A stretch of DNA of 64,000 nucleotides from Chrysomallon squamiferum (lineage: Eukaryota; Animalia; Mollusca). The stretch is taken from the NCBI GenBank assembly GCA_012295275.1, contig CM022665.1, positions 49,042,001 through 49,106,000 on the forward strand. The letters are read 5' to 3'. Positions 1 through 64,000 of the stretch are shown here, one piece after another. The notes beneath the pieces are model-generated. The model had not been told where the DNA came from and ran no database searches. It saw only the letters and a list, made by a program, of their open reading frames with translations. Position numbers and translations under genes: made by a program. The stretch's first letter is position 1. Every line of letters begins with the position of its first letter.

Positions 1-67
1 GGTGGTGTAACGGTTAGCATGGTTGCCTTCCAAGCAGTCGATCCGGGTTCGACTCCCGGCCGACGCA
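1..67 (+). tRNA. tRNA-Gly(TCC), 5' end cut by window edge
   Basis: Anticodon arm GTTGC-CTTCCAA-GCAGT, T arm CCGGG-TTCGACT-CCCGG, ends CCGACGCA; TTTT follows. Confidence 0.93.
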
Positions 68-638
68 TCCGTAATAATTTTGCTTCTTGAATGCATTCAT
101 TTTACCACAGCAAGTCCGACTGTAGTCCACTACTGATTAATATTCTCTTGCTGTTACCTTCCCGACTCACATAAATCATAACAAAGTGTTCGAAACATTC
201 AGCCTCGAAACGAAGGTATGAGGGAACATGTACTCGAAGGCTTCAAAACCTTTTCAGTTGTCTTAAGACAAATCACAATATTATTTATTGTCACAGAAAA
301 TACGTCAACTGAAAACTCACCCGGTCAGTGTTGTGATAACAATCGAAAGATGAGGAAAAAGGGCGTCTTCATGTAGCAACAGCTTGGTGTTGCCAAGAGC
401 TTTGGGCTAAAGTGGACTTCCTCCTTCAAGACGACGGATATTACGTTTAAGCAACACGATTTCAACAGATTTTTTTTCGTTACCTGTTATGTTATTCCGC
501 GTTTAGATAGCTTTGAAGGAGTGTGGCATCAAAGACGGGGACGATTTACACATTGTAGTAACAGTGTTTTTTCCTTTCCAACGCCTGCGATGAAGAAAAC
601 ACCGTGTCAGGACACATTTCTAAAATGCACATAATATG

Positions 639-710
639 GCGTCGGTGGTGTAACGGTTAGCATGGTTGCCTTCCAAGCAGTCGATCCGGGTTCGACTCCC
701 GGCCGACGCA
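639..710 (+). tRNA. tRNA-Gly(TCC)
   Basis: 72-nt cloverleaf: acceptor GCGTCGG/CCGACGC, anticodon TCC, A and B boxes, downstream TTTT terminator. Confidence 0.97.
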
Positions 711-1293
711 TCCGTACCTTTTGTTCGTTCATCCATTCATTCAATCATTCATATTTTTTTAGAAGTTATAAAATTTCATCACCACCCATTCACGCGAAAC
801 TTCCGATCTATTCCTAGTGAAGTACACAGTTTCTAAACACGTGTCTGACCCAATTAAATATTTGAAAATCTAATTATGAAAGCATAATGAAAATTCTATC
901 GATGCAATGCAAAGTTTCAAGACCTTTACAGAACATTTTAAAGGGAAACGTCACAAGTACGCACGTTATTTTCTTCGGGGTAATAACGTTTTTATATCGA
1001 GAAGGTTAATTTTGAAGGTTTGGCCACAAGCGCTAGCAACAGCTTGGTATTTACTACCTGTCGCTAAGCGCAGACTGACATGCGCATCGAAAGCTAATGT
1101 GCTACGCTTTATAATGAATTATTTTACTGCTCTAATAACTGAAAACGATGTTAAGAAATCGTTTGGAAATAATTATAATGTTTACACGAACAACAAACAC
1201 GAAAACAAAATTCAATTTACTTTCACCATATGGTGAAAGAGTACATCCCTGTGAAGAACTTGAAATAAACGTGATATGAATGTACATCGTGTG

Positions 1294-1365
1294 GCGTCGG
1301 TGGTGTAACGGTTAGCATGGTTGCCTTCCAAGCAGTCGATCCGGGTTCGACTCCCGGCCGACGCA
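1294..1365 (+). tRNA. tRNA-Gly(TCC)
   Basis: Identical 72-nt gene. Confidence 0.97.
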
Positions 1366-1942
1366 TCCGTAATAATTTTGCTTCTTGAATGCATTCATTT
1401 TACCACAGCAAGTCCGACTGTAGTCCACTACTGATTAATATTCTCTTGCTGTTACCTTCCCGACTCACATAAATCATAACAAAGTGTTCGAAACATTCAG
1501 CCTCGAAACGAAGGTATGAGGGAACATGTACTCGAAGGCTTCAAAACCTTTTCAGTTGTCTTAAGACAAAATCACAATATTATTTATTGTCACAGAAAAT
1601 ACGTCAACTGAAAACTCACCCGGTCAGTGTTGTGATAACAATCGAAAGATGAGGAAAAAGGGCGTCTTCATGTAGCAACAGCTTGGTGTTGCCAAGAGCT
1701 TTGGGCTAAAGTGGACTTCCTCCTTCAAGACGACGGATATTACGTTTAAGCAACACGATTTCAACAGATTTTTTTTTCGTTACCTGTTATGTTATTCCGC
1801 GTTTAGATAGCTTTTGAAGGAGTGTGGCATCAAAGACGGGGACGATTTACACATTGTAGTAACAGTGTGTTTTTTTCCTTTCCAACGCCTGCGATGAAGA
1901 AAACACCGTGTCAGGACACATTTCTAAAATGCACATAATATG

Positions 1943-2013
1943 GCGTCGGTGGTGTAACGGTTAGCATGGTTGCCTTCAAGCAGTCGATCCGGGTTCGACT
2001 CCCGGCCGACGCA
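1943..2013 (+). tRNA. tRNA-Gly(TCC) with 1-nt deletion in the anticodon loop (CTTCAA); sequencing error or defective copy
   Basis: Reads TGCCTTCAAGCA instead of TGCCTTCCAAGCA; otherwise identical. Confidence 0.8.
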
Positions 2014-2601
2014 TCCATCCGTACCTTTGTTCGTTCATCCATTCATTCAATCATTCATATTTTTTTTAGAAGTTATAAAATTTCATCACCACCCATTCAC
2101 GCGAAACTTCCGATCTATTCCTAGTGAAGTACACAGTTTCTAAACACGTGTCTGACCCAATTAAATATTTGAAAATCTAATTATGAAAGCATAATGAAAA
2201 TTCTATCGATGCAATGCAAAGTTTCAAGACCTTTACAGAACATTTTAAAGGGAAACGTCACAAGTACGCACGTTGTTTTCTTCGGGGTAATAACGTTTTT
2301 ATATCGAGAAGGTTAATGTTGAAGGTTTGGCCACAAGCGCTAGCAACAGCTTGGTATTTACTACCTGTCGCTAAGCGCAGACTGACATGCGCATCGAAAG
2401 CTAATGTGCTACGCTTTATAATGAATTATTTTACTGCTCCTAATAACTGAAAACGATGTTAAGAAATCGTTTGGAAATAATTATAATGTTTACACGAACA
2501 ACAAACACGAAAACAAAATTCAATTTACTTTCACCATATGGTGAAAGAGTACATCCCTGTGAAGAACTTGAAATAAACGTGATATGAATGTACATCGTGT
2601 G

Positions 2602-2673
2602 GCGTCGGTGGTGTAACGGTTAGCATGGTTGCCTTCCAAGCAGTCGATCCGGGTTCGACTCCCGGCCGACGCA
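2602..2673 (+). tRNA. tRNA-Gly(TCC)
   Basis: Identical 72-nt gene. Confidence 0.97.
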
Positions 2674-3249
2674 TCCGTAATAATTTTGCTTCTTGAATGC
2701 ATTCATTTTACCACAGCAAGTCCGACTGTAGTCCACTACTGATTAATATTCTCTTGCTGTTACCTTCCCGACTCACATAAATCATAACAAAGTGTTCGAA
2801 ACATTCAGCCTCGAAACGAAGGTATGAGGGAACATGTACTCGAAGGCTTCAAAACCTTTTCAGTTGTCTTAAGACAAATCACAATATTATTTATTGTCAC
2901 AGAAAATACGTCAACTGAAAACTCACCCGGTCAGTGTTGTGATAACAATCGAAAGATGAGGAAAAAGGGCGTCTTCATGTAGCAACAGCTTGGTGTTGCC
3001 AAGAGCTTTGGGCTAAAGTGGACTTCCTCCTTCAAGACGACGGATATTACGTTTAAGCAACACGATTTCAACAGATTTTTTTTTCGTTACCTGTTATGTT
3101 ATTCCGCGTTTAGATAGCTTTTGAAGGAGTGTGGCATCAAAGACGGGGACGATTTACACATTGTAGTAACAGTGTGTTTTTTGCCTTTCCAACGCCTGCG
3201 ATGAAGAAAACACCGTGTCAGGACACATTTCTAAAATGCACATAATATG

Positions 3250-3321
3250 GCGTCGGTGGTGTAACGGTTAGCATGGTTGCCTTCCAAGCAGTCGATCCGG
3301 GTTCGACTCCCGGCCGACGCA
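3250..3321 (+). tRNA. tRNA-Gly(TCC)
   Basis: Identical 72-nt gene. Confidence 0.97.
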
Positions 3322-3906
3322 TCCGTACCTTTTGTTCGTTCATCCATTCATTCAATCATTCATATTTTTTTTAGAAGTTATAAAATTTCATCACCACCCA
3401 TTCACGCGAAACTTCCGATCTATTCCTAGTGAAGTACACAGTTTCTAAACACGTGTCTGACCCAATTAAATATTTGAAAATCTAATTATGAAAGCATAAT
3501 GAAAATTCTATCGATGCAATGCAAAGTTTCAAGACCTTTACAGAACATTTTAAAGGGAAACGTCACAAGTACGCACGTTATTTTCTTCAGGGTAATAACG
3601 TTTTTATATCGAGAAGGTTAATGTTGAAGGTTTGGCCACAAGCGCTAGCAACAGCTTGGTATTTACTACCTGTCGCTAAGCGCAGACTGACATGCGCATC
3701 GAAAGCTAATGTGCTACGCTTTATAATGAATTATTTTACTGCTCCTAATAACTGAAAACGATGTTAAGAAATCGTTTGGAAATAATTATAATGTTTACAC
3801 GAACAACAAACACGAAAACAAAATTCAATTTACTTTCACCATATGGTGAAAGAGTACATCCCTGTAAAGAACTTGAAATAAACGTGATATGAATGTACAT
3901 CGTGTG

Positions 3907-3974
3907 GCGTCGGTGGTGTAACGGTTAGCATGGTTGCCTTCCAAGCAGTCGATCCGGGTTCGACTCCCGGCCGA
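3907..3974 (+). pseudogene. tRNA-Gly(TCC) truncated at nt 68 by the retrotransposon 5' end
   Basis: Matches the gene through ...CCCGGCCGA, then TG and the element start ACTTCCGG replace CGCA. Confidence 0.92.
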
Positions 3975-4059
3975 TGACTTCCGGTTATGGTGGCGTCGAG
4001 TGTGGACGCGTTTCACATCGGCTCTCGCTTCGGAAAGGTTTTGTTGTAAACTAAGTGTT

Positions 4060-5220
4060 ATGTCTTGGGCGGAAGAATCTGAAAATTACGAAGAAAAGAT
4101 CAAAGATATGAATTTAAAAAAAGAAGGAATGAGAAAAAATGTTTTTAAAAAAGAATGCACTGTGATTGTAAATGTAGAAGATAACAAGAAAATTTCAGCA
4201 GGCGACATGATAGATTTTGTAAGTGGCCAGGTGGGTGATGTGATAAAAGCGTGCGTACCGAAAGAATCCGACTCTTATGAAATAACACTAGAAGATATTA
4301 TACAAGCGAGAATGATTACGGAAATTGATGAAACAGAATTGAAAGGTCTAAAAATAAAGGCGAGAATTTTGAAATCTGAAACTGTAGTAGTTTCCTTTTT
4401 GCACTTGCCTGCCTACATTGAAGATGAAGAAATTGAAGAAAAATTGAAACAAATGGAAATAGAAATTTTATCACCAATTTATAGAAGGCTATACAAAGGG
4501 ACAAAAATTGCAGATGGAACAAGATATGTGAGAGTGAAATTTCCACCCGGAATAAAAAGTTTACCATACTCAATGAAATTTAAGACTTATGAAGGAATAA
4601 AATATTTTCGTGTTTTACATGACAATCAAATAAAAGTCTGTTACAACTGTATGGCGGATAATCATTTGTTGAAAGACTGTCCAAATATAAGGTGTCATAA
4701 CTGTAAACAAAAAGGACATTTTGCTAGAAACTGCCCGAACATATTTCTGTGTGAAAAGTGTGGAAACAAAGAGGATGAATGTGAGTGTTGGTCAGAGTAT
4801 GACAGCGATGAACAAAAAAACAGCGACAGTGACAGTGATGGTATGGAATATAATGTAAAATCAAAGGAGAAAAAAGAAATTGAAGCAGAAAGTATCCAGA
4901 GGATAAATACAACAGAAATGGAAATCAACAAGGAACAACAAAAATCAGAAAATGGAGAAAACCAAGAAAATCCCCTGATAAAAAACACCAAAGTGAAAAT
5001 TACTAACAAGGAAGCTGGAACCATCGAAGCAGAAAATAGTAAGCAGAGTAAAACAAAGCGTCGAACGAGATTGATCAAGCGTCCATCAGAAGAAAAACTG
5101 TGGAGCTTGGTAGAAAATAGAAAACAAAAAAAGAGACAAGCAGCACACATGAAAAGTGTGAGAGAAAGTGTTGCCAGGGTAATGAATGAGTATGGGGGGG
5201 AGGATATAGACAAGATATAG
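4060..5220 (+). CDS. Tx1 ORF1 nucleic-acid-binding protein (386 aa, CCHC zinc knuckles)
   Basis: ATG MSWAEESE at 4060; CYNCMADNHLLKDC and CHNCKQKGHFARNC knuckles; LPAYIED...DGTRYVRV core typical of Tx1/ZCCHC3-like ORF1. Confidence 0.92.
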   Translation: MSWAEESENYEEKIKDMNLKKEGMRKNVFKKECTVIVNVEDNKKISAGDMIDFVSGQVGDVIKACVPKESDSYEITLEDIIQARMITEIDETELKGLKIKARILKSETVVVSFLHLPAYIEDEEIEEKLKQMEIEILSPIYRRLYKGTKIADGTRYVRVKFPPGIKSLPYSMKFKTYEGIKYFRVLHDNQIKVCYNCMADNHLLKDCPNIRCHNCKQKGHFARNCPNIFLCEKCGNKEDECECWSEYDSDEQKNSDSDSDGMEYNVKSKEKKEIEAESIQRINTTEMEINKEQQKSENGENQENPLIKNTKVKITNKEAGTIEAENSKQSKTKRRTRLIKRPSEEKLWSLVENRKQKKRQAAHMKSVRESVARVMNEYGGEDIDKI

Positions 5221-5232
5221 AATATTTTAAAA

Positions 5233-8200
5233 ATGGGTAATAGTTCACTAATTTTTCTACTTCTAACTATGATCTTGTCTATAAATGTAAACGGACTGAG
5301 AGATATTGAGAAATTAAATTCAGTTTTTGCAACATTTAAAAGTAAACATGCAAATATTATTTTTCTACAGGAAACATTTTGGGATAATGACTTCATTGAG
5401 AGATATAAACATTTATGGAAGGAAATATATTTTATAATAATTGTCCAAATAAAAAAGAAGGGGTGTAGCAATACTGGTATCAAAAGAATGTCCTTATAAG
5501 TTTACATTTAATAGTTGCGACACTGAAGGCAGGATTTTAAAAATTAATACGAAAATAGATGAAGAAGAATACAGTTTTATAAATGTATATGCACCAAATA
5601 ATATTGAAGAAAGAATTTTATTTTTTAAAGGATTATGTAAATTTGTGGATTTAAAAAATACAATAATGGCAGGAGATTTTAATGACATTTTAGATCCTAA
5701 TTTAGATTTGGGCATTAATAATAAAACTTTCAATATAAAAAGTAGTAATGAATTACAGTCAGTTATTTTTAATTATAATTTAGTTGATATTTGGCGACAC
5801 AGAAATCCAGATAAAAGGCAATTTACTAGATCTCAAATAGTTGAAAAAACTATAAAACAGTCAAGAATTGATTTATTCTTAATTTCTAGAAATTTATTGC
5901 AGTTTATAAGTAATGTATACATATCCTATACCTCGGTTAGTGATCACAATTTTTTATCACTTAAAATAGATTTTTCTCATGTAGAGAGAGGTCAAGGTAT
6001 TTGGATCTTTAATAATGAATTGTTGAAAGATGAAAGTTTTTGTAAAGCTATTATTGAAGTTATTAATAATGCTTCTGAGTGTCCTTTGTTACAGACTGAA
6101 CCTAGTGTTTGGTGGGACAACTTAAAATATTAAAATGAAAACATGTGCAAGAAATTTTGCAATAAAAAAAGAGAAAATCAGATAACAAAAAAATATTATA
6201 ATATACAAAATGCTTTGAAAAGAGAATATGCTAAACTAGCTGTAAATAATCATCATGATTTGAGTAACATACAAATTTTAGAAGAAAAATTAAAATTAAT
6301 TGAGAGATCTAAATGTAATGGTGCTATTTTGAGATCTAAAGCTCATTGGAATCTAGATATGGATAGAAATACCACATTTTTTCTCAGTTTAGAAAAATCA
6401 AAACAAGAATCAAATTCTATTAAAGAGCTAAAAACAGTAAATGGATTAACAAGAAAAACAGAAGATATATTACAATATGCTTATGACTTTTATTCAAAAT
6501 TATTTACGCAAGAAAATGTAGATATTATTAAACAGGAAGAAATAATAAATTTAATATCAAATAAACTAAAAGAATCTGAAAGTGAAAACTGTGAGAAAGA
6601 CATTACAATTGAAGAATTAACTGAAGCTTTAAAAGAAATGAATAGAAATAAATCACCTGGTTTGGATGGTCTAACAGTAGAATTTTATGTTAAATTCTGG
6701 GAAAATTTTAAAAATTTCTTTCATATCAGAAATAAGAAATGTTGTCACGCAGTATGAAAAAAGGAGTAATTAGTTTATTTTACAAGAAAAAAGGAGATAA
6801 AGCAGACCTAAAAAATTTCAGACCTATCAGCCTTTTAAATGTAGATTATAAAATTATTGCTAAAGTTCTTGCAAATCGTCTTAAACAAGTAATGTCAACT
6901 ATTATTTCATCAGAACAAAGCTGTTGTGTAAAAGGAAGAGATATTGTTGACAATATTATGTCAGTAAGAGATATTATAGATATTGTCGAGTTAAATAATA
7001 CAGAAGGGTATATAGTTAAAATAGATCAAGAGAAAGCATTTGATAGAGTATCACATAGTTTTATTTTAAAAGTTTTGAAAAAATTCAATTTTGGTGATAA
7101 TTTTATAAAGTGGATTAAAATACTATATAATAATATAAAAAGTTGTGTAAAAATTAATGGACATTTAACACCTTTTTTCAATATTACAAGAGGGGTTAGA
7201 CAAGGATGTCCAATATCAATGATGCTTTATGCTATTGTAGCTGAACCCTTAAATAATTTAATTAAAAAAAGACATAGCATGAATGGAATTAGGATAACAA
7301 ATGAACTTAATTCTTTATTATTTCAGCATGCAGATGATACTACAGTAACTGTCTGTGATGCTCAGTCAGTAGAAAATGTTTTTAATACAATAAATATGTA
7401 TTGTAGTGCTACAGGGGCAAAAGTCAATGTAGATAAGTCAGAAGTACTTTATCTTGGTAAAACCATGATTGAAAACTTATCTTTTAACATTCCAATATCA
7501 ATAAATAAAAACTATGTTAAAATTCTAGGTATATATTTAGGACCAAATAAACTATTATGTGAAACTTTGAACTGGAAAAATAAATTAGCTAAAATGTCTA
7601 ATCTAATTAACTTATGGAGTCAAAGGAAACTTACTTTGCACGGAAAAGCTGAAGTATGGAATACTTTATTAACATCTAGACTGTGGTATATCATTAGCAC
7701 AATAAATGTACCAAATTGGGTAGAAAATGAAATTTATAAATTATTTTGTAAATTTTTGTGGGAAGGGAAAACATCTTTAATAAAATATTCAACAATAATT
7801 GGAAATAAAATGTCGGGTGGACTAAATATTCAAGATATTTCATTAAAGAAAATGGCTTTTCGAATAAAAATGTTAAAGAAATATTTTGATAATAATTTTA
7901 AAAATGTGTGGAAATATACAATGTCAATATTTCTTGAAAAATATATGAATATGAATCTAAATTATGACATTTTTAAAATAGTATACAGTAAAGAAGCTTT
8001 AAAAGTTATTAATCCTTTTTATGCTGAAATGTTATCAGCTTGGGACTATGTTAATAATGGAGAACGTAATTTCCCACTTGATACAGATGAAATATTGTCT
8101 CAGCCACTTTTTCAAAATCCATTCATTAAATATAAAAACAAATTATTATTATTTAGTTCTTTTATAAAAAGTGGAATAGTCAAAGTGGCTGATATTGCTT

Positions 8201-9101
8201 ATGAAGTAATACCAGGTTTTCTTCCTTTTACAGCTATTGTAGAAATTATTCATGAAAAATCTCCAGAATTATCCAAAAACCAAATTTATATAGCTTACAA
8301 TGTTATTAAGAAATCACTTCCAGATGAATGGAAAAGTTCTATTAACAGAAATGCTAAAAAATTAACTTCTAATAAAGATTTGTTTTTGTTTCAGAATAAT
8401 GAAATGATAAATGTCAATAAATTTACAGCTAAAATAATTTATTCTATTTTAATTTTAAAAACTTTAAAGCACCAACTTGTGAAGAAAAATGGAATGAGCT
8501 TGGTTTTAATATATTCTGGAGACCAGTTTGGAAATGGATACACTATAGTGATAAATTTACTGAATTTATAGACTTAGATTTTAGAATAGTTCATCATATA
8601 ATATATACATATAACAAATTATATAAATATGGCAAAATCTCATCTAGTGTATGTCCAGTGTGTTTGAAGGATGATGAAGATTTGTGCCATTTATTTTTGT
8701 ATTGTGAAGAATTGAAGGAATTAATATCAATCTTTCATGAAATATGTATTTATATATTTAAGAAAACAGGGTTTTCTCTAGAACAATTAAAAAGATTATT
8801 AATATTTGGATGTTATCTCAAAATTGAAAATAGTACAATAGAATTTATTAATATTATTCTTTCAATTTATAGAATAACAGTGTTCAAAAGGCGTGTAATA
8901 GCTCAAATGAAAGGAACAAATATCAATATAATACATTTTTTTAGAAATTATATGTATCAGTGCTTTAAAATCATTCTAAATCAATATCGTATTCAAAACA
9001 AACTTTCAATTTTTATTAACAAATATGTTAAGAACAATATTTTCCTAGAACTAAAAGATGACATACTTATTTTCAAATATCCTTTGGAAAGCTACAAATA
9101 A
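5233..9101 (+). CDS. Tx1 ORF2 APE endonuclease / reverse transcriptase, interrupted by several indels
   Basis: APE motifs INVNGL, LQET, GDFN, SRID, SDH; RT motifs KSPGLDG, RPISLLN, DQEKAFD, GVRQGCP, QHADD; C-terminal CxxC-x8-H-x4-C. Breaks near 5420, 6130, 6725 (~15-bp deletion vs copy 2) and 8460. Confidence 0.9.
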
Positions 9102-9343
9102 TCAATATAGATAAATCATGGAAATGGATAAAAGAATTAATACTATAAAATACTGTAAATATATATGAATATTCCAAATAAATAAGTATGCATGCATGTG
9201 AGTGTGAATGAGTGTGACTGAGTGTGACTGAGTGTGTGAGAGGAAATAGTTTTTTGTTATTGTTATTTACAGTTGTAATGTTATTTTAATTGTGTACAAC
9301 TGGTGATTATACTAATAAAGAAAAAAAAAAAAAAAAAAAAAAA

Positions 9344-9445
9344 TGGAACGATACAGAGAAGATCCGGGTTCGATGTTTGGGTAAAAATGTTTTGAATGCA
9401 AGGATTTGACACGCAAATTTCTTTGAAGTCCGTTCCATATTTTTT
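9344..9445 (+). pseudogene. 3' part of a U6 snRNA gene after copy 1 poly(A); corrupted or blended
   Basis: TGGAACGATACAGAGAAGAT...GCAAGGAT..GACACGCAAATT..GAAG..CGTTCCATATTTTTT, with tRNA-Gly-like CCGGGTTCGA intruding. Confidence 0.8.
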
Positions 9446-10143
9446 GAATTGTTTTTCGATGAGGACATTTTATGAAACATAAAATATTGTTACATTACCT
9501 TTTGTTGGATTTTATAAATAAAAATAAAGAATAAAAAATGCATCTGATTTCTAATCAAGAAAATTGCGTAACGCGTCGAAATATTATTTTTCATATAGCC
9601 TATTTTTTAACGGTTATATTAATTTTAAATAAATTTTATTACATATTTTTTTTTTTTTTTTTTTTTTTTTTAATACGATTATTATTTTTTTTAAAAAACA
9701 TAGTTTTTATTTAATTTAATTAATTTAATAATTTTATTTTTTGTTCCGCATTTTGTAACTTGATAACCCAAAAACTTTTTTTTTTATGAGGTCTTTCCCA
9801 TCATGTCTTCATAGATAAGGCGTTTCATTCGTGACCCGTGGTCAAGGAAAACACGATATGTTCAAAAGACAACATGTGATGTTAGTAACACTAAACAGCT
9901 ATGAAATGAAAATTTTCTCCATATCGAATTACCTTGTATGAATGTTGTCGAGGAATGCTAATACTATTGACATTCCGTAAACAAATTAATAAAGATAAAA
10001 AAAAAAAAAAAAGTGAAATTTATAACACGACATTTGCTTCTAATTATGCAAGTTTCGAAACCCTTTGAGCGTAACTGGAAAAAAAACTCGATTTTGCATT
10101 ATGTTTTAAAAAAAAAGAGTGAGCACATAAAGTTGTGAAAAAT

Positions 10144-10189
10144 TGTTCACGTAATATATTTAATTTACATATACTGAAAAATGGAACGA
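10144..10189 (+). pseudogene. 5' part of a U6 snRNA gene interrupted by copy 2
   Basis: TGTTCACG...TACATATACTGAAAAATGGAACGA matches U6 nt ~5-38, preceded by a noisy version of the U6 upstream spacer. Confidence 0.8.
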
Positions 10190-10272
10190 ACTTCCGGTTA
10201 TGGTGGCGTCGAGTGTGGACGCGTTTCACATCGGCTCTCGCTTCGGAAAGGTTTGGTTGTAAACTAAGTATT

Positions 10273-11436
10273 ATGTCTTGGGCGGAAGAATCAGAAAATT
10301 ACGAAGAAAAGATGAAAGATATGAATTTAAAAAAAGAAGGAATGAGAAAAAAATGTTTTTAAAAAAAGAATGCACTGTGATTGTAAATGTAGAAGATAAC
10401 AAGAAAATTTCAGCAGGCGACATGATAGATTTTGTAAGTGGCCAGGTGGGTGATGTGATAAAAGCGTGCGTACCGAAAGAATCCGACTCTTATGAAATAA
10501 CACTAGAAGATATTATACAAGCGAGAATGATTACGGAAATTGATGAAACAGAATTGAAAGGTCTAAAAAATAAAGGCGAGAATTTTGAAATCTGAAACTG
10601 TAGTAGTTTCCTTTTGCACTTGCCTGCCTACATTGAAGATGAAGAAATTGAAGAAAAATTGAAACAAATGGAAATAGAAATTTTATCACCAATTTATAGA
10701 AGGCTATACAAAGGGACAAAAATTGCAGATGGAACAAGATACGTGAGAGTGAAATTTCCACCCGGAATAAAAAGTTTACCATACTCAATGAAATTTAGGA
10801 CTTATGAAGGAATAAAATATTTTCGTGTTTTACATGACAATCAAATAAAAGTATGTTACAACTGCATGGCGGATAATCATTTGTTGAAAGACTGTCCAAA
10901 TATAAGGTGTCATAACTGTAAAAAAAAAAGGACATTTTGCTAGAAACTGCCCGAACATATTTCTGTGTGAAAAGTGTGGAAACAAAGAGGATGAATGTGA
11001 GTGTTGGTCAGAGTATGACAGCGATGAACAAAAAAACAGCGACAGTGACAGTGATGGTATGGAATATAATGTAAAATCAAAAGGAGAAAAAGAAATTGAA
11101 GCAGAAAGTATCCAGAGGATAAATACAACAGAAATGGAAATCAACAAGGAACAACAAAAATCAGAAAATGGAGAAAAACCAAGAAAATCCCTGATAAAAC
11201 ACCAAAGTGAAAATTACTAACAAAGGAAGCTGGAACCATCGAAGCAGAAAATAGTAAGCAGAGTAAAACAAAGCGTCGAACGAGATTGATCAAGCGTCCA
11301 TCAGAAGAAAAACTGTGGAGCTTGGTAGAAAATAGAAAACAAAAAAAGAGACAAGCAGCACACATGAAAAGTGTGAGAGAAAGTGTTGCCAGGGTAATGA
11401 ATGAGTATGGGGGGGGAGGATATAGACAAGATATAG
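10273..11436 (+). CDS. Tx1 ORF1, copy 2 (homopolymer frameshifts)
   Basis: Colinear with 4060-5220; frame breaks fall in A/T/G runs. Confidence 0.85.
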
Positions 11437-11448
11437 AATATTTTAAAA

Positions 11449-23167: not shown

Positions 23168-24607
23168 ATGGCTGTGAGAAGAGTGGACGTGTTTGGAAGT
23201 CCGGGAGAAAAGAGAAGTCTGGAAGAAGACGAGGAAGTTAGTTTCGATGAATATAAATATCGCTGTTTTTGTGGAACTACCTTTCGCCGCGTCGGTTCTG
23301 TGAACTGGGAGGTGTTTGTCTGGTTGACGTCATTTCCTGCTGAACTACAGGAAGTCAAACATTTCCGAAATGACTGCACGTTTTGTAATTATTCAATGGA
23401 CATCGCAAGTGATAGTTCTTCTGGCTTTATTAAAGCGGAAGTACGTAAAACAAAGGGAGACAACGTCTTTACTCTGGAAGGAAAGAATCTGCAACATTTG
23501 TTAACTCTTCTCTCTGAACGGGAGAAAATTGAAACGAACGATGTTCTTGTTACTGACGAAAGAGAGGAGGAAAAACAGAGTGATAACGAGATTTGCACTA
23601 GAGAAGAAACTGAACACGAACAAAATAACACTGCCACCAGGCAACTGTCTACAGAATCAAAACAAACTGATCACGAATTATCTTCTTGTGAGAATGTTTC
23701 GGAGTCGAGACTTCGAGATGAAGACGTCGAGGAATGTGTTAAACCGTACACGTATAAAATGACGTCGCGGCCGCGTGGTGTTTGTATGATAATCAGCAAT
23801 GAAGACTTCTACAGCCTGTCGGACGCCAGCAGGCTGGAGAAACGCCACGGAGCGAAACAAGACGTTGAAAAGCTTTCCGCAATGTTCTCTCGACTCCACT
23901 TCGAGGTGGAGCTATTCACGAATCTCCGAGACAACGAGGTCGTCATGACGGCGAAGCACATGTCGCTCAAGGACCACTCAGCCTGTGACGCCTTTGTCTG
24001 CTGCATCTTGTCTCACGGAACTCAGGGCTCGGTGTTCGGCGTCAACCACGTCGCAGTGCCCATCAGCGAGGTCCTGTCTCAGTTCCGGTCCCGCGCGTGC
24101 CACACTCTAGCCGGTAAGCCGAAACTTTTCTTTATCCAGGCTTGTCAGGGTCTGGAGCCTCAGATGGGCGTGGCTGTCACTGACGCACCGTCAATGCCAC
24201 ACCCAGCCAAACTAGCGGCGGACGGGACTGACTTCCTGGTGGCGTACTCGACAGAACCAGGATACGTCGCGTTCAGACACAAGGAATCTGGTTCTTACTT
24301 CATTGACGCGCTAGTCAAAAATCTTGAAGGCTTGTCCGACTACAGCATTCACGACGTCATGGCCAAGGTCTGCAGCGACGTCTCCCAGCTCAACATCAAC
24401 AACGGCTTCAAGCAGGTGCCGCAGTTCACGTCCACTCTGACGAAGCAGCTGTTTTTATGTGGAAAGTCGGTGATCGTCGTTGATGATGACGAGTCCCGAT
24501 CGTCGCTGGAGGAAAACACGACATCATCGCCGTCCTTGCAACACGACGTTACACCTGACAAACAACATTCTGAGACAAAGAAGTCGCTAACGTGTGTCGT
24601 TTCATGA
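23168..24607 (+). CDS. Caspase (peptidase C14A, QACQG caspase-8-like catalytic domain), single-exon ORF, 479 aa
   Basis: YKMTSRPRGVCMIISN, CCILSHG (catalytic His), KPKLFFIQACQG (catalytic Cys), DFLVAYST, GSYFI, KQVPQFTSTLTKQL. Confidence 0.95.
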   Translation: MAVRRVDVFGSPGEKRSLEEDEEVSFDEYKYRCFCGTTFRRVGSVNWEVFVWLTSFPAELQEVKHFRNDCTFCNYSMDIASDSSSGFIKAEVRKTKGDNVFTLEGKNLQHLLTLLSEREKIETNDVLVTDEREEEKQSDNEICTREETEHEQNNTATRQLSTESKQTDHELSSCENVSESRLRDEDVEECVKPYTYKMTSRPRGVCMIISNEDFYSLSDASRLEKRHGAKQDVEKLSAMFSRLHFEVELFTNLRDNEVVMTAKHMSLKDHSACDAFVCCILSHGTQGSVFGVNHVAVPISEVLSQFRSRACHTLAGKPKLFFIQACQGLEPQMGVAVTDAPSMPHPAKLAADGTDFLVAYSTEPGYVAFRHKESGSYFIDALVKNLEGLSDYSIHDVMAKVCSDVSQLNINNGFKQVPQFTSTLTKQLFLCGKSVIVVDDDESRSSLEENTTSSPSLQHDVTPDKQHSETKKSLTCVVS

Positions 24608-24934
24608 CTGTTTGCTGTTTCGTTATGATTTTTGTTTTCTAACTGAAATTACACCAAGTGAGCCAAACAAACTGCTTTTATTTCACAATTAAATCATTCT
24701 TTCAGTAAAGCTTGAATTAATGTTTATTTTATTTTATTTTATTTTATTTTATTTCATTTCATTCATTCATCCATTAATTTTTGTTGTTGTTATTTTCGTG
24801 AGAAGATAACACCCGCTGATAAAAAAACAATATACATATTTAAAAAAAAAAATTATAATAAAATAAAATAAACATTGTTAACTGGTTCAATTTCATCCCT
24901 TTCACGGATTTAAACAATATTTTCGATCGGCAGC

Positions 24935-25007
24935 GGCCTCGTGGCCTAATGGATAAAGCGTCTGACTTCGAATCAGAACATTGCGAGTTCGAGTCTCGTC
25001 GGGGTCG
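24935..25007 (+). tRNA. tRNA-Arg(TCG), two substitutions (D stem, variable loop)
   Basis: ATAAAGCG and GAACATT variants of the consensus; may be impaired. Confidence 0.85.
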
Positions 25008-25280
25008 AATCATTATTTTAGAATTTTTAAATAATTATTTGTTGTTCTTTGTTGAGGCACTGATGTTTATGATTCAGTGTATTAAATTGTATATTAACCG
25101 TTTCATAATGTCACTATGGTAACCTGTAACAATTGTATAAACATATGTCGTTGTTCAGTTGTTTCTTCTTTTTTGCTTTTCTTTTAATTATATTTGTCTG
25201 CTATATATGTTTAGATATGTATGTGTTTGGATGTATGTTTATAACTGTATATGTATGCGTATATGTTTGTAAGACGCGCA

Positions 25281-25312
<32 letters not shown>

Positions 25313-25359
25313 TCTTGAATATATGACTCGGTGCAAACAATTGAAGCTATTTTTTATAC

Positions 25360-25432
25360 GGCCTCGTGGCCCAATGGATAAGGCGTCTGACTTCGAATCA
25401 GAAGATTGCGAGTTCGAGTCTCGTCGGGGTCA
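25360..25432 (+). tRNA. tRNA-Arg(TCG)
   Basis: Consensus with GCCC D-arm variant. Confidence 0.92.
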
Positions 25433-25792
25433 ATATTATTATTATTATTTATTTATTCTTATTGTTCAACATACGGGTCGAAGGATTTTTATTTACTTAT
25501 TTTTATATTTATTATTATTATTTTTTTTTAAATAATACACACATATTCTTTATGTTGTTGTTCATGATGATGCTGATGATGAAAATAACGAAGTCTGACA
25601 TTAGCAGCTTTTCCAAATGAGCAAATTAATCTATCCGCCAGTTAATAAAATAATAATACAAATAATAATAAAATAATAATAATAATAATAAAAAATGAAA
25701 ATTTTGAAAGAAAAGAAAGAAAAGATGAAAAAAGATAGAAAGAAAAAGATTCACTATTATTCATAAAGTCTCAGTTTAATTACCTAATATCC

Positions 25793-25865
25793 GGCCTCGT
25801 GGCCTAATGGATAAGGCGTCTGACTTCGAATCAGAAGATTGCGAGTTCGAGTCTCGTCGGGGTCG
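25793..25865 (+). tRNA. tRNA-Arg(TCG)
   Basis: Consensus 73-nt gene. Confidence 0.96.
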
Positions 25866-26021
25866 ATTATTAATTTTATTTTACATGTACAGTTGTTATA
25901 TGTTACACTTTATTGTTAACAAAGTCTGGTGTTCAGTGATAAAAACGTAAACAATAATTATATATTGGAGATTTAACAATTCATTTTTATAGTAAATACA
26001 CATGTTTTTGTCCAAACAGAT

Positions 26022-26930
26022 ATAGTAGTAGCAGCTGTAGAAGTAGTAGTAGAAGTAGTAGTAGTAGTAGAAGTAGTAGTAGTAGTAGCAGTAGTAGTAG
26101 TAGTAGTAGCAGCTGTAGAAAGTAGTAGTGGTAGTAGTAGTAGTAGTAGTAGTAGCTGTAGAAGTGGTAGTAGTAGTAGTGGTAGCTGTGTGGTAGTAGT
26201 AGTAGTAGCTGTGGGCTGTGAGTAGAAGCTGCCAGGAGTAGTGGTAGTAGAGTGGTGGTAGTGGTGGTAGTAGAGTGGTGGTGGTGGTAGTAGTGGTGGT
26301 AGTAGTAGTAGAGGCTGTGAGAGTGGTAGTGGTGGTGGAGAAGTGGTGGCAGTAGTAGTGGTGGTGGTGGTGGCAGCTGTGGAGAGTAGTGGTAGAGTAG
26401 TGGTGGTGGTGGTGGTAGTAGTGGTGGTGGTGGCTGTAAGTGGTGGTGGTGAAGTGGTGGTGGTAGAGTGAGTAGTGGTAGTGGTTAGGAAGTGAAATAA
26501 AGTGGTGGTAGTGGTAGTGGTGGTAGAAGTGGTAGAGTGGTGGTGGTGGTGGTGGTGGTAGTAGTGGTGGTGGTGGCTGTAAGAGTGGTGGTGGTAGAGT
26601 GGTAGTAGTGGTAGAAGCTGTAGAGTGGTAGTGGTAGAAGTGGTAGTGGTGGTGGCGGTTGTAGAAGTAGAAAATAGTAGTAGTGAAGTGGTAGAGTAGT
26701 AGTAGTGGTAGTAGTAGTGGTAGAAGAAGTAGTAGTGGTAGTAGTAGTGGTAGTGGTGTGGCTGTGGAGTAGTAAAGTGGTGAAGTAGTAGTAGTGGTGG
26801 TAGAAGTAGTAGTAGTGGTGAAGCTGTGAGAGTAGTGAGTAGTAGAGTAGTAGTGGTAGTAGCAGTTGTAGAAGTAGAAATAGTAGTAGTAGTAGAAGTA
26901 GTAGAAGTAGTAGTAGTAGTAGTAGCAGTT

Positions 26931-27003
<73 letters not shown>

Positions 27004-27014
27004 AAGTAGTAGTA

Positions 27015-27046
<32 letters not shown>
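26022..27046. repeat. ~1-kb compound (TAG/TGG)n trinucleotide repeat
   Basis: GTA/GTG triplets with recurring GCTGTAGAA punctuation. Confidence 0.95.
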
Positions 27047-28692
27047 GTGTTTAACTCTCTGTTTATGATATGTGTTCTGCACATAGTACAGTCAGATATC
27101 ATGGGGTCTAATGCGATAAGAGTTGAGGTTTTGTTTTTGTTTTTTTTATCATGATCTGCTTTCCTTATCATTTTTACTCAGTGAACTGCATCTGAACAGA
27201 CATGCTGTCTAAAACGTCACAACAAAAAGCTGAAACCATCAATTCTGAAAAGGAAAGCCGCGGTGTTCTGATGTTGTTTTTCTTTATTAATATTAAATTG
27301 AAAAATAAAACGAATTAACAACTTCTACAACCATAACAATAACAACTGCTGCTATTATTACTATACAATTACTAGTACTATTATTACTACTACTACAACT
27401 GTTTCTAGTAATATTACTATTGCTGCTATTACTATTATTACTACTAGTAGTACTATTATTACTGCTGCTGCTAATTCTACTACTACTATAGCAACAAATA
27501 CAGCACATAAATTAGTTTGTTCTCGAAACATAAACGACACGAAATATAAATAATAATAATAACAGCAGCAATAACAACAACAACAACAACAACAACAATA
27601 ATACTGTGTTATTATAGTATAGTAATAGTGGCAGTAGTAGTAGTAGTAGTAGTAGCAGCAGCAGCAGCAGGAACAGTATTATATTATAGTATAATGCATC
27701 AGATATTGTAAACTCAAAATAACGAAGTAAATAATATCTGTTTCTTGAAATTTTGTATTATATTTAGCGTTTTATTTTTTAATTTATTTAATTAATACTT
27801 TTTATTATTATTATTATTATTATTATAATTATTAATGATATACACAACTATTAATAAATAAAAATTGTGCGTACTTCAATTTTCCAGCTACTTCAGAAGT
27901 GACCTAATAACACGCATAAACAATAGCAGCTAAATTATTTCATACGTCTAACGCCAGTTTAGTAAATGTGTTCATGTTTGATGAAACATTCCTGATTTCG
28001 TCCTCAAACGCTGATAAAATTAATGTCCGATCATTATAGACATTAACTCTTGCACTGCCTAATATTATAATTATGTCATTATTTCCCATTTTTATTGAAA
28101 CAGTTCATTGTTTTAGACTCCTGTGACGAAAGTGAACAAATTCACAAGACACCGTGAAATAGTGTTTACTTTATGCCGTTCCAAGTTAAGTCTTTCAGAA
28201 ACTGTCATCGCTGAGTTATTTTATTTCCATCTAACACCTTTTCGTCGGTGAGTGTGCGCACAGCACAGGCTCAGGCCAGCGCCAAAAATAGCATACATGT
28301 AACGAAGGAGGAGAAGTTTTTTTTCATCTGACGGGGTCGTATTTTCCCGAAGTAACTAAATACGCTTACACCGCCTGCTGTAAATACCGAACTAGTTAAA
28401 CCAGCAGCTCGAATGACAAGTTTGTATTGTGTAAGAAAAACAAGAGGAGTAATTATTGGTGTGTGACGGAGACTGTTCCTGTGAGGAAATAACACAGACT
28501 GCACCAACAGTGGATACTTCAGTTAAAATAATCTGTGAATTTCCTGAAATATTACGTATCAGAAAAGGAGAAACTTAACGCGCTTTGCACCATTATTGTT
28601 ATTTCCTGTTACGTTTTTATTTCGGTGTAACAAGTAAAATATATTTGTTCGACTTGGATAGAATGTAGTGGTGCATCCCGCTTCACAGAGTT

Positions 28693-29743
28693 ATGCTGGT
28701 ATACTGGATTATTTGGTTTATTTTGTGGACCGCTGGCGGGAATCTTTCCACAGCTACTTTAGTAAATTTTGGTAAGTTGATAACCTGTACTTATATTTCA
28801 TTTGCATTGCAGGAAGTGCAACAGTCTGGCTCAGTTTCAGTGCATGCGCTGAGCGATAGTTTTTATCTTATTTTTAGTGTCAGGGGTCTGTCTCGGTGTA
28901 TTATGATTGCTACAAACTTAAGACCTGCAAGGAATACACAACTCGTTAGCTAGGTCAATGTTATTTCTGTGTGAACTCGGTAAAACCAACGTCTACACAA
29001 GCTGAGTACAAAGTTCGACGTAATCACAATACGTTTTTCTTCTGGGTCATTGTGTCTGATGTAGGACAGACAAGCCGACCTTTCGAGTGGTCAGAGTTGG
29101 GAAATGACATTATAATAATCTGTAATAAAGTTATAGCTAGCACGAGATGAATAAATACACAGCTAGCTGTAAGATGTAATTATAAATACTTAACCTTTGT
29201 CACCTATAAAGTTACAGAGTAATGCATCTATATCCTTCTCTTTAACTTGTTCCCAAACTCCAGTTCTAGAAATATTTCCTATTCTGACTTTAATCTTTGT
29301 ATGTACACAGTAAAAACAGCTGACAAAAAATGTAATAACTTAACTACTAAAATAGCGATTTTTTTAGTTTTTGTAAAACTATGTTAAGAGGGATTTTAAA
29401 TATAATATTGTTAATATTATTATTATTAAAAATGTAATATATCACATAGATATTGTTAAGAATGTAATATAAAATCATTATAAATATTAAGAACTTAATA
29501 TATAACATATATATTAAGGATGTAATATATAGATAGATAGACAGACAGATAGATATATATAGATATAGATAGATAGTTATAGATATAATACACAGTTACT
29601 GATGTTATTATTACAGACGATTTTCAACTATCATCATAGAAGTTAATAGATAAATAGATAGATATAGTTATAGATATAATACATAGTCACTGATGTTATT
29701 ATTACAGAAGATTGTCGACTACGGTCATGGAAGTTAACAGATC

Positions 29744-29795
<52 letters not shown>

Positions 29796-30076
29796 TTAGA
29801 TACAGATATAGATATATAGATAGCTAGATAGATACATACATACATACATACATACATACATACATAGATATAGATAAAATACATAGTCACTGATGTTATT
29901 ATTACAGAAGATTGCCAACTACGGTCATGGAAGTTAACAGGAGATCAGATAGATAGATAGATACATACATACATACATACATACATACATACATACATAG
30001 ATACAGATATAATACATAGTCACTGATGTTATTATTACAGAAGATTGCCGACTACGGTCATGGAAGTTAACAGATC

Positions 30077-30132
<56 letters not shown>

Positions 30133-30846
30133 TTAGATACAGATATAGATATATAGATAGCTAGATAGATATATACATACATACATACATACATACATAC
30201 GTAGATATAGATAAAATACATAGTCACTGATGTTATTATTACAGAAGATTGCCAACTACGGTCATGGAAGTTAACAGGAGATCAGATAGATAGATAGATA
30301 GATACATACATACATACATAGATACAGATATAATACATAGTCACTGATGTTATTATTACAGAAGATTGCCAACTACGGTCATGGAAGTTAACAGGAGATC
30401 AGATAGACATGTCACTATGCAGGAATGAGACGTCAAAGCCGAGTATTTCGTGTAGTACAGGACTCATCATTGCAGGCGACATTGTAGTTGGTGCTAAACC
30501 CAGACGTCCAGAATGTTTCCCTGCCAGACCCTCAGACAATCCAGCGTGCTGCAAACCTGAGTCGAATGACACGGTGTACAGTGGAAAGTGTCTGCTCAGT
30601 GCAAAGTCTGTGAGTGCGTATTACGCGAATGTGTTTGAGATGTTGTTGAATCAGTGCAGTGGGAAGACATCGTGTGAGATTTCCAGTACGTGGACGTTAC
30701 CGGTGATGAATTTAGTGTATTCAAACTATTCTAACAATGACTATTCATTCATTCAGTACAAGTGTGAGGAAGGTAAGTACAGGTTTATTTTTAAATTTTA
30801 TTATATTTTTATTTTATTTTTATTTTATTATTTTTTATTATTATAA

Positions 30847-30888
<42 letters not shown>

Positions 30889-33054
30889 GATTATTTATTA
30901 TTATGATTATTATTATCATTATTATTATTATTAATGAGTTATTAATAACAGTATGTGGCAGTAATATTTTTATTAACATGATTTTCCTTTTTGAACTGGC
31001 ATGTTTGCTACAACTGCTGCTGTTACTGTATTTCAGCCAAACTGAGTCTGGATATATGCAGAAATGTGGAAGTGCACGGAGAAGAGTTTTACTTGAAGCT
31101 GAATTCACAGACTGTGACAAACACCTACGACTCCGACTGTGCTTGTGATGTGGAAAACCTCGGCTCTGAGGAGACACAGGTTCAAATGACAGCACTGGAC
31201 ATCAGAATGTACGTCATCAACAATCTGGAAAACTGCTCTGGAGCAAAACTTTTCATAGAGGACAAACAGTTTGAAAACAACAACTGCACAGCAGTCGTGA
31301 ACAGAGTAATCTGGCGTGGGAGCATACCCCCTCAGAGTTCTGTCCCCTTGGTTCTTCGTCACATCACTGGAAGTGCCTTGCCCACATTCGTGTGGTTGAA
31401 AATAGCAGGTATGTACTGTCTTGATGTTTTGTAGGAAAACTTGTTACAGTTGTGTGACTAAATTTCAGTAGTCTTGACTTGCAGATTACACACAAATATG
31501 GACACACAGACACACACACACACACACACATATATTCTTCCACACAGACTCATATCTTTTAGTTTTTGATATGAACATTTATGCATGTTCATACTTACTT
31601 GTCTGTATCCAAAATGACCAATATACATGTAAGTATGTTAAACCGTATATCTTAAAATTATTTCAAAAAATTTAAAATAATTGATAAAGTTTTCAATTTT
31701 TACATTTTATTTATATTTTTATTTATATATTTTTTTTTGATTGATGTTCTTGTCAACAAGTGAAAAGAACAAACAAGGAAGAGAGAGAAATAATTTGAAA
31801 AGAGAGATAAAATTAAAATGTCTCTGTATCTCTCTCTCTCACTTCAGATTTATCTCTGTGTATCTGTGTCAGACATAAACATATGATTAGTTTGACTAAT
31901 GAAAGTGCTTTACATCTGACATTTTGAGAGGTCAGAGGTGAGATTGATGTGTGAACTGACATAAACTCAGTTTTCACAAACTCACTTTTGTAGATAAAAT
32001 GTGAAATTTTGTTTACAGAATGAATGAATGAATGTTTTGTGATAAAAATCTTGCACTCTCAGACAAATTAATCCTCTGCCAGTGAGTTAAAATGTTATAT
32101 TTACCAGTTTCTTCTTACCATTCTTTTCATGTCATACTTATCATATTACACTTACCATGTCATACTTATCATATTACACTTACCATTTCATACTTACCAT
32201 TATTATATTTATCATATCATACTTACCATTTTATATTTACCATTATACTCTTACAGTATCATACATGTTACATTTATATGATGCTTTATTCAACATGTTA
32301 TAGTTACCATGGCATATTTACCATGTTATTATTATACATGTATTGTCTGTAAACATACCTTGAACTTTGGTAATCCATGAGTAAGTTGGAACAGGAAAGA
32401 GGCTGAAATAGACTAGTTTATAAAAATAGTTTAATTCAAAAATAAAAATAATAATAATAATATAAAGAAGAAGAAGAAGAATTTAAAAAGTTAATCAGAT
32501 ATCTCACTTTGTCATTTTAATATTTTATTATCTTTTTGGAGATGAATAAAATTAACATGCATTTCCATTTATTTATTTTTCTTTTGTTTTCAAAACATAT
32601 TTGTTCTGCAAATGTCAAAGACAACACTTCAGATAACATAAATCCTAAATATACATATATAAAGCTTTTTTCTTCTTTTTTTTAAAAGGAATTTTATGGT
32701 ACATGTTAAATTAGTTATCAGCAGAAAATAGCTTATCTAGTCTGTGTATATCTGTGAACTGCATAAATATCACTATGGTAACAGGTGTCTGAGTTCAAAC
32801 TGTTAACAGTGTAAATAAAATTCATGACTCAGATTTCAAATATCTCTCTAGTATCCTAAATATTCTCTCTGTATTTGTTTTTGTTTTTATTTGTTAAAGT
32901 GCATCTGTGACATCAAATGGCCTGACTGTAATTTTTTAAATTTTTAAATTTTTTTAATGTGTTTATTTTTATAAAAACAGTTATTTACAAATGAAAATAA
33001 AATGTAGTAACAAAGTATGAGATTGCAGTTGACAGAGTTTAGTATTCATATCTG

Positions 33055-33092
<38 letters not shown>

Positions 33093-33477
33093 TCTGTCAT
33101 TGTGGAGTTACATGTTATAGAAATAAAATGTTTACATCAACTTTGTAATAGGTTAATGACAGAGCTGTAATATATGAAGAAAATAATGTTTATCCAGCCC
33201 TGTCTCATGCAGCACACTTCTCAAAACAGGTTGTCTCTGTCTACACTGTTAATTATTTCTGTGTTGTAAAATATGTGTCGATTTTACATTTGTAATGAAC
33301 TAGAATTTAGTTCAGAAAAGTGCAGGTAAAAAATATCATCCTTTAATAGGTAAAAGTTAACTTGTGTGTTAACATTTTCAGAATATTACCTAATGATTAT
33401 TAATATTAAAATAGTTTTGGGTGTTGTTAAACATATAATACTTCACACTTTTCTTTTTCCTTTCTTTATTCTACTTC

Positions 33478-33521
<44 letters not shown>

Positions 33522-35431
33522 GAATATATAAAATTCTATGATGAAGTGAAACAGTATGTCTACATTTGTGAATGTCACAGATTTTAATTTATTTAAAATT
33601 TTGCCCCATACAGTAAAATATTTTGCTAGAATTCTAGTGAAAATAAAGATCTTCTTATTTTAATATTAAATTGTTTATATTATAAAGAAAATAATAATTT
33701 CAAAGTAAACATAACAATAATTTAAAAAAAACGACAACAAGAAAAGCAATTTCAAAATAATATTTATTTGTTCATTTGATTAAAAGAAAGAAATATTTCT
33801 TAGAACATTTAAAGTGTTTTGTTATACAGTGAAACATGAAAAATAATTAATATTAATGTCTGTTTTCAGGAGAAGGTAACTCTACTCTGTCAGTGAACTG
33901 TAGAGGAGCTCATCATCCAGCTTCTGAAGGTAAACATAAATTTATTTTTAACATTTAGCAGACAGTCAATTGTTTTCTAAAAATTTACCTTAATAGTCTT
34001 ATGATGATTGAAGAAACCTCAGAAAAAAAAAATAAAATAAAATAAAATAAAATAATATAAAATAAATAATAAAATAAATAAATAATAAAACATAAATAAA
34101 TAATAAAAATATATATAAAATCATAATAATAATAAATACATTTTTTGTATTATTTATTTATTTATTTATTTTACATTTTAAACCTTTATTATATATGGCA
34201 GAACAGAAGAAAAGAAATTTTTATGATATTTTCCTGCAAAGTAAAGATTGTAAGATTGGCCTCGTGTTATATAAAACTAATAGCACAGAAGTTGGCATGA
34301 TTATTTTTATTCATTTATAAAGAAATAAAACATTTTTCTAGTCTAATTTTACTGTAAAAACTAAAGACTGTCATTTCTGAATCTGCTTTTTATTTATTAT
34401 CAGAACAAGTTTCACAAATTTTGTAGTTGCTGTTTTGTTTTAAAATTTAAACACTTCTTATTTAGAGTTGTTCATCTTCATTAATTCTATTTACACTTAG
34501 GAGTAAATTTCATAAATTGAACACACATGTTTTTTGTTTGTAAAAATTAAAATGTAAGAGGGTGTAATAATGTGTGTGTATTAATCTGTGTTTGTCTAGT
34601 ATCAGACTGACACCAGAGAATATACAGATCATGTTTTTTAATATCGCTAATCGTCTTGTTTGTTACCATTCAGTAAGTCACAGTCAGTAAGTCACTGTCA
34701 GTAAGTCACAGTCAGTAAGTCACAATCAGTAAGTCACTGTCAGTAAGTCACTGTCAGTAAGTCACATTCAGTAAGTCACAGTCAGTAAGTCACTGTCAGT
34801 AAGTCACAGTCAGTAAGTCACAGTCAGTAAGTCACAGTCAGTAGTGGAATAAGCTGTGTATTTTACATGCTGCTGTTGTTGTTGTTGTTTACACATGAAT
34901 GTTTTTTGTTTTGTTTTGTTCTACTGCAGCAGCCTCAGCCTTTCTCATTGGGATTGTTGTGACCTGTGTGACAACACTAGCTGTTATCATCATCATCGTA
35001 GTTGTCTGCATCTACAGATGGAGGTGAGTTGATGTCATAACAGTTAAAAATGATGGTAATAATAACAGTAATAATCATGATGGTGATGGGTAATAATAAG
35101 AGTAATAAAGATAAAGACAATGATACTAATTACAATAATAACAGTGACGATGATAATGATGAAATTAATGGTGATAATAAAATGTAATAATCTTCTGTGT
35201 AAAAAGTAAAACGAGAACATATAATATTAAATAATTTTATACAAAAATAGTAAACTCAGTTAACATTATATATATTACTGTTGTTTCGTTGTGGTTTTTC
35301 ATACAGTTTATATTTTTTTCTGTTTTTCCGACACTAGATTATATACATTTTGGTATTTTTCAGACATTTTATATATATATATATATATTTTATTTTTTAT
35401 TATTTAAGACATCAGTTTAAATGTTTTATAT

Positions 35432-35463
<32 letters not shown>

Positions 35464-35494
35464 TTTATTATTTAAGACATCAGTTTAAATGTTT

Positions 35495-35536
<42 letters not shown>

Positions 35537-35553
35537 CATCAGTTTAAATGTTT

Positions 35554-35585
<32 letters not shown>

Positions 35586-35675
35586 TTTATTATTTCAGAC
35601 ATCAGTTTAAATGTTTTATATTATATATATATATATATATATATTTTATTATTTCAGACATCAGTTTACATGTTT

Positions 35676-35707
<32 letters not shown>

Positions 35708-35987
35708 TTTATTTCAGACATCAGTTTAAATGTTTTATATTATATATATATATATATATATATTTTATTATTTCAGACATAGTTTATATATATATATATA
35801 TATATATTTTATTATTTCAGACACATCAGTTTAAATCAGTTTTGTTTTATATTATATATATATATATATATATATTATTATTTTTTTATTATATATATAA
35901 ATATATTTTATATATATATTTTTTTTTTTTTTTTCAGACATCAGTTTAAATGTTTTATATTATATATATATATTTTTTTTTTTTATT

Positions 35988-36033
<46 letters not shown>

Positions 36034-36074
36034 TTATATATATATATTTTTTTTTTCAGACATCAGTTTAAATG

Positions 36075-36106
<32 letters not shown>

Positions 36107-36671
36107 CAGACATCAGTTTAAATGTTTTATATTATATATATATATTTATTTTTTTCAGACATCAGTTTAAATGTTTTATATTATATATATATTTTTTTTT
36201 TTTTCAGACATCAGTTTAAATGTTTTATATTATATATATATATTTTTTTTTTTCAGACATCAGTTTAAATGTTTGCGCAAACAGAAGCAGCTGGAGCAGC
36301 CCGTCTACTTCGAAGTGCAGCCTACAACCACAAACGTGGAGGACAAACCCCCTCTGCCCCCCAACAACCCCTCCTCTCTCGTCCCTCCCCCAAAGCCATT
36401 ACGTGCTGCCCAGGTGAACTACGCCCCACTGGGTGTTGACGGTGTGAGTTCGGGCGGGTCGGCAGACAAGCCGGGTGAAAGGCTGAGTGATGAGCAGTAC
36501 AACCTGCTGCTGAGGAAGAAGAGTCCCGCCACTCCGGGCTACCTGTTCGGCGAGGTGAAGAAGAAGATCAACAAGTTTGAAAACCACTACGCCCGCCCGG
36601 GTGAGAAGAACCCGCGAGGACAGTCTGTGGTGGACTGCAAGTACAACCAGCCCGATCTGCTCAAGTCTTAG
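28693..36671 (+). CDS. 6-exon type I membrane receptor (~476 aa): signal peptide, SUEL/Gal-lectin-like Cys domain, second ectodomain, TM helix, Tyr/Pro-rich tail
   Basis: Exons 28693-28771, 30362-30772, 31037-31408, 33870-33929, 34930-35023, 36257-36671; all GT-AG with matching phases (1,1,1,1,2), total 1431 nt. CSGKTSCEI...IQYKC resembles SUEL lectins; TM AFLIGIVVTCVTTLAVIIIIVVVCIY. Confidence 0.82.
29587..30408 (+). repeat. Six tandem copies of the intron 1/exon 2 junction, separated by GATA/CATA microsatellites
   Basis: TGATGTTATTATTACAG|AAGATTGCC.ACTACGGTCATGGAAGTTAACAG, with the AG ending at 29616, 29707, 29907, 30040, 30244 and 30361. Confidence 0.93.
34671..34843 (+). repeat. 14-bp minisatellite CAGTAAGTCAC(A/T)GT, ~12 copies
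   Basis: Direct reading; every unit contains GTAAGT. Confidence 0.93.
35355..36273 (+). repeat. ~13 tandem copies of the last intron/exon junction with (TA)n filler
   Basis: TTTCAG|ACATCAGTTTAAATGTTT repeated every ~50-60 bp; only the last copy continues into the ORF. Confidence 0.92.
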
Positions 36672-37410
36672 TTTTGTTATGTACATATACATACACACTG
36701 TTTTATAGATTACATACATACACACAGTTTTATAGATTATGAACATCACAGACACGATTCTACTGAAATCTTAGTTTTGTTATATACAAATACATACACA
36801 CAGTTTTTTAGATTACAAACATAACACACTGTTTTATAGATTACAAACATAAGATATGATTTAGTGAAATCTTAATTTTGTTATACAAATACACACTGTT
36901 TTATAAATTACAAACACAACCAGCCTGATCTACTGAAATCTTAGTTTTGTTATATACAAATACATACACACAGTTTTATAGATTACAAACATAACAGACA
37001 CAATTTTACTGAAATCTTAGTTTTGTTATATACATACATACACACTGTTTTATAGATTACAAACACAACCAGCCTTTTACTGAAATCTTAGTTTTGTTAT
37101 ATACATACATAAACACAGTTTTATAGATTACAAACATACACACAGTTTTATAGATTACAAACAGAACACACAGTTTTATAGATTACAAACATAACAGACA
37201 CAATTTTACTGACATCTTAGTTGTGTTATATACATACAGACTGTTTTATATAGATTACAAATATAACAAATGTGATATACTGAAGTCATAGTTTTATTGT
37301 ACATACACTTTAGTTTGTACATTACAGATATATACTCTTTGTACAAATACATAGATCTGATATAGTTTTGTAGATTACCAATATAACAAACCTGATTTAA
37401 TGAGATCTTA
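36640..37410 (+). repeat. ~70-80-bp degenerate tandem repeat derived from the stop-codon region
   Basis: ACAACCAGCC.GATCT.CT.AA.TCTTAGTTTTGTTAT...GTTTTATAGATTACA recurs. Confidence 0.85.
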
Positions 37411-38520
37411 GTTCATACACAAACACACACACTCACACATACACACACACATACACACACACCTTCACATTGTTTTATACGTTAGAAATTAATGTACATT
37501 ATGTTACAGATTACATTCTGTTCTAAAGTTTTCAGAAATAAGAAAAAACATTATTTTTAGAATACAAATATATATATATATAAACACTGTTTTGTACATT
37601 ACAAATATACACAACTATAAAATCTTTTTTTTTTTTGATTTATTTATTTATTTATTTATTTATTTAGTTGTTTATTTAGTTGTTTATTTATTTTTATTAT
37701 TATTTTTATTTTTTGAAGATTACAAATACTATATAACCACATACACTGAACTGAAATGATTTTGTAGACAACATGTACAACTGTTAATGTATGTTTGTAG
37801 CTAGACACAGTGGAAACACAGACTGTAGCTGTATGTATATAGTGTATATGTATATGTATGTAAATGCATTTATATAGTGGCTTCATGTATGTCTGTTCAT
37901 TCTCTGTAGACCACAAATTTATCTCTTACACCCACTGACTACAAAAAAAAAACATTAGTTTTTAGTGTGAATATTTTAATAATTGTCTTTTATGGAAGTT
38001 ACAACAAATTTTGTTAATAACATTTGAACTGTTGAGGTGTATAGACACACACATACAATCCATGCACTTCACAGACCCACACCCACACCCACACACACCC
38101 CCCCCACGTAAAACCACTAAGATTATGATTTCTAATCTCTATTATTTTATTTCATATCTACTGTAAACTGAAGTGATAAATGTAATAGACTGTTGCAGCA
38201 TTGTTGCTGTGTTTTGCTATTTTGGTACCACAAATCTGACAACCACATGTGTAAAAACAAAAACATATATATATATATATATAAATACATATACATTTAT
38301 TTTTATTTTCACTGGCTGAAAATACATTGTAACTTTTATTTAATGGTCACTGCTGCTTGATTGTTATTGTTAAATGATTGGTTTTTAAAACAAATATATC
38401 TTGGACTGGGGTTTGTGCATTTCACACTGGTCTAGTAACATTTGTAATGTCTCTGTGTTACAGACCAAAAGCATTATCAGAAAACCAAATGTAAAATATT
38501 ATGTTGTGAAACTGAACGAG

Positions 38521-38560
<40 letters not shown>

Positions 38561-39479
38561 TTATTTACTATTATTTGACTAAGTATGTGTGAGAATTTAT
38601 TTGAAAAAAAAATAGATTTACCAATTTTTGTTTATTTTATATGAATCTGTGATAAACTTGATAAATTACGCTTATTTAATATTAATACGATTAAACTACA
38701 TAACACTGTTTTATAATTGACATTTTTATTTTTATTATGCATATATATTTTTTATACTGGATAAATTAATTGTCTATTGGTGCCTTATATATATTTTATT
38801 CAGGGAAAATATTTTTTATTTATTTATATTTTATTTATTATATATTTATTTATTATTATTATTTTTTTTTTTTTAGAACAAGGCAAATGTTGTTTTCAGT
38901 TTAATGATGAAAGTTAGGGCAACAAGGCAGGCATATTCTTCAGGAAGTATGTGTTAATAGTTTCCATAGTTTTTATTCAACATGGGTAGAGAATCATGTG
39001 AATTTATGGGAAGGGCATTGATGCAGAGTTTGTAGGGCTACCATTAGGCATGTGTTGCCATGACAACTGTTCAGATTTTGAGACACCAAAGAAGAGGACA
39101 GTCATGGCACTCATAGTAAAATTTGTACAATAAATTTCTTGCCAAACTAAATAAATAAATAAATAATCAAATAAATAAATAAATATGATACCAGAGGAGA
39201 ATATACTTAAACTGAGAGGAGCCTTATTTTTTCAAGGTCATATACATGTATATCATATTCAGTAATAATTATATTTGTATGACAAGTAAAGAAGAAGATA
39301 ATTTTAAATGTTGTGGCATATTGGAAAACACTTGTACGTATTCTGAGTTGTATTCGAAAGTGTGTGAAGTTTGGTTTGTGTGACAGTAATTCACTGACTG
39401 TGGTTCTAAATACATTTTCATATTTCCAAGTTATTATTATTTTGTTTTATTGGCTAATAATCTTTCCTAGCAATCAAGT

Positions 39480-39800
39480 ATGATAATGTAAGCAGTGTTA
39501 CAGTAATGTACTAGATCAACACTTAAAATGTAATTTTGTATGTGTGTTTGCATTTACTCAGTCTTGTGCATTCGTGTACACAGAACTGTTAATCATTTTT
39601 TTCAATGCAATTATTTTTATATGCGTGAAATCTCATATTTATTTGTTATAAAAACTTTGAAATAATTTTTGATAAGATTTTACATCATTTGATATGATTA
39701 GTCTCTTGTTCACAGAAATTTTCTATCTTTTAAAAACTTGCTGTTTTAATTTCCATTCTGGAGGAGTTGATTATAATTCTTAAAATGTTTTAAAATAGTA
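39480..39800 (-). mobile_element. Possible highly decayed Tx1 ORF2 3' fragment
   Basis: Minus strand gives STPPEWK, resembling KSLPDEWK of the intact ORF2; weak further resemblance downstream. Confidence 0.3.
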
Positions 39801-39854
39801 TTTTTGATGCACGCATTGTGTGTGTGTGGCTGTGTGTGTGTGTGTGTTTGGCTG

Positions 39855-39910
<56 letters not shown>

Positions 39911-40514
39911 TGTGTGTGACTTTGTTGTGTGTGTTCATCTCAGACAATTTAAATAATGCTAAGAACTAAGAAGATTTGAAAACAAATTATTTTTACAAAA
40001 TGTATTTTTGAGACCTTTTTCCTCTTGTGTTAAGAAAATAGAAAATAAAACCACATATATATATATATATATAGATATATTTAAAATTACATTTTTAAAA
40101 CAAAATAAGTTTTACTGCATAAGAACTATTCTCAAAATTATTATTATTATTATTATTATTATTTTAATTTTTAAAATTTTTAGTTTTTTTTAATTTAAAA
40201 AACAAATTCGGATTAACAAGGTAAAAAGACTGTGTGATTTCTAAGTTTATAACTGGTACTATCTAATTGCTCATTGATTTTTTGTTTTTAATAATTATTA
40301 TACTTTTGAATCTGCTCAACACATCTATACCTTTAATCTGATATTCCTATTTGTTTTTCTGCGTAGATGTATATATTAATGTTTTGTCCACATGTGTATA
40401 TATATATATATGTATATATATATATTGATAATATAAACTTGTAAAACTAATTTATTTGAATTCCCAAATCATTAAAATGTCTCAATATATATATAAAATA
40501 TTTTATGTTTAAAA

Positions 40515-40571
<57 letters not shown>

Positions 40572-40719
40572 TCTGTGGTTGTTATTTATTTATTTATTAT
40601 TTTTTTTATTTGCGTTGTTTGAAGACAGTGATAAACCAATACCTAAGTGTTCAGTATATTTTTACTTTTTTTTTTTTTAATTGTACAGAATGGCCACATG
40701 TACAAAAATCAAAAGAACA

Positions 40720-41085
40720 ATTGATGACTTCATATAGTTTATATGTAAAAAGAAAGATTGGTGACTTGATACAGTTTATATGTAAAAAGATTGATTAGTG
40801 ATATATACAGTTATTAGGTAAAAAAAAGAAAGATTGATGACTTAATACAGTTTATATGTAAAAAAAACAAAGATTGATGACTTCATACAGTTTATATGTA
40901 AAAAGAATGATTGGTGACAATACAGTTTATATGTAAAAAGAATGATTGGTGACTTAATACAGTTAATATGTAAAAAAAGAAAGATTGATGTCTTAATACA
41001 GTTTATATGTAAAAAGAACGAATGATGACTTAATACAGTTTATGTGTAAAAAACTAATGATGACTTAATACAGTGTTTATGTAAA
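40720..41085. repeat. ~40-bp minisatellite GATTGATGACTTAATACAGTTTATATGTAAAAAG, ~9 copies
   Basis: Direct reading. Confidence 0.9.
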
Positions 41086-41094
41086 CTTTTACTC

Positions 41095-41430
41095 TTCTTT
41101 TAAAATCAAGTGTCTTCCTTTTTATCATTTATAAGTCATTATATGTCAAACATTTTCAATAGTGATGTTATGAAAGAGGAAACTTGCTAAATCATTCTGA
41201 AGCTAACAGCAACAGATTGTTTTTGTATGTTCACCTTCCCATGGAAAGGACAAAACATACCTGAAACAGCACGATCTATCCCAGAGAACATAGCTTTTTT
41301 TATTGTAAGTGGTGAATTAAGAATGTCAAAAATAAATAAATAAATAAATATAATTAACATAAACGCAGTACTAACAAAGATGTTGATGAGAATAGTTAAA
41401 CCATTCAGACTGATGGATCTTAACATCATC
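41095..41430 (-). mobile_element. Decayed L1/Tx1 APE endonuclease fragment
   Basis: Minus strand MMLRSISLNGL (cf. MILSINVNGL), KQSVAV (cf. RRGVAI), GRHLILK (cf. GRILKI), in the right order. Confidence 0.55.
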
Positions 41431-41794
41431 TATCATTTCAATGAATGATTATAACCATTTTTATTTATTTATTTCTTTGTGGGTTCATAAACTTTTCGTA
41501 TAATTATACCACAGTCTTCGATAATCGTTCACGTGTTACTTGTTGGAATGGGTAAAAACTACCAGTGTTGAGCACTGGAAGTGTTTTGTAATGAAATTGT
41601 GAGTTTCTAATCTGATGTGTTCTTGAGCAGATACACTTGTTATTACAATATTACGATTTTAAACGTCATCTTTTTTTTCTTTTTTTTTTTAATGTTGCTC
41701 CAAGAATTCATGCTTTTTGAGAACTTTTTAATGAATAAAGTTTACTTGTATTTAAATTAAGAGTTGCTGCTTTGTTTTCTTATTATTTACGTTT

Positions 41795-41843
<49 letters not shown>

Positions 41844-42086
41844 TTATAAAACGCAGAATTATATTTCTATGTTACGAACTTTAAATACTTTAAACAGACG
41901 TGGTCGTATTACTATTAGTATTATACTAACTCGCTGTAGTAGTCGTTGTAGTCAAATTAGTAGCAGTAAAACTGGAAGTATGCAAAATAACGCTCGTAAT
42001 ACCTATGTAACTGTGATTACGTCACAGCTGGTATTTTGAATGAAACACAAATTCATTAATTCAGTGAGAAAAATAATAATCGTTAT

Positions 42087-42159
42087 CGACCCCAACGAGA
42101 CTCGAACTCGCAATCTTCTGATTCGAAGTCAGACGCCTTATCCATTAGGCCGCGAGGCC
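42087..42159 (-). tRNA. tRNA-Arg(TCG), two substitutions (T8C, C66T)
   Basis: Reverse complement of the consensus; loss of U8 may impair it. Confidence 0.85.
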
Positions 42160-42503
42160 GCTGTTAGACTCTTTTAAACAGCCTGTTTTGAGATTAACAA
42201 TAAAAATAATAATAATAATAACAAAAAACCAAAATAATAATAATAATAAAAAAATAAATAAAGGCATAAATAAATATAAAAAATAAATTACACAAATAAA
42301 TGACCATGATTTGTCTTGGAGCAAGTCCAGTAAAGAAGAAATTTGAGGTTACACAGTTCAAGTTTCATGGCCCGCCATTAGATATACTACTACTTCTGAC
42401 GAAAATGGCAGTTTTAGTTTTAACATTAAATCTGTTTTTAAATGTCTGCAGTAATGTTCACTTTGCACAAAACATAAATAGTGAGAAAAATATAAACAAA
42501 AAT

Positions 42504-42576
42504 TGACCCCGACGAGACTCGAACTCGCAATCTTCTGATTCGAAGTCAGACGCCTTATCCATTAGGCCACGAGGCC
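42504..42576 (-). tRNA. tRNA-Arg(TCG)
   Basis: Reverse complement of the consensus. Confidence 0.95.
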
Positions 42577-42660
42577 GGTAATCAGGTAATTAATCTGAGA
42601 CTTTATGAATAACAGTGAATCTTTTCCTTTCGTTATTTTTTTCACCTTTTCTTTGTTTCT

Positions 42661-42691
<31 letters not shown>

Positions 42692-42703
42692 TTATTATTT
42701 TTT

Positions 42704-42734
<31 letters not shown>

Positions 42735-42945
42735 CTGGCGGATAGATTAATTTGCTCATTTGGAAACGCTGCTAATATCAGTCTTCGTTATTTTCACCAT
42801 CAGCATCATCATGAACAACAACAACAACAGAAAGAGTATGTGTGTATTATTAAAAAAAAAAAATTGATAAATATAAAAATAAGTAAATAAAAATGCTTAT
42901 CCCGTATGTTGAACAATAAGAATAAATAAATAATAATAATAATAT

Positions 42946-43018
42946 TGACCCCGACGAGACTCGAACTCGCAATCTTCTGATTCGAAGTCAGACGCCTTAT
43001 CCATTAGGCCACGAGGCC
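42946..43018 (-). tRNA. tRNA-Arg(TCG)
   Basis: Reverse complement of the consensus. Confidence 0.95.
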
Positions 43019-43395
43019 TCTGTTAGACCATTTCAAATGGCTTGTTTTAGATAATTGTAACATCTCGACTTCGCTGAATCGAAGCAGAAATGAATGTTTA
43101 TATTCGAACACATTTGAACGCTGCCATTAAAAATACTTGATCTACGTCATTTTAGGGGTTGTGTCATCTACTTTATTTTTCATTTATTAATGATATTTTA
43201 TTGTTATTATTGTTACTGTTACTGGTAGTTCTATTACATTATTAATTAATTAACTGTTTGAATGAATATTAAAGCTCTATTATGTTTAAAATGTAACTCT
43301 GTTTTATTTAATTATTTGTCTTATTATTTTTATTTTAAAGAAATAATTAAAGCAGGACACTGTTCATTGCATTAGAAGTGAGTATGTTTCTACAA

Positions 43396-43468
43396 GGCCC
43401 CGTGGCCCAATGGATAAGGCGTCTGACTTCGAATCAGAAGATTGCGAGTTCGAGTCTCGTCGGGGTCG
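43396..43468 (+). tRNA. tRNA-Arg(TCG)
   Basis: GGCCCCG acceptor variant; T-run terminator follows. Confidence 0.94.
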
Positions 43469-44239
43469 ATATTTTTTTTTTATTTTTTTTTATTTTATTT
43501 TATTTTTTAAAATATGTTTTCCTGTAATTTTTTTTATTCGTATTATTGTTTATTGTTACCTTGCAAGATCAAAATTATTGCTTAATTATTTATACGGGAA
43601 CAATAATATAACTATCATTCAGTTTCACTTTTTAAAGGATTCATAAAAAGTCTTGCCGAGTTCAGTACAAAGCTGATCGTGGAAAATAAAGATGAAATTT
43701 TAATAATTAATTTACGTGAATGATTAAACTATACAAGCTCGATAAAATTCAACTTATTATTGTGAAAAATACTATCAAGATAAAGATATGTTCTAGAATG
43801 AACAAAATGATTCAAAAATATTTAAACTGCAATCTGATTTTTATTATTATTATTGTTGTTGTTGTTGTTGTTGTTGTTTTTATTATTACGTTATTAGTCG
43901 TGTGCTTCTTCTTATAGACTCCTTTAATGACAAATTGGAATGGGCAAACCAGTGCAGAGAAAATATTTAAATTTAATACTTTATTAAAGTAATTAATTCT
44001 AATTGACAAGAACTGTATTCTGTCTGTTAGTTACAGAACAATGAAAGGAAAAACAAAGTAAAGAAAAAAAAGAAGAAGAAAAAAAAGAAGAAGAAAAAAC
44101 CGCATGAAGAAACAGCATTTTAATACTGACGTAGAAACACAGCGTTAGAATCACAGCTAATCTCAGACTTCGCACTTGCATCCGTCCACAGCAATAAATA
44201 ATAAAACAAAATATTATAAAATACAATAAAATAAAAAAA

Positions 44240-44288
<49 letters not shown>

Positions 44289-44615
44289 ATATTACGTAAA
44301 TACGTAAATAAATAATAAAATTAAAAAATAAAATAATAAAATAAAATAAAATAAAAATAAATAAAATATAATGAAAATTAAAATAAAATAAATAAATAAT
44401 AAAATAAAATAATAAAATAAAGTAAAAATAAATAAATAAAATAAATAAATAAATAAAATGAAAAATAATAATAGAAAAAAAATAGAAAAAAGAAAAGAAA
44501 GATATATATATAAAAGAAAAAGAAAAAAAGAAAGAAAAGAAAAGTAAGATAAGTAAATAAATAATTTTTAATATAAAATCAAGACAAATTTCTTTCCTGA
44601 GCAAATGCAGTCTGG

Positions 44616-44800
44616 CAGAACTATGCTACAGTACAAGTGAAACAGAAAACACTGGGTAATACTGATAAATAAACTTAAATAAATTCCAAGTTACGTCAGG
44701 TCTGTCAGAACTATGCTACAGTACAAGTGAAACAGAAAACACTGGGTAATACTGATAAATAAACTTAAATAAATTCCAAGTTACGTCAGGTCTGTCAGAA
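44616..44800. repeat. 90-bp tandem duplication
   Basis: CAGAACTATGCTACAGTACAAGTG... starts at 44616 and again at 44706. Confidence 0.92.
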
Positions 44801-45749
44801 GAAACTAGCTAATAAATAAAGGAACCACTATTTTGTATGAATTGTATAAATATCTCGTAACTCCCAGATCGTGAATGTAGTCATAAATGGAGTTGTGTCC
44901 CTTGTTTCATGTTTTAAATTATTTACAGTGATGTGTACGCGTGTGCATATATGTACACGTGTGTGTGTGTGTGTGTGTGTGTATGCGTCATTCCGAGGCA
45001 TTATTGGTTGATACGGCTGAATGAATTAATGCTTAATACATCTGAATATCATTAATACGATTAATCTGATGAAAGTTAATATATAATGTGTGTGTGTGTG
45101 TGTGTGTGCGTGCGTTCAAGAAGTGAATATCATCACATATGAGAATATTTACAAAGATGAATGAATAATAAATGAATTAATAACAAACGTTCAGTAATAA
45201 ATTAATTAAACATCAGAATATAGGTTTTAGTCCTAAACAGATTATTGTCGCTTCTGTACTAATACAGTCACCATAGCAACTGAGGTGAAATGAATACTGT
45301 AGTGTCAGCTCCTAATTGTTTATTTATTTATATTATCTAATTATTATTATTATTATTTACTTTTTTATATATTTATTTTATTTTATTTATTTATTTTTAT
45401 TTTTTATTTTTTATTTATTTATTTATTTTTTGTATTTTGGGGTTTTTGGAAGATTTATTTATTTTTATTTGTTTATTTTTTATTTAATTATTTATTTTTT
45501 GTATTTTGGGGTTTTTGGAATATTTATTTATTTATTTACTTTTTTATATATCTGTTTATTTATTATTTTTTTTGTAACTGATTCACTATTATTTTCTTTC
45601 TTTTTCTTACATTCTTTCATTCTTATTACTTTCTTTTTCAACAGTGCAGTTAATTTCATCTGGAAAGATAACCTTCCCCACACAAACACATGTGCTGACG
45701 TCGCTTCTTTTCTAACTCTCTGGATTCGTTCCAAGGCAGACTGCAAAAC

Positions 45750-46238
45750 TCAGTAATCCGTACAGAACTTCAGCAGAACTGCAGACGTAAAAATGAAAAC
45801 GAGGACATTGTTGGAAACGACGTCTGCGCGGTTCACAATAGATGCGGATACAAAAGTTTCTGGTTCAACTGTGTATCCTATGTTAACGGGAACATCGCCA
45901 GTGGCGTTTTCGTTTGACAGCTTTTCATTGGCTGAGACGCATGATTCCTGACCAATCATTGTTAGCCTTTCTGACTGGAATTGCATCGACTGTTCGTAGA
46001 GCATTACCCCCAGCGTCCACTCTAAAAATAAACAAAATAAAATATTTACTAAATTCCGAGTCAGTTTGTGGAAACCAGGCTGCAAATAAGGGGGAACCAT
46101 TATTTAAGGGTATGAAGTTTTTTTTAAACTTTTCGTAATTCCTGGTACGAGTATGGAGAACCGTGGCATAATTGGAGTTGTCTCCCTTGCCTCATCTCTA
46201 ATATTTACAATGCCTAAATAAACAAACAAACAAACAAA

Positions 46239-46273
<35 letters not shown>

Positions 46274-46410
46274 AACAATTACAATAACGATGGTGTTGAT
46301 GATAATGATGACTACTGATAAAAAATAAATAATAATAATACTAAAAATAAAAAAGAATTTTCACAGAAAACATGCAAACGCAACTCGTCCCTGTCACTGA
46401 TAATAGTTTG

Positions 46411-46451
<41 letters not shown>

Positions 46452-46894
46452 GAAGAAAAGATTAATTTGTTGAATGTAACAATGGCGATGATGACTCAAA
46501 CATATTAGATCAAAATGACGATGGCGAAGACTTAATGTTGACGACATCTTTTTTTTTTTTTTTATGATGATTGTGGAAAATATCCATAATGTAATGATGA
46601 TGATGATTACACGACGACGAAGACATAATAAAGCTGTCCTTCATACCAGTTCTTGTATCGTCTACTCTGTTGGTGACTATAAGGACGTTGTTGTCGTCGT
46701 TGACGCCGTACACCTCAGTCAGCAGCAGGGGAATGTACACCGACATGAAACATTCATCCGAGGCGTATTTCCGGTCAATGCCAGGTTGGAGTATGGCCCT
46801 CTCGAATGTCTGCAAGTAAATATTGTTGTTGTTATTATTATTATTATTATTATTGTTATTGTTAATATTATTATTATTATTATTGTTATTATTA

Positions 46895-46959
<65 letters not shown>

Positions 46960-47455
46960 GTTATTGTTAATATTATTATTATTATTATTAATTGATTGAT
47001 TGACTGATTTTCAGTGAAGTTAAAATTAACTTCGTTCTTAAACATTAGATGTACATCACCAAGTACGGCCTCGTGGCCTAATGGATAAGGCGTCTGACTT
47101 CGAATCAGAAGATTGCGAGTTCGAGTCTCGTCGGGGTCGAATAATTATTTTAAAATTTTAGAATAGTTGTTTGTTGAGGCACTGATGTTTATGATTTAAT
47201 GTATTAAAATTGTATATTAACCGTTTCATAATGTCACTATGGTAACCTATAACAAATGTATAAACACTTGTCCGATTGTTTCTTCTTTTTACTTTTATTT
47301 CAAATAAAGATATTTGTACGTAGGCCTAAAATGCTACAGTATATATGTTTAGATATGTATGTGTATTTATGTGTGTATATATCTGTATATGTGTGCATAT
47401 ATGTTTGTATTTATGTATGTACGTATGTATGTATGTATGTATGAATGTTTGTATA

Positions 47456-47536
<81 letters not shown>

Positions 47537-48105
47537 GAATATATGACTCGGTGCAAACAATTGAAGCTATTTTTTATATGGCCTCGTGGCCTAATGGATA
47601 AGGCGTCTGACTTCGAATCAGAAGATTGCGAGTTCGAGTCTCGTCGGGGTCGAATTTTGTATTATTATAAAAATAATAATAAATTAAATATTATTATTAT
47701 GATATCTGACAAGTTTCCATTACATTACAAATTTTTGAATTATTATTTTGAAACATTTACCTCATTACAATACTGACTGCTGATGTATCTAAGTTTAGAA
47801 ATGTTTAAGATTCTATCCTCTTCTAGAACATTCAGGTTCTGAAGTGTGTAAACAAATCCTTGAGTTGCATAAAACGTCATGTTTCCAACTGGAGGCTGGT
47901 ACACAGAACCCAGTGCGCATGGCTTCGGATGACACATGGAGTCCTCAGCCTTCCGCAGGAAGTGACGTATATGTTGAGCACATCTGCTCGAACTGCCGTT
48001 TCCTTGAAGCTGAAATGTTTTACCAGAGTCATCTTTGAAGGTTTGGGTGTCACCTGAAATGTGCAAAGAAATGATTTCAGTAATAAATTAAATTAATAAA
48101 TAAAT

Positions 48106-48150
<45 letters not shown>

Positions 48151-48348
48151 AAATGCAATGAAAATATTTTTATTAGAAAATTAAATGTGTATATGTATGT
48201 ATGTGTGTGTATGTGTATGTATGTGCGTATTAACAGTGAGTGCATTAGAACTACAAGACTACATTAATGTTTACTGTGATATTTGAATCAGAAATGAGGG
48301 CTACATGGAGCATAATGTGTAAATAGGTTACAATTAAACAACAACAAT

Positions 48349-48396
<48 letters not shown>

Positions 48397-48578
48397 AATA
48401 ATAATAATAATAATCATAACGACAACAACAACAGCAGCAGCAGCAACAACAACACAACAATAATAATAATAATCTTCTCTGAACAGTTGACATAAACACG
48501 TCACCTAGAAACTCAACAGTTCCATCATCAGGGGAAAAACAGAGCAACAGAATCGTGGCAACGAGTTGATAAACGCAT

Positions 48579-48613
<35 letters not shown>

Positions 48614-49196
48614 TTTGTGTTGTGTCTGCTTGTGAGAACGCCAGATCGTGAACGTTATTTAATTACAGTTTATTTTCGTAAAAGCAGACACGTTGATCCC
48701 CTACGCGGTTATCTCTCGCAGCGAACTGGCAGGCGCCCTCTATCGGAGAGTGGAACCACTACAAACGTCTCCTGTGACCACTTCAGCGTGCTGGTAGCAA
48801 GATTAGGAACTCATCAAGGGGAAAAAAAATAAAGTTTGTTTTGAAATAAACGAAAATAGCAAACTCGATAAAATAATGAGAAGGAACATTCCATGATGGC
48901 AGATAATCACGTGCGTCAGAGGATATCAGAAAATCGCAGCAGCCAATTCAGTTGATGTCCGCGGGGTGGGTGCGGGTGTAAACAGAACCCTCCCCCCCAA
49001 CGAATAAAGTTTGAACCGGAATCTTAAACACTCCATGTTTGCAGCCGATGTGGTGAAGAAACAAAAGGAAATCATCTTAAGTAAGAATATTAACTGGTAA
49101 CTGGTAATGAAAAGGTGTCCGTATTAGACCGAGCTATAACGTATTGTTGTGAAGTTTTTTTTTTTTTTTTTCTTTAATATTGTTATACAATTTATT

Positions 49197-49262
<66 letters not shown>

Positions 49263-49391
49263 TGAATTCACTAGATATTTTATTTTATTAATTAATTAAT
49301 TTATTTATTTACTTATTTTTTATTTATTTATTTTTTCGAATGTACATTATGTTAAAAATACTCTGACGTAAATAAATAAAACAATAAATAA

Positions 49392-49469
<78 letters not shown>

Positions 49470-50051
49470 AATAATAATAACAATAAAACAATAAATAAGT
49501 AAATAAATAAATTACTCGGAGATAAACAATTTCACGGCGCCACCTGCAGCAGCGACATCACACTCACCTTTCAGCATGCAGGGACTGAACACTACATCGG
49601 CCTCGTCACGTCCTCTGGTCAGCAGACTGTTCACCTTGCGGAGCATGTAGTCTGAGCCGTAGGTGAGGTAGCTGTGCACGTAGAGGTCAAACCTGCGCGC
49701 GACGAGGTGAACCTGGAACTCGCCGGCGTACAGGGGCACGCTGGGAACGAAGGCGATCTGAGTGGAACCCCCTCCCATCTCCAGCACCCCCGCTGACTGA
49801 TTGGGTGCTCTGTAAAAGTTCAAAATGTTAACTTATTAAATTATGTTACTGAGTGGGTTTTTTAAAAAAAAAAAAAAAAAAAAAAGATGGACTGGTAGCG
49901 GACACTTTGATGTGATGTTTATCAATAACACAAATGTGTAATTAACGTTAGTTTGGTTTTGAAAATCATTGATTTCAAAACGGGTGGATTTTTTTTTTTA
50001 GAAAATTCATGATGCACTGAATGTGTGAAAATAAATACGAGTCATTCTCAA

Positions 50052-50150
<99 letters not shown>

Positions 50151-50174
50151 AATACAAATTAAACAACAATACTT

Positions 50175-50216
<42 letters not shown>

Positions 50217-50232
50217 ATAATAATAATAATAA

Positions 50233-50263
<31 letters not shown>

Positions 50264-52227
50264 AAGAAGAAGAAAGAAAGAAAAGAAAGAAAGAAAGAAG
50301 AACAAGAAAGAAAAGGAAAGAAAATGAAGACACAGACTGTTTTGTAAAGACTGAAAAGCTGTGTTTAGACTCAGACTTACCTGACCGAGTCAAAGAAGCC
50401 AGTGAGCGAGTTGACGGATATCCACGCGTACACGCCCTCCTCCTCCCCCGACAGCACGCGCACGTGTTTGCGCGTGAACATGAAAGGGTTGGCCGTGGAG
50501 TTGTCCAGATAGTTTCTGATTTTGTTCATCAGTTCTAGCGCGATATCCGGGTCCAAAATACGAGCTCCTGAATTTAAAACAAACAAATACACAAACAAAC
50601 AAACAAACAAACAAACAAACAAACAAACAAACAAACAAACAAACAAACAAACAAACAAACAAACACACAAACAAACAAACAAATAAATAAATAAATATAT
50701 AAATAAATAAATAAATAAAGAAGAAGAAGCAAGAAAAGAAAAGAAAGAAAAATCGAACTAAGCTTTTTTTTTTTTTATTATTCTAACATTTAGAACCAAC
50801 TTAAGTAATAATGACGGTTAGAAAATTAGAAGATCAATTCGAACATCTGACAGTAAACAAGTATAACAGCTGTAAACAAAGTGTAACTGTTGTAAACCAA
50901 AGTAACTATTGTAAACAAGTGTAACTTTGTAAACAAGTGTAACTATTGTAAACAAGTGTAACTACTGCAAACATACGTAACTACGGCAAAGAAGTGGTAG
51001 ATATATAATTAGTATATACAGATAACTAGTGGGCAAGTGTAATTAGTTTAGATAAATAACTATTATAGACATAACTAGTGCAGATACATAACACGAGTAA
51101 CTAAATTTAACACTGCAGACAATGTTATGTCGAGACATAAATTACGTTGACAAATATAATTAGTGTACATATATAGTGTAGAACAGCGTGACTTCTGTAG
51201 ATATGTAACCAAGTGTAACGCGGTAGACAAATTAACGCAGTGACATAAATTACGTTGACAGATGTGTAGCTAATTATATAATGTAGAAAAGCGTAACTTA
51301 TGTAGATATCTAACTAAATGTAACACAGTTGGCAAAATAATCCAGATGTAAATTACGTTGACAAATGTAGGTAGTGTAGATAGAGTGTTGACAAGCGTGA
51401 CGTCTGTAGAGACTTAACTAAGTGTAACGCGGCAGACAACTAACGCAGATACATAAATTATGTTGACAAATGTAACTAGCACAGATATGTAACTAATCTA
51501 CTCCAATTTTTTTCCCCACAGTTTCAGGGGTAAAGTAAACACAGCGAGAAAAAAATATCGATGAATTTTTAATTATTTTTTTTCGACAATGTACATTTAA
51601 TTCCATGATTCTGTACGCAGTCCTCGCTAAAACAGTCTATTCACAGCGCGAGTCAGACTGTGTAACGTGAGACAGATAGTGTAACGTGAGACACATTCTG
51701 TAACGTGATCTGAGTACACGGAACTCACGTTAATTACGCTCTGTTTGAACAGTTCGCACACAGCACGTATTTCATGTTTATTAAATCCACTTGTTATTGC
51801 ATGTCACACGCCAAACACAATTATCATTAGCCAGAAAGAAAAAAAAAAAAAAAAATGAAATATTGCTGCATTTGGTGTCGATAACGTTTCGCTCACGTTT
51901 TGTTTGGAAGCGGTGTCGTGTAAAGGAATAACAGCGTTTTTGTGTTGGACGAAACAAAATCAGTGATGTTTTACTTCGAAATCAATAACTTGCAGTGTAG
52001 TATTTTTTCAAATTTGACAAATATATATATTTTTTTAAAATGATAGGTTGTTGTGAAAACATATAATCAATAAGAGCATTAATAAAAAAAAAAAAAAAAA
52101 AAAAAAAAAATAATAATAAATAATAAAATAAATATCTTTAACATACAGGAAAATACCAACAAACAAACAAGAAAAAAAAAAAATGAATAAATGAATGAAT
52201 GAATAAATAAATAAATAAAGAACCAAA

Positions 52228-52274
<47 letters not shown>

Positions 52275-52734
52275 AAATACCAAATAAATAAATAAATAAA
52301 ATACCAAATAAATAAATAAATATTAACAACTGCAGAAATCTAACGACAAAACAAAATTCATTAAAAATAATTAAATAAATAAAAATGTTTTTTTTTTTTT
52401 TTTTTTTTTACAAAACTCTCCATGCCTCACACAAAATCCCATATGCTGGAACACATATTCCACGTGTTTATTCTGAAAATATTAAGTATTTTTCTTTCTC
52501 TCTGTCTTTGCCGCTCTCTCTCTCTCTCACACACGTTTTTATGTTTGTGCTCTGTTTATTTTGAGAGAACAAGACGGTCACACTAAGTGGAGATGAACTG
52601 TAACAGGAATTTTAAAATGAGTTTACCATTGCTCCGCGTAACCAGTGAAATACGTCAAATATGATCAGTGATGTGTGTAGTTCAAACATGTACTTATGTA
52701 AAATATAACACATCGAAAAACACATTGAAAAAAA

Positions 52735-52825
<91 letters not shown>

Positions 52826-53404
52826 GTAATAACAATAATAATAATAATAATAATAATATTGTGTTGTTGTAGTTGTTCTTGTTGATGTTTTATTGCTTAT
52901 AAAAGTCTAAAGTTTTTCATTTGCATATTCCACACATCACGAATACAACCAATACAACACGTCATCGTAACTGACAGCATCAACTGGTTCACACACTGAA
53001 ATCAATATTTTTGTTATTTGCACAATGAAAGAGTAATACGTACCTGCGGTTGCCATGAGATACAAAGGCGTTGTCTTGGTAACATTGCGAGGGACAAGTT
53101 CTCTAACTCTGTTGATGACGTCAGACAGGTAATTTCGCAGTTGTTCCGGGTGCCGGACAAAGTAACCAATTCCTGGACGGAACTTGAGGTTGCTTCCCTG
53201 AATCAGTTCGATTCGCGGCAGTTTTGACAACGTCGCTGTCGCCCGCCATCGGTAAGCCTTGATTTTAGTGCCGCTGCTACCGGCGTCCAGCACGACGCCG
53301 TAGTGCACGTCAGACGACGACCGCGACAACGGCGGTGAAGCAGTAACGAGAACGCAGTGAATACACAGTACAACCCACGAGAAGCAGCCGCTCATGTTGA
53401 ACAT
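45750..53404 (-). CDS. Ectonucleoside triphosphate diphosphohydrolase (NTPDase/apyrase, GDA1/CD39 family), 6 coding exons, ~505 aa
   Basis: Exons 53404-53044, 50567-50381, 49809-49568, 48053-47761, 46809-46647, 46021-45750, GT-AG with consistent phases. ACR1 DAGSSGT, ACR2 ATAG, ACR3 GEEEG, ACR4 EMGGGSTQ, ACR5 WTLG; hydrophobic N- and C-termini. Confidence 0.93.
47067..47139 (+). tRNA. tRNA-Arg(TCG), intronic and antisense in the NTPDase gene
   Basis: Consensus 73-nt gene. Confidence 0.96.
47580..47652 (+). tRNA. tRNA-Arg(TCG), intronic and antisense in the NTPDase gene
   Basis: Consensus 73-nt gene followed by TTTT. Confidence 0.96.
50850..51495. repeat. Degenerate tandem repeat (~20-bp GTAAACAAGTGTAACTATT evolving into ~100-bp units)
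   Basis: Recurring AAGTGTAAC and TAAATTACGTTGACAAAT blocks. Confidence 0.7.
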
Positions 53405-54576
53405 CTTGCTTTGTCAGTGACGACTGCGATAATCGCTAGAAAACACGACGACGACGACGACATCAACGTTGTAGCATCAGATGTCCTCTGCTGGGTTACA
53501 GTCGCAGACGGGAACGTCCAGAGAAAGAAAACACATTCCTAGCAGATTTCTGGTCGCTTTCCTCCATGGTCGACGTTCTCATTTGGTTTCACATACTTCT
53601 CCGATTTGTATCTGAAATAAAACAAAACACGTTCTGTTTTGAAAATGACTGCTTTTCTAATGCGTACAAGAAAAAAAAAATAATAATAATAAAAAATAAA
53701 TAAATGTTTCAGAAATTCGGTTAGTTAACTTTCAAAGACTGGAAGGAAATCGGATACGGTAAACACGGCGACACAATAACCCACATATCAGCATCATAGC
53801 TGTTTTTAAAAAACACAAATTCCCACAGGATTAAAAAAATGGGTTCAGTAACAGACGTCGACCTCTTTGGACTTAATTTTGAAAATAATTTCCACACGGT
53901 CCACAGTTCGAGCAGATGTCGTTGGAATGTCGGCAACGGCTACGGCGATGACATCAGTTCTGAGAAGAGGTTTTTATGTGAGAGTTCTGGACTCGTCGTT
54001 GACGGAGTTACGTCTACACGTTGTTGTTGTTAGAGGTGTTGGTGCTTGTCATTCTTTGTGTACATCAGCAGTGGTTAATGCTCGTGTTATTAATTTTGTT
54101 AATAGCCTTGTTAATACATCGCCGCTCGAATTACGTAGATAGATCGTGCTGCCAAATATAGCGTAAGTTAAAACTGATAATTTCACATGTTAAATCATAA
54201 TAATGCTGCTGCTGCTGATGATGATGATAAGCCAGTATACCGTTACGTGAGTAGGAGTGACTACTGAATCACTCAGAAATGGTGTATGTTTGACGTAACT
54301 AATTAACGGTCATTCTTAATTTATAGTGGTTAATACTGTAACAAGTATTTACTCATCGACAAAGACATCATGGTACAATGAATGAATAAATAAATAAATA
54401 AATAATATTATAATAGAAATAATAGAAATAAATCTACTACTAATAATACTACTATTACTACTACTACTATTATTATTACTATACCTACTACTCTTACTAT
54501 TATTACTACTACTACTGCTTCAAGTATTATTGCCATTATTACTAGTACTACTACTATTACTGCTACTACTACTACT

Positions 54577-54619
<43 letters not shown>

Positions 54620-54808
54620 CTCATGCTACAAAATAAAGTCAAGAGTTCAACATTCTGCTATATTCAGAGTGATAACAGATTTTACAAACACACACAACAA
54701 CCTGACTGTTATATCGACAAATATCTCTCAAGTATTCTTTAATGTCATTATAATGACATTTCCGCGTGATTTTTCGCTTAAAGGATTTACACTCACAGAT
54801 CCACACAT

Positions 54809-54839
<31 letters not shown>

Positions 54840-55159
54840 AATTTTAATAAAGAAAGAAATGAAAAAAGACTGGCGAAGGAAAAATTCCGGAGATGGAAAA
54901 AAAAAAAAAAAAAAAAAAAAAACGAAAACGAAAGAAAAATGGAACATTTATTCTGTATTACTATAAGTATTAGTCATGTATTCATATTAAATTTTTTGAT
55001 AAGACAAATAAATAAATACTTTGCATAGAATTTATATAGATTATCAGCAACATCAAATACACCGCTTAAGAAGAAATGAATGAAACTGTAACATGAAAAA
55101 TACCTTTTTTTTGTATTTTATTTTTAAAATACGCTAAACCCTAACTCTCGTACATTGAA

Positions 55160-55556
55160 ACACACTGACTGTGTTTAACTCTACTACACTATAATACTGA
55201 CTATACCTTAACTCGAGTACACTATAATACACTGACTATACCTTAAGTCGAGTACACTATAATACACTGACTATACCTTAACTCGAGTACACTATAATAC
55301 ACTGACTATACCTTAACTCGAGTACACTATAATACACTGACTATACCTTAACTCGAGTACACTATAATACACTGACTATACCTTAACTCGAGTACACTAT
55401 AATACACTGACTATACCTTAACTCGAGTACACTATAATACACTGACTATACACTAACTCTGCTACACTATAATACACTGACTATACCTTAACTCGAGTAC
55501 ACAATAATACATTGACTATACACTAACTCTAAAACACTATAAATCACTGACTATTA
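55160..55556. repeat. 35-bp minisatellite ACACTATAATACACTGACTATACCTTAACTCGAGT, ~11 copies
   Basis: Homogeneous centre with degenerate edges. Confidence 0.95.
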
Positions 55557-56549
55557 CTGACTTAATTAAAAGATAGAAATTCCACGATTGAAAGAGGAAT
55601 GTGGAAGTAAAGTTATGTGTTTTCTAGACACGGTTGGAGTGTGTGAGTTCTGAGATAAAAAAGTAATGAACGCGGCTAATGAAACAGCAGTTTATGAGTT
55701 TTAACAGCATTATTAACAGTTATTACACGACGTGTCATAACAACATGTACTGCACCACGTACTGGGTTATAATGAATGTTTCACAATTATTGCATCACAG
55801 TAGACAACGCAGTGGTTAATTAACTTAATTCTGTATGGGTGGAGAGAGATTTTGTTTCCACATAATCTGCGTTTCGAGCAAGGCAAGTCAGCGAGTACAA
55901 CAATAAAAACAACAACCCACTCATAAACTGTATGTACCTCAAAGTGCGTAGGCCGTTCCCCAAACTGTGTGTGCGTGTGCGTGTGTGCGTGTATCATACA
56001 TCAAAATATGCTAGCACGCACATACACATGAATAATACTTATATAGTGCAGTTTGTCTGAATGAATGAACAGATGATTATGAATGAATAAAAATATGGAA
56101 TGATTATGACCATGTTTTTTTTTCTTCTTCTTTTTTTCTGTTGTATGTTAACCGCCCAAAATAACACAGATTTAAGAGTGGTCAATACTGTGTGAATTGT
56201 GTATGAACTCTATAATTTTGTGTGAACTGTGTGAAAACTGTTTAACCTTTCATTCATAGCTCAAGCTGACACTAGCAGTTTGTCACTGGAAAAATAGATA
56301 ATAGTTTGTAGATGCATCGAGTTGCAAAATCTACCTATACTGGAGTAACTCTGCTTTGTCAGCTTTTAAATATAGCTATCCTTTTCATATAGATACACAG
56401 GCCTAAAGTGCATACTTCAAAAACAGACTCACAGATAGATAGATAGATAGATAAATAGATAGAAGGCATAAATTAACAGAGAAATAGAGATAGATTAGAG
56501 AGAAGAGGGGACAGCTGAGAAAAACAGAGATATATAGAGAAAGAGAAAC

Positions 56550-56628
<79 letters not shown>

Positions 56629-57450
56629 TTACAAAATCAAAATAACGCAAGCATATAAAAAGAAAAAGATTATAAATTTAACATCTTTGTTTACGAAACA
56701 TGTTTGTGCTTTCCTTAATGCATCAATCGACAGTGATAAAAACATTTTTATCTTTCCTAAGAGAAACCTATAAACCAGATAAAACAGACATATTAACTAA
56801 AACTGACATGTTGTTTCAATAAATTATACACCATATTCCTATCTGCAGAATACTTACAGTGTGGAGATCAGAAGTCAGCATCCATCAACGGTTGTTGTTT
56901 TCTCTTTTTTAACAAATTAAATGTTTCACAGTTTGCAGCGCACTTTTGCTAAGCAGATGACGGAATGTACCGATAAGGAACGTAGCTGAACGAGTGAAGC
57001 CGTCGCGCGCGCGCGCTCTTTCCCTCTCTCCGTAAAACTCGGAACGTTTTACGAGAATGGATGCTGGGCAGACGTATAACTTCGTTAACATTGCGCGTTT
57101 ATTGGATCTGGCGGCGCATTGGAACACAAGTAAACTAAGTTATGAAGTATAATGCGATACGACGGCCTCTCGGGACACGCCGGCAGATTAATGGCCATTT
57201 TTTTTCCAGCGGCGTTGTTGTTGATGCTCGCCGTTTGTTTTCCGTGTTGGAACAGAAATTGAACCCAGCTCGTCAAACAGCTGCCAGACTGAATGGCGGG
57301 AAGCGCGTGCACTGACACTGTCCCAGGTGACACGAAACTGTCAAAGCAGAACGAGTACAGTTAACTCAGAAATCAAATCACAGTTAAGTTATTAACTTGT
57401 GCACAGGGTGGAGATCATTATTATAAACGTATTATTAACAAACGAGGATA

Positions 57451-57496
<46 letters not shown>

Positions 57497-58326
57497 CCTG
57501 TGTTTATGTTAACTCAGAAATCAAATCGCAGTTAAATTTATAAACTTCTACACAGAGTAGGGTTAGTTATACAAATGTATTATTTACAAAAGAGGATATA
57601 TGCGTGAGTGCGTATGTGTGCGTGTAAGTGTGTTTGTGTATGTGTTTATGTATGTGTGTGTGTATAATTATATGAATATGTAAGTATGTATGAATGTATG
57701 CATTTATATGTGTGTATGTGGTATATGTGTGTATGTATGTGTACGTGTATGGGTATGTATGTATATATCAGATTACACAGAACAAATTCTAAGCAGTATA
57801 ATAATTATATATTCTTGTATTAACTATTAAGCAAAATGAGCATGCAGAATAAAGCATTTCACTGGTTTTGACTTTGTTCGATATCTGCTTTAATTCAACA
57901 CCACCACCACCACCACCACCACCCACCACCAACACCAACAACAACAATAATAACAATAACAGTAAAAAAAAAATAATAATTATAATAATTATAACAATAA
58001 CCATAATCATACTCTTAATTCAACTTGTGGCCGGGGTTATCCTTGTTGTGCTGTTCTTAGGGCATCGGTTGAATTTAATCCCTCCTTCAACATTTACAAA
58101 CATCCATACAGACAACTAATCTATTAAAATATACCCAGGGTACATCAGAAGTAGCTGTCACATTTATATATCATATTATACATTATATTTTGTTTTCGAT
58201 TACAACTTGTATAAAACAAAGATAAGAATATAAGAAAGACAGGCAAGTAACCATTACATCTAATTAATTTATATTTTACATACACTAACGTACAAACAGA
58301 CAGTAAGATAGGGTATCTAACTTGAG

Positions 58327-58409
<83 letters not shown>

Positions 58410-59081
58410 GTTGACCAAATAACGAAATAAACTACAAGCATATTTTGTACAAAATAGTTTGATTATTATAACACACACAAAAAAAAAAACAGCATTAGCT
58501 GCTTATCGTAAATTATGGCGAGATTCCAATTACCTCTGTTAACAATAAGTGCAAGGCATGGCGGGATATCTTCGAAAACTAATATTTATTTTGACTGCCG
58601 GAGTGCAGGAATATGCCTATAAAACATGGCTGCTAATATGTGACGTGTTTGCTTAGAATAATTAGGTATGTTAGGGTATGTATATATTCAAATGTAATTA
58701 ACAGATGTCTGTGTCTCCTAACTAAACACAACAAGCCAAGTTAGGTGTTTTCATTACGTGTAAAGTTATACGCTTGTTACGTCACTTTGCCGTGTGAATA
58801 TTAACGATAATAGGTCAAATTATCACAGGTCAAATTGATTTTTCTTTTTAATTGTTTCGCTACGTATTATAAAGAACTATAAAATATTTTACTTTTTTTT
58901 TTTTTAGTGACGAACGAACGCACACATATGCACACACATACGTACAAATGCACACACTAACAAATATACACATACACACAAATATAGATATATAGAGACA
59001 CTCATATAGATAGAAAGATAGACAGACAGATAGATACACATACACAGAGATGGAACTCAACACTATGAATGTGTACGTGTG

Positions 59082-59196
<115 letters not shown>

Positions 59197-60218
59197 ACAA
59201 TAAAACAACCTAAATATTAAATACGTGTTTATAATTAATGTTTGACTAAGAACATCTGAAATATTAAAAAAGAATACTTCTGTTTAATAAAATATATTAA
59301 TACAAATAAATAAACAGAACCAACCTTCACAGAACTTTCTCCGCGTTGCTATGGGACACCGAGACCCAGGTTGGGATCTAGAATTTTCTTTTTCCCTCGA
59401 CGTGAATCTTCAGTTTACGTCCTCAGAGATTTATCTGCATAAAAATAAATAAATAAATAAATAAATAATTGTTTTTATTTGTATTATGAATACAGAGATG
59501 TGAAGAAATAAATGTCAATAAGTCTCTTGGCGAATGTATGTGCTGAATATCATATCGTATTATATCATATATGTATCAGTATTGTCATATACTGTTTCAT
59601 ATATTATATGTCATATCCGTTTATTATATGTCGTATCATATCATATATCATATCACATCAAATATTATATTATATCGTATCGTATCCTATATCTGATCAT
59701 GCATTATAAAGTCATAACGTATATCATACAGTATCATGTCATATCATGCTATGTCGTGTCGTGCTATGCTTATATTATATTAATGGCTTTATTTTCCGTA
59801 AAACAGAAAACAACGTCTTTTCTATACTGAAGGGAATTAGTTACGGTTTAAAACAAAATTTACTTACCGCGATATGAAGGGTAGAGCCAGCCTCGATTCT
59901 CTGCCCTTGAATCTGTTCCTGGTGATATGAACTCCGCGTTATTTCATACCATTTGTCCCAATACACGAATATTTACGTTTCTGTGTGGAATCTGCAAAGG
60001 CTAAGCAAACAGGCAGTAAAATGTTAACAGTGCAATAGATCGACTAATTGGAGAAGGGTAAATATTTTTGAAAGGAAACGACTCTGTGTTGTAAAACACA
60101 AATAAACACATTTATGTACCCTTCAGTGTGTGGGGTTAATTTAGCCGTGCAGAGAGAAAGAAATAAAAATGGAACACACGTGCGCTCTGTTTTTTTTTTT
60201 TTTTTTTTTTCTTTCTCA

Positions 60219-60266
<48 letters not shown>

Positions 60267-60522
60267 TTATTATTATTATCAGTTTTGTTTTTATCTTGTT
60301 TTGATTTAATAATAAATCGTATGTAACGATGTGAAATTAAATTTAAAAAAAAATGTTTTCTACAAAAATGAATAAAATAAAATAAAATAAAATAAGAATT
60401 AATCAAACAAAACAACCATCAAAAGGAGATCTGTTCATATAAATCAAATAAATTAAAAAGTTAGGAATATATTAATATTAAATTTTTAATTAAGAAAAAA
60501 TGTTTAACAAAAAGCAAATATT

Positions 60523-60595
60523 CGACCCCGACGAGACTCGAACTCGCAATCTTCTGATTCGAAGTCAGACGCCTTATCCATTAGGCCACGAGGCC
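60523..60595 (-). tRNA. tRNA-Arg(TCG)
   Basis: Reverse complement of the consensus. Confidence 0.95.
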
Positions 60596-60775
60596 GGTAA
60601 CTGTTTAATTAAACTGCAAGTTCAAGAACAAAACTGATTCATTTTCTTTCTTTCTTTAATTGTTTTTTTTTGGTTTTTGGGTTATTGTTTTTTTTTTTTT
60701 TTTTCGTAACTGGCAGAAAGATCAAATTTCTTAATTTTGGCAATGTTGCCATTGTTATTGGTCTTCTTCTTCTTC

Positions 60776-60824
<49 letters not shown>

Positions 60825-61424
60825 GAAGAACAAGAAGATAAAAATGATTATTATCTTTTTTTATATGATACTGATAATGATCATTATGATGATGATTATC
60901 ATCATGAAATAATAAAAATGAGCAAAACATTTACAGCGTAGACTGAACAACAACAAAAAAAATATATATAATGTCTAATATTTTACTAATTTTAAAATTT
61001 CGCCAGTGTCTAATTCTCCGGTTCCTGCTAATGAACGCGCGAAGTGTGTTTCCGAGTCCCTGGTGAGTTGTTTCCTCTAGATTCTCCGCTGTTAACATTT
61101 ATACTCTTAACAGTTAAACGATTTCAGTCCGCGGCAGACGACATCACAAGAGTAATGAGATTTAAAAGTTATACTTACGTAGAGTGTTCTTTTAACTTGT
61201 ATTTTGCATCTCTGTTTCTGTTTACAGGCAGTGTGTTTCGTAAAAACATCGGTTCGCTTTGGAAACGATCCATTGTCTGTAACGTAATACTGACGTTTCA
61301 GTTAGTGGAGAAATATTTAAGAAGAAACAGTCATTTGGCACTGATAGGTCTGGCGAAGTTTCAGACAATAAAATCGTATTTAAAATGTGTTCCACACTGT
61401 TCAGATGAGGGGCGGATCCAAAAT

Positions 61425-61560
61425 TCTTTTGTGGAAATTGTCAAAGTGGTTGATATTGCGTATGAAGTAATTTCAGGTTTTCTCACTGTTTCCGCTATTG
61501 TTGAAGTTATTCAGGACAAACGTCCAAATTTACCCAAAGAACAAATAATTAATGCTCTGG
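61425..61560 (+). mobile_element. Internal fragment of an older, related Tx1 ORF2
   Basis: IVKVVDIAYEVISGFLTVSAIVEVIQDKRPNLPKEQI aligns with IVKVADIAYEVIPGFLPFTAIVEIIHEKSPELSKNQI of the intact element. Confidence 0.85.
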
Positions 61561-62699
61561 CTAGATTGGGAAATATATCAGTGGGTCACCAAAGTGAAAT
61601 GAACCTCAAACCTGTCACGTGTATGCAGTCTATATACAAAAACAACAAATAAACATACACGTTTTATTTACAGAACTATGCAACAACAGACAACAACAAA
61701 ATTAATAAAAAAAAAAAAATAAAAAAAATAAAATAAAATAAAATAAAATAAAAATAATTTTCATAAGGTTTTTACTGGGCTAAATTTAATGTTTGATTTT
61801 AATAATGAACTGAAATTTTTTGGGGAATGATAAACAACAAGTAACTTTTGAGACTCCATTTTATACAGCATTAAAAAAAAAAAAAGAGAAACAAAATGTG
61901 TTTTATACATTTTTATACATTTCTTTACTAATAATAGTTTGAATACCTGCTCAGACAGGCATCTCATTTCAAAAACAAGGCAAAACTGGCACATTTAATG
62001 AAAAAATATACAAAACATACAGATCTATATGTTTACATAGATTTACACATGCACATAAATTCACATAAACACAATCCAAAACATAATTATATCCCACAAA
62101 ATAATCGTATTTACATGAACCGTATATGTTAACAAAATATACCAGTAGATTAATTAATTTCCATTAAAAGAAATCATAATAATAAAAAATTTAAAAACAT
62201 TTAAATAATATTAATAATAAATAAATAAATAAAATGAGAATTAAAAAAATTAAAAAAAAAAAATCAATAATATTGTCAAGTTAATTAAAATTAACATAAA
62301 ATTTAACACTGTGTCAACTTACAATTAACTGAAAATGCACATTATTAGTCTGAGTTTTCAATACGTCAAGATAGTTACTAAAGGGACGTAACTCTAATTT
62401 TAATGTCTGCCTTGAAAGTTGCCAATACTAATTTTCAGTAAATTTATATATATATATATATATATATAACAAAATAATATTAAAAAAGAACATTTATTCA
62501 TCAACAACCCATCACCATAACAAATGTTATAAATTTATTTCTTATATCCTCAACAAAAAAAAAACAAAAAAAAAACACAACCCCCTCACAAAACAAACTT
62601 AGCCAGGATTTCCACATCTTTAATTAATAAAAAAATAAAAATAAAAAAATAAAAATAAAAAAACACCTAAAAGCCCTACTTTTTCTTCTTTAATGTTTA

Positions 62700-63480
62700 T
62701 TTCAAAACAAATATATATTATTTACATCCATACCACATTTTGGTCGATTGCATAAATTACAGAAATACATAAAAAATACTGGCATCCAAATATTTGTTGA
62801 ATTTGCAAATATTTAATATGTATAAATGTTTATAAAAATAATGTTTATATAAAATGAGGACAGTGATATTTACAAAACTATAATTAAAAACAACTAAATT
62901 TTTATACTGTGTGTAAAGCGTGTAATAATAGCACTGTTTCAAAACGAGGTAAACATTTCCAGGAATGTTTGTACAGTTACTTCCCTTTATTTCGTTCTTC
63001 ATAAATTACGGTAATTAATAATAAGTTTTCAAATTATTATTATTATTTTTAACGTAAAACACTTTAGTATATATTTATAATAGGTGGGTTTTCTTTTTTA
63101 AATAAATAAAAATTATGTGTAAATAATTTTAAGTTTAAAATAATGAAGTCAGCCACTTTAAACAGGTCACATTTCTTCTCAACATTAACTAAATTTGTAA
63201 TGTTATATTCCCCTATGTTTGTTTGACCATTATCATTGCACACCATACAGTGTGTCTGCTCAGCTCAGAAACTGAGTCAGATGTGGATTTCATACATTTA
63301 ATACTAATAATTTTCAGAGAACAAAAAAAAAAAAAAAAAAAACAATTAAAGAATGTAATCGTAAATATTTTAAACATTGTCAATTTGTTTGTTCTTTTCA
63401 AATGATGCACACATTGGTGTAAACTGGAAAATCATTTTTACACTGTTTTGTTTAAATATGGCTGCGGGAATTCTATGTAA
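62700..63480 (-). mobile_element. Possible decayed Tx1-like ORF2 3' region
   Basis: Minus-strand peptides loosely resemble the zinc-finger and C-terminal segments of Tx1 ORF2; many disruptions. Confidence 0.35.
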
Positions 63481-63501
63481 ATATGCAGGGAAACAAAATC
63501 A

Positions 63502-63568
<67 letters not shown>

Positions 63569-63599
63569 AAGAATAAGTTTCTGTTTATATAGTATTATT

Positions 63600-63639
<40 letters not shown>

Positions 63640-64000
63640 CATTAAACATGTATTTAAATATTTGATGTTTACAAAACTTCTTTCATGTTAAAAAAAAAAG
63701 AAATAAGAGAAAAATTTAAAAAACAAAACCAAATACTTCTGTCACATATAAACTCCAAAAGTATTTCTTTTGGGGTGGGGGTGTTCATCACACCTACAAA
63801 ATAGTCTTAATTAATATATATAATAATTATTATTACACATGTAGTCCTGAACAAATGTAAAGAAATTTTCAGAACTATGGCTTTAAAATCAGTTACGTTT
63901 TAGATTTGTTGTTTGTTATTAAAACATGTACAATCACGTGCAAAAATAACAATTGATGTAAGGCACAAACTGAGATTCAACTCTGAAACAAACACTACAA

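Follow-up and report, generated by a model that had tools for sequence, protein, structure and literature searches.

The window analyzed here is the whole 64,000-nt stretch of the Chrysomallon squamiferum assembly (GCA_012295275.1, contig CM022665.1, positions 49,042,001 to 49,106,000), whose first part is a tRNA-Gly(TCC) tandem array, followed by two copies of a non-LTR retrotransposon, the second of which is located within a U6 gene (Table 1). Six tRNA-Gly(TCC) units precede a seventh, type-A unit at 3907 that is interrupted by copy 1 of the element; one of the tRNA-Gly copies (1943-2013) lacks a single anticodon base, probably a homopolymer error. The interrupted gene corresponds to nucleotides 1-68 of the tRNA-Gly of the array; at the point where the intact gene goes on with CGCA, the window contains TG, followed at 3977 by the element head. 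The 725 nt that lead up to this junction differ from an earlier array unit at 5 positions, indicating a normal, clean type-A unit, and the junction itself is sharp, without long homology. Within the window, the 20-nt element head is present only at 3977 and 10190, and the two heads do not differ over their first 65 nt. The junction between the tRNA-Gly gene and the element is thus as originally predicted, with tRNA nucleotides 1-68, TG, the complete head and an intact upstream flank; it is real in the assembly and probably real in the DNA. The dinucleotide TG also directly precedes the element head in 2 of the 5 other head junctions detected in public sequencing runs. The CGA that ends both 5' junctions is indeed present in the window but cannot be considered a motif, given that it consists of only three letters in an uncertain register and that none of the 5 other junctions at the head ends in CGA; a sixth junction from the public runs does end in CGA but belongs to a related family and is joined 8 nt further in. 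Nor does the intact flank rule out a template-switch chimera, as had been proposed, because a template jump combined with homologous joining is still compatible with such a flank.

Table 1. Features of the window at and around the two copies of the element
Feature	Position	Strand	Remarks
tRNA-Gly(TCC) tandem array	1..3906	+	type-A and type-B spacers in alternation; dimer ~1308 bp
Type-A tRNA-Gly(TCC), nt 1-68	3907..3974	+	both internal boxes (A and B) intact; flanks copy 1 on the 5' side
TG at the junction	3975..3976	+	tRNA nt 69-70 with a C-to-T change (C69 to T), or element-derived or untemplated
Tx1-type non-LTR retrotransposon, copy 1, full length	3977..9343	+	A23 tail at 9321-9343
ORF1, 386 aa, CCHC zinc knuckles	4060..5220	+	copy 1
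ORF2 (APE endonuclease, reverse transcriptase, zf-RVT)	5233..9101	+	copy 1
20 nt of U6 directly behind the copy 1 tail	9344..9363	+	
Garbled U6 repeat unit between the copies	9344..10189	+	U6 3' part, spacer, U6 5' part
Mosaic in which U6 3' sequence is mixed with three collinear tRNA-Gly-unit words	9361..9432	+	
Element copy 2, full length, in U6	10190..15573	+	target duplication up to 13 bp
Clean U6 3' part behind copy 2	15574..15654	+	
Intact U6 snRNA gene	16270..16375	+	empty site

The element is a young Tx1-type LINE. ORF1 contains a region similar to PF00098 (E 1.2e-7, in 4060-5217), and ORF2 encompasses, in this order, PF03372, PF00078 and a weak match to PF13966 (E 4e-4, under the cut-off), the same set of domains that is carried by the ORF2 of intact relatives of ~1280 aa. 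The Tx1 features found include a CCHC-containing ORF1 separate from ORF2; the APE endonuclease, reverse transcriptase (RT) and C-terminal zinc finger; a hairpin loop of Tx1L length; and, in copy 2, a poly(A) tail (15557-15577) together with a target-site duplication. In a quick RT tree, built with no outgroup and no named Tx1 or L1 references, the element groups with elements of 5S and tRNA genes and with BAC82613.1, a zebrafish pol-like protein that we take to belong to the 2004 Tx1 survey. The best PDB match of the endonuclease is LTx, described as an L1 endonuclease that carries the Tx1L hairpin loop, two residues longer than that of L1 (PMC1950540); the alignment with LTx is ungapped in the loop, and the L1 chains require a 2-residue gap. 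Aligned over 5408 columns, the two copies show 29 substitutions and 63 indel columns (99.5% alike by substitutions), and their endonucleases are one residue apart (T/M), outside the targeting loop, which is identical. Given this near identity, the target switch considered in the original prediction is ruled out for these two copies, insofar as it would involve a change of the enzyme. In the assembly, the reading frame of ORF2 in copy 1 is interrupted, both by indels of one base and by a deletion of 16 bp near 6725; many of the single-base frameshifts are missing from contigs of four public runs and may be either assembly errors or private changes.

Copy 2 is properly inserted in U6: it starts behind the 5' part of the gene, its tail is followed by the 3' part, and the duplicated target corresponds to U6 nucleotides 26-38 (10177-10189 and 15574-15586, with 12 of the 13 positions alike); the left edge of the duplication merges with the tail, giving a length of 9-13 bp. 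The rest of the window contains twelve dispersed tRNA-Arg(TCG) genes on both strands (16895-60596), some with similar upstream flanks (84% between 16762-16969 and 25652-25866), and a single-exon ORF with a caspase domain (23138-24607, 489 aa, PF00656, E 3.8e-51) located between two of these genes. Two overlapping open frames of 233 and 237 aa (18691-20072), with no Pfam match, possibly represent one frameshifted gene. About 800 bp from a tRNA-Arg gene lies a short, older fragment of a related Tx1 ORF2 (61392-61547, 43% aa identity to the protein P0001).

The 3' side of copy 1 has no clean tRNA junction: U6 comes behind the tail, and the target duplication of this copy is unreadable. Taken at face value, this arrangement lacks the element-tRNA 3' junction that would match the 5' one. 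When the 846 bp between the two copies are aligned with the unit behind copy 2 (857 columns), there are 38 substitutions, with 124 columns inserted and 11 deleted; by comparison, another pair of U6 spacers shows 8 substitutions and 5 gap columns in 291. The noise sets in at the tail, with 1-3 differences per 100 nt at 8800-9199 and 6-30 at 9300-10189. The segment between the copies is likely a poor consensus. Natural decay of this U6 unit is unlikely, considering that pieces of other repeats are interleaved with it and that the adjoining element is 99.5% like its sister copy. The garbled spacer also includes a 26-nt piece of the element 3' end and tail, of the copy 2 type (9987-10012), probably a consensus artefact.

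Within the first 90 nt behind the copy 1 tail, there are exact words of 13, 9 and 7 nt that are collinear with tRNA-Gly from nucleotide 45 onward and with the type-A downstream flank, the type that is expected for the gene at 3907. In the window, the 13-mer is found only in the seven tRNA-Gly genes and behind this tail, whereas the gapped three-word pattern, which was picked post hoc, is restricted to position 9361 and the three type-A units that are complete, and is present in none of 100 shuffles. Two less biased tests of the mosaic agree with the word pattern, with modest margins: the chain length is 29 at the mosaic versus a maximum of 25 in 5956 background windows, and the two-template score is 107-111 versus a mean of 88.5 and a maximum of 106 in 400 random templates, a thin margin given that shuffled templates reached 109 once in 300. 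We infer that the consensus was built from conflicting reads, some of which ran from the element tail into tRNA-Gly. The presence of such words in a mixed consensus points to a real tRNA-Gly insertion, the 3' flank of which has been replaced by the U6 array via the repeat. The sequence that links the tRNA-Gly and U6 sites looks mis-assembled, and the fusion of the two arrays, which the original prediction offered as an alternative, is probably right, either as an assembly join or as recombination through the element.

Seven DNA-like or unlabelled public runs from three studies hold 56-67% of the sampled words, and the contigs of five of these (X1-X5) were compared with the window; of the further runs, X10-X12 hold a small share, and X8 and X9 are RNA runs. 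Among the listed contigs of X1-X5, none bridges the tRNA-Gly junction. The 15 of 16 joints listed include none at either end of copy 1, but poly(A) rows are partly skipped, and a missing contig proves nothing; the 24 of 31 loose ends listed include neither a poly(A)-to-tRNA-Gly end nor the U6 or the tRNA-Gly junction of the window. The depth in X2 is 0 at 3938-3968, and that in X4 at 3969-4030 is fully accounted for by two non-bridging records. The garbled spacer between the copies also has low cover in the runs, which carries no weight here because garbled sequence in itself reduces mapping. Most of the head junctions occur in only one run; the family therefore looks polymorphic, and the absence of a private insertion is to be expected, yet lends it no support.

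Seven rows among the same 24 of 31 loose ends precede the element head and represent six sequences, namely, one similar to tRNA-Ala, one similar to tRNA-Asp, three without a recognizable RNA gene (3 of the 5 other neighbors of this head) and one that belongs to the related family. The tRNA-Ala-like neighbor, from X2, shares 25 identical nt with the tRNA-Ala(TGC) of the related locus L012, which places the junction near nucleotide 35; the tRNA-Asp-like neighbor, from X5, matches the tRNA-Asp of L098 at 27 of 30 positions (by eye), with the junction near nucleotides 39-41. These neighbors are 30-nt loose ends, each from a single run, and might instead represent SINE heads or sequence of a sister family. 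The Ala-like motif lies inside tRNA-Ala in 3 of 4 loci and inside tRNA-Phe in 1; the Asp-like motif was found inside a tRNA in none of 11 viral loci, and its identity rests on the tRNA-Asp of L098. A 33-nt sequence that precedes the head in X2 has no match in the window at 3 mismatches; X4 contains a record with a loose part of equal length, compared by length and not by letters, at a depth of 640. This neighbor may be the commonest context of the element, either its main target or an amplified repeat unit with an insertion. In X3, the depth is 1800-2371 for the element contigs, 2094 for the tRNA array and 128 for the U6 spacer. Since the depth of the element is close to that of the tRNA array and well above that of the U6 spacer, U6 units of that type are unlikely to hold most of the copies, a weak hint, depth being a weak measure, that U6 is a minor target. 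The element head had no matches in metagenome or viral contigs. The related family shares 40 nt of the head (window positions 3985-4024) and diverges at 4024 in X3, X4 and X5; its 5' neighbor in X4 has blocks of 7 and 12 nt in common, by eye, with the tRNA-Gly spacer at 411-436, which suggests that this family is inserted in the spacer of a related array.

The comparison with relatives covered 119 related loci, 34 of which were scanned with Rfam. U6 was found in none of the 119 loci and, above the cut-off, in none of the 5 assemblies behind the closest loci; viral contigs yielded no relatives. The closest relative for which both flanks are available, L098 (4371-8563; 72% aa identity), lies inside a tRNA-Asp gene of a tandem array; it is 5'-truncated and joined after nucleotide 10 of the tRNA, which resumes at nucleotide 21. 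In L016 (1464-7633; 44% aa identity), both ORFs are intact, the element starts behind nucleotide 38 of a tRNA-Lys that is part of a tandem repeat, and the 3' end is in tRNA-Tyr at nucleotides 21-22; the truncated tRNA at this end has no Rfam match, and its 16-nt start is located in tRNA-Tyr in 44 of 54 loci and in tRNA-Asn in 3. Like copy 1 in the window, L016 is flanked by one gene at its 5' end and another at its 3' end, and it is likely also a collapse of copies at two targets. The 3' junctions of L098 and L016 at tRNA nucleotides 21-22 possibly define an undescribed lineage that targets the tRNA D-loop. More distant relatives are found in or at 5S (L099), U2 (L112, L134 and L020), U5 (L074 and L084) and U1 (L050). 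In the quick tree of 48 rows, drawn from 32 of the 119 loci, with 5 removed for being short, and from 20 of the 120 listed proteins, the RT from the window groups with L096, L097, L098 and P0001 (SH-aLRT 96), with L016 in a neighboring group; the U2-inserted elements belong to the other half of the tree, and the 5S-inserted one forms a separate branch. The 5' region of L096 contains no RNA gene, and its 3' end is off the contig. Another distant relative, L111 (2151-8267), has a tRNA-Gln(CTG) gene on either side; its head is far downstream of the first of these genes, whereas its tail stops just a few bases before the second. In five loci (L100, L101, L102, L104 and L112), on contigs binned into a bacterial genome, U1, U2 and 5S are linked in tandem repeats of the animal type, which carry several Tx1-like insertions.

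The explanation toward which we lean is that the tRNA-Gly copy is a true insertion, made by an endonuclease that tolerates several sites in multicopy small-RNA genes, and fused to the U6 array via the 5.4-kb repeat. The use of more than one small-RNA gene is borne out by the U6 insertion with its duplication, the tRNA-Gly words behind the tail, the Ala- and Asp-like neighbors, and the location of L098 in tRNA-Asp. To this extent, the original claim of one family at two unrelated Pol III genes stands; the exact tRNA-Gly junction, however, is absent from the contigs and loose ends listed for the independent runs, and the evidence for the specific pair of U6 and tRNA-Gly is indirect. By analogy with established TPRT, the APE domain would nick the bottom strand, the poly(A) RNA would be copied from this nick, and a second nick downstream would set the 5' junction. 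At tRNA-Gly, the first nick would have to be at or before nucleotide 46, yielding a duplication of at least 23 bp that ends at nucleotides 68-70, and the real locus would then consist of tRNA nucleotides 1-68, the element, its tail, the tRNA from nucleotide 46 or earlier, and the type-A flank. The assembler, or ectopic recombination in one haplotype, may have swapped the tRNA 3' flank for the U6 array, with reads from the tRNA locus leaving their words in the consensus at 9361-9432. The targeting would involve loose DNA recognition in accessible arrays, with neither a target switch nor tethering to Pol III; the same family, with a near-identical endonuclease, is present at tRNA-Gly and U6. We found no clear sequence likeness between the two sites. 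Counting against this explanation, the relatives nick tRNAs at nucleotides 21-22 and have 5' junctions that end at nucleotides 10-41, so that nucleotides 68-70 are off the pattern; a nick at nucleotide 21 of tRNA-Gly would require a duplication of 48-50 bp. A bolder generalization, which we hold to be doubtful, is that one active Tx1 family with one endonuclease routinely inserts inside the unrelated Pol III genes U6, tRNA-Gly, tRNA-Ala and tRNA-Asp at fixed sites, reading the gene class or DNA shape instead of one sequence; this would be the first non-LTR family reported in U6, within an undescribed invertebrate Tx1 lineage that cuts many tRNA types next to the D-loop.

The 3' flank of copy 1 begins with U6 at the very site that is used by copy 2, which is compatible with a single U6-primed event whose 5' end was joined elsewhere, such that the tRNA was never a target of the endonuclease. 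Under this unlikely scenario, the RT would have finished the element and then jumped to tRNA-Gly RNA or annealed to the nearby tRNA array, with the DNA between the arrays deleted or rearranged. The 5' junction is close to the 3' end of the tRNA, where a template jump would land, and the 24 of 31 loose ends listed for other samples do not include it; moreover, LINE 5' junctions have been described as often arising by annealing or with extra bases (PMC4245944). What this scenario leaves unexplained are the tRNA-Gly and type-A flank words behind the tail and the fact that the flank is garbled from the tail onward whereas the element body is consistent.

A rather improbable route is 3' transduction with microhomology priming, in which case the true junction would be the sequence at 9344-9373, and a donor in U6 would have hit tRNA-Gly as a rare off-target. 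The RNA of the U6-inserted donor would read 20 nt into U6, and its terminal GAU would pair with the nicked tRNA-Gly at nucleotides 45-47; the insert would then comprise the element, the tail and 20 nt of U6, with a tRNA duplication of 21-24 bp. The sequence at 9344-9373 does consist of 20 nt of U6, the common GAT and then 10 further exact tRNA nucleotides, and annealing of read-through RNA to the target has been described as an aid for R2Ol (PMC6530143). A mixed consensus that switches at the common GAT would yield the same string, however, and beyond 9373 the sequence is not clean tRNA.

We give little credence to the possibility that the tRNA-element DNA does not exist at all and that a false join or a chimeric long read produced the junction. 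The surrounding assembly is poor, many frameshifting indels of copy 1 are missing from the contigs of four runs, and the junction appears in none of the contigs and loose ends listed for the independent runs; nevertheless, the sequence around the junction is clean, without any long homology that could seed a false join, tRNA-Gly words are also present at the other end of copy 1, and the other 5' junctions are each found in only one or two runs, so that a private insertion would be expected to be absent. Tethering to Pol III, by which proteins of the element would bind TFIIIB/TFIIIC or Pol III, as in TRE5-A and Ty1/Ty3, so that any Pol III gene could be cut nearby, is very improbable: although all four recognizable neighbors of the head are of Pol III types (U6, tRNA-Gly, tRNA-Ala-like and tRNA-Asp-like) and the U6 and tRNA-Gly sites have no common sequence that we could find, tethered elements are described as landing at a distance from the gene, not inside it as here (PMC3706591), 3 of the 5 other neighbors include no recognizable RNA gene, none of the 12 tRNA-Arg genes in the window carries an element head or tail, and relatives use the Pol II-transcribed U1, U2 and U5.

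Target choice in Tx1 elements is thought to depend on the APE endonuclease, and usually one target is assigned per family. If our favored explanation is true, a family that uses U6 as well as several tRNA genes while its enzyme stays the same would represent a natural intermediate in the rise of new specificities. The natural pairs of enzyme and target (the element described here, L098 with tRNA-Asp, and L016 with tRNA-Lys or tRNA-Tyr) would form a small set for nicking assays and for site-specific gene-insertion tools. The analysis also calls for caution in that collapsed assemblies can produce mismatched 5' and 3' flanks at such elements.

Ty3 of yeast is associated with Pol III genes. TRE5-A of Dictyostelium and Ty1 of yeast similarly resemble the present element in being retroelements located at Pol III genes of differing sequence (PMC3706591, PMC5391098, PMC7459421). 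In these systems, contacts with host proteins direct insertion away from the Pol III gene, at a set distance, whereas both types of junctions in the window are inside genes, within transcribed sequence. The LINEs NeSL-1_TV, LIN15_SM and LIN25_SM are described as specific for tRNA genes (PMC4640811) but, in contrast to the present element, are of the RLE type, with a restriction-like endonuclease and one tRNA type per family. The gene bodies of U6 and tRNAs are also targeted by Dada-U6 and Dada-tA/tY/tK, among which single lineages use several tRNA types and a shift from U6 to tRNA-Ala has been proposed (PMC8869645, PMC3706591). Dada elements, however, are DDE cut-and-paste transposons with 6-7 bp duplications, an unrelated enzyme and a specific target for each family.

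Among the Tx1 elements themselves, Keno is described as inserting in U2, Mutsu in 5S, and Dewa in the tRNA-Leu spacer of tRNA arrays (PMC3706591, PMC4494074), and U5 is listed as a Tx1 target in a figure legend (PMC4494074). In view of these targets and of the Tx1-Mar families, the original assertion that targeting of this kind is not known for Tx1 was too strong. The use of U6 and tRNA bodies by one family was not found in print: a search of the open literature, with Repbase, subscription papers and supplements outside its scope, yielded neither a non-LTR family in U6 nor a Tx1 family in tRNA gene bodies. The crocodilian Tx1-Mar families use two dissimilar regions, a preference rather than strict specificity (PMC4494074); both regions are within one DNA transposon, whereas the element described here is found in different RNA genes. 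Keno, Mutsu and Dewa are like this element in having two ORFs, the APE and RT domains, a poly(A) tail, and insertion in the sense orientation at a defined site in multicopy small-RNA arrays. The window, however, contains neither U2 nor 5S, and its tRNA junction is within the gene, at nucleotides 68-70, not in an array spacer. The present element differs from the three known families in the use of U6 nucleotides 26-38 and tRNA bodies and in the apparent presence of one family at several unrelated targets.
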